A stretch of DNA of 64,000 nt from Candidatus Krumholzibacteriota bacterium (GTDB lineage: Bacteria; Krumholzibacteriota; Krumholzibacteriia; JAJRXK01), in the NCBI GenBank assembly GCA_963727455.1, contig CAVSGG010000005.1, positions 288,001-352,000 on the forward strand. The letters are read 5' to 3'. The notes beneath the pieces are model-generated. The model searched no databases. It was not told the DNA's origin and saw nothing but the letters and a program-made list of their open reading frames with translations. The position numbers and the translations under genes were made by a program. Shown here piece by piece: positions 1 through 64,000 of the stretch (position 1 is its first letter; each line of letters begins with the position of its first letter).

Positions 1-1920
1 AGCCACGATCCCAACGACTACGAGATCGGTAAGCGACACGACCTGCCCTTCGTGAACATCCTGCGCCCAGACGGAAAGTTGAGCGATACGGTTCCGGTGC
101 GTTTCCGCGGTCTGGACCGTTTCGAGGCGCGCGAACGCGTGGTGGAGGAACTCCAAGAGTTGGGGCTGGTGGAAAAGGTGCAAGCCCACGTTCACAACGT
201 GGGGTATCACGATCGTACCGGCACCATCATCGAGCCCTTCGTCTCCACCCAGTGGTTCCTCAAGATGGAAGGTCTGGCTCAACCCGCGCTGGAAGCCGTG
301 CAAAAGGGTGAGATCACCCTTTTCCCGGAGCGCTGGGTGGGGGTGTACTACAACTGGATGACCAAGATTCGTGACTGGTGTATCTCGCGGCAGCTCTGGT
401 GGGGGCATCGAATTCCGGTTTGGTACTGCTCCGAGGGACACGTCAATGTGGCGCGTGAGGAGCCAACGAAATGCGGAACCTGCGGCGGCACTGCGCTGCG
501 TCAAGACGAAGACGTTCTGGATACCTGGTTTTCCTCCTGGCTCTGGACTTTTTCTCCTCTGGGCTGGCCCGAGGAGACCGAAGATCTGAAGAGATATCAC
601 CCGACCTCCACTTTGGTGACGGGCCACGAGATCATCTTCTTCTGGGTCGCTCGGATGATCATGGCTTCCTACGAGTTTCTGGGGGAGAAGCCCTTTTCCG
701 AAGTCGTCTTCACTGGAATCGTGCGCGACGATCAGGGCCGCAAGATGTCCAAGTCCTTGGGCAATTCGCCGGATCCTATCGAGATCATCGAAAAATACGG
801 AGCAGACGCTCTTCGTTTCGTGCTCTTGATGCTGGCGCCCACGGGTCAGGACATCAACTTCGGCGAGGAGATGGTCGAAACCGGTCAGCATTTCTGCAAC
901 AAGATCTGGAATGCGACGCGACTCTTGTTCTCGAATCTCGACTCGGCTCAAATCAAATTCCCCCCCGCCGATCCACAGGACATGGCGGAGGATCTCGGTG
1001 CGCCTAGCTCCAGTGAAGATCCGGAGGCGCTCTTCGCCTCGCTGTATCGCAAGCTTTTCGGCAGCGATCTGCCCGAAGTCCCAACTGGATCGCTGTGTTT
1101 GGAAGATCGGTGGATGCTTCAGGAGCTGGCCGACGCTGCCAGGCGGGTGGGAGCCGCCATCGAATCCCGCCGTCTCAACGATGCTGCCCACGGAGTCTAC
1201 GATGTTTTTTGGAAGGAGTTCTGCGACTGGTATCTCGAGGCGATCAAGCCGCGATTGCAGGGCGACGATATCGCCGATCGCAACACCGCTCTGCTGGTCG
1301 CGCTCACCGTTCATGGCGCGCTGCTACGCCTCCTGCATCCCTTCTTGCCGAACCTGAGCGAAGAGTTGTGGGAGAACCATCCGGCCAGCGCAGGATTCTG
1401 CATGACGGCGCCGTTTCCCAGTTTCAGCTCGCCCTTACCCTTCGCGGAGGACGCGGAACGCTTCGCCCTGGTCAAGGAACTGGTCAGCTCGGCACGAAAT
1501 CTGCGCCATGAGCTGAACGTGGCTCCGGGCAAGCGGGGTCGTCTGCTGCTACGGTCCCCCGAATCGAGCCTCGCATCGCTCCGCGCACTGGCCAATCATG
1601 TGGCCGTATTGGCGAAAATGGAGGCGGTGGAGGTGGAGGGTCCGGGGGAAAAGCCCGAACGGAGCGTGGCCGCGGTCGTGGGGGAGGTGGAAATCTATTT
1701 GCCGATCGAGGGGCTCATCGATCCGAAGAAAGAGGAAGCGCGCTTGCGGAAGGAAGTGGAGCAGACCCGGGGGAGGCTGAAAGGCTTGCGAGCCAAGCTC
1801 TCGAATGAGAACTTCTTGAAGAAAGCTCCGTTGGAGGTCGTGGAGAGGCAGCGTGCTCTGGCCGAAGAGGTCGAGGAGACCCTGAAGAAACTCGAGCAAC
1901 AGCTGGCGGATCTGGAGTGA
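1..1920 (+). CDS. valS: Valyl-tRNA synthetase (5' partial, begins before the window)
   Basis: Open frame from base 1 (SHDPNDYEIG). DWCISRQLWWGHRIP, DVLDTWFSS, KMSKS, GADALRF motifs and C-terminal coiled-coil arm. Confidence 0.98.
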   Translation, partial: SHDPNDYEIGKRHDLPFVNILRPDGKLSDTVPVRFRGLDRFEARERVVEELQELGLVEKVQAHVHNVGYHDRTGTIIEPFVSTQWFLKMEGLAQPALEAVQKGEITLFPERWVGVYYNWMTKIRDWCISRQLWWGHRIPVWYCSEGHVNVAREEPTKCGTCGGTALRQDEDVLDTWFSSWLWTFSPLGWPEETEDLKRYHPTSTLVTGHEIIFFWVARMIMASYEFLGEKPFSEVVFTGIVRDDQGRKMSKSLGNSPDPIEIIEKYGADALRFVLLMLAPTGQDINFGEEMVETGQHFCNKIWNATRLLFSNLDSAQIKFPPADPQDMAEDLGAPSSSEDPEALFASLYRKLFGSDLPEVPTGSLCLEDRWMLQELADAARRVGAAIESRRLNDAAHGVYDVFWKEFCDWYLEAIKPRLQGDDIADRNTALLVALTVHGALLRLLHPFLPNLSEELWENHPASAGFCMTAPFPSFSSPLPFAEDAERFALVKELVSSARNLRHELNVAPGKRGRLLLRSPESSLASLRALANHVAVLAKMEAVEVEGPGEKPERSVAAVVGEVEIYLPIEGLIDPKKEEARLRKEVEQTRGRLKGLRAKLSNENFLKKAPLEVVERQRALAEEVEETLKKLEQQLADLE

Positions 1921-3206
1921 GCGTGAACACGAAGAACGAGAAGGATTATCGCAGTCTGGGCGAGATCCTGCGCGATTGCCGGGAGCAACGCGGGCTATCG
2001 GTGGAAGACGTTTCCGAGGCTACCAAGATCTCGCCACGTGTTCTCAATTCCATGGAAGCCGACGGAGTGGGTGAACTCGCAGGTCCGCTCTACGTGCGAA
2101 GTTTCGTCAAGACCCTGGCAGCGTTCTACGACCAGGACGAGGCCTGGCTGCTCACGCGCCTCGAATCCCTCGACCAGGGAGCCACTCGACCGGTTCCACC
2201 GGTGAAGCTGCGTCCGCACGATGCGGGAACGCCGGTTCCCACTCCCAAGACGCTTGTCCCCGAGCCGCAGCGTGAAGTCACCACCTGGAGAGTCGAGACC
2301 GTCGACGACACCACGGTAAAGCGCATTGAGGGCAAGACGGGCATACCGACTTCGCGTTGGGTGTGGATCGTGGTGGCAGTCATCGTGATTCTACTTGCGG
2401 TGTGGATTTTTCAAGGCAATAACTCCGGGACGCAACATTCCGACCAGGGAGTTCGTGCGAAGGAGATGATCACTCAGGACACAGAGCCCCAGGCCGAGAG
2501 CCCGAGCGGTGAGACTCCCGCGAAGGAGCCCGAAGGCCTCGTCCCTGGTACTTCCGGCAACCGTGAGGAGTCGGACCAGCAAGATCGGGCAACCGTGGTG
2601 GTGCAGAACAGGGTCTCTCGCTTGAGTAACGCGGTTCCCGAACCGGGAAAGCCGGCAGTGGATCTCAACCACGCGATTTTGGCCGGAGCCGACCCGTCCG
2701 CGACGGGACAGGGCAAGACTTCCGCAGCCAAGAGCCCGCCGGCCAAGGCGCCGCCCGAGCAAGTCGATTCGGCCAGCAAGCAAGAGCCGGCTCCCGCGGC
2801 CCCGGACACGGAGGCCGAGGCGAAGACGGAAACGGAGTCCCCCGCCCAGAGTACAGCCCCCACCAGTTCCGAGTCCGATGCCAAGCAAACTAGAGAGAGC
2901 ACGAGCTTGCAGCGACTGGGAAGTATTGTACGGCCTGGATTGAAACCAGCGGTCGCCGGCGAGCTCTCCCTCGATTTGAGGGCGAACCGTGCGACCGAGC
3001 TTCGAGTCTCGGTGGATGGGGCGATTCCCCAGCGACGCTCCCTACAGGCCGGAGAGATCTGGCACCTCACGGCCCGAGATCACTTCTCCCTCTTTCTGCA
3101 GGATCCCTCCGCTCTGGCAGTCCAACTCAATGGCAAGACGCGCACGCCCCCCGAGGGCCTCGATGGCGGTGAGTGGCTACTTTACCCTCTCGACGAGAGT
3201 CAGTAG
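1917..3206 (+). CDS. rodZ: RodZ-like protein (N-terminal HTH, single TM, low-complexity linker, C-terminal DUF4115-like domain)
   Basis: [25 protein letters not shown]...[13 protein letters not shown]; [20 protein letters not shown]; beta-rich C-terminal domain. GTGA overlap with valS. Confidence 0.8.
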
Positions 3207-3217
3207 CCGGTAGGACC

Positions 3218-5305
3218 ATGGCGCGAGAATTCAAGCTGCACCAACCATTTCTCCTCACCGGAGACCAACCGCGCGCGGTAAAGGAGATCGTGGAGGCCTA
3301 CCGCGCGGGTCAGAACGAGCAGGTACTGTTGGGAGTGACCGGCAGCGGCAAGACCTACACCATGGCCAACGTGATCCAGGAACTGCAGGTTCCCACGCTG
3401 GTCCTCAGCCACAACAAGACCCTGGCCGCGCAACTTTACGGCGAGCTGCGCGGTTTCTTTCCGGAAAACGCCGTCGAGTTCTTCATTTCGTATTACGATT
3501 ACTACCAGCCGGAAGCGTTCATCCCTTCTTCGAACACGTATATCGAGAAAGACGCCAGCATCAACGACGAGATCGATCGTCTGCGTCTTCGCGCTACCTC
3601 CTCGCTGCTGGCGCGTAAGGACGTGATCGTGGTCGCCAGCGTATCGTGCATCTTCGGTCTGGGAAATCCGGAAAACTTCAAGCGCCAGGTCATCGCCCTG
3701 GAGCTTGGAGCTGAATTTGACCGCGAGAAACTACTTGCCGAGCTCGTCTCCATTCAATACACGCGCAATGACGTGGCATTTACCCGCGGGACATTTCGGG
3801 TACGCGGGGATGTCGTGGAAATCAAGCCAGCCTACGAGGAAGAGATCGTACGGGTGGAACTCTTCGGTGATGAGATCGATCGGATTGCGATTGTCGATCC
3901 CATCACAGGGGAAGTGCGGTCCCGCGTAGAATCCTACACGATTTATCCGGCCAGCCTCTTCGTGACGGATCGAGAGCAACTGGAGGGGATCGTGAACGGG
4001 ATTGGCAAGGAGTTGGAAGAACGGTTGGCGGAATTCGACAGCATGGGAAGGGTCCTGGAGGCTCAACGTCTCGCATCACGCACGCGCTACGACATGGAGA
4101 TGTTGCTCGAGATGGGCTACTGCTCGGGAGTGGAGAACTACTCGCGCTACTTCGATGGACGCCGTCCCGGACAGCGTCCAGCCTGCTTGCTCGATTACTT
4201 CCCGAAGGAGTGGCTCTTGATCATGGACGAGAGTCACGTGAGCGTGAGCCAGGTCGGCGCCATGTACAACGGGGACCGCAGCCGCAAAGAGACTCTGGTG
4301 GAGCACGGTTTCCGGCTGCCGAGCGCGCTGGACAACCGGCCTCTCACCTTCGAGGAATTCAATCAACTGAAGCCGGCTACTATCTACGTTAGTGCAACCC
4401 CGGGCGATTACGAGCTGGAGCGATGCGGCGGAGTAGTGGTGGAGCAGATCATCCGTCCCACCGGACTCATGGATCCGAAGGTCGAGCTGCGGCCAGTAGA
4501 AGGTCAGGTCGATGACCTCATGAAGGAGATTCAGGACACGGTGAGCAAGTCCTACCGCGTTCTGGTGACCACCCTTACCAAGCGGATGGCGGAAGATCTC
4601 ACCGACTATCTCTCTTCTCACGGGGCACGCGTACAGTATCTTCACAGTGACATTGCCGCTCTGGACCGCGTCGAGATCCTGCGAGGTTTGCGCTTGGGAG
4701 AATTCGACGTCTTGGTCGGCATCAACTTGCTCCGAGAAGGTCTGGATCTGCCCGAGGTCGGCCTGGTGGCTGTCCTCGACGCGGACAAGGAAGGATTCCT
4801 TCGCAGCGAGAGGAGCCTCATTCAGACCGCCGGTCGCGCCGCGAGGAACGTAGACGGACGCGTCATTCTCTACGCGGACTCGATGACCGGATCCATGCAA
4901 CGCGCGATCGAGGAGACGAACCGCCGCCGAGCGATTCAAAAGACCTACAACGAAAAGCACGGAATTACGCCGAGGAGCATTCAGAAGTCCACGGACGACA
5001 TCATGCTCAGCACGAGCGCGGCAGACGGGGTTCGTGAGGGCCCAGAACAAGCGAGCTCCTCTCGCCAAAGCGGTATTCTGGATCACCTTCAGGATCTGAG
5101 TCCGGCCGAAATGCTCGAGCAACTCACGACCGAGATGTACAAAGCGGCCAAGGAGCTCGACTTCGAAACCGCGGCCGTACTGCGCGATCGCATCGACGAG
5201 ATGCGATTGGAAGAAGAGCTAGCTGGACCGAAGAGCGTCCAGAAGGAACGCCGCCGGGTCGGCCGGAACAAGAAGAAAGCGAGTCCCGCGAGGAGACCGA
5301 AATGA
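3218..5305 (+). CDS. uvrB: Excinuclease ABC subunit B
   Basis: [35 protein letters not shown] and C-terminal UVR domain. ATG at 3218 follows AGGA. Confidence 0.98.
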
Positions 5306-6165
5306 CGTCTATCCCGGCAGAGTTCACGAGCCTGGAACGCGAGAGCGCCCGTCGCATCATCGAAATCGCGCTCGAGGAAGATGCCGCCCGGCAAGACATC
5401 ACGAGCTCGATCTGTGTGGAAGAGGGCAGAAGGGCGCGGGCCGTCATTCGCTCCCGCCAGGCCGGAGTCCTGGCGGGACTACCCTGCGTGGCGCTCACTC
5501 TTTCCTCCCTCGGCGGGGAATATCAGCTGGACGAGGTGGCGAAGGACGGACAGTCCCTGCATCCCGGTGAACTCGTGGCGCGAGTGGAAGGGCCATTGTC
5601 CCTCTTGCTCTCGGCCGAGCGCACCTTCCTCAATCTCCTCTGCTCATTGAGTGGAGTCGCGACGCTGACGCGCAGCTACGTGGAACGGGCCGGGCCCCAT
5701 TGCCAGATTCTGGATACCCGCAAGACTTGGCCGGGAATGCGAGTTCTGCAGAAGTACGCGGTGAGATGCGGAGGAGGGAAGAACCACCGCATGGGACTCT
5801 CCGATGCGGTGATGGTGAAGGACAATCACCGTGCCGGGGGACGCACGCTGGAGGAAGTCGTAAAGCTAGTGCGTGTCCAAGCTCCAAACTTGCCTCTCAT
5901 CGTGGAGGCCGACGACTTACCCGCGGTCTCGGAGGCGCTGGGCCTGGGAGTGGATCGTGTTCTCCTGGACAATTTCGACGCCGTCGCGGTGAGGGAGGCG
6001 TGTCGCCTTCGCAAGGAGTTGGGGGTGGAGGTCGAGTTCGAGGTCTCAGGCGGAGTACACCTCGATTCGGTCGCGGAATTGGCGCGCGCCGGAGCGGACA
6101 TGGTCTCGGTGGGCGCTCTCACCCACTCGGCTCCCGGGTTGGACCTGGGCCTCGATTTGGATTGA
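5302..6165 (+). CDS. nadC: Quinolinate phosphoribosyltransferase
   Basis: [32 protein letters not shown] motifs. Confidence 0.96.
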
Positions 6166-6956
6166 CCGTGGACGACGCGCTCGAGCTGCCCCATCTCAGA
6201 ACTTCTTGTTTCGGACGCAGCGGGAGATTCTATCCAGTCGTCGACTCCACGAACCAGCGCTTGTTGGAGTGGGCGGTCGAGGGGGCGCCACACGGGGCGA
6301 GCATACTCGCGCTGGAACAGACGGCGGGACGTGGGCGCCAGGGCCGTAGTTGGCAGAGTGAGGCGGGCTGCGGCCTCTTTGCCTCCTTGCTCTTGCGTCC
6401 CGAGCGTTCCCTTGCTGGCAGCGCTGCGTTCTCTCTGGTTGCCGCCTTGGCGGTGGCGGAAACCCTCAATCGCACGAGCGAGGTCGAGTGTGCGGTGAAA
6501 TGGCCCAACGATTTGACGGTCGAGGGGAAGAAGATCGCGGGAATTCTGCTGGAAGCCCGCGGCGGCCAGAGGCCTTTCTTTGTGGTCGGTCTGGGTCTCA
6601 ACTTGCGGCCGCCTGCTACCGGATGGCCCGAAGCGTTGCGGTCGCGCGCGGTCAGCCTGTCGGAGATCTCCAGCAGGTCGCACTCCGAGCGAATGCTCTG
6701 GGCCGAGATCTTGAACCGGCTGGAGCAAATGTGGGATCGTTTCCGTGCGCGAGGTTTTGCGGCATTCCAGGACGAGTGGCACGCACGCGACACTCTGCGG
6801 GGGCAGCACGTGCGCGTTCAGAGCGGAGACAGCCGCTTCCATTGTCAGGTCGAAGGGGTTGACTCCGAAGGCCGCCTGCGAGCGAGGCTCCACGATGGAT
6901 CCGTTCTGCGGCTGGAAGCGGGCGAGGTCCATCTACACCGCGAGGGCGAGGAATGA
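6162..6956 (+). CDS. birA: Biotin-[acetyl-CoA carboxylase] ligase (no HTH); start TTG 6162 or GTG 6168
   Basis: VDSTN, QTAGRGRQGRSW, KWPND, KIAGIL motifs in the 3' part of ORF 5700..6956. Confidence 0.93.
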   Translation: MTVDDALELPHLRTSCFGRSGRFYPVVDSTNQRLLEWAVEGAPHGASILALEQTAGRGRQGRSWQSEAGCGLFASLLLRPERSLAGSAAFSLVAALAVAETLNRTSEVECAVKWPNDLTVEGKKIAGILLEARGGQRPFFVVGLGLNLRPPATGWPEALRSRAVSLSEISSRSHSERMLWAEILNRLEQMWDRFRARGFAAFQDEWHARDTLRGQHVRVQSGDSRFHCQVEGVDSEGRLRARLHDGSVLRLEAGEVHLHREGEE

Positions 6957-7711
6957 GCGTTTTCAGCCTCGACATCGGCAACAGCAAGAGCGAGGTGGCG
7001 ATCGTGGAGAACGGTCGCGTGACGGACTTTCTGTGCGAGCGGCACGAGACCGGAGACGACGAGAATCAGCTCGCAGTATTGCATGCTTGGTGTTGCGAAC
7101 GAATCGCCGAAAACTCTCCCTTCGGGGTGGTGGTGGCGAGCGTAGTCCCCGAGAGACTTGAGATTTGGAATGCGCTCTGGAAGAAGAACGAGGCAACCCG
7201 CGCGCTCCCGCTGCAGGAGGTAAATGCGCAAACCGCCTTTCCCTTCTCGGTCGCGATCGAAGATCCCAAAGGTGTAGGGGCGGACCGTTGGTGCAACCTG
7301 GCCGGCGCCGTGGCGCGAGGATATACGAGCGCCCTGGTGGTCGACCTGGGGACCGCGAACACCTACGATCTCCTGCTCGATGGCAGCTTCGCGGGGGGGC
7401 TCATTGCTCCCGGGCTGAATTCCTCTCTGCGCGCTCTCACCCAGGCGGGATCGCTCCTGCCCGAAGTGGAGTTCCAGTGCCCGCAGCGCTTGCTTGGCCA
7501 AGCCACCGTCGAGGCCATCCAGGCGGGCAGCTGGTTCCAGGGTGTTTTGGGGGTGGAGGCGGTGATCGAGCGCGTTCGCTTGGAGAACGGCAATCCCCCC
7601 GTTCTTCTCACCGGCGGGATGAGTGCTCTGGTCGCCTCCGCGATCGCTGGCATCGAATTGGTAGAGGCCCATCTGACCCTGGAGGGCGCGGCCGGTCTCT
7701 ACCGCTCCTAG
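6953..7711 (+). CDS. coaX: Type III pantothenate kinase
   Basis: LDIGNS, GADR, VVDLGTA, GGLIAPG, LTGG motifs; ATGA overlap with birA. Confidence 0.94.
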   Translation: MSVFSLDIGNSKSEVAIVENGRVTDFLCERHETGDDENQLAVLHAWCCERIAENSPFGVVVASVVPERLEIWNALWKKNEATRALPLQEVNAQTAFPFSVAIEDPKGVGADRWCNLAGAVARGYTSALVVDLGTANTYDLLLDGSFAGGLIAPGLNSSLRALTQAGSLLPEVEFQCPQRLLGQATVEAIQAGSWFQGVLGVEAVIERVRLENGNPPVLLTGGMSALVASAIAGIELVEAHLTLEGAAGLYRS

Positions 7712-7763
7712 GCCTCGAAGGAGCGCGCTCTGCGAGGCCTGCGAAGTTCCGCGCCCTGCCATT

Positions 7764-7790
7764 TTGGCAGACTCCCTCCCCTCTTGCCAA
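7764..7790 (+). promoter_or_regulatory. CIRCE-like operator 1, overlapping the -35 element
   Basis: TTGGCAGAC-N9-TCTTGCCAA upstream of groES; CIRCE consensus is TTAGCACTC-N9-GAGTGCTAA. Confidence 0.55.
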
Positions 7791-7811
7791 ATCTCAGACC
7801 GTGACTATTCT
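7784..7811 (+). promoter_or_regulatory. Putative sigma70-type promoter of groESL
   Basis: TTGCCA-16 nt-TATTCT. Confidence 0.5.
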
Positions 7812-7820
7812 TGGGGCCGA

Positions 7821-7847
7821 TTAGCAGATGACATGGTCGTCTGCTGA
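7821..7847 (+). promoter_or_regulatory. CIRCE-like operator 2 (HrcA site)
   Basis: TTAGCAGAT-N9-GTCTGCTGA imperfect inverted repeat with 9-nt spacer, just downstream of the -10. Confidence 0.7.
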
Positions 7848-7952
7848 AAACGGTTCTCAGGGGGGAAACCCTCGGTTTACCTCCCTATTGGCCACTTTGA
7901 GGCCAGGTCCATGAACGATCCGCCCCGCGGGGGCGGTTTCAGGAGGAGATCC

Positions 7953-8231
7953 ATGAGCATCAAACCGCTTGGAGACCGCGTGCTGGTCCAGGCTCTGACC
8001 ACCGAGAAGAGCAAGGGCGGGATCATCATTCCGGATACGGCCAAGGAGAAGCCCCAAGAGGGCAAGATCATCGCGGTCGGCCCCGGTCGTGTCGAGAACG
8101 GTGAGCGCGTCAAGCCCGAAGTGAAGAAGGGCGATCTCGTGCTCTTCGGGAAGTACGCCGGCACCGAAATCACGGTCGACACCAAGGAATATTTGATCAT
8201 TCGGGAGTCCGACATTCTCGCGGTCCTGTAG
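7953..8231 (+). CDS. groES: Co-chaperonin GroES
   Basis: [24 protein letters not shown]; AGGAGG SD before ATG 7953. Confidence 0.98.
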
Positions 8232-8283
8232 ACCGTGACCCAACTCCCCGCACTCAGTTCTTTATCAAGGAGAGTCCAGGATC

Positions 8284-9927
<1,644 letters not shown>

Positions 9928-9954
9928 AATCCCGTTCGTCTTTCGGTCGGACAC

Positions 9955-9987
9955 AAGGGGTCGCGCCGCAGGGCGCGGCCCTTTTTT
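9955..9987 (+). terminator. Intrinsic terminator after groEL
   Basis: GGGTCGCGCC-GCAG-GGCGCGGCCC hairpin followed by T6. Confidence 0.85.
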
Positions 9988-10228
9988 GTATTCAGCGAGT
10001 GAAATTCGATTGCACGTTTCGCATGGAAATGTCGCTTCTCTGGGTAGTCGGCCGGAAATTCGGGTCGCGTCACTTGGAGGCGGGTTCGCGCGCCGGGTAG
10101 GGAGCCAACGGCGCGTGTCCCGTCTCCTACGTCCTAATGACGACCCAACTGGCCCGGTTTCGATTTCATGTGTTAGACTAGCCGCAGGCTCTCAGGAGTT
10201 TCCCCCGCAGGAATTGGTCCCAAAAAGA

Positions 10229-10822
10229 GTGCCTTCTCCGACCGACTCGCCCATTACGGGAATTCTCGTGGCGATGCGGGATGATCCCGCACGCGCCGAG
10301 GAACTCTCCGAGAGTCTGTACCAGCATACCTATCCCCATTTGCACAATTTGGCGCGACGGCTCATGGGGGCCGAGCGCGGAGATCACACGCTACAGCCCA
10401 CCGCTCTGGTCAACGAGGCGTATCTCCGGCTCGTCGATGGGAAACGTGTCGACTGGGAGGGCCGCAGTCACTTCTTCTGCATCGCAGCTCGTATCATGCG
10501 GCGGGTTCTCATCGATCATGCGCGCGCGCGGGCACGGGCCAAACGCGGAGGGAAGTGGTGCCAGGTTACACTACATGAGCAGTTGCATCAGCGAGACTTC
10601 GACGCCCTCGATCTCCTCGTCCTCGAGGACACCTTGAAGCAGCTCGAGGGTCGACATCCCCGCATGGCAAGGGTCGTCGAATTACGCGTGTTCGGGGGCA
10701 TGACCATGAAGGAGATCGCCCACGTCCTTGGTGTTTCCAAACGAACGGCGGACGAGGACTGGAGCTTCGCCCGGCGTTGGCTGGCCCGGGAGCTCGCCAA
10801 CGAGACGCAGGAAGAACGTTGA
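10229..10822 (+). CDS. ECF sigma factor, kinase-associated (ECF43/TIGR02999-like); start approximate (GTG 10229)
   Basis: DHTLQPTALVNEAYLRL, RSHFFCIAARIMRRVLIDHAR, VVELRVFGGMTMKEIA...W..ARRWL. Confidence 0.9.
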   Translation: MPSPTDSPITGILVAMRDDPARAEELSESLYQHTYPHLHNLARRLMGAERGDHTLQPTALVNEAYLRLVDGKRVDWEGRSHFFCIAARIMRRVLIDHARARARAKRGGKWCQVTLHEQLHQRDFDALDLLVLEDTLKQLEGRHPRMARVVELRVFGGMTMKEIAHVLGVSKRTADEDWSFARRWLARELANETQEER

Positions 10823-13641
10823 AACCGCGGGATGACACCAATCCACCGCCGCGCTACTCCGATCGAGAATTCGAGCAGCTCCGCAAAGCCGTGCTAGCGG
10901 CACTGGCGCTTCCCGAGTCGCAGCGAGAGGCCTACCTGAAGCAAGTGCTCGGCAAGGAGGAACTTGTCGCCGACGCGTTGTCATTGTTAGCTTCCGACCC
11001 CGATCGTGCCGATCGGCTTGTCGAGGGCTCCGTCAAATCCGTGCTCGAGGAAGCATTCGATGAGGCCGATCAAACCGCCGACCTTGGTCGGACCTTAGGC
11101 CATTATCAGCTCGAACGCGTTCTGGGGCGTGGGGGAATGGGGATCGTCTATCTGGCGCGCCAACTGCAACCCATCGAACGGAGGGTTGCTCTCAAGATTG
11201 TCAGCAGTGCCGCCACCACACCCTCGATTCTGCGCCGCTTCGAGCTCGAACGACGGCTCCTGGGACAGCTCGACCATCCGAACATCGCCAAGGTGCTCGA
11301 CGCCAGCCAGACGGAGGACGGACGCCCGTACTTCGTTCTGGAGTATGTCGATGGAGTGCCGATCACCGAGTACTGCCGCGATCACGAGCTGAGTCTGCGG
11401 GAGCGATTGGTTCTCTTCCTTCAGGTGTGTCGCGCGGTCGATCACGCCCACCGTAGGGGCATCATCCATCGCGATCTGAAGCCGTCGAACCTCCTCGTGA
11501 GCCAGCAGGACGGCGTTCCCCTGGTCAAGGTGATCGATTTTGGCATTGCGCGTGCGATCGAGGAAGAGAGTGCACTGGCTTCGTTGGCAACGATCGATGG
11601 TCACGTCCTGGGCACCCCACAGTACATGAGTCCGGAGCAGGCGCGCGGCGAGCGCGACCGCATCGATACGCGTTCGGACCTCTATTCCCTGGGAGTCGTC
11701 CTGCATCAGTTGCTTACCGATGTGCTTCCCTACGAGGTCGATACGACCTCCTTGCTGGAGGTCCTGCGGGTGGTGGCCCAGGAGCCGCCCAAGCTCTCCC
11801 GCCAGAGCTTTACCGGCGTCATGTTGCCTTCCGATCTGCGGAACATTCTGGCGAAGGCGCTCGAGAGCGAGCCGGATCGCCGCTACGGCGGAGTTCGCAT
11901 GCTGGCTGACGACATCGAGCGCTATCTGGATCGGCGTCCGGTACTCGCGCGGCGCCCGAGCACCCTGTACAACCTGCGCAAGGTGATCGAGCGCCACCCC
12001 TGGGCCGCGACGGCGCTGATCCTTTTGCTCATCGTTTCGCTGGGATCGGCGATCGCGATGAGCGTGCTGTACCGGGGGCAGGTGGTGGCCCGCAGACACG
12101 AAACGCGTGAGGCCGACAAGTCGGCCGCCGTGCTTCAGTACATGGAGAGCGTGTTTGCCGCCGCGGACCCCGTGGAGGGAGGGCCCGACCAGACGATCGG
12201 GGAACTTCTGGATGGCGCGACCGGCCGCGCGGAGAGAGAGCTGGCCGACCAGCCTCTACTGCGGGCTGCGGTCCTGCGGACCCTGGCCAACTCGCAGGCC
12301 GCGCTGGATCAGTACGATGTCGCCCAGGAAACTCTCGACGGGGCCTTCGATGCCATCGGCGAGGTCGATCCGCCGGATCTACTGGAGGTCGCGCGTCTGG
12401 AGCGCGCCTACGCCGCTCTTGAGGTGAGGCGTGGTCACTTCCAGAGCGCCGTCCAGCACAGCGAAAGGGGCCTGCAAGTCCTCGGCGAAGCTGCGCGCCA
12501 GGATCCAAAAACACGCACGCAGCTTCTCTCGCAGTTGTTTGGGGGGCTGGACTCGGGGAATCGCTTTGCTGAAGCGGAGAGTGTGGCTACGCTGGAAGTC
12601 GACTACACGCGTGTTCATCTCGGAGTAAAAAGTCCAGAGTATGCCCAAGCGCTGTATGACCTGGGCGAAGTCTTGCGCTACACCTCCGGATGGCAGGAGG
12701 CGTTGCCCGTGCTGCGCGAGGCCACCGCCGCGGCGAAAAATGCCTTTGGAGTCGACTCTCCCAAGTTGATCGAGTTCCTGAATCTCCTGGGCGTGGTTAC
12801 GGCGAATGAGAACCCCGAGGAAGCCCTGGCGATTCGGCGGAATGTCCTCGAGCTGGCGGAAAAGACCTACGGACCCAATCACAGTCAGGTGGCAGTCCAA
12901 GCGAACAATATGGCCACGGCCTTGCTCAACGCCCGCCGCTTCGAGGAGGCCGAACCCTACGCTCTCCAGGCATTCGAAATTTGGGAGCACACGAAGGGGC
13001 TACGCCACACCTATTCCATCACTGGACTCGCCAATCTCGGATACCTCTACGCAAACCGCTGCCAGTTCGATCGCGCCCTCGATCGTCTCATGCTCGCGCG
13101 TTCGGTGTGCGATTCCCTGCCGGATGTCGCATTCGACGCCGAATCCAGCGTCTGGGCAAACCTCGGCCTCACGTACTTGGGACTGGGACGATTTCAGGAT
13201 GCCGAAGCGAGTTTCGAACGAGCGCTGGAGATCCAGCGAGCAAGTTTGGGCGAAAAGATAGGGCCTCTGGCGTGGAACCGGAGCAATCTGGGTACGGCCT
13301 ACCTCGAGCTGGGTGAACCCACGAAGGCCCAATCCGAACTCGAGGCGGTCCAGGAGTTCATTGAGACCCGGAAGCGAGTGCAGCTCTGGGGAAGAGTCAA
13401 TCGGCATCGACTCGCGCGCGTCGAGGCCGCTCTTGGCGATTCCGCCCGGGCTCGCAAGGCGATCGAAGAACTGGCTCCTGAGTTACTGCAGGTCGAGCAC
13501 CTGAGCTTCAACTTGAGCTTCGAACTTGCGCGCGGGGCGAATTTGCTGCGGAGCTTGGGTGACGGCGATCTCGCCGAGCGCTACGAAGCGCGCCTGAAGG
13601 ATTCTCCCTGCGCCTGCTTGGACACGCTACTAGCGAAATAA
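10819..13641 (+). CDS. Membrane Ser/Thr (Hanks) protein kinase with C-terminal TPR repeats
   Basis: GRGGMGIVY, VALK, HRDLKPSN, IDFGIAR, GTPQYMSPEQ; TM WAATALILLLIVSLGSAIAM; TPR-like repeats. TTG start overlaps the ECF stop. Confidence 0.93.
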   Translation: MKPRDDTNPPPRYSDREFEQLRKAVLAALALPESQREAYLKQVLGKEELVADALSLLASDPDRADRLVEGSVKSVLEEAFDEADQTADLGRTLGHYQLERVLGRGGMGIVYLARQLQPIERRVALKIVSSAATTPSILRRFELERRLLGQLDHPNIAKVLDASQTEDGRPYFVLEYVDGVPITEYCRDHELSLRERLVLFLQVCRAVDHAHRRGIIHRDLKPSNLLVSQQDGVPLVKVIDFGIARAIEEESALASLATIDGHVLGTPQYMSPEQARGERDRIDTRSDLYSLGVVLHQLLTDVLPYEVDTTSLLEVLRVVAQEPPKLSRQSFTGVMLPSDLRNILAKALESEPDRRYGGVRMLADDIERYLDRRPVLARRPSTLYNLRKVIERHPWAATALILLLIVSLGSAIAMSVLYRGQVVARRHETREADKSAAVLQYMESVFAAADPVEGGPDQTIGELLDGATGRAERELADQPLLRAAVLRTLANSQAALDQYDVAQETLDGAFDAIGEVDPPDLLEVARLERAYAALEVRRGHFQSAVQHSERGLQVLGEAARQDPKTRTQLLSQLFGGLDSGNRFAEAESVATLEVDYTRVHLGVKSPEYAQALYDLGEVLRYTSGWQEALPVLREATAAAKNAFGVDSPKLIEFLNLLGVVTANENPEEALAIRRNVLELAEKTYGPNHSQVAVQANNMATALLNARRFEEAEPYALQAFEIWEHTKGLRHTYSITGLANLGYLYANRCQFDRALDRLMLARSVCDSLPDVAFDAESSVWANLGLTYLGLGRFQDAEASFERALEIQRASLGEKIGPLAWNRSNLGTAYLELGEPTKAQSELEAVQEFIETRKRVQLWGRVNRHRLARVEAALGDSARARKAIEELAPELLQVEHLSFNLSFELARGANLLRSLGDGDLAERYEARLKDSPCACLDTLLAK

Positions 13642-13674
13642 AATAGACGCGGGCAAGGAAGAGGGGAGAACTGG

Positions 13675-13712
13675 AAAGCCCTGGGGATACCGAATGGCAC
13701 CCCCAGGGCTTT
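13675..13712. terminator. Hairpin between convergent genes (probable bidirectional terminator)
   Basis: AAAGCCCTGGGG-N14-CCCCAGGGCTTT. Confidence 0.6.
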
Positions 13713-13731
13713 GCCAAGTGGGGAGAACCCG

Positions 13732-16700
13732 TCAGCGAACCAACGCAACCTTGCGTGTGGCAATACCTTCGGGTGTTTCCAGCCGCACGTAGTAGACTCC
13801 CGAGCTAACCGGTTGTCCGGCTGAGTCCCTTCCGCGCCACACGAACGAGCGCGACCCTGGGTTCAGCACAGCATCAACTACTGTCGCTACCCAACGGCCT
13901 CGAACGTCGTAGATGCGTAGAGAAGTGTGGCCCTGAGTGGCGAGTTCGAACTCCATCGTGAGAAGGGGGTTGAACGGATTCGGATAGGTCTTCAGCTGGA
14001 GCTTCCTGGTGGGAGTCGAGTCCGCAGAGTTCGCAGCGGTCGTCGCATCCGTGACACGCACGAAAGCGTGAGGCTCTGTAGCCGACTTGGCCGCACCGAG
14101 GTAGTAGCCAGTTCCGGCGACCATTGCCTCGGATGTTCCCACGTCGAGGACCACGGTGGCTTCGATCGGTTGTAGGGGGTTGCTCCCCTGGCCGGCCGTT
14201 AACGATTTAGCCTCGTAGTCTCCGAGTTGGGCGTTCCAGCTCCAGATGGTGGCTGCAGCATCGAGTTGAGAACCATTATACGAGGTCCCCACCGCCGTGA
14301 GCTCTCCTCCTTCCTGATTCAGTCGCACGCCACGAGTCGCCATGCCCTCCGCATAGCCATCTGCGACGGGGGGGGGAGTGAGAACCCATTGTTCTGCAGG
14401 TCTGGTCCAAATCACTGGCAGCCGATTGCCGTTCGCGTCGGTGGACCACCCCAGCCACGTGAGGTCAGCGATGTCCACATTTTCGCTGCGGACTCGTCCC
14501 TCGCCACCCGCCAGGGTAGGCAGTTGCGTGAGGGCCCAGCCTCCCTGACCGTCGTCTGACCAGACCACGGGAATAGACTGACCCATCGAGTTTTCTGCCC
14601 ATCCGCCGATGCAATCCACGAGTCCAGTGTTGGTCAACTCTTCTCCGACGGCGGCGCTGTTCGTACCGAAGTCGGGAAGCTGCGTGATGTTGAAAGGTCC
14701 ACTCTCGGGACCATTCCAGATCACGGCACGAGACTGTTCGGCCGCATCCGTAGCGATGCCGACGATGGCCAGATCGCCGCTGGATAGGTAGGCTCCTGCG
14801 AATCCCTGCCCGCGCTGTGATCCCAGTCCGGGGAGAGTCTGCGTCTGCCAGCTCTGTCCCGACCCGACCCAAAGGGTGGGATCATCCGCGCAACCGCACG
14901 CGTCCTCGGAGTATCCGAACAGCGCCAGCTGACCAGAGACGTCGTCATGGAACATCCCCTGCACTGCACCCGCTGACGATATTCCTGGAGTGGACAGAGC
15001 CTGGACCTGCCACTCGGAATCCACAATCTCCCAGACAACGGGTACGACTTGACCGCTGAGGTCGACGCTCCAACCGCCCAGCTGGGGATTCCCATCGTAG
15101 ACGCCCGCGAGCACCGCACTGCTGCCGCCTCCGAGCTCGGGTAGGTTGACGATGGGGCTCGGGGAGCTTCCCGAGCTGGTTCCCGTGCTCTCGTAGCAAC
15201 CGAGATCCACCACCTCTGGGTAGTCAGGAGGATCGGATAGGCCGGTATCCAAGACGCTTGCCACGTCGAGGAATCGATCGTGCTTGGCAAGGTCGAGTGG
15301 CAGACGCTCAGCTGTATCTCCATCCTCGTCTACGTCGGCCGCGTCCGCGGGCACCATCTGGCTGTTGCCAGCGTCGATGTAGGGCGAGATGAGCTGCAAT
15401 CGAAGATCATCGTCCAGAGTACCCGGAGTCCCGTCGGGTCCCGCGGGATCAATGAAATCCGGCGGGGAGGTGAAAATGGACGAGCCGATTCCGGTCCATC
15501 CTCCCAGTACGCAACTGCGATAGACTTCGGGGCTGCCTGCAAGAGTCCGGATCTGTGCCGAAGCATCGATGCCTCCGCTGTCCTCATTGGCCCAAACGAT
15601 ACTGTTCTGAACGATTGGATTTCCACCCATCGAGGACGTTTGGTACAGACCTCCACCCTCGTTCACGGCAAAGTTCCTGGCAATCGTGCAATCGTCGATG
15701 AGAGGATTGGCAGAGGCATCGTTGGTCATGGCGCCGCCGTGCCCGGCGTGATTGCCACTGAAGAGACAACCGGTGTAGACAGGGGCTCCGCCCTCGTTGT
15801 AGACGGCGCCTCCCGTTCCAGCCGTGTTTCCCAGGAACGAACTGTTGACGATGAGTGCGGTGTTGACCTGCAAATTCTCCAGACCTCCTCCGGCCTGCGC
15901 ATTGTTGTGCAAGAACAGACCGTCCACGACGGTCAAATTCGCGCTGTCGTTGTAGATACCGCCGCCCCTACCCGCCGAGTCGTTGTCGATGAATTCACAA
16001 CTAATGAAGTCCGCATCGACACCATCAGTGAGTTCGACGCCGGCCCCATCCGCCCCGGTCGTGTTCTTGCGGAAAGTGCAGCGCACTATGGTGGGTGTGC
16101 CTGTCCCGCGCATAGATGCGCCAGCTCCCCCCCCAATGCGAAGTTCTTGCGGAAGACGCACTGACGTACGGTCGGGCTGCCATCTTTGATAAACAGACCG
16201 CCCCCCGAGTCCCAAGATCCCACCGGCGCGCCGTCAGCATTGCCAGCGACGACGGTGAATCCCTCGAAAATCGCGGTCGCGTCGGTGTTGCTGCCCGTTA
16301 CCACGTGGTAGCAGTTCTCCGCCGCACTGCCGCCGCTGGTGTCGTCATCCAAGAGGTCTCCGCTGAGTATGCTGCGATAGAGAAACAAATTGCGTGCATT
16401 GGGATCTACTGCTCCACAGCCCGCGTAGCTACCTTGGACGCTCACGCCCGATTGAAGCTGAAAGCTGGCCTCACGTGGATCAGCAAGTCCTGCCGTGTCG
16501 GGAGTGTACTTGCCGTCAGCGACGCGGATCGTCATTCCGGGGAGCGCTGCGGCAAGCGCGTCGGTGAGATTCGTAAATGCAGAGCACCAATTCAACCCAT
16601 CGGGTGTGGCACCGATGGCGTGCTTATCGACGTAGAGGGTCGTTGCGGCGCTGAAGCTGAGAGTATAACTGGCCGCAACTTTGGAGACGCTGACATCGGG

Positions 16701-19700
16701 CACCGCACGCCAAACCGCAACGCAGTAGTAGCCGCCCTCGGTGACTCGAACAGTAATCGATTCTTTTGCTCCAGCTCCTCCGAGCCAGCTCGAGCCACTC
16801 GGCATACTCATGGACTTGGAGGAGAACGGAGCGTTGCCCTGATGCAAACTCAGGCCCCAGCTTACGGAACCGGAGTCTCCGACGAGATCGATCACGTGAA
16901 TTCCGGGTTCCAGGTAGACCTCGTGCAGACGGAGAATCGCGCCGTCAGGCATGGGGAAGGGTCCATACGAACCAGCCGGATCGGTTGCCAGCAGGCTCGA
17001 CTCGACCGCCTCGATGTTTACGGGACTGCTGCCGTCTGCTTCTAAGACACCTATATCGAAGTCCCTGGGCGTGGTGAGCCGTGAGTTCACGAGTACGAAG
17101 TCAGACTGTCCAGGGCCCCATCCGGAGAAGGCCAACATCGGTGCGAACCCCGCTTTTGTCCCGGGCAAAACTTCGTGCAAACGGAGATCCACGTCGTCGG
17201 GCGAGAGCACGGCCAGGCCGTACCACTCACCCGTACCCGGTTGGAGCTCCATTCCGTCACAATTGAAGTAGAGTGGGTCTGAAGAAGACAGCGCATCTTC
17301 CCATCCCCCCGTGATCGCTGCTGGAGCGGAGCGTTGCAGGGCCGTGCCGGGAGAAATCGTGGGTGCCGCCCAAGTGTATTGCTCGGCATAGCTGTTGTTG
17401 GTCTCGTCCCCCTCCGGAACGACTCCATTCGGATCAATTCGCAGGCTGAGGGTGTGCCGACCGGAGGAAATCTGCAACGGATTTGGCCAGTTGATGGTGC
17501 TGTAGTCATCGACAGCAATTCCAGGGCTGGATACGGTAAGAATGCTGTTACCGTCAACCAAGCAAGTCACGTCCACTGGATCGGAAGGATTCAACCCCGC
17601 GTTGAAGAGAGAGAGGTTGAAGTATGTAGATGGGCTGTCGCCCACCAGATTCGTGGGGAGTGGCACATTGGTGGGGGTTCCCGACGCGTCGGGCAGCGGT
17701 ACCAATGGTGAATGCCAACCCGTAGGAGGTGCGACGGCAACGAAGTCCCCATCGCTCAGCTGGATGCTCACGTCGTAGTCAATCGTGTTCGCTGCCCCAG
17801 AGGGAAGATCCGCCGGGTCTCTCCACACGACAAGGCAGTTTTGACCCTGTGTCGCCACATCGTAGCTCATTGTGCCGACACCACCAGCTCCCGTGGTGAG
17901 TTCCGTTGCCGCATCCTCCAGACCTCCGGTAGTGAAGCCAGTCGGGATCCAGGCCGCATGCAGCGGGCCACTTCCAGCTGTGATTTCCACCGTTACCGTA
18001 TTCCATCCCACTCGGCTGCTCAGCAATTCGAAGTTCAGCAACTGAATCATCTCACCGTCAGTGAAGGAAAGACTGGCCTTTGTGCTACTGCTGATAATCT
18101 GACTCTCGAGGAACAGAGCCTGATAGTCGCCTGTGCTAGCATGGGAATTGAATATGCCAACGTCCCATGAAGAGGGTGAAGCGGTTACGTACTGGTTGCT
18201 GATCACCGCATCGATCAACCCTGCCGCCCGAGCGCTAGTCCCTTCTGCAGTGAGCCCGAAGCCGTCCTGCTGGCCCGTAGAGGTCGTATACAGTTGACAG
18301 TCGTAATCGTCCTCGTCAGCAGAAGCCCACACCGCTACCGCATTGTAGCCGGATGTTGTGTTGATCCGTAACCCGTCCTGATTCTTCATCGAGTGGGTAT
18401 TGGGGAGTGTGTATTTATTCCATCCTGCATCGGGATCGGGAGGTGCCGAACGCACAACAGGTGAATCTAGGGTGAGAATCGATGGCTCGAACACACGTTG
18501 GATCGCGTAGATATTGTCAAACTCCTGGGGTTCCGGGAGGTTATTTGAGGAATCGAAGTGAACAGAGATCGTGTGTCGCCCCCCTCGGACGAAAATGGGA
18601 CCTTCGTTCAGAGCAACCACTCCACTCATGGCGGGGATATTGCCAATGAGGACGCTTCCTTGCAGGGGGTTTGTGGCTACGCCGTCGACGTAGATAAGAT
18701 CACTGAAGGTTGAGGTTGCCTCATCGCCTTGGTTTCTTGTTGCGACGTTCCAGTAGGTAGCCGCAGCATCGCCGGTGAGAAACTGTGATTCCTGGACTAT
18801 GCCGGAACCAGCGCTCGCATCGTCGCGGAGCACGAGCGGTCCGGTCCAGCCCGCGCCTCCAGGTCCCCAGGTGACATCGGCTGGCAGAGGCTCGCGAATT
18901 TTAAAGGGGCCAACACTGGTGGCTGTCGAAGACCAGTTCCCAGCACGATCGCGAGCTCGAACATTGACCCACCAGAGTCCCGCGCCCAGAATATCGGTCT
19001 GATAGATCACGGCAGCTCCATCCCATACCAGATCGACCGTCTTGTCTGGAAGATCGGGATTATCTTTAGAAGTCGAGATGCTGTAACCGTATGGGCCAGA
19101 GTAGTCGTCGTTGGAATCTGGCCAATTCAGATCGATCCTGGGGTTTGCAGAGTCCACTCCAACTTCATGGCTCGTTGAAACCACCGTGGTCGGAGGATCT
19201 GGAGGCGTGGTGTCGAGATTCGTGTACCCGTTGTTGTCGGCGGTACGCCAGACGTAGGAGTCAGTGCCAAAGCGGGCTCGATAATCATCCAAGAAAGCCA
19301 CCATCCTATGTGGGTCATCCTCGGCAACTGTCTCGAGTATGTTGTCAGGAGAGACAGCGATTTGGTCCCCCCATGTAGTACCTGATTCCTCGTTGGAGTC
19401 CCAGAGATCCTGCAAGATGGCCGCCGAATAGCCTTCGATCTTCTTCGGATGATCTGGCGAAGGCTCGTTCGGGTCAGTACAGCTACCCAAATACTCGTAG
19501 TCCCGAGTTCCCGAATAGGGCTCACCGTAGTCTGCTTCAAAGGAATCATGAATCACGCGTGCGAACCAATCCGGAAAACCCTCGCTCCAAGCAATAAGAG
19601 CGTCTTCTTCGCACCAAAGACAGTGGCCACCGGAACCTCCGGTATCGCAGGGATCGCTCTCGTCGCAGATATCATTGCAGTAGTCCGGCTCGTTCTGCCA

Positions 19701-20801
19701 CGAATAGTTCTCGATCCAGTGGTGACCGAGCTCGTGCAGAATCGTATCCTTGGCAAAGCCATCGAAGGAGTGAATATGGAGTTTTCCATTTCGATAGAAC
19801 GAGACTTCTTTGGAGTCATCGGGCCACTTGATCGTGGCATCACTGACCGTATAGCCGCCGTGCGCGGAAAGCCAGGCCTGTGCACGATCTACTGTCGTAA
19901 GGATGTGCAACGCTGCGTTTATATCTTCCTCTTCAGGCCCGAGCTCTCCGAGGTCGAGATCGGTGCCGTCGAAATTCCGTTCGACGGAAGTTTTCCACTT
20001 GTAAAGGCCCCTTGACCAGGCGCCATCCTTGACCTTGAAAGTTGAATTCTCGCAACGAAACTGAACTCGAATGTCCGGTTCCGTTCCGAGCACGCTAGTC
20101 CAGTCGAAGGATGCGGAGAAATAGCCGTCCTTGTCGGTCGTCGTCTCAGCGCGGATCGTGTCGTAAAGCGTATTGTGTTCGAGAATGCGCACCGTGACCC
20201 CATAGGCTCCGGCGTCAGTAGTGACCGTTTCGGGCTCGTAGTAGACAAGTCGTCCGCGCACGGTCACCGATCGAGAATGTTTCGATGAAATTTTCTGTTG
20301 GTACTGATCTGGTGATGCTTTAGCGGGGCCAAAAGGATCTTGTGTTTCCAAGGACGAGGAGGGAAGGCCGCTGGAGGGTGACAACTGGATAAGGGGCTGA
20401 TCGAAGGCGACGCGCCGGTACGCTTTCATAGAGAGATCCAGAGCCCTATAGACGTTACGGCCGTCGAGAGTGAAATGTACGACGAGCGGTTGAGAAGGGT
20501 CGACAGGCACGACCGAGATGTTGATCTCGAGCGTTTCCCCCGGCTGGAGGGTGACGCTCGAAGGAGCATCGTCGCTCGGCGAGGACCACCCCTGATCCGA
20601 GAGACTGAAGTTCTCGATGGTTCCGCCGTTGAAGGCCTGGATGGATAGTTTGGCTTCGAAGGGCTGACCAACGACCGCAGGCTTTGGATCGCCAAGCAGT
20701 CCGACTTCCACAGGCGCCCCGACGTCGGCCCGGGCGGAAGGGAGCGGCACGATGGATGCGAAAACGAGAACGAGAAGGAGAACTGTGCTCGTGCGTTTCA
20801 T
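13732..20801 (-). pseudogene. Giant secreted multidomain protein (~2,356 aa if repaired): signal peptide, HExxH metalloprotease, Fn3-like, two CARDB-containing repeats, beta-helix, propeller-like repeats, C-terminal FlgD-Ig/T9SS-A-like domain. Frame broken at a G8 tract (16127-16134).
   Basis: ORFs 16086..20858 and 13732..16215 join in frame if the minus-strand G8 is G9 (FRKNFALGG-GAGASMRG). HELGH and AWSEGFPDW motifs; C-terminal TYPNPFNP...SGVYYVRL...RKVALVR; GGAGG SD before ATG 20801. Confidence 0.8.
16127..16134 (-). repeat. G8 homopolymer at the frameshift point
   Basis: Plus strand ...CCAGCT CCCCCCCC AATGCG... Confidence 0.9.
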
Positions 20802-21244
20802 CGCTGCTCCTCCCTGCTTTCGTCTCCCACGCCTTGGATGTGAAGGCCCGTAGCCCAATTCTGGTAGGAATCCTGCAGCACCGCAGTTTTCGTCTCGATC
20901 TTTTGCGCCGCCTGGTTGTGGCCTAGTGAACGCAGGAGTTCGACTTGATGCCCCTGTGCTCCGATCTCGATTTGGAGTTTTGCGGCTTCGATCTGTTTCT
21001 GATACTTGAGAGCCTCGGCCCGATCGATGGTTGCACCAGCTTTTTGGTTCAGCTGGCGGATATGCTCGTGTTCCAGGGATATCATTTGATGGAGCCCAGC
21101 TCTGGCTCCGATCCTGACTTGAGCGACTGCGGTATGTGAAATGGAATTGGATGACGAGTCCGCGCTCTCACTCCACGCCACCGACACAACCACTGCTAAG
21201 ATTGCGAGCGCAAGAAATAGTAGCCTCCGAAGCCCGATGTTCAT
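20798..21244 (-). CDS. Small exported helical hypothetical protein (148 aa)
   Basis: AGGAGG SD; signal-like MNIGLRRLLFLALAILAVVVSVAWS; stop overlaps the giant gene start (ATGA). Confidence 0.75.
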   Translation of the reverse strand: MNIGLRRLLFLALAILAVVVSVAWSESADSSSNSISHTAVAQVRIGARAGLHQMISLEHEHIRQLNQKAGATIDRAEALKYQKQIEAAKLQIEIGAQGHQVELLRSLGHNQAAQKIETKTAVLQDSYQNWATGLHIQGVGDESREEQR

Positions 21245-21628
21245 GGGATTCCTCCTGATGAGAATGTTCTGTACTCTGTGGGGGACCAAGTAGACGAGGG
21301 TGCATCGTCAAGGCCGCGCTAGGGCAGGTCAGCGTGAGGCGCGAGCGCAGGACGATCGATGCATCGTCATACATGTGAGTAAGCGACGTTTCGGGTGTCG
21401 AGTTTGCAGAGGAAAATCACGAGTGGAGCTCGGCAAAGGGAAGAGGTGGCTGCAAGCACTTGCCGTTAGAGCAGTTGCATATACGAGGACCAGATAGGAC
21501 ACTTCCTGTCTGTCGTGAGAATTTCCCCCGTTCGAGCTGAGCTCAGAGCGGCATTGGACCTCCGCCCTGCCAAGTCCTACATTGGCCGCGCGTTGATCCC
21601 AAACACCTTATCTGAGGGAAGGACGGCC

Positions 21629-23029
21629 ATGGCGAGCTATCGCAAGGAACGAGATTCGATGGGCGAGATGCAGGTACCCAGCTGGGCACTTTGGGGGGCT
21701 AGCACCCAACGCGCCGTCGAGAATTTTCCCATCTCGGGCCGGCCGGTACCGGCCGAGATCATTCACGCTTTCGGTCATTTGAAAGCCGCCTGCGCGGAGG
21801 CGAATCTCAGCCTGGGGAAGATCTCTCAGGCCAAGGCGAAGGCCATCATCCGTTCGGCCAACGAGCTGGCCAAGGGCGCGCTCGACGAGCACTTCCCCGT
21901 CGACATCTTCCAGACCGGTTCGGGAACTTCCACCAACATGAACGCCAACGAGGTCATCGCGAACCATGCCGCCAAGCTCAAGGGCAAGCCGGTGGGAGCG
22001 AAGGATCCACTACATCCCAACGACCACGTGAACATGGGGCAGAGCTCCAACGACACCTTTCCCACCGCCCTGCACGTGGCGGTCGCGATCGAGATGCAAC
22101 AGCAGCTGCGCCCAGCCATGCTGAAGATGCAGCGCGAGCTGAACAAGAAGGCGCGCAAGTGGGACCGCGTCACCAAGATCGGCCGCACCCATCTCATGGA
22201 CGCCACTCCGATCCGCGTGGGTCAGGTCTTCTCCGGTTACGCCTCGCAGATCGAGCACGGCATCCGGCGCATCGATCGCGCCCTGGAAGGTCTCTCCGAG
22301 CTCGCCATCGGTGGCACCGCGGTGGGCACCGGCATCAACACCCATCCTCGTTTCGCGGGCAAAGTCTGTAAGGAGCTGAGCCGGCGCACCAAGGTGAAGT
22401 TCCAGGAGGCAGAGAACCATCGCGAAGCTCAGGCTGCCAAGGACGCCATCGTGGATGCTTCCGGCGCGCTCAAGACCATAGCGGTGAGCCTCTCCAAGAT
22501 TGCCAACGACATCCGCTGGCTGGGAAGTGGCCCGCGCTGTGGCATCGGCGAGTTGCAGCTTCCCGCCACGCAACCGGGTTCGTCCATCATGCCCGGCAAG
22601 GTGAATCCGGTCATGTGCGAGAGCATGGTGCAAGTCGCGGCACGCGTGGTGGGCAACGACGCCGTCATCACCTACGCCGGCTTCGGTGGGGTGGGATCCA
22701 TCCTCGAGCTCAACGTGGCCATGCCGCTCATGGCGGACGCGATCCTGGAGAACATCCGCATCTTGAGCCACGTTCTCGATGCCTTCGTGGACAAGCTGCT
22801 GGTGGACCTCGAGGTCGATCGCAAGCGCATCAAGGGGCTGCTGGAGCAATCGCTGATGGTGGTAACCAGCCTGGCCCCGGCCATCGGCTACGACACCGCC
22901 TCCAAGCTGGCCAAGCGCGCGCTGAAGGAGGGGAAGACGATCCGCGAGGTGGCGCTGGAGGAGAAGGTGCTCGACGCCAAGGAGCTGAACGTCCTGCTCG
23001 ATCCGGCCCGCATGACCGAGCCGCACTGA
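21629..23029 (+). CDS. fumC: Class II fumarate hydratase
   Basis: QTGSGTSTNMN, GRTHLMDATP, GSSIMPGKVNP. Confidence 0.96.
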   Translation: MASYRKERDSMGEMQVPSWALWGASTQRAVENFPISGRPVPAEIIHAFGHLKAACAEANLSLGKISQAKAKAIIRSANELAKGALDEHFPVDIFQTGSGTSTNMNANEVIANHAAKLKGKPVGAKDPLHPNDHVNMGQSSNDTFPTALHVAVAIEMQQQLRPAMLKMQRELNKKARKWDRVTKIGRTHLMDATPIRVGQVFSGYASQIEHGIRRIDRALEGLSELAIGGTAVGTGINTHPRFAGKVCKELSRRTKVKFQEAENHREAQAAKDAIVDASGALKTIAVSLSKIANDIRWLGSGPRCGIGELQLPATQPGSSIMPGKVNPVMCESMVQVAARVVGNDAVITYAGFGGVGSILELNVAMPLMADAILENIRILSHVLDAFVDKLLVDLEVDRKRIKGLLEQSLMVVTSLAPAIGYDTASKLAKRALKEGKTIREVALEEKVLDAKELNVLLDPARMTEPH

Positions 23030-23092
23030 GGGCGCGCGACCGCGCAGTTCGCTACTAGGCCGGACTACACCGCGACACGATAGCCGCGCAGC

Positions 23093-24457
23093 TCAACGCG
23101 AGGGCAGTCTCGACCCGACCATGGCCCGGGCCCGGGCCGGGCCTGCCTTCGCGATCCACGCGACCAGTGTGATCGCTACCAGCGCGAGTCCCAAGGCCAA
23201 GCCCCACCAGATTCCTGCCAACTGCCAGTCGGTGCGCAGGCCCAGCCAATAGGCCAAGGGCAAAGCGAGGGCGTAGTAACCCCCGAGATTGATGAGGGCG
23301 GCCGGCAGCGTGCTTCCCATCCCGCGCAGGACTCCACCGCCGGTGACCTGGGTGCCGTCGAAGAGCTGGAAGGCGGCGGCGATGGGGAGGATGGAGGATG
23401 CCAGCTCCACCACCTCTGCGTTCTTGGTGTAGAGCAGGGGGAGCAGGTGTCGGGTGGAAACGATGACGAGAGCGGAGAGCGCCATCACGCCGGCGCCCAT
23501 TCCCACCGCCAGCCAGGCGCTCTGCTGCGCGCCGCGCGGATTGCCCTGGCCAATTCTCTGCCCCACCCGCGTCACCGCGGCCAGCGCGATGCCCAAAGGC
23601 ACCATGAAGGTGAGCGAGGCCAGGTTCAAGACGATGGTGTGCGCGGCCAGCGCCACTTCCCCCAGCCTTCCGGCCATCAAGGTGCAGATCTGAAACGCCC
23701 ACACTTCCAAGCTGAGTTGCAAGCCCACCGGAAGGCCCAGCACCAGAAGCTGCCTAAGACCGGCCAGCTCGAAGCAGTGCCGGCTCAGAGGGACCCACGC
23801 CCCGCGGTGCAGGCGCCAGCGCGCGATGAGAAAGAGCAGCATGCCGCACATCAGGACCCGCGAAAGGCCGGTGGCCATCCCGGCTCCACGCAGCCCCAGA
23901 GCCGGCACGCCGAGATGCCCAAAGATCAGAATCCAGTTGAAGGAAGCATTGAAAACATTTGCAACTAAAGCAACTAAGAGGGCAGGTCGTACGATCCCGC
24001 GGCCCTGCAAGTACTGGCGCAGGGCGGTGTAGACCAGAAAGAAGGCCACCGTGGGAATTTGGACCCGGGTGTAGATGGCGGCCTGGGCGGCCAGCTGAGG
24101 TTCCTGCCCCAAGAGCCGCAGCGCCGGACCGGTGAAGCCCCACAAGACGCTGATGGGAATGCTGATGAGCAGGGCGAGAAGGATGCCGCGCTGCAGGGTG
24201 AGTCCCAGCAGTTGACGATCGTGCGCGCCGGACGCCTGGGTGATCAGCGGGTCCATGCCGATGACGGCACCCATGGCGAAGATGAGGGTGCCGAAGGTCC
24301 ACAGATGTCCCAGGGCCGCGGCGCCCAGAGCTTCCACGCTCAGGTGCCCCACCATGAGCGTATCCACCACGCCCAGCATCATCGTCGCGACCTGGGTGAC
24401 GATGACGGGAACGGCCAGATTCCACAGCCGTCTGCTTTCTGCCATGCGGCCGCTCAT
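23093..24457 (-). CDS. MATE family efflux transporter
   Basis: LAVPVIVTQ...VDTLMVGHL, about 12 TMs, FQLFDGTQ...GVLRGMG. Confidence 0.92.
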   Translation of the reverse strand: MSGRMAESRRLWNLAVPVIVTQVATMMLGVVDTLMVGHLSVEALGAAALGHLWTFGTLIFAMGAVIGMDPLITQASGAHDRQLLGLTLQRGILLALLISIPISVLWGFTGPALRLLGQEPQLAAQAAIYTRVQIPTVAFFLVYTALRQYLQGRGIVRPALLVALVANVFNASFNWILIFGHLGVPALGLRGAGMATGLSRVLMCGMLLFLIARWRLHRGAWVPLSRHCFELAGLRQLLVLGLPVGLQLSLEVWAFQICTLMAGRLGEVALAAHTIVLNLASLTFMVPLGIALAAVTRVGQRIGQGNPRGAQQSAWLAVGMGAGVMALSALVIVSTRHLLPLLYTKNAEVVELASSILPIAAAFQLFDGTQVTGGGVLRGMGSTLPAALINLGGYYALALPLAYWLGLRTDWQLAGIWWGLALGLALVAITLVAWIAKAGPARARAMVGSRLPSR

Positions 24458-26412
24458 GATTCATTCCTTCGCGCGGTTTTCAGAAGCCAAGCTCCACAGG
24501 CCAAGAGTACGAGTGAGAATGACCAGGCCAGCGCACCATCGAGAGCAAAGGCTGCCTCGTGGTGCTCGAGCCAGATCCCTCCCAGCAGCAAGCTGCCGTT
24601 GTAACAGAGGTGGAGGAGCATGGCCGGCACGATCGATCCTGAACGCACCACGAGCAGAGCGAGCACGACGCCCAGCGCGGCAGTCGGCACGAAACGGAAG
24701 ATGCTCAAGTGGATGAGTCCGAAGAACACCGCGGTCGTCAGCACGGCCCAATGCGTGCTCCCCACGCGCCGCAATAGTCCGAGAAACGCGCCGCGAAATA
24801 CGAGCTCCTCGAAAATGGCGGGGGAGAGCGCGCCCACCACGAAAATCTTCCACGGCGCGAGTCCGGCAAACACACCCTGCATTTCCTGACCGAGCGAGCG
24901 TGGGGTGGGCAGGATGTGAGACTGCAGAGGCATCCAGCCGCCCATGATGGGAAGCAAGAGTCCCCAGGCAAGCATCGGGGCCGCCAGCCAGAACCGCGAC
25001 GGCGGGCGACGAAGCGAGAGCAACTGGGCGAGCTTTCCCCCGTTGCGGCCCAGCCAGAGAGAAAACGCGCCCAGGAGCGGCAACAGCAACCATAAACTCA
25101 CGAGGACGCCGTTCACCCGGTAGCGCGATTGCAGCAGGGAGCCGCAGTAGAAATAGCCCAGCACGGAAAGAGACATCGCCAGCAGTGCGGCGCGCCGACG
25201 GCCGCTCAGACTCTTGGCCAGAAAGGGCTCGGGATCGAAACCCAGAACCATTTCCTCGCGTCGCAGTTGCCGCGCTACCCAGCGCAGCACCACCGCGCTC
25301 CAGAGGAAGCTGGCCACACTGACTTCGAGAATGCTGATGGCGTGGATTTGCCCCGCCAGCAGATCCCGCATGGCAAAGGCCACGTTCACCACCGGGATCA
25401 TCGCAACGCTCGTGTTGAGTTGAATGGCCTGACTGGCGCTCAAAAGGCCCGCACCGAAGCAGAGCACCATGGTGGGAAGCACCAGCTGCTGTGCCTCCTT
25501 GAGACTACGCGCGAAACTCGAGATGGCCAGCAGGATGCCCCCCAGGAGGAAGGCAAGGGGCACCACCAGGGCCGCCGCGCTGAGGAGGGTACCCAGGCCC
25601 AGCGCCGTGGGTTGGGTCTGCGCGGAACTGTTCATGAGTCCAGCCGAGAAGCAAGCCGCAATGCTGAGCAGGCTGAGGATGCCCGAGATACTGGTCCCGG
25701 CCACAACGACCACAACCTTGGCCAGGGCGATTTCCTCCCGCGGTACCGGCGCCAGGTAGAGAGTCTCCAGAGTGCCCCGCTCCTTCTCGCCGGCCACGAG
25801 GTCACTCGCGAGCGCCGCGCCACTGACGAAGAGGGTCATGAGCAGCATGTAGACGATCATGCGTCCCGCGCGTGCGCCAGCTGCTTCGCTGCCGGTGGCA
25901 GCATCCAGGGTCGAAATGGAACTCAGCGAATTCAGATCGCCTTCTCCCCCATGAGCCGCGTAGCGTCGCTGTCTCTCCCGATCCCTTAGCTCCTTCAGGT
26001 CACTGCGCACTCGACCCACAGCGCTCCGGCTGCGCTCGAAGGTGCTTCGGTAACGCAGCTTGATGGTCGCCCCGCTGTCCGCTCCCGCGGTGCTAACACC
26101 CTGCGGGGCGTCCACCACGAGGTCGACTTCTCCTCGAGCCAGCGCGCTCTGCAACGAATCCGGGGGGGAGATCAGGACGAGATTGCTGTCGGCCGAGAGC
26201 GCTTCGTGCAGAAGCGTCGAGCCGCTTTGCAACACGACCCGGCTGACGACCCGTTGCTCGCTGGCCGCGTGCTGCCGTTGCAGGCTCGAGGACACCAGGA
26301 AGAGGAGGGGATAGAGGAAGACGGGCAAAAACACCCCGAAGAGCAACGCTCTCTTGTCAGCGCGGAGTTCGAGGAACTCCTTTCGTACCAGCACCGGCCA
26401 AACTCGTTTCAC
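24454..26412 (-). CDS. NatB-like ABC permease fused to a CPBP (CAAX/Abi) intramembrane metalloprotease
   Basis: AGEKERGTLETL; C-terminal EELVFRG, FGLIH, HLCYN. GTG start overlaps the ATPase stop. Confidence 0.88.
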   Translation of the reverse strand: MKRVWPVLVRKEFLELRADKRALLFGVFLPVFLYPLLFLVSSSLQRQHAASEQRVVSRVVLQSGSTLLHEALSADSNLVLISPPDSLQSALARGEVDLVVDAPQGVSTAGADSGATIKLRYRSTFERSRSAVGRVRSDLKELRDRERQRRYAAHGGEGDLNSLSSISTLDAATGSEAAGARAGRMIVYMLLMTLFVSGAALASDLVAGEKERGTLETLYLAPVPREEIALAKVVVVVAGTSISGILSLLSIAACFSAGLMNSSAQTQPTALGLGTLLSAAALVVPLAFLLGGILLAISSFARSLKEAQQLVLPTMVLCFGAGLLSASQAIQLNTSVAMIPVVNVAFAMRDLLAGQIHAISILEVSVASFLWSAVVLRWVARQLRREEMVLGFDPEPFLAKSLSGRRRAALLAMSLSVLGYFYCGSLLQSRYRVNGVLVSLWLLLPLLGAFSLWLGRNGGKLAQLLSLRRPPSRFWLAAPMLAWGLLLPIMGGWMPLQSHILPTPRSLGQEMQGVFAGLAPWKIFVVGALSPAIFEELVFRGAFLGLLRRVGSTHWAVLTTAVFFGLIHLSIFRFVPTAALGVVLALLVVRSGSIVPAMLLHLCYNGSLLLGGIWLEHHEAAFALDGALAWSFSLVLLACGAWLLKTARRNES

Positions 26413-27167
26413 GCCGCATCCTCTTGTTGCACGATCTGCCGGAAGATGGTTTGAAGGTCCTGTTCCCCGGTCGCGCTGCGGAGTTCCTCGAGGGTCCCCA
26501 TGGCCTGGATCTTCCCCTGATGGAGAATGCCAATGCGGTCGCAGAGGCTCTCCGCCTCGCTCATGATGTGCGTCGAGAAGAGCACGCATTTCCCCTCGTT
26601 TTTCGCGCCTACGATGAACTCCAGTGTGGTGGAGGAGGCGAGCACGTCGAGTCCACTGGTGGGTTCGTCGAGGATGAGAACCGGAGGATCGTGGACGACG
26701 GTGCGGGCGATGTTGACCTTCTGTTTCATCCCGGTGGAGAGCTTCTCGCAGCGCTGATCGGCGTAGCGGTCGACGCCGAAGGCCGCGAGAACCTCATGTA
26801 CGCGCGCGCTGAGCGCCTTCCCGTTCAGCCCATGCAGTTCGCCAAAGAGTGTGATCATCTCCTGCGCGGTCAGGCGGTGGTAGAGACCGGTGGTTCCCGA
26901 GAGGAAGCCGATGGAACGCCGCACCTCCTGTGCATCGCGCGCGATGTCATACCCGTTGACTTGCGCGCTGCCCCGGGTGGGGGTGAGAGCGGTCGAGAGC
27001 ATCCGTAGAGTCGTCGTCTTGCCTGCTCCGTTGAGCCCGAGAAGCCCGAAGATTTCGCCGGCGCGGCATTCGAAACTGACTCCGTCCACCGCGCGCACCC
27101 CTTCGCCGCCGCGGTGGTCCGGATAGATCTTCACCAACTCCTGGGTCTCGATCAGCGTTGGATTCAC
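26409..27167 (-). CDS. NatA-like ABC transporter ATP-binding protein
   Basis: [29 protein letters not shown]. Confidence 0.95.
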
Positions 27168-28420
27168 CGATTCCTCCTTTGACCACGCAACAGGCGCCGC
27201 AGCGTGAGACCGGGATCGAACAGAATCTCCTCGCGGCGGCCGATGCGTGCGGCGTAAGCGAGGAACAACGCCGTCAAGATCGCGAGCGATCCCAAGCTCA
27301 GAAGTGCCATCTGTGGATCGAAGTTGCCGCGAATGGTCTCTCTCAGGAGGGCAGCCACGTTCACCACCGGAATCAGCGCGAACACCGTGCTCAGTTGGTC
27401 GCCCTGGGCGGCGATCACGATCCCGGCCAGAGCGGGAATCAGGTAGAGCGGCATCAGAGCGCTCTGTCCCTCGCGGTAGTTTTTGCTCGGCACGGCCGCG
27501 ATCATCATGGCGGCGGAGAGGAAGGCGGAGGTCAGAAGGGCCACGCCCATGACGAGGAGCGCCTCTCCGAGTCCCAATTGAAGACGGAAGGCAGTTTGCA
27601 GTCCCATCAATTTCAAAGCGAAGGCGAGGAATATGGCGAGGCTCATGAAATTCAGGAGGAAGGAAACGAGGCTCGAGAGAGTGACGAAGAGAAACTTGCC
27701 CAGGAGGATCTGTCCGCGCGTGAGGGGAGAGGTGACCAGAGTCTCCAGCGTTCCGCGTTCGCGCTCTCCCACCACCGTATCCAGAGTGGAGTAGTAAGCG
27801 CCCTGGGGCAGCATGATCACCAGCAGTACGGGGACGAGGAGTGAGAGCACGTAGCTTCCCACCTGTCGTTTGGACGCTGTGTCCTCCGCGGAGATTACCA
27901 AGGGCTCGAGGTCCCCGGTGCTCATCCCCACCGAACGGCCGAGTTCCATTTGTTCCCTTTCGACGTAGTCCTTCAATACTTCACTCAATCGGGCCTTTGC
28001 GCGCGCGGAGCGATCGCGAGAGGAATCGAAGAGCACGATGAAATTCTGCTTCGCCGGATCGCTCTTGCTCAGAACCGCCGCCTCCAGGCGGTCGCTCCCG
28101 CTGGCGGCTCGCAGCTTGCGGAACTGCTGAGGCAAGTTTCCTTGCTCATTGAGCTTCGCGTCCTCGGGGAGCGGGGCAAAGTGCAGGTTCTCGCAAGTCT
28201 GCAACGAATCGCTGAGCTCGGCGGGAAGATTTGCATCGAGATAGACTAGACTACTCTGTTTTTCGGTGACGCCCTGAATGAGCAAGAAAATCTGCCATGC
28301 GGAGAACCCCAAAAAGGGATACAGGAAGAGGGGAATGAGAAACAGGTGCACCACGAGACTGCGGTCGCGGAGCGCTTCTCGCGATTCCTTCTTCAGAATC
28401 CGAAGGGCCTGTTTCATCAT
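27164..28420 (-). CDS. NatB-like ABC permease
   Basis: KKESREALRDR N-terminus, VGERERGTLETL, multiple TMs. Confidence 0.88.
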   Translation of the reverse strand: MMKQALRILKKESREALRDRSLVVHLFLIPLFLYPFLGFSAWQIFLLIQGVTEKQSSLVYLDANLPAELSDSLQTCENLHFAPLPEDAKLNEQGNLPQQFRKLRAASGSDRLEAAVLSKSDPAKQNFIVLFDSSRDRSARAKARLSEVLKDYVEREQMELGRSVGMSTGDLEPLVISAEDTASKRQVGSYVLSLLVPVLLVIMLPQGAYYSTLDTVVGERERGTLETLVTSPLTRGQILLGKFLFVTLSSLVSFLLNFMSLAIFLAFALKLMGLQTAFRLQLGLGEALLVMGVALLTSAFLSAAMMIAAVPSKNYREGQSALMPLYLIPALAGIVIAAQGDQLSTVFALIPVVNVAALLRETIRGNFDPQMALLSLGSLAILTALFLAYAARIGRREEILFDPGLTLRRLLRGQRRNR

Positions 28421-28494
28421 GCTCGGGGGTGGGGCGCCATGAACGCCCATACTCGGGGCCTAGAGGGTCGGGGTCAAGAGCTGCCTCTGCATGC

Positions 28495-29166
28495 TCAGGC
28501 CTCGGCCAGACCTTCCCGGATGGCGAATCGAGCCAATTCTACCCGGTCGTGGATGTTGAGCTTGGCCATGAGCCGCGCGCTGTGATTCTCCACCGTCTTC
28601 ACGCTCAAGTGCATGGTGCGGGCGATTTCTTTCTTGGGCAGACCCTGCGCGATGTAGCGCAGGACTTCGATCTCCCGTTGGGTCAAAAGAGAGACTGCGG
28701 TCTTACCCTTGGCGGCGAGCTCGACTCCGTCATCGTCGACCAAGAGGCGGGCCCGTACCTGTTCGGAAAAATAGGATCCGCCGGATGCCACTTCCCGAAT
28801 GGCTTCGATGAGAACCGAGGGCTCGTCCGATTTCACCACATAGCCGCGCGCTCTGACTCGCAGCGCTTGCTCGATGTAATGGTCGTGAAAGAATGCGCTC
28901 ACGAAGATGATTCGCGGCGGTTCATCGAGCGAGTTGAGCCGGTGTGCGGCATCGAAACAGATCATGCCCGGCATGTCGATGTCCATGAGGATGAGGTCGG
29001 GCCTCAGCTCCGAAACTCGCGTGAACAGATTGTCGGCGCTGGGTAGAGTGTCCACCACTTCGAAACCCTCCTGGCGCGAGAGTTGAGCGGCCAGGGCCTC
29101 GCGCACTAGGGTATGATCGTCCACGATCAAAATCTTGAGTTTGGAGTCAGAAAGCTCGGCGTTCAT
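28495..29166 (-). CDS. NarL/LuxR-family response regulator
   Basis: ILIVDDH, LMDIDMPG, LTQREIEVL...KEIA...SVKTVENH. Confidence 0.95.
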   Translation of the reverse strand: MNAELSDSKLKILIVDDHTLVREALAAQLSRQEGFEVVDTLPSADNLFTRVSELRPDLILMDIDMPGMICFDAAHRLNSLDEPPRIIFVSAFFHDHYIEQALRVRARGYVVKSDEPSVLIEAIREVASGGSYFSEQVRARLLVDDDGVELAAKGKTAVSLLTQREIEVLRYIAQGLPKKEIARTMHLSVKTVENHSARLMAKLNIHDRVELARFAIREGLAEA

Positions 29167-29915
29167 TAGGACTCGTCTCCATTCTCGAGGCGGCACAACT
29201 CTATTTTTTCCAGCAGCCGAGCGATGGGGAAGGGCTTGTGAATCACGGTCAACATGGGACCCTCTTCGATTTCCGTGAGTTCCTTCGATCCCGTGCTCAT
29301 GAGAATCACGGGGAGGGAGGGAAACTCCGCGCGGATTCTCGCAGCGCCCTTTCCGTTTCCCATGCCGTCGAGGATCGAATCTACCACGAGAACCGGGTGG
29401 CGCGACTCGAACTCAGCACACAAACGCAGTAACTCCCGCAGCTCGGAGGCCACGGTGATTTCGTGACCCGCCGCCTTGAGTCCCGTCAACAGAATGGAAC
29501 GGATAAAGGTATCCGCCACCGCGAAGAGCACCACACCAGCGGTGCCTGGCCCCGTAGCGTCATTCAGGGGTGGGGGGCCGGTGGATGGATCGGAGGACCG
29601 TCTGGGCCTGAGGTCCCCGGCGAGGACAGGGGTAGATCCGAGGCTCTCCCTGGAGCGCAAAACCCCCTCCGAAAACCCCTGGATGGTGCTGGCGGCCGCG
29701 TGCGCCGCCTCGACGGCCTTTGCAATCGCGTCCCTCGCGGGCTCCTCAGCTTCGAGTTGCCCGGAGGCCAGGTCCAGGTAGCCCAGGACCGCAGTGAGCG
29801 CATTGCTCACTTCATGCGTGGTCCGCCGACCCAGACGGATGAGTTCCGTGAAAGCATCCTCGGAAGACTCTTCTCCTTCGGACCATCCATGCTTGTCATC
29901 GCGGGCTGCCGACAT
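29166..29915 (-). CDS. HisKA-like plus atypical receiver domain protein without HATPase
   Basis: H-box THEVSNALTAVLGY; receiver-like LVVDS...PVILMS...HKPF; TAATG overlap with the response regulator. Confidence 0.7.
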   Translation of the reverse strand: MSAARDDKHGWSEGEESSEDAFTELIRLGRRTTHEVSNALTAVLGYLDLASGQLEAEEPARDAIAKAVEAAHAAASTIQGFSEGVLRSRESLGSTPVLAGDLRPRRSSDPSTGPPPLNDATGPGTAGVVLFAVADTFIRSILLTGLKAAGHEITVASELRELLRLCAEFESRHPVLVVDSILDGMGNGKGAARIRAEFPSLPVILMSTGSKELTEIEEGPMLTVIHKPFPIARLLEKIELCRLENGDES

Positions 29916-29922
29916 GGTTTCC

Positions 29923-31146
29923 TCAGATTGCCTCGAAAACTCTCGTGATGATGGCGAGAGCTTGCTCCAACTCCTCCTCGCTGATGATCAAAGGAGGCGC
30001 GAATCGGATAATATTCCCGTGGGTTTGCTTGGCGAGGAGGCCGTTTTCCTTGAGGGCCACGCAGACGTCCCAAGCTTCGAATCCTTCGTCGAAGACTACC
30101 GCGTTCAGCAAGCCCTTGCCGCGGACGAGTTGAATGCGTGGGCAATCGATGGCGCGCAGTCGCTTCCGCAGCTTCTCGCCGAGCCTTTGGGAACGCTGGT
30201 CGAGATTCTCGCTCTCCAGAACCTCGATTGCAGCCTCACCAACCGCGGCGGCCAGAGGATTTCCACCGAAGGTGGAGCCGTGCGAGCCGGGAGTGAACAC
30301 ACCCAGTACGCTCTTGTCCGCCACGACAGCCGAGACAGGCAGGACGCCGCCGCCGAGGGCCTTGCCCAAACACATCATGTCGGGGCGGACGTTCTCGTGA
30401 TCGCAGGCGAACTTCTTTCCCGTCCGGCAAAATCCGGTCTGAACCTCGTCCGCTATCATCAGGATGCCATGCTCGGTGCAGATCTCCCGGACCGCCGTGA
30501 GATAACCGTCGTCAGGAACGTTGACTCCCGCTTCCCCTTGGATGGGCTCCACCAGAAAGGCCGCAGTATTTTCGTTGATGGCTTCCTCGAGTGCGCGCGC
30601 ATCGTTGTAGGGGATGACGGGGAAACCGGGAGTGAAGGGGCCGAAACCTTCCCGCGCGATCGGATCCGTGGAGAAGGAGATGATACTGATCGTGCGCCCA
30701 TGGAAATTTTCGCGGCAGGAGATGATCTCCTGCTTGCCGTCTTCTATGCCTTTGACTTGGTGGCCCCAGCGGCGCGCGGTCTTCAACGCGGTCTCCACGG
30801 CCTCGGCCCCGGTGTTCATAGGCAAGGCCATCTCATAACCGGTGTAGGCACAGAGGCGCTCGAGAAAGCCGCCCATGCGATCGTTGTGGAACGCACGGCT
30901 CGTGAGGGTGCAGCGCTTCGCCTGCTCCATCAGGGCGGCCATGATGTGCGGGTGTCGATGCCCCTGGTTCAGGGCCGAATAGGCCGAGAGGAAGTCCATG
31001 TAGCGCCGGCCCTCCGGGTCCTCTACCCATACACCCTGGGCGGTCGCGATGACCACGGGTAGCGGGTGATAGTTGTGCGCACCCACTCTCTCGGTGAGTT
31101 CGATGATCGACTCGCTGCTCGTGGTGGCCAGTTTGCTCTCGCTCAT
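29923..31146 (-). CDS. rocD: Ornithine aminotransferase
   Basis: [53 protein letters not shown]. Confidence 0.95.
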
Positions 31147-31280
31147 CTCGGGGACGTCCTTTCCTGGGGTAAGGGCACCTCGCCTGGACGGCGCGGGCCC
31201 CGGCGCGAAGCGGTCGAATGGGCCCATTTTGTGGACAGGCTCTTGACAAGAAGGGCTTCTGAGCCAATCTAGTGCGAACC

Positions 31281-32327
31281 ATGCACCAGGCAAAAAGCAT
31301 ATCGCAAAGCCCCTCCGAAGAGTACCCCTCACAGAGCAAGGGGCAGGCTCGGGGGCTCGCCGAGGCGGCCTCCATTCTTCTCGGTCTACTCCTGCTCTTT
31401 TCGGCCGGGGCCAAGATCGCGGCTCCCAAGTCCTTCCTCGACGTAATTGGCCAGTTCCAAATCCTGCCCCGGGATTTCATCCTGCCGGTGGCGGCCGGGG
31501 TGACGGGGCTGGAACTCTCCCTCGCGTTGCTCTTCTTGACCGGAGCCTTCCGCCGCGTGGCGGCCTGGCTCAACCTCATGCTGATGATGCTCTTCGTGGG
31601 CCTCATGATCGAGGCGATTCGTAGGGGCTTCCAGCAGTGCGGATGTTTTGGGGAGGTTCTTCACCTTGCTCCCCGCCAAGAGATCTGGATCGATGTTCTT
31701 CTGCTCCTTCTCACTTTGGTGGTGATTTGGCGCGGGCAGAACCGCTCCTGGGGAAGCGCGGCACTTCGCCACACCCTGGCCTGGGGCGCGCTCTGCTTGG
31801 GTGCGTTCTTTTTCCTCTTGGGAGGGCCCGTTCCCGCTTCCACCGGGCAGTACGAGGTCGACCCCACTGCGCTCAAGGCTCTCGAAGGCGCCGAGCCCCC
31901 GATTGAGATCCCGCAGAACGGGATGATCTTCCTCTTCTCAGCCGATTGTGACCACTGCTGGGCATTCGCGGGGGGGGTGCAGATGACCGCGGACAAACTG
32001 GCGGGATTTCAGGTTCACGGAGTCACCTTCAGTTCTCCGAGCGAACTGGAGCGCTTCAAGGAGAGCTTCCAACCCAACTATCCCATTCACCGCATCTCCA
32101 AGCAGGCGTTCAACCGGCTCATCGATGTCTATCCCGGCGCCATCTGGTTCAAGGATGGAGAGGTGGCGGAAGCGTGGAGTGGATTCGTACCCTCGCACCG
32201 CGAACTGGCGAATCTCGGTGGTTACGACATTCGGCAGAACGCCGCGAACCCAACGTCCCAAAGCGGAGAGACTCAGCCCTCCGGTGCGGGACTCTTTGGC
32301 GGCACGGTCAGCGGCCGCCATCACTGA
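31281..32327 (+). CDS. MauE/DoxX-family membrane protein with C-terminal thioredoxin-like CxxC domain; start uncertain
   Basis: AKI...F...I..F, CGCFG motif, FSADCDHC. Confidence 0.75.
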
Positions 32328-32360
32328 GCGCTCCTCCAGTTTCGATTTTGGCCCGTACGA

Positions 32361-35300
32361 TCAGCGCACGAGGGCCATTTTTTTGGTCTCCGTGAAGCCC
32401 AGCCCCTTCACCTGGTAGAGATAGACTCCGCTGGAAACGGCCGTTCCCAGCTCGTCCTTCCCGTCCCACTTTACCGCGGTTGTGGCGCCTCCTTCCACCA
32501 CCTGGTGGAAGAGCAGGCGCACGAGCTGGCCCTTGAGGTTGTAGATCCTCACGCTGACCTCGCCGCGGGAGGGTGCGATGAATCGGATCGTGGTCGAAGG
32601 ATTGAAGGGATTGGGATGATTTTGCTCCACCACCAGGCGGCGGATCCCCGGCGTGCCGACCTGGGTCGCGGCCCCCGGATTCACGCTCTCGCCGAACGCA
32701 TTCAAAATTTCGGCCAGGAAGACCGAGCGGTCCGAAACCCCCGCCGAGGTTTTCGCAAAGGTGTCGGCCAGGTAGTTGAAACCGAAGGGGAAGGTGAGGT
32801 CCACTCGACGGTAGGAGTCGATCCCCACGAATTCGTTGCGTTCGTACCAGATGCCCGCGGCAGGGGGCAGAATGGGCCCACCGACGCCGCCGTCGGTGAA
32901 GTTATGCGATACCACGGCGCCCGTTCCATTGAAGGGCTGAATGTAATCGAACTTGTTGATGGAGGGGCATCCTCCATTCGCGACCACACCAGTAACGAAA
33001 GTCGAGGCGGGCGTTCCACTGGGTTGCAGGTAGGGGGTGACCTGTCCGTTCAGGGCATAATTCGCGTCGTTTGTGATGTAATCGACTCCCATAGTGCTCT
33101 GCAAGTAGCTGAGGGTGCTCAGCCCTTGACTGTTGAGACCCGAAGCGATGTTGTCGGCGAAGTAGGCTATGTAGCGGTCACCCGCCAAGTGATGCCAGGC
33201 TTCCAAGGTCGCCAGATCGTTGCTCTTGTCATTTCCATTCTGATTGCTTCCGTCGCAGATCAGTCCCGAGGACAGGTTGCCCGCCAGGTAGAGAATGGTG
33301 TGATAGCCGCCGAGCTGTGCTCCCGTGGCACCATGGACTCCAGCCGATCCGATCCCGTTTCCCACCAGCGAGCTCGGACCCACCACCGTATAGGTGTCGA
33401 AGTCGATTCCCTCTACCAGACCATTCTGGGCCATCGCATAGAGGAACTCGGATTCGCCGCCGCGGGGACCGAAATCCTTGATCGTGATCGAGTTTTCGTC
33501 GCCGATGTCTCCCGCCACCGCTTGCTTCGTCTGCGCCGACAAAATGGGAGACTCCTCACCGCGACGTCCGAAGTCGTTGATCAGTAGGATCGTGGGTTGC
33601 TTCAAGCCGCCGATGCCATCCGCCACGACCGAAGGCAGAGCCCGCACCGTGGCCAGGCGCGAGTAGCCACTGCCGGAGAGGAAACCGGTAGTGTCCGCCG
33701 GCATGGTACTCGTCTCTCCGAAACTGTCCTCCGCCTCGATGAACCAGCGGAAGATGTCGCCAGGGAAGAACATGGCGTCCTCGTCGCTCTGGTAAGACGC
33801 AACCGCGGGGCCATCGTTCGGCGCGTCGAAGAAAAACAAGTCGTCGACCGGATCGCCAAAGGTAGTGCGAGCGCTATCACCCTCGACCGTTCCGGTCCAG
33901 ACCGGGAAGCCACGCGTGCTGATGCCCGACATGCTCGCACCGGCCGGCAGTATTCTCACCGAGTCGAAATCTGGATTGGCCTCGAGAGCCCAGCGCATTA
34001 CCGGCAGTCCATTGCTTCCGGGACCAACCAGGGTGGCCCCAGGGTTGACCGCCTTGATGCTCATGACCAGTGAATCCCCGGCAACGTTTGCCGTACCGTT
34101 GACATTGATGTCCTTCGCGGCGTCGATACGCACCGAGGCGTTGGCGGCGTCGCCCTGCCAATCGCTGGTGCCGCTGTTGGGAAAGCCGTCCTGGAAGAGA
34201 TCGACCTCATTGCTACTGAACTGGGGACCCGAAGCCTGGTACTTCCAAAAACTCACGTCGTCAAAGAGAGGAGAGGGGGTTGCATCTCCGCCGGGAAGCG
34301 AAAAATACTGGGCCAAGTCTCGCACGCCCAATGCGATCTGGACTTTCTCCGGATAGTCCACGAGTAAGTCGCTGACATCGTTCGTGATGGTGAAATAGAG
34401 CGGATTGTTGCCATAGTAGACGAAACCGCGATCGCGCCAGGGGGACCACTTACCGTTTGCGTCGGGATAACTGCGGATCCTCCAGGTCCAGAAGATCCCG
34501 TTGTTCAGCGGCAGATGTTGCCACACCGTAAATTGCAGGATCGCACCGCCCACGATGCCATCGTCGTAACTGGTGTTGGAATCGTCCCACGCGATTTCGG
34601 GCGACCAGAACTCGTTCATGAGCGTGCCTGCGGTAGGATCCACCCCGCCCTGGTAGTTGACGACGAATCCTTCCTTCGTGCCGTAGGTCCACATCCCCGA
34701 GACCGAACCTCCCGTGCTCTCCGTGGAGTTCAAGGGTGGTGTGCCATCGTCGATGAACCCGATTTGGGGCGTCTTGTTGGTCGAGCACGGATCGATGTCG
34801 AAGAAAATGGGCCAGACCCGACCGAAGTTCCCCACGAGGCTCGACGGGGTGGCGCTCCATCCCTCCGTATCGTAATCCCCTCCGCCGAGATCCTCGAAAG
34901 TGGCCAGACCGTCGCCGTAAGTGGTCACCGGGACCCCATTGAAGTAGACCCGAAGGTTGTCGACCTGAACGGCCCCGTCGCTGGGATACAGACCGTCCGC
35001 ATCGGATCCCGAACTATCCGTCTGGACGCGAAGGCGTAAGTGCACTTTGTAACTGGAGTACATGAGTGGAGTGAAGAAGATGCTCTGATCGAAATGCCCC
35101 GGTGTCGTGAAGTTCCCTTGAGTGTCTCGTGTATCTCCGGTGAAGGTGGCAAGGGTCTTCAGGACGCCCGCGGAATCGTATTCGACCACGAAGAAATCCG
35201 CGTTGGGTTCAAGGTCCATGTTGTAGTCGAAGACGAGACGTACGTTGACGCTCACCACGGGATTGGTGGGCGCGCTCCAGTCGAGCCAGTCGTCCATGTT

Positions 35301-35735
35301 GTTCGCGTAACCGGGGGCCGTGCTGAAACCGGCTTCCCCCGCCTCGGCACCGCAGAACATGGCGTGATTTTGTGCGTTTGCATCCAGGTTCGCCGCATTG
35401 AAATCGCTGACGTGCCAGAGGGGAGTGTCCTCGGTGAGATCCACTGGGGTCCAGCCCTGTAGGGAGGGGACGAGGTCGAGGGAGTTGAATTGCCCCTCGG
35501 GAAGCCGATCGTTGAGTCCGCCAGGATGTTCGCCGCCGTAAATGTTCCAATAGAGAGTGGAAGTTCCAGTGAGCTTTTGATCGGAGCTGTTGACGGTCAC
35601 GTTCGAACCGAACTCCGCGATGTGCGGTGCTTCAGTGGGCACCGCGCTGTGTTGGTTGGAACTGGCGAGGGAGGGGAGAGGCAGCGAGATCAAAATCAAC
35701 GCGAGGCCGCAGACGAGGACGCGGATCGTGCTCAT
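32361..35735 (-). CDS. Large secreted protein of unknown function with C-terminal FlgD-Ig/T9SS-A-like sorting domain
   Basis: Signal peptide; C-terminal QNHPNPFNPSTTI...WDGKD...SSGVYLY...KKMALVR. Confidence 0.85.
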   Translation of the reverse strand: MSTIRVLVCGLALILISLPLPSLASSNQHSAVPTEAPHIAEFGSNVTVNSSDQKLTGTSTLYWNIYGGEHPGGLNDRLPEGQFNSLDLVPSLQGWTPVDLTEDTPLWHVSDFNAANLDANAQNHAMFCGAEAGEAGFSTAPGYANNMDDWLDWSAPTNPVVSVNVRLVFDYNMDLEPNADFFVVEYDSAGVLKTLATFTGDTRDTQGNFTTPGHFDQSIFFTPLMYSSYKVHLRLRVQTDSSGSDADGLYPSDGAVQVDNLRVYFNGVPVTTYGDGLATFEDLGGGDYDTEGWSATPSSLVGNFGRVWPIFFDIDPCSTNKTPQIGFIDDGTPPLNSTESTGGSVSGMWTYGTKEGFVVNYQGGVDPTAGTLMNEFWSPEIAWDDSNTSYDDGIVGGAILQFTVWQHLPLNNGIFWTWRIRSYPDANGKWSPWRDRGFVYYGNNPLYFTITNDVSDLLVDYPEKVQIALGVRDLAQYFSLPGGDATPSPLFDDVSFWKYQASGPQFSSNEVDLFQDGFPNSGTSDWQGDAANASVRIDAAKDINVNGTANVAGDSLVMSIKAVNPGATLVGPGSNGLPVMRWALEANPDFDSVRILPAGASMSGISTRGFPVWTGTVEGDSARTTFGDPVDDLFFFDAPNDGPAVASYQSDEDAMFFPGDIFRWFIEAEDSFGETSTMPADTTGFLSGSGYSRLATVRALPSVVADGIGGLKQPTILLINDFGRRGEESPILSAQTKQAVAGDIGDENSITIKDFGPRGGESEFLYAMAQNGLVEGIDFDTYTVVGPSSLVGNGIGSAGVHGATGAQLGGYHTILYLAGNLSSGLICDGSNQNGNDKSNDLATLEAWHHLAGDRYIAYFADNIASGLNSQGLSTLSYLQSTMGVDYITNDANYALNGQVTPYLQPSGTPASTFVTGVVANGGCPSINKFDYIQPFNGTGAVVSHNFTDGGVGGPILPPAAGIWYERNEFVGIDSYRRVDLTFPFGFNYLADTFAKTSAGVSDRSVFLAEILNAFGESVNPGAATQVGTPGIRRLVVEQNHPNPFNPSTTIRFIAPSRGEVSVRIYNLKGQLVRLLFHQVVEGGATTAVKWDGKDELGTAVSSGVYLYQVKGLGFTETKKMALVR

Positions 35736-36144
35736 GGATGTGTACCTTCCGAGCGATCGAGATCGGGAATGTAGGCGAGGAGGGTCTGCGAAAGCCCATG
35801 CCCTCCTTTACGTTCGAAACGAACGCGCGCCCTCTCAGGTAGGCAGCTGGCAGGACTGGATCCGACTGCTTCGACAAGGATGTTCAGCAGCGGATACAGG
35901 CAGCCTTCCCGCACGATACCGCGGGGGGAGCCGGCTAGACCTGGAGTCGGGCCCGTCACTTCAGCTCACTGAGTCTATCCGATCGCGCGCCGTCTTGGCA
36001 ATATGGCCGACTCCACTTGGCGTTGGACGGAGGGCGCCAAGCGTCTATATTGCTCCGAATTAGGGGTTTTTCCTCAGGACATCGGCCAGGGGTGCCCGGC
36101 GTGCCGGGCGCGGTATCCGGAATTCAGAGTCGGGAGGGTGGAGA

Positions 36145-38106
36145 ATGCGGCAGAACGCCATCGAGAAGATCGTGCAGCGCTACGCGGTCGGGTTGGCGGA
36201 AGGAGTACTCGTGCGCGCGGAGGATTTCGTGACCGTGCGCCCCTTGCACGTGATGACGCACGACAACAGCGGCGCCGTGCTCAACAAATTCCAGGCGCTG
36301 GGCGCAAAGAGAGTCTTCGATCCTTCGCAACCCGTGTTTGCTCTCGACCACGACGTGCAGAATACTTCCGAGTCGAACCTGTCGAAGTACGAGCGCATCG
36401 AGGCCTTTGCGCGCCAGCAGGGGATCGCCTTCCATCCGGCGGGAAGAGGGATCGGCCATCAGATCATGGCCGAGGAGGGATTCGCCCTTCCCGGAGCGCT
36501 CGTGGTTGGCAGCGACTCGCACTCCAATCTCTACGGTGCCCTCAGCGCCCTCGGAACGCCCGTAGTGCGTACCGATGCGGCTGCCATCTGGGCGACGGGT
36601 ACGACCTGGTGGCAGGTACCCAAGACGGTGCGAGTGAATCTGCTGAACAAATTGCGCCAGGGGGTGAGCGGGAAGGACGTGATTCTGAGCCTCATCGCGC
36701 TCTATCGCCACGACGAGGTCCTCAACCACGCGATCGAGTTCCATGGCCCCGGAGTGCGCGCTTTGAGCATGGACGCCCGGATGACGATTGCGAACATGAC
36801 TACGGAATGGGGAGCGCTCGCGGGCTGGTTCCCCTTCGATGAGGGTTTGCGGGACTGGCTCCATACCCGCGCGCGTCATTTCCAAGAGCGCGGTGACGAG
36901 GCTCCTCGCCTCACGTCCGAATCGGTCGAAGAGCTCTATTCGGAGCGCGTGGAGGCGGACGAGGACGCGTGGTACGCCAAGGAGATCGACTTCGATCTTT
37001 CGCGCGTGAGTCCTTACGTGGCGGGGCCGGATCAGGTCAAGGTGGCTGCCTCGGTGGCGGAGATGGAGCCCAAGAAGATCAAAGTCGACAAGGCATTTTT
37101 GCTCTCCTGCGTGAACAGTCGACTGGAAGATCTGCAGCAAGCAGCGGCGGTGTTGCGCGGCAAGCGCGTGGCGGATGGGGTGCAACTTTACCTCGCCGCC
37201 GCCTCCAGCGAGATCGAATCGGCCGCCACTGCCGACGGAAGCTGGCAAGCTCTCTTGGAGGCCGGAGCCATTCCTCTACCACCCGGATGTGGTCCCTGTA
37301 TCGGACTGGGGCAGGGTACTCTCGAGGAGAACGAGGTGGGGATCAGCGCCACCAACCGCAACTTCAAGGGGCGGATGGGTAATCGCAGCGCGCAGTGCTA
37401 CCTGGCCAGTCCCGCGGTAGTCGCCGCGTCCGCGGTTGCGGGTTACATCGCGGGGCCCAGCGCGCCGGAGGACTCCATCCCCGCGGCACAGCTGCGCGCG
37501 AATCCCGCGCCGAAACGGACGGCCAGCACCGTCCGCACCCTGGAGGGCTTTCCCGAGAAGCTCTCAGGTCGTCTGCTCTTTCTTCCCCAGGACAACCTCA
37601 ACACCGATGGGATCTACGGGAAGGACTGGACCTATCGCGACGACATGAAGCCACAGGAAATGGCCGAGGTTGCCATGCTGAATTACGATCCGAAGTTCCA
37701 GCAGATTGCGAAGCAGGGCGACATTCTGGTCGGGGGAAAGAACTTCGGCTCGGGTTCGTCCCGGGAGCAAGCGGCAACCGCGCTGAAGTTCCGCGGAATT
37801 CAGCTCATTCTCGCGGCCTCGTTCAGCGAGACCTACAAACGCAACGCGTTCAACAATGGTATTCTCGTAGTCGAGTGTCCCGAGCTGGTGGTTGCGCTGC
37901 TGCAAGCCCAGAGTGAAGCAGTGCGGGCCGATCACAGGACCATCCCGTGCCCCGGATTGGCGGAGGTGGACTTCTTGAATGCAACGGTCAGCTACGAAGG
38001 AGCGAACTATGTCATCGCGGCCCTTTCCAGTACTGCACAAGAGTTGGTGCTGGCCGGGGGAAGCGAAGGTCTCGTGCGGCAGCAGCTCGCGCGTCAAGCC
38101 CGGTAG
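36145..38106 (+). CDS. lysF: Single-chain homoaconitase (fungal Lys4/LysF-type aconitase family)
   Basis: EKIVQRYAVGL, MTHDN, GIGHQIM.EEG, SDSHSNLYG, SCVNSR, GCGPCIGLG, ATNRNFKGRMG; fused small subunit NTDGIY, NFGSGSSRE. Confidence 0.8.
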   Translation: MRQNAIEKIVQRYAVGLAEGVLVRAEDFVTVRPLHVMTHDNSGAVLNKFQALGAKRVFDPSQPVFALDHDVQNTSESNLSKYERIEAFARQQGIAFHPAGRGIGHQIMAEEGFALPGALVVGSDSHSNLYGALSALGTPVVRTDAAAIWATGTTWWQVPKTVRVNLLNKLRQGVSGKDVILSLIALYRHDEVLNHAIEFHGPGVRALSMDARMTIANMTTEWGALAGWFPFDEGLRDWLHTRARHFQERGDEAPRLTSESVEELYSERVEADEDAWYAKEIDFDLSRVSPYVAGPDQVKVAASVAEMEPKKIKVDKAFLLSCVNSRLEDLQQAAAVLRGKRVADGVQLYLAAASSEIESAATADGSWQALLEAGAIPLPPGCGPCIGLGQGTLEENEVGISATNRNFKGRMGNRSAQCYLASPAVVAASAVAGYIAGPSAPEDSIPAAQLRANPAPKRTASTVRTLEGFPEKLSGRLLFLPQDNLNTDGIYGKDWTYRDDMKPQEMAEVAMLNYDPKFQQIAKQGDILVGGKNFGSGSSREQAATALKFRGIQLILAASFSETYKRNAFNNGILVVECPELVVALLQAQSEAVRADHRTIPCPGLAEVDFLNATVSYEGANYVIAALSSTAQELVLAGGSEGLVRQQLARQAR

Positions 38107-38969
38107 AGATCGTAGCTGAAGAGCCCCAGTGCGCTCCAGATGAACAGGAAGCTGAGCAGTTTCTCGCGACCAAAGGGTTCGTGGAACGCGAGAACCGCGA
38201 GGAGAAACTGCAGCGAGGGCGCCACATACTGCAGCACACCCACTGTCGAGTAGGGCAAGCGACGCGCCGCGTTGGTGAACCACAAGAGCGGCAACGCGGT
38301 GATCATCCCCCCCGCGGCCAAGAGGAATTTCAGAGGACTTTCGGCCCTCGTGAAGATCAGGGCGTCGTCGGCGCGCAGATGGGCGAGCCAGAGGAGGGCC
38401 AGAGGGGAGAGGAGAAGGGTCTCGAGGCAGAGCCCCTCCATGGGTCCAGCGGCAACTCTTTTTCTTACAAGACCATAGAATCCAAAGCTCAGAGCTAGGA
38501 TGAAGGCGAGGCCGGGGAAGCTCCCCTGGCTGAGAGTGAGTGTGAGCACGCCGATGACAGCCAAGAGCACCGAGATTTTCTGCCGGGGCCGCAGCTTCTC
38601 ACCCAGAAATGCGACGCCCAAGAGCACGTTCAAGAGCGGGTTGATGAAGTACCCCAGGCTGGCCGAGAGCACCTGATCGTGGCCCACGGCCCAGATGAAG
38701 GTGTACCAGTTGATGGCGATGAGCGCGGTGGAGAGGAGGAGCAGTCGGAAGGTGCGCCACTCTCGGAGAGTGTGCCAGGATTTCACCAGATGGCCGCGCA
38801 GAGCCAAAAGAGACAAGAGGAAGAGGGCCGACCAGAGCACGCGGTGGCAGAGCACTTCCAGGGGAGTAGCGCTGGCGACCGCTTTGAAGTAGAGGGCGAT
38901 GAACCCCCACCACAGGTAGGCGGCCAGGCCGTAGGCCACTCCGACTTTGGTTTGCCGATCCGAGCTCAA
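38094..38969 (-). CDS. rarD: EamA-family transporter RarD
   Basis: AYLWWG, EVLCHRVLWS, ASLGYFINPL, QYVAPSLQF. Confidence 0.93.
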   Translation of the reverse strand: MSSDRQTKVGVAYGLAAYLWWGFIALYFKAVASATPLEVLCHRVLWSALFLLSLLALRGHLVKSWHTLREWRTFRLLLLSTALIAINWYTFIWAVGHDQVLSASLGYFINPLLNVLLGVAFLGEKLRPRQKISVLLAVIGVLTLTLSQGSFPGLAFILALSFGFYGLVRKRVAAGPMEGLCLETLLLSPLALLWLAHLRADDALIFTRAESPLKFLLAAGGMITALPLLWFTNAARRLPYSTVGVLQYVAPSLQFLLAVLAFHEPFGREKLLSFLFIWSALGLFSYDLYRA

Positions 38970-39739
38970 CGGGCGCAGGTCTGTCGGCGACCGCCGTCGA
39001 TGGCAATGGTCTCGCCGGTGATCCAGCCCGCATCGTCACTGGCCAAGAACGCGATGAGCGCGGCGACTTCTGCAGGTTCACCAACTCTACCCAAAGGATG
39101 CGTGGACTTGCTGTGCTCGAGGAAGTTGGCGTAGTGCTCTTCGTCCATCCCGCCGTTGCGGTGCAAATTCGTGCGCACCACTCCGGGATTGACCGCATTC
39201 ACGCGGACTCTGCTCTCTGCCAGTTCCAGCGCCAGGCAGCGCGTCAGCTGATCCACCCCCGCCTTGCTCACACAGTACGCGAGGACACCGGGGAAGGCCC
39301 TCGTTCCCGTCACGCTACTCAGGTTTACGATGTTGCCCTGGCTCGTCTTCAAGTGGGGGATCGCGTTGCGGGTGAGTGCGTACAGTGAACGCAGATTGAT
39401 GTCCATCATTCCGTCATAGCTCGCGAGATCGGTGTGCTCCCAATCTCCACTAGCGATGATCCCGGCCGCGTTGATCAGGATGTCCAATCCGCCCAGTTCC
39501 TCCGCCGTGGTCTCGACAAGTTGGGCGCGGAATTCCTCCTGGGTGAGGTCGCCGTCGATGGTCCCCAGGGGCAGCTCGGCTCCCGCTTCCTGAGCGAGAG
39601 CGGCGAGTGCCTCCTTGTTGCGGCCGGTGGCGAGGACGATCGCTCCCTCGCGCACGAAGTGAAGCGCGGTGGCCCGTCCAATACCGGAGCTGGCGCCGGT
39701 GACGAGCGCGCGTTTGCCTTCGAGTTTCCCTTTGGTCAT
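38966..39739 (-). CDS. Short-chain dehydrogenase/reductase
   Basis: TGASSGIG, NAAG, YCVSK, VNAVNPG. Confidence 0.92.
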   Translation of the reverse strand: MTKGKLEGKRALVTGASSGIGRATALHFVREGAIVLATGRNKEALAALAQEAGAELPLGTIDGDLTQEEFRAQLVETTAEELGGLDILINAAGIIASGDWEHTDLASYDGMMDINLRSLYALTRNAIPHLKTSQGNIVNLSSVTGTRAFPGVLAYCVSKAGVDQLTRCLALELAESRVRVNAVNPGVVRTNLHRNGGMDEEHYANFLEHSKSTHPLGRVGEPAEVAALIAFLASDDAGWITGETIAIDGGRRQTCAR

Positions 39740-39780
39740 GAGAGTTCCTTTGTCCGCGCGCCTTCAGAAGCGACGCATTC

Positions 39781-41319
39781 TTAGTGCGCTTCCGTGACGG
39801 GAGCTGGCTCGCGTAAACGGCCCGGCATTTCGGCCAGGATGTAAGCCATGAGCGCCATGCTCCCCACGTTCACGCGCAAGTCCTTCTCTACAATCTTGTC
39901 GAAGGTATCCGCATTCGTGTGGTGGATTTCGAAGTATTTCGAGGTGTCGTGATCGAGTCCCAAAGCGACCACACCGCGCAGAGCCATGGGGCCTACGTCG
40001 GTTCCCGAGTACGAAGAAAAAATCCGGGTGCTCGAAAGGGGCGCGAAGAGAGCCGCAAAGCGCTCGAGCTTGCCGATCGCGAAACCACGCTCGCGATTGA
40101 GTACCGACTGCTCTTCTTCGCTCAGCTCGCGTTTCTCTCCCTCGACCACGCTATTGGCTGGTCGGAGGTCCAATCGAAAACCGTCGGCCAATCCGTTTCC
40201 CGAGTCGGATTCGATGGCCGCGATGTGATTGGCGAGTTCCGCCTCATGACGACGCGCGTATTCCTTGCCGCCATGATCGCCGTTTTCCTCGTTGGTGAAA
40301 AGCACGAGCCGGATGGTGCGCCGCGGATGCAGATTCAAGCGCTGGAGGGTCCGAACCGCTCCCCAGGCGATGATGCATCCCACGCCGTCGTCCTGCGCTC
40401 CCTGCCCGACGTCCCAGGAATCCAGATGCCCCCCCAGGACTACCACTTCGTCGGGCTTTTCGCTGCCAGGATAATCCGCCACCACGTTCGCGCTCTCCAC
40501 CTCCGGCAGCGTCTTCGCGCCCATTTCGAGATGGCACTTCATCTTCACCCCGCGCCTCTGCAGACGATGCATGAGAGTGGCTCCCTCGATGGTGACGGCA
40601 GCCGCGGGGATCTTGGCCTCTTCCTCGTCGTAGAGCAGGGTACCGGTGTGAGGCGTATCGTAGGAGATGGGTCCCACCGAACGCACGAGCGTAGCGAGCG
40701 CTCCCCAACGCGCGGCACGGCTCGGACCGGCCGTGCGGTAACGCACCGTCTTGCCATAGCTCACGAAGGGCGCGTCGTAGAGTACGATCTTGCCCTTCAA
40801 CTCGCCCTTCTCACCCCAGCTTTGCAGCTCCTCGAAGTTGCTGACGACGACGACCTCCGCGTCAATCCCCCCCGGTGGGGTGCCGACGCTCATGCCCAGT
40901 CCCAAAATGTTCAGGCGATGTTTGGTTGTTGGAGTCGTCAGCCAAGCTCGCTCTTCGCCCCGGACCCAGTGCGGAACCTCGACCTTTTCGCGGTGGACGT
41001 TCGAGAAGCCCTGAGCCTTCAACTTCGCGATGGCCCAATCGATTGCGTTTTCCAGGGTCTGTGTTCCACTCAAGCGGTTGCCGTAGTCGTCACAGAGCTC
41101 GGAGAGAGTCGCATAGGGTTCACTGGAGAGCAGGGCTTCACCGAGGATCCGCCGCGCGGGACCGCGGTAGGCAGCGAGTTCATCCTCGTCCGCGCAAACC
41201 TGCTTGGGAAGGGGCAGGAGCAAGAGTGAAAGACAAAGAAATGTGTAGAAGCCGACGGCTCGCGAGTTCACGATCCACTCCAGAGTCTGCGGGAAAACAG
41301 AGACATTAGCACCACCCAT
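39781..41319 (-). CDS. M28 peptidase, carboxypeptidase Q-like, with PA domain; start uncertain
   Basis: GGHLDSWDVGQGAQDDG, TNEENG, ESDSG, HHTNADT. Confidence 0.88.
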   Translation of the reverse strand: MGGANVSVFPQTLEWIVNSRAVGFYTFLCLSLLLLPLPKQVCADEDELAAYRGPARRILGEALLSSEPYATLSELCDDYGNRLSGTQTLENAIDWAIAKLKAQGFSNVHREKVEVPHWVRGEERAWLTTPTTKHRLNILGLGMSVGTPPGGIDAEVVVVSNFEELQSWGEKGELKGKIVLYDAPFVSYGKTVRYRTAGPSRAARWGALATLVRSVGPISYDTPHTGTLLYDEEEAKIPAAAVTIEGATLMHRLQRRGVKMKCHLEMGAKTLPEVESANVVADYPGSEKPDEVVVLGGHLDSWDVGQGAQDDGVGCIIAWGAVRTLQRLNLHPRRTIRLVLFTNEENGDHGGKEYARRHEAELANHIAAIESDSGNGLADGFRLDLRPANSVVEGEKRELSEEEQSVLNRERGFAIGKLERFAALFAPLSSTRIFSSYSGTDVGPMALRGVVALGLDHDTSKYFEIHHTNADTFDKIVEKDLRVNVGSMALMAYILAEMPGRLREPAPVTEAH

Positions 41320-41367
41320 CCACCGAGGAAAGGCTGGCCGAGAGAGCTTTCCGTGACGGCCGGGGTC

Positions 41368-42003
41368 TCATACCATAGGGCCGCCCAGACTCGACCAGAG
41401 GTACCAACTCGCCACGCTGCGCCAGGGTCGCCACGCCTCCGCCAGTTCCACGAACTGTTTTGCGCTGGGTCGCTCCTTCAATCCGTAGAGATTGCGTACG
41501 GCATTTTGAAGTCCGAGATCGCCTACCGACAGGACATCGGGGCGGCCCAGCACGAAGAGCAGGAACATCTCACCCGTCCAGCGGCCGATGCCCTTCACCT
41601 GACTCAAGTGCTCGATGACGCTATCGTCGTCGAGGCGGTGGATACTGCGGAGTTTCAGATCGCGATTCTGCTGGCGACGTGCCAAATCTTGCAGGTAATC
41701 GCGCTTCTGGCGACTCACCCCACACTCGCGATAGCCGCTCTCCTCGAGCTGCAAGAGCTTGACGGCCGAGAGTCTACCTCCCAGGCGCGCGCGGAGCCGG
41801 CGACGGACCGTTGCCGCGGCCTGAATTGAAATCTGTTGTCCGAGGATCATGTGCGCGAGCGACTCGAATCGGGTGCGACGTGGTAGGGGCGCGGAAAGCG
41901 CGCCGACACGTTTTACCACCTCGCCCAGGACAGGGTCGCGTCGGCAGAGGTACCGGCGAGCCTCACGCCAAGCCTTTTCGTCGTGAAGGGTCGTAAGCTT
42001 CAT
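41368..42003 (-). CDS. alkA: DNA-3-methyladenine glycosylase (AlkA/HhH-GPD)
   Basis: ILGQQIS, VKGIGRWTGEMFL...RPDV...DLG, WRPWRSVA. Confidence 0.88.
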   Translation of the reverse strand: MKLTTLHDEKAWREARRYLCRRDPVLGEVVKRVGALSAPLPRRTRFESLAHMILGQQISIQAAATVRRRLRARLGGRLSAVKLLQLEESGYRECGVSRQKRDYLQDLARRQQNRDLKLRSIHRLDDDSVIEHLSQVKGIGRWTGEMFLLFVLGRPDVLSVGDLGLQNAVRNLYGLKERPSAKQFVELAEAWRPWRSVASWYLWSSLGGPMV

Positions 42004-42058
42004 CCTAGGATCGAGACTCTCGAGCTGCCGGCAAGAGTGAACCTCGCACCCTCATCCG

Positions 42059-43435
42059 CTAGGCGTTCCCGACGCCCTCATTGCGGACACCAACCAGCAG
42101 CCAGCGCCGGGCCAGGATCAGGCCGAAGGGACTGATGAGTGCGGTGACGCCATAGATTAACCAGAGAGCTCCGGGGTCCTGGGGACCGTTCATGGGAACG
42201 TAGCGGTCCAGCATCGTACCCGCGTAGAGCCCCGTGACCGTCTTCGCCAAGAACCAGGGGATCCCCGCGATTCCCATGTAGATTCCCACTCGATTGCCCG
42301 GCGCGAGGTCCGCCACGTACTCCAAGAAGCGTGACGACCACATCGCCTCGCCCAGGCTCCAGATGATCATGTAGCCGATCAAGAGGAACACGCTGGGGCT
42401 GGGTACCAGAATGAAGCACGAGAGTGCGCTCACCAAAGTCCCCGCGATCATCATGTCGACGACCTTTTTCTTCTGCGTCAGGGCGGCGATGAGGGGGACT
42501 CCGATCACGATGACCGTGGGATTGATGGCGTAGACCCACTCCCAGTAGCGGCTGATCTCGGCGGGGAATGCCCGGGTCACGTAGTCGGGCATGGTGAGAA
42601 ATTGGTGCGCGAAGAGGGTACGAACCGGCAAGAGCACGAAGATAAAGAACATGAATCGCTTGTCGAGAATGGGAAGCCGCCGCAGCTTCTGCAACATGTT
42701 CAGTTGATCGCCCGACGAGTCCTCCTCGACGACGCGGACGCGATCCCGGTCCTCCACTTTCTTGGTGAAGAAGACGATGTTGATGAGAATGACGATCGCG
42801 GTAATGCCGATGAAGAACCAGAACGAACCCGAGATCCCCGCAGTGGGCACGACGTTGACGTCAACGTGTTCGACACGTGCGGCCCACACCTGCCGTACCT
42901 TGGGGGACAGCATCTCGCCCGCGACGATCCCCAGGTTCATGATGGAGTAGAGGAAGGCGTAACCGAGCGTGGCGGTGCGAGCATCGGTATAGTCTTTGAC
43001 CCCCGAATAGAGCGCGGGCTGGAGGATCCCTTCTCCGATTGCCATGATGATCAGGGCCACCCACGCGGCGGAGTGAACCATGACCTCCCCGGCGAACAGA
43101 GGGCTCTGAACCAGCAGGATCCTCCCCAGGAGCACCACGACCATCGAGAGGGTCAACGCGCGCCTGACACCCAGGCGGTCCGAGAGCCATCCGCCGCCCA
43201 GGGCCATGGTGAGGGTCACCAGGCCCGAGAACACCGAAATGCTCATCGTGGCGTGATTCGTGCTGAAACCGACGTTGCGCTGCATGAACAGCGTCATGAG
43301 CCCCAGCATGCCGAAGTAGGCGATTCCGTCGCCGAAATTGACGGAATTCACCAGCCAGAAACCCTTGGAGGCGCCGAATAGAATGCGGATGGACTCGCGG
43401 AGGGCTGGTTTCTCTGGGGAGCTGGTATCAGTCAC
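42059..43435 (-). CDS. MFS transporter (POT/peptide-like); start GTG 43435
   Basis: GGWLSDRLGVRR MFS motif, about 12 TMs, FLYSIMNLG. Confidence 0.85.
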   Translation of the reverse strand: MTDTSSPEKPALRESIRILFGASKGFWLVNSVNFGDGIAYFGMLGLMTLFMQRNVGFSTNHATMSISVFSGLVTLTMALGGGWLSDRLGVRRALTLSMVVVLLGRILLVQSPLFAGEVMVHSAAWVALIIMAIGEGILQPALYSGVKDYTDARTATLGYAFLYSIMNLGIVAGEMLSPKVRQVWAARVEHVDVNVVPTAGISGSFWFFIGITAIVILINIVFFTKKVEDRDRVRVVEEDSSGDQLNMLQKLRRLPILDKRFMFFIFVLLPVRTLFAHQFLTMPDYVTRAFPAEISRYWEWVYAINPTVIVIGVPLIAALTQKKKVVDMMIAGTLVSALSCFILVPSPSVFLLIGYMIIWSLGEAMWSSRFLEYVADLAPGNRVGIYMGIAGIPWFLAKTVTGLYAGTMLDRYVPMNGPQDPGALWLIYGVTALISPFGLILARRWLLVGVRNEGVGNA

Positions 43436-43750
43436 GGAAAAGAGCCCACGCTCGCTGGGGAAGGAACTGGTATTGCCTCGGGGGGGCGCGAACCGGGGGA
43501 AAATAGCATCCGCCGCAGAATGGGGAAAGGGGAGAAAGCCCCTTTTTTCGCTCTCCATCGCGACGAAAGATTTGCCAGAACGCGACCTTTGCACTAAAAA
43601 TGAAAGTATAGACGGCGAGATTCAGGCCGCTGCCAGCGGCTCGCCCCACCCCGCGCAGTTCAGAACCAGCTCACAAGCTCCCAGAGCCCAGTGACGCCAT
43701 GGCGCGCGCGAGGTCCCTCCAGAAAGAAGATCTGAATAGGTCTGCCCCGT

Positions 43751-44926
43751 ATGAGTAGCGAGAAAAACGGTAATACCCGCCGGCGCCGCAAAAGGTCGCC
43801 ACGGAAAGAAGCCAACGGTAACGTGGCCGTGGCCGATGGCCAGCAGCCGGCAGGGCAACAAAAGAATTCGAAGAACGGTTCGCAGCGCCGTAAGGGAATG
43901 AACGCATTCCGACCCCGTCACCAGAGACGGAGCGGGGGCGAGGTGGAAAACGACACCTCGAGGCGGCGCCACAACGGAAACGGACGGCGGAACGGCCGCT
44001 CCAACCGCGACCGCAGCCGCAACCGTGAAGAGCAGCTGCGCCGCATTTTCTCCCAACTGCAACGCGGAACGAGTATCGACCCGCACGAGCGTTTCAATCT
44101 CGAACGAGCCGATGGAGCCTTCACCCCGCGAGTGATCGATCTGGTCGCACCCATCGGAAGAGGGCAACGCTGTCTCATCGTGGCTCCTCCCAAAGCGGGG
44201 AAGACCACGCTTCTGATGGAGATCTGCAAGTCGATCGAGGTGAACCACCCCGCAGTGAAGGTTTTCGCGCTTCTGGTGGACGAGAGACCCGAAGAAGTCA
44301 CGCATTTCTCCCGTTCGACGCACGCCGAGGTCATCGCCTCCTCCAGTGACCGGATTGCCGACGAACATGTCAAAGTGGTGGAGGAGGGGATCCAGCGCGT
44401 TCTCGAACCCGTTCTGGAGGGCCAGGACGTCGTCCTGATGCTCGACTCGATCACTCGCTTGGCCCGCGCTTACAATACGGCGCGGGGCGACTCGGGACGG
44501 ACCCTGACCGGTGGACTGGATGCCAACGCGATGCAGACACCGCGGCGTCTTTTCGGGGCCGCGCGCAACATCGAGGACGGAGGCAGTCTCACGATACTGG
44601 GCACGGCTCTGGTGGAGACCGGGTCGCGCATGGACGAGGTCATCTTCCAGGAGTTCAAGGGAACCGGGAACAGCGAGATCGTCCTGTCCCGTCAGCTCTT
44701 CGAAAAGAGAATCTTCCCTGCCATCGACATCGGAAAATCGGGGACGCGCAAGGAGGAGAAGCTCCATCCTCCCGAGTATCTCGAGCACATCCGAAAGATG
44801 CGCCGGGTCCTCAGCGACATGCCCCCCGACCGCGCCATGGACGGACTCTTGAAGCTCATGGCCAAGTGCCCCACGAACAAAGAGCTACTGGACGCCCTTC
44901 CTACTTCCTCGAATCAGCATCAATAG
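43751..44926 (+). CDS. rho: Atypical transcription termination factor Rho (intact ATPase, no recognisable RNA-binding OB domain)
   Basis: [55 protein letters not shown]. Confidence 0.9.
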
Positions 44927-47529
44927 GCGGCCGAGCTCTTCGCAGCGACGCGATCCAGGGCAGCAAGGGCGCTCTCCACGATTGCCTGCTCATCCACTTG
45001 GAAGAAGCGGCGCAGGTTCTCGCGCGTGTCGCTCCGTCCGAAGCCATCGGTGCCCAGGATCGTGAAGTCCGCGTCGATCCAGCGGCCGGCCAACTCGGGT
45101 ACCGCGCGCAGATAGTCGGTACTGGCAATGAGCGGAGTGTCCTCCGCTCCGAAGAGCTGTTTGACCCAGGGCGATGAGTCGCGGGGCGAACCGTCGTTTT
45201 CCCACTCGATGGCTTCGCGCCGCAACTCGGTCCACGAGGTCACGCTGTACACGTCCGCCGCCACCGAGTGTTTCTTCTCGAGTACCTCGGCCGCACTCAG
45301 AGCTGCGCGCAGGATGGGACCGCTTCCGGCCAGCCGCACCTTGCGCTTGCTCTTTTTCGCGCTCTTGCGGAAGAGGTAGGCACCGCGAATGATACCCTCT
45401 TTGATCTCCTCGGGCATCGTGGGCATCCGGTAATTTTCGTTGTAGAGCGTGATGTAATAGAAGATCTCCTCACCATCTTGGTACATCCGCTTCAGTCCCT
45501 CTTCGATGACAGTTGCCGTCTCGTAATGCCAACACGGATCGTAGGCTCGACAGGAGGGTACAGTCGAAGCGAGAAGGTGACTGTGTCCGTCCTGGTGTTG
45601 GAGACCCTCCCCGTTGAGGGTGGTGCGTCCGGCGGTGCCTCCCAAGAGAAAGCCCTTGCCGCGCGCGTCCGCAAAGGCCCAGATGGAGTCTCCCGTCCGC
45701 TGGAATCCGAACATGCTGTAGAAGATGTAGAAGGGAATCATGGGCTGACGCAGGCTCGCGTAGGAGGTTCCGGCGGCGGTCAGGGAACCCACGCTTCCCG
45801 CTTCGTTGATCCCCTCCATGAGGAGCTGACCTCGCTCCGATTCGGAATAGCTGAGGAGAACCTCGGCATCGACCGGGGTGTATTTCTGCCCGATCGCCGA
45901 GTAGATCTTGAACTCGCGGAAGAGGCTCTCCATTCCGAAGGTGCGCGCCTCGTCGGGGATGATGGGCACGATCCTCTTTCCGAAGGCCTTGTCCTTCATG
46001 AGCTTCCTCAAGAGTCGAACGAAGGCCATGGTGGTGGAGGCCTCCACCTTCTCACCGGTGTCCTGCTTGAACTCGTCGTACAGATCGCTCTTGGGGAGTT
46101 CGATCTCTACCGGCACGACGCGCCGTAGAGGCAAGCAGCCACCTAGGCTCCGGCGTCTCTCCAGCATGTACTCGATCTCCGGACTCTTGGGCCCGGGATG
46201 GTAGAGTGGCGCGCTCGCGAGCTGATCATCGGGAATGGGAAGTTCGAGTCGGTCCCGGAATACCCTCAGCTCCTTCTCGCTCATCTCCTTCATCTGATGG
46301 GTCACGTTGCGTGACTCGATGCCCTCGCCAAGGGTCCATCCCTTGACGGTCTTGGCGAGCACGCAGCTCGGCACTCCGGCCTGTTCGGTAGCGACCGTGT
46401 AGGCCGCGTAGAGCTTGCGGTAGTCGTGACCGCCGCGGCGCAGCCTCTGAATCTGCTCGTCGCTCAGATGCTCCACCAGCTTCAGCAGTCTGGGGTCGCC
46501 CCCGAAGAACTCCTCGCGGATCTTCCCGCCGTCCATGGTGGTGTACCGCTGCCAATCACCGTCCAGGGTCTCCATCATCTTCTTCACGAGCACGCCATCG
46601 ATGTCCCGGTGGAGCAGCTCGTCCCACTCTCGCCCCCAGATCACTTTGAAGACGTTCCAGCCGGCCCCCCGGAAGCGGGCCTCCAGCTCCTGGATGATCT
46701 TCCCGTTTCCACGCACCGGCCCGTCCAGGCGCTGCAGATTGCAGTTCACCACGAAGGTCAGGTTGTCCAGACCCTCCCTCGCCGCGAGAGAAAGCGCGCC
46801 CAGGGCTTCCGGTTCGTCCGTCTCCCCGTCGCCCAGGAAGGCCCACACCCGGCTATTGGAGGTGTCAGCCATCCCTCGCTGGTGCATGTACTTGAGAAAG
46901 CGCGCCTGATACACCGCGTTCAAAGGGCCCAGTCCCATCGAGACGGTGGGAAACTCCCAGAACTCGGGCATGAGCCGAGGATGGGGATACGAAGACAGTC
47001 CGGGGCTCAGCGCCTCGCGGCGAAAACGGTGCAGAAGTTCCTCACTGAGCCTTCCTTCCAGGAACGCGCGCGCGTAGATCCCTGGCGCGGCGTGACCCTG
47101 GTAGTAGATGAAATCACCCAGCTGCTCGCCGTCCTTGCCGCGAAAAAAGTGATTGAATCCCACCTCGTAAAGACTGGCGGCGCTGGCATAGGTGGAGAGA
47201 TGCCCCCCGAGTCCGTGAAATTTCCGGTTCGCATGCGTCACCATCGCAGCCGCGTTCCAGCGGATCAGCCGGCGGATTCTGCGTTCCATGTTCTCGTCGC
47301 CAGGGAAGGGTGGCTCCTGCTCCGGGCTGATGCTGTTGATGTAGCGAGTGCTCACCGTTTGCGGAAGACCCAAGTGAAGCAGCCGCGCCCGTTTTAGAAT
47401 TTTGTAGAGCAGGAACTGCGCGCGGAGTTTGCCCGATACTTCCGCGACGGAATCGAGGGCCTCGATCCACTCGGAAGTCTCTTCGGGGTCGAGATCGGGG
47501 AGTTGCTGCTTGAATTGATCAAAGACCAT
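44920..47529 (-). CDS. aceE: Pyruvate dehydrogenase E1, homodimeric type
   Basis: DPEETSEW, GGHLSTYAS, SSYPHP, GDGETDEPE, NCNLQRLDGPV, DEARTFG. Confidence 0.97.
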   Translation of the reverse strand: MVFDQFKQQLPDLDPEETSEWIEALDSVAEVSGKLRAQFLLYKILKRARLLHLGLPQTVSTRYINSISPEQEPPFPGDENMERRIRRLIRWNAAAMVTHANRKFHGLGGHLSTYASAASLYEVGFNHFFRGKDGEQLGDFIYYQGHAAPGIYARAFLEGRLSEELLHRFRREALSPGLSSYPHPRLMPEFWEFPTVSMGLGPLNAVYQARFLKYMHQRGMADTSNSRVWAFLGDGETDEPEALGALSLAAREGLDNLTFVVNCNLQRLDGPVRGNGKIIQELEARFRGAGWNVFKVIWGREWDELLHRDIDGVLVKKMMETLDGDWQRYTTMDGGKIREEFFGGDPRLLKLVEHLSDEQIQRLRRGGHDYRKLYAAYTVATEQAGVPSCVLAKTVKGWTLGEGIESRNVTHQMKEMSEKELRVFRDRLELPIPDDQLASAPLYHPGPKSPEIEYMLERRRSLGGCLPLRRVVPVEIELPKSDLYDEFKQDTGEKVEASTTMAFVRLLRKLMKDKAFGKRIVPIIPDEARTFGMESLFREFKIYSAIGQKYTPVDAEVLLSYSESERGQLLMEGINEAGSVGSLTAAGTSYASLRQPMIPFYIFYSMFGFQRTGDSIWAFADARGKGFLLGGTAGRTTLNGEGLQHQDGHSHLLASTVPSCRAYDPCWHYETATVIEEGLKRMYQDGEEIFYYITLYNENYRMPTMPEEIKEGIIRGAYLFRKSAKKSKRKVRLAGSGPILRAALSAAEVLEKKHSVAADVYSVTSWTELRREAIEWENDGSPRDSSPWVKQLFGAEDTPLIASTDYLRAVPELAGRWIDADFTILGTDGFGRSDTRENLRRFFQVDEQAIVESALAALDRVAAKSSAAY

Positions 47530-47799
47530 GAGATCTCACTTCCATCTCGGACTCATGCACCTGCGCCGGTTCGAAGCTTTCACGCGGGAACTCGATCAGT
47601 CTGCTGGGGTGAAAGAAGCGCTTGGATTCCGTATGCCGTAGGCATTACTTCTAGCAAAAGCTGCTGCTTGCGGCCAGCGATCGTGCTAGCTTACTCCCCG
47701 GCCAGAATAGGGAGCGATCGCGATTTTCGACCCTGAGGTTCCCTCGGATTCTTCCAGAATATTAAATTCGTAGTTCGTTTTATGACAAGGAGTTGAGGG

Positions 47800-48582
47800 A
47801 TGAAGATCCTGTGTTGCGTGAAGCAAGTGCCCGAGAAGGATGCCCGTGTGCGGATCGCCTCGGACGGCGCTTGGATCGTGGAGGACGGACTCGCCTACGC
47901 GCTCAGCGAATGCGATCGGTACGGCGTGGAAGCCGCACTCCGACTGAAGGAGAGCGGAGGGGGAGAGGTCGCGGTGCTGTCTCTGGGGGGTGAGCGGGCC
48001 TCCAAGGGGATCAAAGAGGCTCTGGCGATGGGCTGCGACCGGGCCATCCACGTGCAGAGCGAGGAGTTCGCCAGGGCCGACGCGATCACCATCGCACGGG
48101 TAATTGCAGCCGCAGTGCGCGAGGAGAACTTCGACTTGGTACTGGCCGGGGTGCAATCGGACGATCTGGGCTACAACGCGGTGGGCCCGGCGCTGGCGGA
48201 GTTCCTCGATGCGCGTCACGCCCAGATCGTGCTGAGCATGGAACCCGTCGACGACGGCGCGCTGAAAATCACGCACGAACTCGACAACAACCTCATCGAA
48301 ACCGCCGAAATCAAATTGCCGGCGGTCCTCGGGGTGCAGAGTGGCATTCTCGACGTCCGCTACGCTTCGCTGAAGGGGATCATGGGCGCTGCTTCCAAGC
48401 CGCAGAAGAAACTCACGGTGGACGATCTGAACCTCGAGCAGGAAAGCATCGTTTCCAAAGTAGAGATCGAGAGCCTGTCCTTGCCCCTGAAGACGAGCCA
48501 GGCGGAGATGATCGAGGGTGATCCGGCGACCATGGCGAGCACCCTCCTGAAGAAACTCAAGACCGAGGCCAAAGTTCTCTAG
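47800..48582 (+). CDS. etfB: Electron transfer flavoprotein beta subunit
   Basis: MKILCCVKQVP, ALAMGCDRA, RYASLKGIM. Confidence 0.95.
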   Translation: MKILCCVKQVPEKDARVRIASDGAWIVEDGLAYALSECDRYGVEAALRLKESGGGEVAVLSLGGERASKGIKEALAMGCDRAIHVQSEEFARADAITIARVIAAAVREENFDLVLAGVQSDDLGYNAVGPALAEFLDARHAQIVLSMEPVDDGALKITHELDNNLIETAEIKLPAVLGVQSGILDVRYASLKGIMGAASKPQKKLTVDDLNLEQESIVSKVEIESLSLPLKTSQAEMIEGDPATMASTLLKKLKTEAKVL

Positions 48583-48595
48583 GGAGGATGGAAGA

Positions 48596-49573
48596 ATGGC
48601 GAAGCAGATTCTAGTCATCGCCGAGGTACGTGATGGCGCGTTGAAGCCCATCACCAAGGAAGCTCTCGCTGCCGCACTGTACGTGGCGGACGAACCTTCG
48701 GATGTAAGGGCAGTATTGTTGGGAGAGGGCATCGAGAACCTGGCGCAGGAGCTGAGCGCGTTTGCTCCAGGTGGCGTGCTGTATCTGGAGGATCCAGGTC
48801 TGAAGACCTACACTCCAGAAGCCTACGTCTGTGTGCTGAAGAACTTGGTGCAGGAGAGCTCGGCCAAGTACGTCTTTATCGGACATTCCTATCAGGCCAT
48901 CGATTTCTTTCCGCGATTGGCCGCCACTCTCGACGCCGCCTTCATCCCCGACTGCACCGGAATCGAGAGCGACGAGAACGGCCTAGTCTTCAGCCGCAAG
49001 GTGTTCAACGGCAAGCTCAACGCGAGTTGCCGCGTGCGCTCCGAAGGGACCGTACTCACCAGTCTCCAGCAGGGGGCGTTTCCGGCGGGCGAGGCGCCAG
49101 GCGGGGGAAGCGTGGAAAAGCGCGGCGTCGATCTGAGTGGAGTCGAGGCCCGCAAGGTACTATCGATCGAAGCCGGGGAGACCGGAGAGGTGGATCTGTC
49201 CGAGGCTGACATCATCGTGGCCGGGGGGCGTGGGGTCGGGGACAAGGACAAGTTCGAGGTGGTCTTCCAACTCGCGAAGGCCCTTGGCGGCGCAGTGGGC
49301 GCGTCCCGTCCACCCTGTGATAGCTCCTGGGTCGAGCCCTTCCGGCAGATCGGCTCGTCCGGTCAGGTGGTGGCGCCCAAACTCTACATTGCCCTGGGCA
49401 TCTCCGGCGCCATCCAGCATTTGGTGGGGATGCGTGGCTCGCAGTGTATCGTGGCCGTCAACAAGGATCCGAACGCTGCGATCTTCCAGGAGGCCAGCTA
49501 CGGGCTGGTGGGAGATCTTCACGAGATCGTACCGGCTCTCATCGAGGCCGTGAACGAGGCGCGGGAAGCATAG
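48596..49573 (+). CDS. etfA: Electron transfer flavoprotein alpha subunit
   Basis: [30 protein letters not shown]. Confidence 0.95.
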
Positions 49574-49576
49574 CAC

Positions 49577-50845
49577 TTGTCGCAGCTGACAAACTCTCCG
49601 GAGATCGAGTTGGGAACCTCGCGACGGGTCAGCGCCGTGGCGGGTCTTTCGGCGCTCTACGGTCTGCGTTTGTTGGGCATGTACCTGGTGCTCCCCGTGC
49701 TCAGCCTCTATGCCGCGAACCTGCGCGGCGAAACCGCTCTTCTCATCGGCATGAGTCTGGGGATCTACGGATTTTCTCAGGCTCTTTTTCAGATCCCCTT
49801 CGGAATCTGGAGTGATCGTTACGGCAGGCGCCGAATCATCGCGGCGGGCCTCTTGCTCTTTGCGATCGGGAGTGCCGTCGCGGCGCAGACCCACTCCATT
49901 TACGGCCTCATTCTGGGGCGCTTTCTCCAGGGTTCGGGCGCAGTGGCTTCGGCGCTGGTAGCGCTCATGGCCGATCTCAGCGGTCCGCGCTACCGCGCGC
50001 GAGCCATGGGGGCCGTCGGGGTTTCGGTGGGCATTGCTTTCGCGACGGGAATGGTGTTCGGACCCACTGTCTACGAGCGTCTGGGGGCTCCGGCGATATT
50101 TTGGCTCACGGCCGCGCTCTCCCTCCTGGGAATTTTCTACGTCGGGATCGCCGTTCCCAAGGGTCGCGCCTGGGAACACGATCACGAGATGGAGTGGACG
50201 AGAGGCCAGACCACAACCCTCCTGCACCATCCCACGCTTCTGCGACTCGACGCGGGCATTCTCGTGCTTCACCTCTTGGTGACCGCAGCCTTTGTCGTGG
50301 GCCCGACCTACCTCTCGCTCTACCGTCCGGTGGAGCAGCACGGCAGTATCTATGCACCCATCGTTTTGGCCGGCGTCGTCGTACTTGCGATCTCCGTTTT
50401 CATTTCCGATCGCTGGGGACGTTTGCGGGAGGCCATCGTGGTGGGGGGGCTGCTCCTCTTGGCCTCGACCGTGTTGTTGCTCTTCGCCACCCGCGGTCTC
50501 GGCTACTCCATCGCGGTCATCGCCTGCATGGTGGGTGGGATCGCGATCGCCGAGCCCGCGATGCCCGCCCTCCTCACGCGCCTCGTCTCCTCTGATCAGA
50601 GGGGAACCGCCGCGGGCATCTTCCACACTTCACAGTTCATGGGCTCGTTCTTGGGGGGGATGCTCGGCGGCGCTATGCTGCGCCATCCCAAACTCATCGG
50701 TTTCATTCTGGTCGCCATCGCGAGTAGCTGGGCCATCGTCAGCGTGGGTCTTCTCACCAAGAGGGACAGGGCTACGAGTGCCAGTCCCTCCGCTCCTGCC
50801 AGCGAGCATGCAGAAAAAAGGCGAGAGGCGCGAGGGCGAGGGTGA
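49577..50845 (+). CDS. MFS transporter (YajR-like)
   Basis: RLLGMYLVLPV, QIPFGIWSDRYGRR, GRFLQGSGA. Confidence 0.88.
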   Translation: MSQLTNSPEIELGTSRRVSAVAGLSALYGLRLLGMYLVLPVLSLYAANLRGETALLIGMSLGIYGFSQALFQIPFGIWSDRYGRRRIIAAGLLLFAIGSAVAAQTHSIYGLILGRFLQGSGAVASALVALMADLSGPRYRARAMGAVGVSVGIAFATGMVFGPTVYERLGAPAIFWLTAALSLLGIFYVGIAVPKGRAWEHDHEMEWTRGQTTTLLHHPTLLRLDAGILVLHLLVTAAFVVGPTYLSLYRPVEQHGSIYAPIVLAGVVVLAISVFISDRWGRLREAIVVGGLLLLASTVLLLFATRGLGYSIAVIACMVGGIAIAEPAMPALLTRLVSSDQRGTAAGIFHTSQFMGSFLGGMLGGAMLRHPKLIGFILVAIASSWAIVSVGLLTKRDRATSASPSAPASEHAEKRREARGRG

Positions 50846-51734
50846 GAATCCAGCCCGCGAGCGCGTCCACCCCGTAATGGAATCCGCCGTAGACCGTGCC
50901 AACGGTCAAGGCGGGGACGAGCGCCGCGAGGAACCAGCTTGCCTTCTTGCTGCGCGCCTTGAGAACCACGATCCAACAGATTGCGGCCACGGCACAGTGC
51001 GAACTGGGGAAGGCCGTTCCCACCGAAGAGCCCGAGTGCAGAATGGAATGTACAAGCGGGGGGAAAAAGGGTCCCATGAGATGGGGATCGGGCTCGGGGA
51101 AGTGATGGAAGGGACCGGCCACGGGAAAGCCTACGAACACGAGTTGACAGGCCACGAAGACGAGAACCAGGGCAGTGAGATACTCCTCGACATCCGACCA
51201 GCGCCCCTTTGCGGCGAAGGCCACGAGCGGAGTGGGTATGATCAGGTAGTAGCTCAAGTACGCGAAATGCAGATATTCGGACAGCCACAGGTATGGCAGG
51301 CGTTGGTGAAGGATGAGAGGTAGCACCTGCCCATGGAAGAGCGCGCGTTCCAGAGTCAGAATCGAGGAGTCGAAATAGCGCGAGGCGAAGAACATGTCGT
51401 TCAGTTCGCGCGCCTCGGTATAGAGCAGGGGGATGAAAAGCAAAGGTAGAATGCGGCGTGCTAGCGCCAAGGTTCTGCTCGGAATCCGAGGCGGCGACCA
51501 GCGCAGGCTGAAGATCACAAGAGTGAGCGACAGGTTGACGAGGAACAAGCGCAACCAGTGGGCGACTCCCGCGTGAAAGAACGGGAGCAGCAGGACCGTC
51601 AAGAACAGGTAGGCGCACAGAATTGCCTCGGAGGGGCGCAGACCGCGACCGAACTGTTCCAGGCCCAGGCTCCGAACGGAAGGGCCCGGTAGCTCCTTCT
51701 CGACCTTTGACTGTGTGCGCTCCGTCACAGCCAT
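50772..51734 (-). CDS. PAP2-superfamily membrane enzyme, AUR1/inositol-phosphoceramide-synthase-like
   Basis: FPVAGP, AFPSSHC, FHYGVD motifs, multiple TMs; last gene of the spt operon. Confidence 0.75.
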   Translation of the reverse strand: MAVTERTQSKVEKELPGPSVRSLGLEQFGRGLRPSEAILCAYLFLTVLLLPFFHAGVAHWLRLFLVNLSLTLVIFSLRWSPPRIPSRTLALARRILPLLFIPLLYTEARELNDMFFASRYFDSSILTLERALFHGQVLPLILHQRLPYLWLSEYLHFAYLSYYLIIPTPLVAFAAKGRWSDVEEYLTALVLVFVACQLVFVGFPVAGPFHHFPEPDPHLMGPFFPPLVHSILHSGSSVGTAFPSSHCAVAAICWIVVLKARSKKASWFLAALVPALTVGTVYGGFHYGVDALAGWILTLALAPLAFFLHARWQERRDWHS

Positions 51735-52699
51735 CCTTCCCCACGATACCAGCGCATCGTCGCCTCCATTCCCTCCAGGAGGGGAATCTGGGGCCGGTAA
51801 CCAAAGGCCGCTTCTGCCGCCTGGCTGCTGCAGCTGTAGGAGGGAGCGCAGAAGTCGCGCGCTTTCTCTCTGCCGAACATGGCCTGAACTCGCACGAGGC
51901 CGTGCACGGCGTCGTTCAAGGTTCCTGCTGCGAGGACCAGCCAATCGGGCAGAGTCACAACGAAGACGCGATGCGACGAGGCGTTCGCGAGAGCTTGGCC
52001 GATTTCCCGCCAGGTGTGGGGCGAACCATCCGTGAGAAAGTAAGTTCCCACGCCGCGCCTGTGCTCAGAGGCAGCCAAGAGGCCTGAAACGAGATCGTGC
52101 ACGTGGACCAGTGAGAGATGACGCTCGGCAGAGCCCACGCAAAAGGCAAAGCCACGCTCGGCCAGGCGGAAGAGGGAAAGGGTCGCGGTGTCTCTGGGGC
52201 CGTAGACTGCTGGGGGACGGATCACGGTCAAGTCCGGTCCGGAGAGGGCCGCCAGCGCCACTTCCGCTTCCAGCTTGGAACGGCCGTAGAGGCTGTGTGG
52301 ATGCGCATCGTCTCCCTCGCGGTAGATGGTCCCCTTCTCGCCACGACCCATGGTGGCGAGACTGGAGACGAAGATGAAGCGCCCCTCGGCTGGCGCGACC
52401 TTCGCGAAGCGGCGGTAGAGGGTGAGGGTGGCATCGATGTTCACGCGCCGGAAGATCTCCCACTGCGCCCCCTTGAGGACAGCCGCGACGTGAAAGACGC
52501 GGTCGACCCCATCGAGCGCCTGTGGGGGAATCTCGCCGTGCGCGAGCTCGCCGTGGTGGACCTGCACTTTCGAGGTGTCTAGAAAGCGGAGATTCGAACT
52601 GGCACGCACCAGCACCCGAACCTCCTCCTTTGCCCGCACAAGCGCATCCACGAGATGGCTTCCCACGAAACCGTTCGCGCCGGTTACCAGAACCGCCAT
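51725..52699 (-). CDS. NAD(P)-dependent epimerase/dehydratase-family reductase, putative ceramide reductase
   Basis: TGANGFVG, YGRSK, RPPAVYGP; gene context. Confidence 0.75.
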   Translation of the reverse strand: MAVLVTGANGFVGSHLVDALVRAKEEVRVLVRASSNLRFLDTSKVQVHHGELAHGEIPPQALDGVDRVFHVAAVLKGAQWEIFRRVNIDATLTLYRRFAKVAPAEGRFIFVSSLATMGRGEKGTIYREGDDAHPHSLYGRSKLEAEVALAALSGPDLTVIRPPAVYGPRDTATLSLFRLAERGFAFCVGSAERHLSLVHVHDLVSGLLAASEHRRGVGTYFLTDGSPHTWREIGQALANASSHRVFVVTLPDWLVLAAGTLNDAVHGLVRVQAMFGREKARDFCAPSYSCSSQAAEAAFGYRPQIPLLEGMEATMRWYRGEGWL

Positions 52700-52708
52700 G
52701 GCGGAACC

Positions 52709-53830
52709 TCAGAGCTCTCTCTGATAAATGCGGTAGATGCGGTAGGGTTCTCCCGCGAACTTCTTCAGAGGAACGATCATCGGTAAATTGTCTTCCAGAA
52801 CCCAGGAGCACTCGGCCCATTCGTAGCCCTTGGCCAGCCCCGCTCGTACCACGGCTTGAATGAGTACCCCGTCCAGACCCCTTCCGCGCATTTCGGGCAC
52901 GATGCCCAGAGTGACGACTCGGATCCCGTCGATCTTGCGCTTGTACCACAGAATCTTTAGCAGGCCGAACGGAAAGAGGCGGCCGTTGGCCTCCTTCAGG
53001 GCCACATTCAAATCGGGCAGCCCGAGGATGAAGCCGTGAGCTTCCCCGCTCTGGGCATCCTCCAAGAAAAAGACCACGTCGGGATCGATGCCGTAGCGCA
53101 GTTCGGAAGCGAAGTGGCGCACTTCGCCTTCGGTCATGGGAACGAATCCCCAGTTCTTTTCCCAGCAGCGGTTGTAGAGCGCGAGGATGCGGTCGACTTC
53201 ATTGGAGAAGTCTTTCATGTTGAGTTTGCGCAAACGGACTCCGTGTCGCTGCATGAGCTTGTCCGCCAACGCGAGGAGCCTGTCGAGCTCATTGCTCTTG
53301 CGCACCTTGAAGGCTAAGAGGTCCTTCGCCTTGCGGAGGCCGGCCGCTTCGTAACGCGCGGGATACCAGGCTGGATTGTAGCTCATCATGACGACCGGCG
53401 GACCGGGCTCTCCCTCCACCAAGAGCCCACAACTCTCGTTGGTGGAGAGTTCGAACGGTCCCATGGCGTGCGTGCGTCCCCTCTCCTTCAGCCAGGAAAA
53501 CGCCTCCGCGAAGAGCGCATTCGAGGCCTCGTCATCTTCGCGCAGTGCGTCGTGAAATCCGAAGAACCCCGCTTTGTCTCCGTGGAACTCGTTGTGAGCC
53601 CGATTGACGTGCGCCACCACTCGGCCCACCACCTCGCCGTTGCGCAGGGCAAGGAAGGGCTGCACCTCGGCGTGCTCATGGAAGGGATGCTGCCCAGGGG
53701 TGAGCAGCTTGCTCACATCTGCCTTGAGAGGAGGCACCCAGTTGGGGTCGCCCTGATAGATCTTCCATGGAAAGTCGATGAAACGCTTCAGATCGGCGCG
53801 ACCTTGCACCGGATGGATACTCAGGCTCAT
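52709..53830 (-). CDS. GNAT-fold N-acyltransferase, putative bacterial ceramide synthase
   Basis: FIDFPWKIY.GDPNWVPPL, GFFGF, STNESCGLLVEG, YNPAWY, NWGFVP, SWVLEDN; directly downstream of SPT. Confidence 0.75.
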   Translation of the reverse strand: MSLSIHPVQGRADLKRFIDFPWKIYQGDPNWVPPLKADVSKLLTPGQHPFHEHAEVQPFLALRNGEVVGRVVAHVNRAHNEFHGDKAGFFGFHDALREDDEASNALFAEAFSWLKERGRTHAMGPFELSTNESCGLLVEGEPGPPVVMMSYNPAWYPARYEAAGLRKAKDLLAFKVRKSNELDRLLALADKLMQRHGVRLRKLNMKDFSNEVDRILALYNRCWEKNWGFVPMTEGEVRHFASELRYGIDPDVVFFLEDAQSGEAHGFILGLPDLNVALKEANGRLFPFGLLKILWYKRKIDGIRVVTLGIVPEMRGRGLDGVLIQAVVRAGLAKGYEWAECSWVLEDNLPMIVPLKKFAGEPYRIYRIYQREL

Positions 53831-53851
53831 GAACGCTCTCCCTGCTGAAAC

Positions 53852-55081
53852 TCAGATGAGTCCCAGTTCCTTTCCGACCCGGCGGAAGATCTCGAGAGCG
53901 CGGTGAAGCTGATCGTCGGTGTGCGTTGCGATGTACGAGGTCCGCAGCAGCGCCTTGCCTTCGGGTACCGCGGGGGACACCACCGGGTTCGTGAAAACTC
54001 CACCGTCCAAAAGCGCCCTCCACAATTGGAAGGCCATCTGTGATTCACCGATGACGATGGGTATGATCGGTGTCTCGGTGCTTCCCACGTCCCAACCCAT
54101 TCCGGCCAACTCGTTCTTCATAAGATTCTGGATCTCCCACAGCCGAACGCGCCGCTCGGGCTCGGTCCGGATGATCTCCAGGCTCTTCAAAACGGTGGCT
54201 ACCGCATAGGGGGGCATGGCGGCTGAGAAGATCATGGGTCGCGCGTTGTGGCGCAGGAAATCGATGACCGAGCTGTCTCCGGCCATGAATCCGCCGATCG
54301 AGGCGAAGGACTTGGAGAAGGTTCCCATGATGAGATCCGTTTCCCCGGCCAGTCCGAAGTGGTCGGTGACCCCGGCTCCTTTGGGACCGACGACTCCCAG
54401 CGAATGGGCTTCGTCGACCAGGACGCGCGCCCCGGCGGCATGCGCCAGATTGAGAACATCGGGTAAGGGTGTCAGGTCACCGTCCATCGAGAAGACCCCG
54501 TCGACCGCGATGAGCACGCCGCGGGTGGTGGGGATCCTCTCGAGTTGGTCCGCCAGATCGCGCATGTCGTTATGGCGAAAACGCGCGACCTGTCCGGGGG
54601 ACATGATGGCGCCGTCGACGATGCACGCGTGATCCAGCTTGTCGATGAGGGCAGTGTCGTCCCGACCCACCAGAGCCGCTATGCAGCCCAAGTTGGTTTG
54701 GTATCCGGTGGAGAAGACGAGGGTCTCCTCCTTGCCCACGAAATCCGCCAGCTCGGCTTCCAGTTTCAAGTGCAAGTCGAGGGTGCCATTCAAGAAGCGG
54801 CTTCCCGTGCAGCCTGCCCCGTAGGAGCGGGAAGCGGCCTCACCCGCCTCGAGCACGCGGGGATCATGGGTGAGCCCCAGGTAATTGTTCGAGCCCAGCA
54901 TGACCACCGGCTTGCCAGCGATCGTAACCTCGGTCCCTTCGCTTCCCTCGATCGGGATGAAATAGGGATACAGCCCAGTGGCGCGAGTTTCGCGGGCTCG
55001 GGTGTAGGAGGCGGCCTTCTGAAAGACATCCTCGCGCTCTTGGGTATTGGTTTTCCGACTGGTCTGTGGATTTGGATTCAT
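53852..55081 (-). CDS. spt: Serine palmitoyltransferase (alpha-oxoamine synthase family)
   Basis: GLYPYF, LGSNNYLGLT, GSRFLNGT, DEAHS, GTFSKS(FASIGG), HNARPMIFSA. Confidence 0.8.
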   Translation of the reverse strand: MNPNPQTSRKTNTQEREDVFQKAASYTRARETRATGLYPYFIPIEGSEGTEVTIAGKPVVMLGSNNYLGLTHDPRVLEAGEAASRSYGAGCTGSRFLNGTLDLHLKLEAELADFVGKEETLVFSTGYQTNLGCIAALVGRDDTALIDKLDHACIVDGAIMSPGQVARFRHNDMRDLADQLERIPTTRGVLIAVDGVFSMDGDLTPLPDVLNLAHAAGARVLVDEAHSLGVVGPKGAGVTDHFGLAGETDLIMGTFSKSFASIGGFMAGDSSVIDFLRHNARPMIFSAAMPPYAVATVLKSLEIIRTEPERRVRLWEIQNLMKNELAGMGWDVGSTETPIIPIVIGESQMAFQLWRALLDGGVFTNPVVSPAVPEGKALLRTSYIATHTDDQLHRALEIFRRVGKELGLI

Positions 55082-55087
55082 CGATTT

Positions 55088-55300
55088 TCAGACATCCAGG
55101 AGAAAGAGATCCTCGGTGTCGCCGCCGGATGCCGAACCGGCTTCCTTGGTGTGCGGCGCGCGCGGGGCAAAAAACAATAGCGCTAAGATGGCACTCAGCA
55201 ACAGTCCAGCAAGAAGGACGGGAAACGACCTGAACTTCGCAGCCGCCCGCGGATTCTCGCCAAGATAAGTCCATGCATGCGCTTCCCGCGGATTCAACAC
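55088..55300 (-). CDS. Possible small single-TM protein upstream of spt
   Basis: Frame encodes FPVLLAGLLLSAILALLFF and stops 6 nt before the spt ATG; GTG start and RBS are uncertain. Confidence 0.25.
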   Translation of the reverse strand: MLNPREAHAWTYLGENPRAAAKFRSFPVLLAGLLLSAILALLFFAPRAPHTKEAGSASGGDTEDLFLLDV

Positions 55301-55654
55301 GATTTTGCCCGGCAATGCCAAGAAAGAACTGCCCGAATCCGGTCCCAGCAGCCCCCCATCCGGCGCGCTTTGGGCGAGAAATTGCCCCCTTCCACGGCAG
55401 AAAGTGGGTGGATTTGGGCCCCTGGACCGCTCCGCAAGCCCCAAACCCTGTGCTCCGGTGCAGGCTCGATCCGTGGAAATTTTCTTCAATCCAGCGCACT
55501 CGGCCCTCCTTGCGGAGCGAAGGCAAAGAACTCCCTCCCCGCGAGCGCTCAGGCCAAACCCCAACTCCCGGGAGAACCCGAGCGTTGCCATCCGGGCCTG
55601 GTCGAGGCATTCTGCGAGCTGTCTCTCGCGGAGGCGCCGGGAGCGCTTTGGAAT

Positions 55655-56770
55655 ATGCGAATCCTCGAGCTGGGAAAATTCTACCCCCCGGTGCGTGGCG
55701 GGATGGAGAGCACCCTCGAGCAGATCTGCCTCGGGTTGCGCCGGCGTGGGCACCGGGTCCTGGCCCTGGTGTCCGCCGACGAGCGGCGAGCGAGCGCGAG
55801 CTACCGCAAGGGAGTGGCGGTTTGGCGTCTGGGACGCTGCGGACAGATCGCCAGCAGCCCGGTGAACCCTGGCTTGGCGCGCGCGCTGCGGCGTGCTCGC
55901 TCGCAATTTCGCCCGGAACTTGTGCACCTCCATCTGCCCAACCCTGCGGTGGCGGTGGGCTGGCTGCTCTTCGGCGACCCCGAGCTGCCTCTGGTCGTCA
56001 GTTACCACAGTGACATCATTCGGCAGCGCCGTCTGGCCTCGCTACTGGAGCCTTTGCGCCAACGGGTTCTCACCCGCGCGAGGAGAATCGTGGTGAGCAG
56101 CGAAGATCTGAAGCGCTCGAGCAGAAGCCTGGCGGCACATCGGGAGCGCTGTATCGTCATCCCATGGGGCATTGACGTGGAGACGATTCTCCCCGGTGGG
56201 GCCCCGAGTCGGGAGAGTCTCCCCTTTCCTCGCTATTTTCTCTTCGTCGGCCGAATGGTGTATTACAAAGGTTTGGACGTCTTGTTGGCCGCTCTGAAGG
56301 GTGAGAACATGTCCCTGGTCGTGGTCGGAGAAGGACCTCTGCGGGCGCGCTGGGAAAAACAAACGCGCAGATACGAGCTCGGCGATCGTGTGTACTTCGC
56401 GGGCGACGTCTCCCCCCAAGCGCTGGACAAGCTCTATCGCGGTTGCGTAGCCCAAGTCTTGCCCAGTACCGCGCCGAGTGAGACTTTCGGATTGGTGCAA
56501 CTGGAAGCCATGGCGCGTGGCCGGCCCGTCGTGGCGGCAAGGGCGTCGGGTGGTGTGGCCTCCGTGCAGGAGGATGGAATCACCGGACTGCTAGTACCCC
56601 CGGCTGAGGTCGATTCCCTGCGGAGTGCACTCAAGACCCTGTGGGACGATCCGCGCCGTGCCGAGAGCATGGGACAGGCGGCGCGCAAAAGGGTGGTCGC
56701 GCATTTCGACCAGGGGCAGCGGATGAGGCAGCTGGCCAGAGTTCTCGAGGGGCTCGTCGCGAATGAGTGA
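55655..56770 (+). CDS. GT4-family glycosyltransferase
   Basis: MRILELGKFYPP..GGME, HLHLPNP, FVGRMVYYKG, ETFGLVQLEAMA. Confidence 0.92.
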   Translation: MRILELGKFYPPVRGGMESTLEQICLGLRRRGHRVLALVSADERRASASYRKGVAVWRLGRCGQIASSPVNPGLARALRRARSQFRPELVHLHLPNPAVAVGWLLFGDPELPLVVSYHSDIIRQRRLASLLEPLRQRVLTRARRIVVSSEDLKRSSRSLAAHRERCIVIPWGIDVETILPGGAPSRESLPFPRYFLFVGRMVYYKGLDVLLAALKGENMSLVVVGEGPLRARWEKQTRRYELGDRVYFAGDVSPQALDKLYRGCVAQVLPSTAPSETFGLVQLEAMARGRPVVAARASGGVASVQEDGITGLLVPPAEVDSLRSALKTLWDDPRRAESMGQAARKRVVAHFDQGQRMRQLARVLEGLVANE

Positions 56771-57602
56771 ACAGGATCAGGTGCGCTTTCTCACCCCCTG
56801 GACCCTTCTCTTGCCCGAGGGAAGGGGCAGCGTTCTCGCTGTGGTCGGCAGCGGGGGCAAGAGCGCACTTCTGCAGCGTCTCTACCGGCACTATCGAGCC
56901 GAGGGTTACCGCGTCTTGTGGACCCAGACGGTGGATCATCCTCCTCCTCCGCAGATACCTGCCTACAGCATCGCGACGTCCTTCGAGCTGCTACAACGCG
57001 AATTTCAGCATCACGCCGCGCTGTTCGTGGCTGGAGAGCGTGAGGAGGAGGGCAGGGCCAGCGGCCTGTCCGCGCGTGAGATCGAAGTGCTGCGCCACCG
57101 GCTCGTGCCGGATGTCGTTCTCGTCGAAGCCCAAGCGCAGAGTGGCAGGCCTCTCCTGGAGCAAGGGGCAGCGCCCATCTGGCCGCAACCGCTCCACCTG
57201 ATCTTCGCGCTCGCCGGTTTGCACGCGGTGGGAAGATTGAAGAGCTCTCCAGAAAAAGTTTCTGCCGGAGAAGACCCACCGCGTTTCACCAGCGAGGATG
57301 TACTCCATCAGTTCACTGCCGCCGGAGGGCTTCTCGAGCAGATTCCCCACGGGGTCCCCTCTTTTCCCTTCCTTGCCGGACTGGGGAGCTTTCGCGATCT
57401 CGACGGCATGTTTGAGCTGGTGGCGAAACTGTGGGAAATTCCTGGAGTCAAAGCGGTGCTTCTCGGGGAACTCACCGGACATGCGCGTATCGACGCCGCC
57501 GAAGAAGCTGCGGCTGCCCAGCTCGGAGGAGGAGCACCTCATCTTGCCGGTGAACGGATCTACGCGCTCTATCCCTCACACTTGGACGACGCGGAAGGGT
57601 AG
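56763..57602 (+). CDS. Divergent YqeC-like P-loop protein
   Basis: LAVVGSGGKS, D.VLVEA; resembles the selenium/molybdenum-hydroxylase accessory protein YqeC. Confidence 0.5.
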   Translation: MSEQDQVRFLTPWTLLLPEGRGSVLAVVGSGGKSALLQRLYRHYRAEGYRVLWTQTVDHPPPPQIPAYSIATSFELLQREFQHHAALFVAGEREEEGRASGLSAREIEVLRHRLVPDVVLVEAQAQSGRPLLEQGAAPIWPQPLHLIFALAGLHAVGRLKSSPEKVSAGEDPPRFTSEDVLHQFTAAGGLLEQIPHGVPSFPFLAGLGSFRDLDGMFELVAKLWEIPGVKAVLLGELTGHARIDAAEEAAAAQLGGGAPHLAGERIYALYPSHLDDAEG

Positions 57603-57606
57603 GCGG

Positions 57607-57635
57607 TTGTCCCCTCGTCTCCTGGACTCTATACT
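57607..57635 (+). promoter_or_regulatory. Putative sigma70 promoter of the exonuclease-WYL gene
   Basis: TTGTCC-17 nt-TATACT. Confidence 0.6.
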
Positions 57636-57729
57636 GACGCGCATCGAGGCCAAGCCGAGCGACCATCTCGCGCATGCCATCTTCAAAATCGCCCCCCTTA
57701 TGAAGGAACTCTCCGAGAAGGAGCTTTGC

Positions 57730-58581
57730 GTGTCACACATCGAAATCAACGATCCGCTGCGAGATCTCGATTTCGTCGCATTCGATACGGAAACCACCGG
57801 TCTCTCCGCGGCGATGGAGCGCGTGGTGGAACTTTCCGCGGTGCGGTTTCGATTCAACGGTGAGGAGCTCGGAACCTTCGACGAGTTGATCGATCCCAAG
57901 CGTTCGATTCCCGAGGATGCGGCGCGGATTCACGGGATCAGTGACGCCATGGTGAAGGGCAAGCCGCTCATAAACGAAGTGCTGCCCCGCTTCCTCGAGT
58001 TTTGCGAGGGCGCGGTCCTCTTGGCGCACAACGCGGAGTTCGATCTCGGTTTCTTGGTGCACGAAGCTTCCCGTTCTGCAATCACTCTGCCGACGCCGCC
58101 GGTGCTGGACACGGTGGAGATTTCGCGTCGCCTGCGACCCGATCTGCCCAATCACAAACTGGAGACGATCGCGCGCGCCCTGGGTTGTGAGCCGACCACC
58201 TACCATCGAGCGCTGGCTGACGCGGAAACTCTCAAATCGAGTTTTCTCAAATTGCTCGAGGAAAAGCACCAGCAGAGCAAGCTCGGAGAACTTCTCAAGG
58301 ACACCGGGAGTGCGTTGACCTACGGCTGGCCAGATCGTACGCGGGCGTGGCTGCCCCCTCGACTGCGCGCCATCGACGATGCCATGATCGCCGGGAGTAA
58401 AGTCACCATCGTCTACCAGCCGGAGGGCCAGCGGGAGGAGGCGCGAGAGATCGTGCCAAGGGCGTATTTGCGGCGCCCGGGAGTCACTTTGCTGCTCGGT
58501 CGTCTGGATGGGGGAGTGGAGCGGAATTACCGCCTCGCGTGGATCACGCGCGCGCACATGGCGCAGGCCACCCTATTCTGA
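57730..58581 (+). CDS. DnaQ-like DEDDh 3'-5' exonuclease with C-terminal WYL-like domain
   Basis: FDTETTG, AHNAEFD, HRALADA; C-terminal AIDDAM...VTIVY...REIVP...RNYRLAWI; AAGGAG SD before GTG 57730. Confidence 0.85.
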   Translation: MSHIEINDPLRDLDFVAFDTETTGLSAAMERVVELSAVRFRFNGEELGTFDELIDPKRSIPEDAARIHGISDAMVKGKPLINEVLPRFLEFCEGAVLLAHNAEFDLGFLVHEASRSAITLPTPPVLDTVEISRRLRPDLPNHKLETIARALGCEPTTYHRALADAETLKSSFLKLLEEKHQQSKLGELLKDTGSALTYGWPDRTRAWLPPRLRAIDDAMIAGSKVTIVYQPEGQREEAREIVPRAYLRRPGVTLLLGRLDGGVERNYRLAWITRAHMAQATLF

Positions 58582-58670
58582 GAGATCCAACTACGCTCGC
58601 GGGCGCCCGATGGGAACCGCCGGCGCTGGGCGCAATATAAAGCACAGACCGGTGGCAGGAGCCTCCAAGA

Positions 58671-58700
58671 TTGACAGGTGGGTGATCTCACTCTTATCTT
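58671..58700 (+). promoter_or_regulatory. Putative sigma70 promoter of the TPR gene
   Basis: TTGACA-18 nt-TATCTT. Confidence 0.45.
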
Positions 58701-58775
58701 GCCGCGATTCAAAGCTCACGAGAAACGGTCAATTTGGCTCGAAATTCCACCTTTTGTTCTGGAGGTTCGTGAACC

Positions 58776-59915
58776 GTGAAGTCTCTCGCAATCAGCGTCC
58801 GGGCCGGCGTTTTCTTCTTTCTGCTCATGCTCATGAGTGCCGGACCCGTTCTCGCCGAATGCTCTCCGAGTGAGATGGCAGCCGCTCGGCAGTCCTACGA
58901 TACCGCCTATGCTTTCGTGCAACAGGGCAAGTGGAATACGGCCATCAAGAGTCTGGAGAAAGCTCAGGAACAGTGTCCGCAGCACTGGCAGAGCAAGGAA
59001 CTCCTGGCACAGGCTTATCTTCGGACCAAGGACTACGAAAAGTCCGTGGCCGAATACAAGGACCTCATCCAAGGTCGCTACCACGGGAGCGTGGACAGTA
59101 CGGAGACTCGAGTGCTTTCCGGATACGGATTCGCGCTCTTGAAGGCCCACAACGCCAAGGATGCCGAGGCCGTCTATCTCGCCATCGTCAAGAAGAGCCC
59201 TGAGAAGGAAGATCCACTCAAGCGATTGGTCTACGTGTACGAGGCCACCAAACGCTACGACAAGGCCATCGAGTACGAGAAGAAGCTCTATACGATGAAC
59301 CCCGACGAGCACGAGTACACCAAGAAGATTGGTGATCTCTACCTCAAGAAGGGTGACGAGGCGAAAGCGCAGGAGTGGTATTCCAAAGCCGCCGCCGAGG
59401 GGATCGCAACGCGCGGCTCCTACGACATCGGCGTCGACCACATGAAGGCCGGGCGTTTCGCCCAGGCCGCGAAGGCCTTCGAGGATTACGTGGCGGGAAA
59501 GCCCAAGAGCGCGTCAGGCTTCCAAAACTTGGGCTACTGCTACACCAAGCTGGGGAAGAATGAAAAGGCGATCCAGGCCTACCAGACGGCCCTGTCCATC
59601 GAAGGAGATCGACACAGCGTCGCTTCGAGTCTCGGATTTCTCTACCTGGACAACAAGCAGATCGACGAGGCCGAGAAGATCGCCAAGAACGCCATCGATA
59701 GTTGGCCTTCAGACGATCCCAAGAAGCCCGGCATGTACTACTTGATGGGACAGATCCTGGAGAAGAAAGGCGAGTACCGCTCGGCCATCGACAGTTTCAG
59801 CCAGGTTCTCGATGATCCCCAGTGGGGCGATCGAGCTGCCAAGCAAGTGGAACGTCAACGCCAGCTCATCGCGCGCCAGAAGGCGCTGGAAGAGCAGAAG
59901 AAACAGCGCGGCTGA
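58776..59915 (+). CDS. Exported tetratricopeptide-repeat protein
   Basis: Signal peptide (GPVLA-E) followed by repeated TPR helices. Confidence 0.85.
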   Translation: MKSLAISVRAGVFFFLLMLMSAGPVLAECSPSEMAAARQSYDTAYAFVQQGKWNTAIKSLEKAQEQCPQHWQSKELLAQAYLRTKDYEKSVAEYKDLIQGRYHGSVDSTETRVLSGYGFALLKAHNAKDAEAVYLAIVKKSPEKEDPLKRLVYVYEATKRYDKAIEYEKKLYTMNPDEHEYTKKIGDLYLKKGDEAKAQEWYSKAAAEGIATRGSYDIGVDHMKAGRFAQAAKAFEDYVAGKPKSASGFQNLGYCYTKLGKNEKAIQAYQTALSIEGDRHSVASSLGFLYLDNKQIDEAEKIAKNAIDSWPSDDPKKPGMYYLMGQILEKKGEYRSAIDSFSQVLDDPQWGDRAAKQVERQRQLIARQKALEEQKKQRG

Positions 59916-59920
59916 GAAAC

Positions 59921-61063
59921 TCAGCGCTTGTTCCGTCGCTGCGGAGGCGGCGCGATCCAGTCCTTGGTCTTCATGATCTCCACCATGTAGGCCTTGTCCT
60001 CTGGCCGGGGTTGGGTGTCGAGCAGATGCTGCCGGTACTCGTCCTCGGTCAGACGGGCGCCATCCACACTCCAGTATTCTCCCGCGTGATCGCCGATCCG
60101 CCGACAGTAGCGCAGATCGGGGAGCGTGAACTCCTGCCAGTCCTCCGGCTTCACCTTGTTGAGGGTGGCTACGACCTTTTGCACCTCGGCGAGGTACTTG
60201 GAGCGCGCATTTTCATTGAGATGCTCCTTGTCCAGCGCTTCCTCGTCACGAGACTTGCGCTCGTCGTAGCGTCCCTTGATCCCCCACACGTAACCCCACT
60301 GCGCACTTGAACTGTGATCGGTCCCGAAGAGATCGAAGGCGGTGGAGAGCCACTTGTTCAGGTAGCGCTGGATGATGTGCTGCGGCACCACTCCGGCCTG
60401 GACTACGCGCCGCAAGCCCGCGTTCCCCGTGCCCAGATGGAACGCCTCTTCCTTCAGCATGGGACCCATGCTGCGCGCGAGGGGGGAGAAGGAGGAAGTG
60501 GAGAGCATGTTGAGCTGGAACTTGCCATCGCGGTCCACGAAATTCGTGTAGACGAAGAAGTCGAGCCAGTTATCGACATCCTCATTGAAGGAACCCAAGA
60601 GGCGTTCACGATTCCAGGCCCTGCGTTCCAGCAGCTTGACTGCTTCGCGTTTGCCCTGTTCGCCGAAGTGCGAGACCAGAACGTGGCACATCTGCCAGCC
60701 GTGGCGCATCTCCTCGGCGTTGATACGGACCAGACTGTAGAGGTCGTAGTCACTCGGGGCGGTATCGACCAGATTCTTCTGTTGCTCCACGGAGGCGAAT
60801 TCGGTGTCCCCCTGGTAGACGATCAGGGTGAGCAAGGCGTCCCGGATCCGCTGATCGGGGATCTCGATGACGCGCTCCCAGCGGGGACGGCCCGCGAAGT
60901 CTCCGTATTCGATCTCCGACCCGGGCAGTTCCCCGTACTTGGCAGAAAAATCGAACTCGTGCAGGTCCATCAAGGACTCGTCGTATCCGATGTCTTTGCG
61001 CCAGGAGTGGAAGAGATCGATCCATTCGTCGAAGGTGGAGACAGTCTTGGCGTGGAGAACCAT
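59921..61063 (-). CDS. BoxB/PaaA-like ferritin-fold di-iron acyl-CoA ring epoxidase subunit
   Basis: QGDTEFASVEQQ, EEMRH, DRDGKFQL, EEAFH; AAGGA SD before ATG 61063. Confidence 0.82.
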   Translation of the reverse strand: MVLHAKTVSTFDEWIDLFHSWRKDIGYDESLMDLHEFDFSAKYGELPGSEIEYGDFAGRPRWERVIEIPDQRIRDALLTLIVYQGDTEFASVEQQKNLVDTAPSDYDLYSLVRINAEEMRHGWQMCHVLVSHFGEQGKREAVKLLERRAWNRERLLGSFNEDVDNWLDFFVYTNFVDRDGKFQLNMLSTSSFSPLARSMGPMLKEEAFHLGTGNAGLRRVVQAGVVPQHIIQRYLNKWLSTAFDLFGTDHSSSAQWGYVWGIKGRYDERKSRDEEALDKEHLNENARSKYLAEVQKVVATLNKVKPEDWQEFTLPDLRYCRRIGDHAGEYWSVDGARLTEDEYRQHLLDTQPRPEDKAYMVEIMKTKDWIAPPPQRRNKR

Positions 61064-61106
61064 GAATGTGTCCTTTGGGCTGAGGAAGTCGGCAAGGGGG
61101 CAAAAC

Positions 61107-61120
61107 CGAACAAGTGTTCG
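61107..61120. promoter_or_regulatory. Palindromic operator CGAAC-AAGT-GTTCG (Cheo/LexA-box-like)
   Basis: Exact match to CGAACRNRYGTTCG, downstream of a minus-strand TTGCTG-17-TATCCT promoter (61159-61131). Confidence 0.6.
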
Positions 61121-61267
61121 AACTTTTTCCAGGATAGCGACGGCCGGCTCCAGCAGCAAGTCCGAGGGGCATGCTGCGACTTGGAAAAGTCCCGTGCGGT
61201 TGTTAGGGTATGGCCCGTGGTGAGCGAAGATGCACCCCCACTGGGGCTCGTGCCCGGAGAGTGATCG

Positions 61268-61786
61268 ATGAGCCTCGCGTACGTGGCCTTGGGGAGCAAC
61301 CAGGGAGCAAGACGGCACGAACTCGCGCGGGCCGTTCAGGGCCTGCAGCGACTGCCGAAGACCCAGCTCCAGGGGGTCAGCCGCCTCTACGAGACTGCCT
61401 ATCAGGGTGCCGGAACCCAGCGCCCCTATCTCAACGCATGCCTCGTTCTCGAGACCTCGCTCTCGCCTCAGCGGCTCCTTCAGGCCGGACAGGAAATGGA
61501 GCGACGGGCCGGACGTGAGCGCGACGGCCATATGAAGCCCAGGCCCCTGGACGTGGACCTTCTCCTGGTCGACGATCTGCGTCTCGACGAGGCGCATCTC
61601 CGCCTGCCTCATCCGCGCATGCACGAACGGCGATTCGTCCTCCAACCCCTGGCCGATCTCGATCCCGAGCTGGAGCTTCCCGGGCAGGAGCTGCGGGTAG
61701 GGCAGCTTCTTCAGGAGCCGCGCATCCGCAGGCAGGAACTGAGGGAGGCCGCACGCGGCCGCTGGTGGGAGGTGAAGGAAGAGTGA
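61268..61786 (+). CDS. folK: 2-amino-4-hydroxy-6-hydroxymethyldihydropteridine diphosphokinase
   Basis: AYVALGSN, YLNA, PRPLDVDLL, LPHPRMHERRFVL. Confidence 0.95.
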   Translation: MSLAYVALGSNQGARRHELARAVQGLQRLPKTQLQGVSRLYETAYQGAGTQRPYLNACLVLETSLSPQRLLQAGQEMERRAGRERDGHMKPRPLDVDLLLVDDLRLDEAHLRLPHPRMHERRFVLQPLADLDPELELPGQELRVGQLLQEPRIRRQELREAARGRWWEVKEE

Positions 61787-62439
61787 GTCCCGTGGATTCC
61801 CCTTGGCGCTACATCGTGGTCGAAGGGGTCATTGGAGCGGGCAAGACCAGTCTCTGCCGGCTCCTCTCGGAGAGCTTGGGGGCACGGCTTACCCTGGAGG
61901 TGGTGGAGGAGAACCCCTTCCTGCCCAAGTTCTATCAGGATCGCGCCGCCTACGCCTTCGTGACGCAGAACTTCTTTCTGCTGAGTCGCTACCAGCAACA
62001 GATGAATCTCGTGCAAATGGACCTCTTCGACAATAGTCTTGTCGCGGACTATCTCTTTGCCAAGGATCGTATCTTTGCTAACATCAACCTCAGCGACGAC
62101 GAGTTGCGGCTTTACGAACGTTTGGCGTCCATTTTGGAGGAGCGGGTTCGGCGCCCGGACCTGGTGGTCTATCTGCAGGCGAGCACCGAAGTCCTCATGA
62201 CGCGGATCCGCTGGCGTGGCCGCAGCTACGAGCGTGACATGGACGTGGATTACATTCAGACGCTCAACGAGGCCTACAACTACTTCTTCTTCCACTACGA
62301 TGAGACGCCCCTGCTCATCGTGAACACCAACGAACTCGATTTCGTGAAGAACCGCGACCACTATGCGGATCTCCTGCACCGCATTCTCCAACCCTTTACC
62401 GGAACGCAATACTACGTTCCGCCATGGAAAGAGGAATGA
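61783..62439 (+). CDS. Deoxynucleoside kinase
   Basis: EGVIGAGKT, ENPFLPKFY, PDLVVYL, RGRSYE. Confidence 0.92.
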   Translation: MSPVDSPWRYIVVEGVIGAGKTSLCRLLSESLGARLTLEVVEENPFLPKFYQDRAAYAFVTQNFFLLSRYQQQMNLVQMDLFDNSLVADYLFAKDRIFANINLSDDELRLYERLASILEERVRRPDLVVYLQASTEVLMTRIRWRGRSYERDMDVDYIQTLNEAYNYFFFHYDETPLLIVNTNELDFVKNRDHYADLLHRILQPFTGTQYYVPPWKEE

Positions 62440-63275
62440 TGGCCAAGACCACGCGTCTGGATCTCCTCCGTTCCAAGAAAGAGCACCGCAAGATCGCGGT
62501 CGTGACCGCGTACGACTATCCCACCGCGCGTCTGGTGGACATGGCGGAAGTGGACGCGATCCTGGTAGGGGATAGCCTGGGAAATGTCATTCAGGGACAC
62601 GACAGTACGCTGCCCGTGACCTTAGAACACATGATCTACCACACGAGTTGTGTGAGCCGCGCCCGGCCGCGCGCGATGATCGTCGCCGATTTGCCCTTCG
62701 GCACCTTTCAACGCGGTCCCCAGGTGACCTTGGACGCCTCCATTCGATTGATGCAGGAAGCCAATGCGGAAGCGGTAAAAATCGAGGGCGCCGGCCCGCG
62801 ACTCGCTTCCATCGAGACCGTCGCCAGCCAGGACATTCCCGTGTGGGCGCACCTCGGTCTCACTCCTCAGTCGGTGCACGGCTTCGGAGGGCATCGCGTC
62901 CAGGGGAAGGAATCCGAATCGGCGCACCGGATTTTGGAGCAGGCGCGCCGCGTCGAGTCCGCGGGAGCCTGCGCGCTCGTGCTCGAGTGTATTCCCCACG
63001 AACTGGCAGGCGAGATCACCAGGACTCTGGCGATTCCGACCATCGGCATCGGCGCTGGCCCTGAATGCGACGGCCAAGTCCTGGTCTTCCACGACTTGCT
63101 GGGCTTCGACAAGAGTTTCGTACCGCGCTTCGTGAGGCAATACGCACAGATGGAGGACCTGATTCCCGAAGCCCTCCGGAGGTTCGTGAGCGAGGTACGT
63201 GATGGGAGCTTTCCCACCCTCGAAGAGAGCTATGCCTCCGCCAAGGAGCTCGCGAAAAAGGCCAGGAGGCGTTGA
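62436..63275 (+). CDS. panB: 3-methyl-2-oxobutanoate hydroxymethyltransferase
   Basis: TAYD, LVGDSLG, KIEG, HLGLTPQS, GIGAG..CDGQVLV. Confidence 0.97.
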   Translation: MMAKTTRLDLLRSKKEHRKIAVVTAYDYPTARLVDMAEVDAILVGDSLGNVIQGHDSTLPVTLEHMIYHTSCVSRARPRAMIVADLPFGTFQRGPQVTLDASIRLMQEANAEAVKIEGAGPRLASIETVASQDIPVWAHLGLTPQSVHGFGGHRVQGKESESAHRILEQARRVESAGACALVLECIPHELAGEITRTLAIPTIGIGAGPECDGQVLVFHDLLGFDKSFVPRFVRQYAQMEDLIPEALRRFVSEVRDGSFPTLEESYASAKELAKKARRR

Positions 63276-64000
63276 CCTTGCCCGCCCCGAGGCTCATTCG
63301 GTCTGAAGCGCAGATCGAAGAGGCCCTCGCGCCCGCGCGTCAGAGCCCCAGTCCGCTCGTCTTCGTTCCCACCATGGGCGACCTTCACGAGGGCCATCTG
63401 ACCCTGGTGCGCATGGGGGCCAAGCTGGGTCGCGTGTTGGTGAGCATTTTCGTGAACCCCACCCAATTCGGACCCCACGAGGATTTCGAGAGCTATCCGC
63501 GCAATTTGGAACGCGATCTGGGGCTTTTGCAAGAAGTGGGTGGAGTGAGCGCGGTCTATGCCCCTTCGGTGGAGGAGATCTACCCCAAGGGCGATTCGAC
63601 TTTCGTCGAAGTGAAAGGACTCGGAGAAATTCTGGAGGGGGAATACCGCCCCGGCCATCTCCGTGGAGTCAGTACCGTGCTCGCCAAGCTCTTTCTGAAG
63701 TTGCGGCCGCAGATTGCCATCTTCGGTCAGAAGGATGCGCAGCAGTGTTTGGTGGTGAAGAGGATGGTCCAAGACCTTCGCATTCCCCTGCGCCTGCTCT
63801 TTGGCCCCACGGTGCGCGAGAGCGACGGACTCGCATTGAGCTCACGGAACCGCTATCTCTCGGGCGAGGAGAGGGTCCAGGCACTCGCACTGCATCGCGC
63901 ATTGCGTTTGGGCGAGAGACTCTTAGGGGAGGGTGAGCGCAAGGCGGCAATGGTAGAGTCCGCCATGGCCAGCTCTCTGGAGGCGGAGCGGGTGCGGATA
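63272..64000 (+). CDS. panC: Pantoate-beta-alanine ligase (3' partial; absent from the ORF track)
   Basis: Manual translation gives FVPTMGDLHEGH, SIFVNPTQFG, RPGH, FGQKDAQQ, RESDGLALSSRN; runs off the window end. Confidence 0.95.
   Translation, partial: MTLPAPRLIRSEAQIEEALAPARQSPSPLVFVPTMGDLHEGHLTLVRMGAKLGRVLVSIFVNPTQFGPHEDFESYPRNLERDLGLLQEVGGVSAVYAPSVEEIYPKGDSTFVEVKGLGEILEGEYRPGHLRGVSTVLAKLFLKLRPQIAIFGQKDAQQCLVVKRMVQDLRIPLRLLFGPTVRESDGLALSSRNRYLSGEERVQALALHRALRLGERLLGEGERKAAMVESAMASSLEAERVRI

Follow-up and report, generated by a model that had tools for sequence, protein, structure and literature searches.

The window, a 64,000-nucleotide stretch of contig CAVSGG010000005.1, harbors four tightly packed co-directional genes on the reverse strand between positions 50772 and 55081, as the earlier note had described. 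Gene 1 (53852..55081, 409 residues, catalytic K257) encodes a PLP-dependent α-oxoamine synthase, predicted to be a serine palmitoyltransferase (Spt), and gene 2 (52709..53830, 373 residues) encodes a YghO/bCerS-family GNAT N-acyltransferase of the bacterial ceramide synthase type. They are followed by gene 3 (51725..52699, 324 residues), a putative CerR-type NAD(P)-dependent extended SDR reductase, and gene 4 (50772..51734, 320 residues), a predicted Aur1-like PAP2_3 membrane phosphotransferase of an uncharacterised subfamily. From gene 1 to gene 4, the intergenic distances are 21 nt, 9 nt and a 10-nt overlap. The 320-residue form of gene 4 starts from the ATG at 51734; the form in the protein collection has 318 residues and would begin at a GTG two codons further on, which overlaps the upstream stop codon. 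The respective Pfam domains are Aminotran_1_2, GNAT (weak, E 2e-4), Epimerase and PAP2_3. None of the four genes passes an NCBIfam cut-off and the homologues of gene 4 are mostly named ‘phosphatase’, which bears out the expectation that automated annotation would miss the pathway. The three closest named relatives of the GNAT (73-91% identical) belong to Candidatus Krumholzibacteriota/Krumholzibacteriia, in agreement with the candidate-phylum host first suspected from the letters alone; the genome is 88.85% complete and 6.68% contaminated. Scanning of the locus yielded no sigma-70 promoter match (0.8 expected) and seven terminators, compared to 4.9 ± 2.1. One RNA run (share 0.06) contributes a single identical 266-nt contig inside spt in addition to five short unlike pieces, and gives no evidence on transcription, co-transcription or habitat.

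Among PDB sequences, gene 1 is most similar to the Sphingobacterium multivorum SPT (SmSPT) at 438 bits, followed by Sphingomonas SPT at 311 bits, compared to 259 bits for Kbl, 232-240 for cysteate acyltransferases and 195-203 for BioF. The three SPT-type motifs previously noticed in this gene, YPYF, GSRFLNGT and GTFSKS, are all present. Of 23 SmSPT residues mapped onto gene 1, 20 are identical, and the only differences are S53N, A79T and M271I. The identical residues include ten of the PLP/serine pocket (N52, G80, S81, H138, S185, D210, H213, T241, S243 and K244 of SmSPT), and the pocket residues are invariant in all 70 cassette Spts. In a quick tree that has no BioF or HemA row and contains two long branches, gene 1 falls in a 40-row clade with the Spts of E. 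coli, Sphingomonas and Bacteroides (SH-aLRT 98), and the four Kbl-type rows lie outside. Of 13 NCBIfam models, the Spt model NF047600 matches best, at 518 bits, below its cut-off of 640 bits. Since this cut-off is passed in only 8 of 251 genomes sampled from the phylum Bacteroidota, it marks a narrower clade than Spt as a whole; at E 1e-140 (143 of the 251 genomes), the same model leaves the Spt classes unseparated. The cysteate C-fatty acyltransferases (CapB/SulA) of sulfonolipid synthesis share the oxoamine synthase fold with gene 1, but their pocket is marked by A82 in a G-A loop, A249 before the catalytic lysine and K280, where gene 1 has S94 (G93-S94), S256 and A287; with none of these three marks and 232-240 bits, gene 1 was rejected as a cysteate enzyme. 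Altogether, the best solved match, the shared pocket and the clade apart from Kbl support the earlier assignment of gene 1 as an Spt, neither a Kbl nor a cysteate enzyme, with the activity predicted.

Gene 2 aligns over its full length with YghO of E. coli BL21 (35% identity over 381 columns, E 4e-77), which the available text of PMC9386255 lists as the (predicted) counterpart of Caulobacter CC_1154. It is the sole YghO match in the genome and sits 21 nt from spt; a PDB sequence search found no solved homologue of this GNAT. Gene 3 shares 31% identity with ECD_02852, the CerR counterpart of E. coli (E 6e-31), and in a search in this one direction ECD_02852 scored 91 bits against gene 3 and 32 bits against the next protein of the genome. 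It carries the SDR motifs TGxxGFxG at residue 6 and YxxxK at residue 138, scores 127 bits against the HpnA model (cut-off 368), and the top CerR plasmid matches by bits adjoin spt genes. Caulobacter CerR is reported to be periplasmic (PMC11087976); gene 3 has no hydrophobic or signal-like segment, and its Rossmann motif begins at residue 6. These similarities support the prediction, already made in the earlier note, of a bCerS-type GNAT and a CerR-type reductase.

Further analysis of related loci revealed that the operon is conserved. Of 91 related loci, 59 have all four genes with order and strand unchanged, and one more such locus was recognized by profile (60/91); this recurrence, across four phyla, is beyond chance. 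The cassette spans 3977-5004 nt, with a median of 4205 nt in the 51 loci measured. The orthologous GNAT is present in 14 of 40 class-level relatives, all 14 of which carry the four genes in order. Neither a fifth gene family common to cassettes across phyla, nor a ceramide-kinase family, nor acpR/aasR was found to accompany the cassette. Three Gemmatimonadota loci have the reductase with no gene 4 beside it, and a YghO-like gene stands alone at 12 of the 91 loci. The order of the genes, which had been taken to follow the order of the pathway, is no evidence for the order of the reactions. The ceramide part of the cassette is ordinary and extends a known list by a lineage: PMC11334938 describes Spt-like genes that have bCerS and CerR in their vicinity in ~40 phyla (38 in its list), and its main text names neither Krumholzibacteriota nor Gemmatimonadota. 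A literature search, in a coverage that mostly excludes subscription journals, returned nothing relevant on sphingolipids in these two phyla or on Gemmatimonas polar lipids.

Profile search with gene 4 identified Aur1 as the best match, which extends over nearly the full length (positions 18-287 of 296, E 3e-6); with phosphatases, the match is confined to the C-terminal 60-70 profile positions. The predicted structure (pLDDT 92.8) also has Aur1 as its best Foldseek match, and aligns to Aur1 (VIA) with a Z-score of 19.2 and an RMSD of 4.2 over 260 residues, compared to Z-scores of 15.9 for LpxE (164 aligned) and 14.1 for PgpB; used as a single sequence, gene 4 found no match in the PDB. A triad composed of H246, H286 and D290 is invariant in 47 of 47 family sequences. 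PAP2 phosphatases of the PgpB and LpxE type possess the motifs C1 KxxxxxxRP and C3 SRxxxxxHxxxD. Each motif occurs in none of the 47 sequences, and their K/R residues are absent from all 47. Against NF052609, the model of the PI-dihydroceramide synthase BT_1522, gene 4 reaches 17 bits (cut-off 480); a BT_1522-like protein in turn scores 38 bits against the cassette PAP2 profile, and in a quick PAP2 tree the single BT_1522-like row (325 bits) lies outside the gene 4 clade on a long branch, so that gene 4 is not regarded as a BT_1522 orthologue. The alternative that fares best, although improbable, is that genes 1-3 make ceramide and gene 4 is a hydrolase, a lipid phosphate phosphatase or a phospholipase C-like enzyme, which would recycle lipids without attaching a head group. 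Such a role would fit the PAP2 fold shared with LpxE and PgpB, the best NCBIfam match (an undecaprenyl-diphosphatase model, E 3e-4) and the H-H-D triad, which the literature, as far as its available text goes, places in phosphatases and transferases alike; it is at odds with the missing C1/C3 residues and the Aur1-wide profile match, with a separate PgpA-family phosphatase in the genome, and with the lack of a ceramide-kinase family beside the cassette. The profile, the fold and the triad therefore support gene 4 as a candidate head-group transferase rather than a phosphatase, as the earlier note had proposed.

The putative phospholipid donor was approached through the genes available to make it. 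MIPS, a PgpA-family phosphatase and CdsA are all encoded in the genome, unlinked to the cassette. The sole CDP-alcohol phosphotransferase found is closest to phosphatidylinositol phosphate (PIP) synthases, below both cut-offs (156 against 180 and 137 against 170 bits), and exactly one such enzyme occurs in each of the five genomes of the genus. Neither a PgsA-grade match nor Psd was found in ten of ten genomes of the family. As the genus has a single CDP-alcohol phosphotransferase, of the PIP-synthase type, and neither PgsA nor Psd was matched, phosphatidylinositol is the likely donor. A head group other than inositol, drawn from PG, PE or some other donor whose genes are missing from the assembly or which a PLD-family protein produces, is about as improbable as the hydrolase. 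The incompleteness of the genome leaves room for it, as do its one unclassified PLD-family protein and the Lgt found in all five genus genomes (Lgt uses PG in E. coli), and a relative, G033, combines the cassette with PgsA and Psd. Moreover, among named proteins the closest kin of gene 4 come from Bacteroides, a genus with PE-ceramide as the core sphingolipid according to the available text of PMC10056535 and PMC10191378. By contrast, four congeners that are 93-98% complete also have only a single CDP-alcohol phosphotransferase, PIP-synthase-like in the three classified, and Psd is absent from 17 of 17 genomes of the families f1 and f2. A coupling of pgsA loss to the cassette was rejected, as family f3 (six genomes), G006, G007 and G035 have neither and G033 has both. 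Inositol seems somewhat favored in this organism. In its favor, MIPS is found in 29 of the 36 genomes of other phyla that carry the cassette, compared to 5 of 14 that lack the full cassette (kin are not independent). Inositol is not fixed across the family, as seven of the 36, including both Acidobacteriota, lack a MIPS match and 34 of the 36 have a PgsA-grade match.

The gene 4 clade extends beyond complete cassettes. Its profile matches an uncharacterised PAP2 protein of Bacteroides finegoldii (WP_237923849.1; 99.85%, 276 columns). This protein and that of Prevotella sp. F0039 score 158 and 178 bits, respectively, possess the same motifs as gene 4, and form one clade with it (SH-aLRT 98, quick tree). 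In both, the PAP2 gene follows a reductase gene as in the cassette, and in Bacteroides it overlaps this cerR-like gene. From its profile score of 237 bits, we infer orthology of the reductase to CerR of B. fragilis. All Bacteroides tested have ceramide phosphoethanolamine as their core sphingolipid (PMC10056535 and PMC10191378, in their available text), and its synthase escaped a search made in 2022, as far as the available text of PMC8791184 goes; among the papers listed, we found nothing on such a synthase as a PAP2 protein, in a literature coverage that mostly excludes subscription journals. The overlapping PAP2 is, by association, a candidate for this enzyme. Among 101 genomes of the order of genome G320, 15 have the PAP2 clade, 31 have Spt and nine have both; the five PAP2-positive, Spt-negative genomes checked contain no Spt-grade protein. 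This occurrence without Spt weighs against the proposed role of gene 4. In a sister PAP2 subfamily (RDxFPSGH), dominant among the 62 of 251 phylum genomes that score at least 120 bits, only two of the top 30 loci have a ceramide gene within 1.5 kb, and the ceramide link is accordingly not extended to it.

A non-canonical amide lipid, made by an Spt that uses another amino acid or by gene 4 acting on a non-ceramide N-acyl amino alcohol, is rather unlikely. In genomes without Spt, the partner of the PAP2 clade is a YghO paralogue that has diverged (24-28% identity), a pairing that would suit this reading together with the solitary YghO-like genes and the S. multivorum SPT, described in the part of the source available as weakly accepting Ala and Gly. 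Against it, G93, S94, S256 and N130 of gene 1 are as in SmSPT and differ from the cysteate enzymes (G-A, A, and K280 in place of A287), a phosphotransferase requires a 1-OH that only serine-type bases provide, and all six cerR-adjacent PAP2 copies in the G320 order are in Spt-positive genomes. That gene 1 encodes a Kbl or BioF amid unrelated housekeeping enzymes, to which its sub-threshold score of 518 against 640 bits might point, is highly improbable in view of the 371-381 bits of the Kbl/BioF models, the tree, a separate Kbl-like gene in the same genome, the location of most inspected 470-520-bit proteins within spt-bcerS clusters, and the gene order kept in 60 of 91 loci.

We therefore propose, with a probability of about 60%, that the operon directs the synthesis of dihydroceramide and its conversion to a phosphosphingolipid, most likely inositol phosphoryl-dihydroceramide in this organism. 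Ceramide synthesis by genes 1-3 is very probable, and head-group transfer by gene 4 is probable. The chemical steps of this model would follow from the gene anatomy, homology, motifs, fold, conservation and donor genes described above. Spt would condense L-serine and a fatty acyl thioester into 3-ketosphinganine; the thioester is probably acyl-CoA, as the cassette has no acpR/aasR. The YghO-type GNAT would add the N-acyl chain and the SDR would reduce the 3-keto group, in either order. The available text of PMC13133130 describes a two-step H-H-D mechanism for Aur1; likewise, gene 4 may take the phospho-head group of a glycerophospholipid onto H286, releasing diacylglycerol, and pass it to the 1-OH of ceramide with H246 as the base. 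The donor would probably be phosphatidylinositol, supplied by the unlinked MIPS, PIP-synthase-type enzyme, PgpA-family phosphatase and CdsA.

The fourth gene weighs more than the ceramide genes, which add a further lineage to the known list. A wider interpretation is tentative and on balance doubtful: gene 4 might represent a second widespread family of bacterial ceramide phospho-head-group transferases apart from BT_1522, which uses whichever phospholipid its host makes. The cerR-linked Bacteroides member, to which the operon points by association, might then be the enzyme that makes ceramide phosphoethanolamine, so far missing, and might also account for the IPC that remains in the BT1522 mutant. 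The Krumholzibacteriota lineage, seemingly after losing PG, PS and PE synthesis, might have a lipid-A-bearing envelope with PI and inositol phosphoceramide as its phospholipids. If so, a Gram-negative lineage bearing LpxC, which is present in this genome, would have PI as its sole detectable CDP-DAG-derived phospholipid, an unusual membrane, and environmental inositol phosphoceramides would gain a bacterial source.

Compared to the known Spt/bCerS/CerR systems of Caulobacter (CCNA_01212, CCNA_01222), B. fragilis (BF9343_4218, BF9343_4240) and E. coli BL21, the genes here form one compact spt-bcerS-cerR operon with a head-group gene and no acpR/aasR. The E. coli BL21 proteins ECD_02854, ECD_02850 (YghO) and ECD_02852 are homologous to genes 1-3 over their full lengths, with identities of 40%, 35% and 31%, respectively, and gene 1 is nearer to the Sphingobacterium/Bacteroides-type Spt than to that of Sphingomonas (438 versus 311 bits). 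The yeast IPC synthase Aur1 (PDB 9ivc, 9vj3/9vj4) is the best solved match of gene 4 and shares the H-H-D triad and the AFPSxH and HYxxD motifs; however, the identity is 17-20%, Aur1 has PAAPP where gene 4 has PVAGP, and no partner like the Kei1 of Aur1 is seen in the cassette. The Bacteroides and Prevotella hosts of the PAP2 relatives differ from the host of gene 4 in their phospholipids, and the head group may differ as well. B. thetaiotaomicron BT_1522 (with BT_1523/1525/1526) has the same Aur1-like PAP2_3 fold, but belongs to a different subfamily and adjoins inositol genes, whereas gene 4 adjoins ceramide genes. According to the available text of PMC9246714, B. thetaiotaomicron uses the same four-enzyme PI route and an Aur1 homologue for PI-ceramide, and counterparts of this route are present in the source genome.

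The four minus-strand open reading frames of the earlier note were confirmed in place: spt (gene 1, 53852..55081, 409 aa), GNAT (gene 2, 52709..53830, 373 aa), reductase (gene 3, 51725..52699, 324 aa) and PAP2 (gene 4, 50772..51734, 320 aa), spaced by 21 nt, 9 nt and a 10-nt overlap, respectively. They form a real and conserved operon, in which three steps are known and the fourth enzyme is uncharacterised; the best reading of this operon, at a probability of about 0.6, is inositol phosphoceramide (IPC) synthesis. The genome containing it (G000) is 3.46 Mb in size, with a completeness of 88.85% and a contamination of 6.68%, and has an LpxC gene. A GT4 glycosyltransferase gene (55655-56770, plus strand), divergent from spt and 573 nt apart, occupies the same place in five family relatives (G001-G005, 386-685 bits) and is absent from the other cassette loci; it may be a candidate for glycosylating the sphingolipid. 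An MFS transporter gene (49679-50845, plus strand) converges on gene 4 with a 74-nt overlap at its 3' end, and is kept among the cassette loci only in G001-G005.

A check of operon conservation found GNAT in 14 of 40 class relatives, all 14 of which carry spt, GNAT, reductase and PAP2 in the window's order. These relatives and the best 80 of the 83 matches found by six peptide patterns in a GTDB scan gave 91 loci after removal of three duplicates, a sample biased to close kin, in which 60 loci have the full cassette. Apart from Krumholzibacteriota relatives, the hosts comprise many Gemmatimonadota, along with two Acidobacteriota and a single Eisenbacteria record. Manual reading of the remaining 31 loci showed that 10 end at a contig edge, three have a reductase with no adjoining PAP2, five have spt-GNAT arranged differently, one is a paralogue and 12 carry GNAT alone. 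At L054, L061, L076 and L091 (three Planctomycetota records and Ca. Aegiribacteria), the reductase is divergent and sits upstream of spt-GNAT, and at L091 PAP2 is convergent on GNAT. Clustering of the flanking frames revealed no fifth family common to loci across phyla. The Rubrobacter radiotolerans plasmid NZ_CP007515.1 (L180, 6701-12293), from a cultured actinobacterium, carries spt-GNAT-reductase in the window's order, followed at the position of PAP2 by an LTA-synthase-family gene, whose product is possibly another candidate head-group transferase. In Nonomuraea gerenzanensis (L183, 7545-12465), a PAP2 of the gene 4 clade (161 bits) converges on the reductase and GNAT; the locus also contains an ACP-like frame, and its spt-like gene is split over two reading frames.

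The top solved match of gene 1 is the serine palmitoyltransferase (SPT) of S. multivorum (SmSPT; 438 bits, gap-free across 385 residues), compared to 311 bits for Sphingomonas SPT, 259 for Kbl, 232-240 for cysteate acyltransferases and 195-203 for BioF. Twenty of the 23 SmSPT residues listed in the accessible part of PMC10196870 are identical in gene 1; the second oxoamine synthase of G000 is Kbl-like and departs from SmSPT at G80, S81 and S243. In a quick tree, gene 1 falls inside a 40-row Spt clade (support 98), separate from Kbl, in agreement with the proposed Spt type, and it scores 518 bits against the NCBIfam Spt model, below the cut-off of 640 bits. A cysteate enzyme was rejected, as the diagnostic residues given in the available text of PMC13692747 are missing from gene 1. 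Neither acpR nor aasR accompanies the cassette in G000 or in the flanking-frame clusters, from which we infer acyl-CoA or a housekeeping ACP as the acyl donor of Spt. A Priestia megaterium plasmid (L239, 5998-7212) carries a stand-alone Spt-like gene that shares 50% identity with gene 1 and has neither a GNAT nor a reductase in its vicinity.

Gene 2 shares 35% full-length identity with YghO of E. coli BL21, and gene 3 shares 31% identity with ECD_02852, each being the best G000 match to its E. coli protein. PMC9386255 pairs YghO with the acyltransferase of Caulobacter and ECD_02852 with its reductase. These sequence similarities point to a putative bCerS-type GNAT and a putative CerR-type reductase, as the earlier note had suggested. 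Deletion of the B. fragilis counterparts of genes 2 and 3 leads to a build-up of 3-ketosphinganine and keto-ceramide, according to an excerpt of 10.1101/2023.05.23.541633; the claim that gene order follows pathway order is compatible with these products, but gene order is not proof. At L033 (G033:C33, 6637-8747), a divergent YghO-like GNAT (26% identity) immediately precedes a phosphatidylserine decarboxylase gene; further uncharacterised genes surround the pair, and a different amide-lipid pathway is possible.

A profile built from 47 gene 4 homologues first matches yeast Aur1, over almost the full length, and phosphatases match it at the C-terminal motifs only. The predicted structure of gene 4 (pLDDT 92.8) has Aur1 as its top Foldseek match (E 4e-4), and VIA-align also ranks Aur1 first (Z 19.2, 260 aligned, rmsd 4.2), with LpxE at Z 15.9 over 164 aligned residues. 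The phosphatase motifs KxxxxxxRP and SRxxxxxH occur in none of the 47 homologues. Profile, predicted fold and motifs thus argue for the suggested head-group transferase, not a phosphatase. The invariant H246, H286 and D290 align to H255, H294 and D298 of Aur1, as described in part of PMC13133130. Against NF052609, the NCBIfam model for the B. thetaiotaomicron PI-dihydroceramide synthase BT_1522, gene 4 scores 17 bits (cut-off 480), and was rejected as BT_1522. The nearest named kin of gene 4 is an uncharacterised PAP2 of B. finegoldii that overlaps a cerR-like gene, and a related PAP2 of Prevotella sp. F0039 is located after a cerR-like gene. Both join the cassette PAP2s in one clade (quick tree, support 98), with the only BT_1522-like row outside it on a long branch; the gene 4 family has 1295 representatives at E 1e-30. 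The best reading is that gene 4 would be an uncharacterised enzyme working like Aur1, not a BT_1522 family member. A true BT_1522-like PAP2 (325 bits, NF052609) lies ~7 kb downstream of spt-GNAT-reductase at L232 (3806-14880, genome G284).

Among 101 genomes in the order of genome G320, probably Bacteroidales, the PAP2 clade is present in 15, Spt in 31 and both in 9. A CerR-like or YghO-like gene lies at most 1.5 kb away at 14 of 16 PAP2-clade loci, and all six loci adjoining a reductase belong to Spt-positive genomes. The best match to gene 1 in five PAP2-positive, Spt-negative genomes is only 33-38% identical, and none is Spt-grade; at L268-L270, L272 and L273, in genomes without an Spt-grade protein, PAP2 adjoins a divergent YghO paralogue. 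Since six genomes have the clade without Spt, and 22 of the 31 Spt-positive genomes lack it, the clade is accessory and not in every case a ceramide enzyme. A sister PAP2 subfamily showed no link to ceramide genes, with only 2 of its 30 top-scoring loci having one inside 1.5 kb.

For the head-group donor, G000 encodes MIPS, a PgpA-family phosphatase, CdsA and a single CDP-alcohol phosphotransferase (by Pfam, a PgsA profile from relatives and a motif scan), whose closest matches in both NCBIfam (below cut-off) and the PDB are PIP synthases. Exactly one such enzyme occurs in each of the five genomes of the genus, of the same type in the three congeners classified (the copy of G001 left out); G005, G010, G015 and G030 have additional unclassified CDP-alcohol enzymes. 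PgsA-grade matches are absent from the 10 genomes of the family and from 23 genomes of families f1-f3 (best E 8.7e-15), and present in 18/18 genomes of f4-f8 (E 4.8e-19 or better). Across families f1 and f2 (17 genomes) no Psd was found, and Lgt is kept in 5/5 genomes though f1-f3 have no PgsA-grade match. The sole PLD-family protein found (L130, G000:C9, 1306-2553) has 415 aa and a signal-like N-terminus. Outside the window lineage, the genomes of 36 out of 46 full-cassette loci from the GTDB scan were tested: 29 have MIPS and 34 a PgsA-grade match, and there the identification of a donor by elimination fails.

The ceramide pathway itself is already known and widespread: the available text of PMC11334938 reports Spt-like genes, often adjoining bCerS and CerR, for 38 phyla from a single study and 40 overall. 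Ceramide phosphoethanolamine (EPC) is recorded for every Bacteroides tested in sections of PMC10056535 and PMC10191378, and a section of PMC8791184 reports residual IPC without BT1522 and a homology search that gave no EPC synthase. In the literature covered, which includes few subscription journals, no paper was found on the operon or on the PAP2 clade, nor any that identifies an EPC synthase of Bacteroides. The operon singles out one Bacteroides gene to delete, and together with the donor inventory predicts an odd membrane. A periplasmic location is reported for Caulobacter CerR in PMC11087976; a search of the gene 3 reductase sequence found no signal-like segment. By comparison with the B. 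thetaiotaomicron phosphatidylinositol (PI) route, as outlined in part of PMC9246714, G000 has that gene set, and elimination by gene content makes PI the likely donor in the window lineage.
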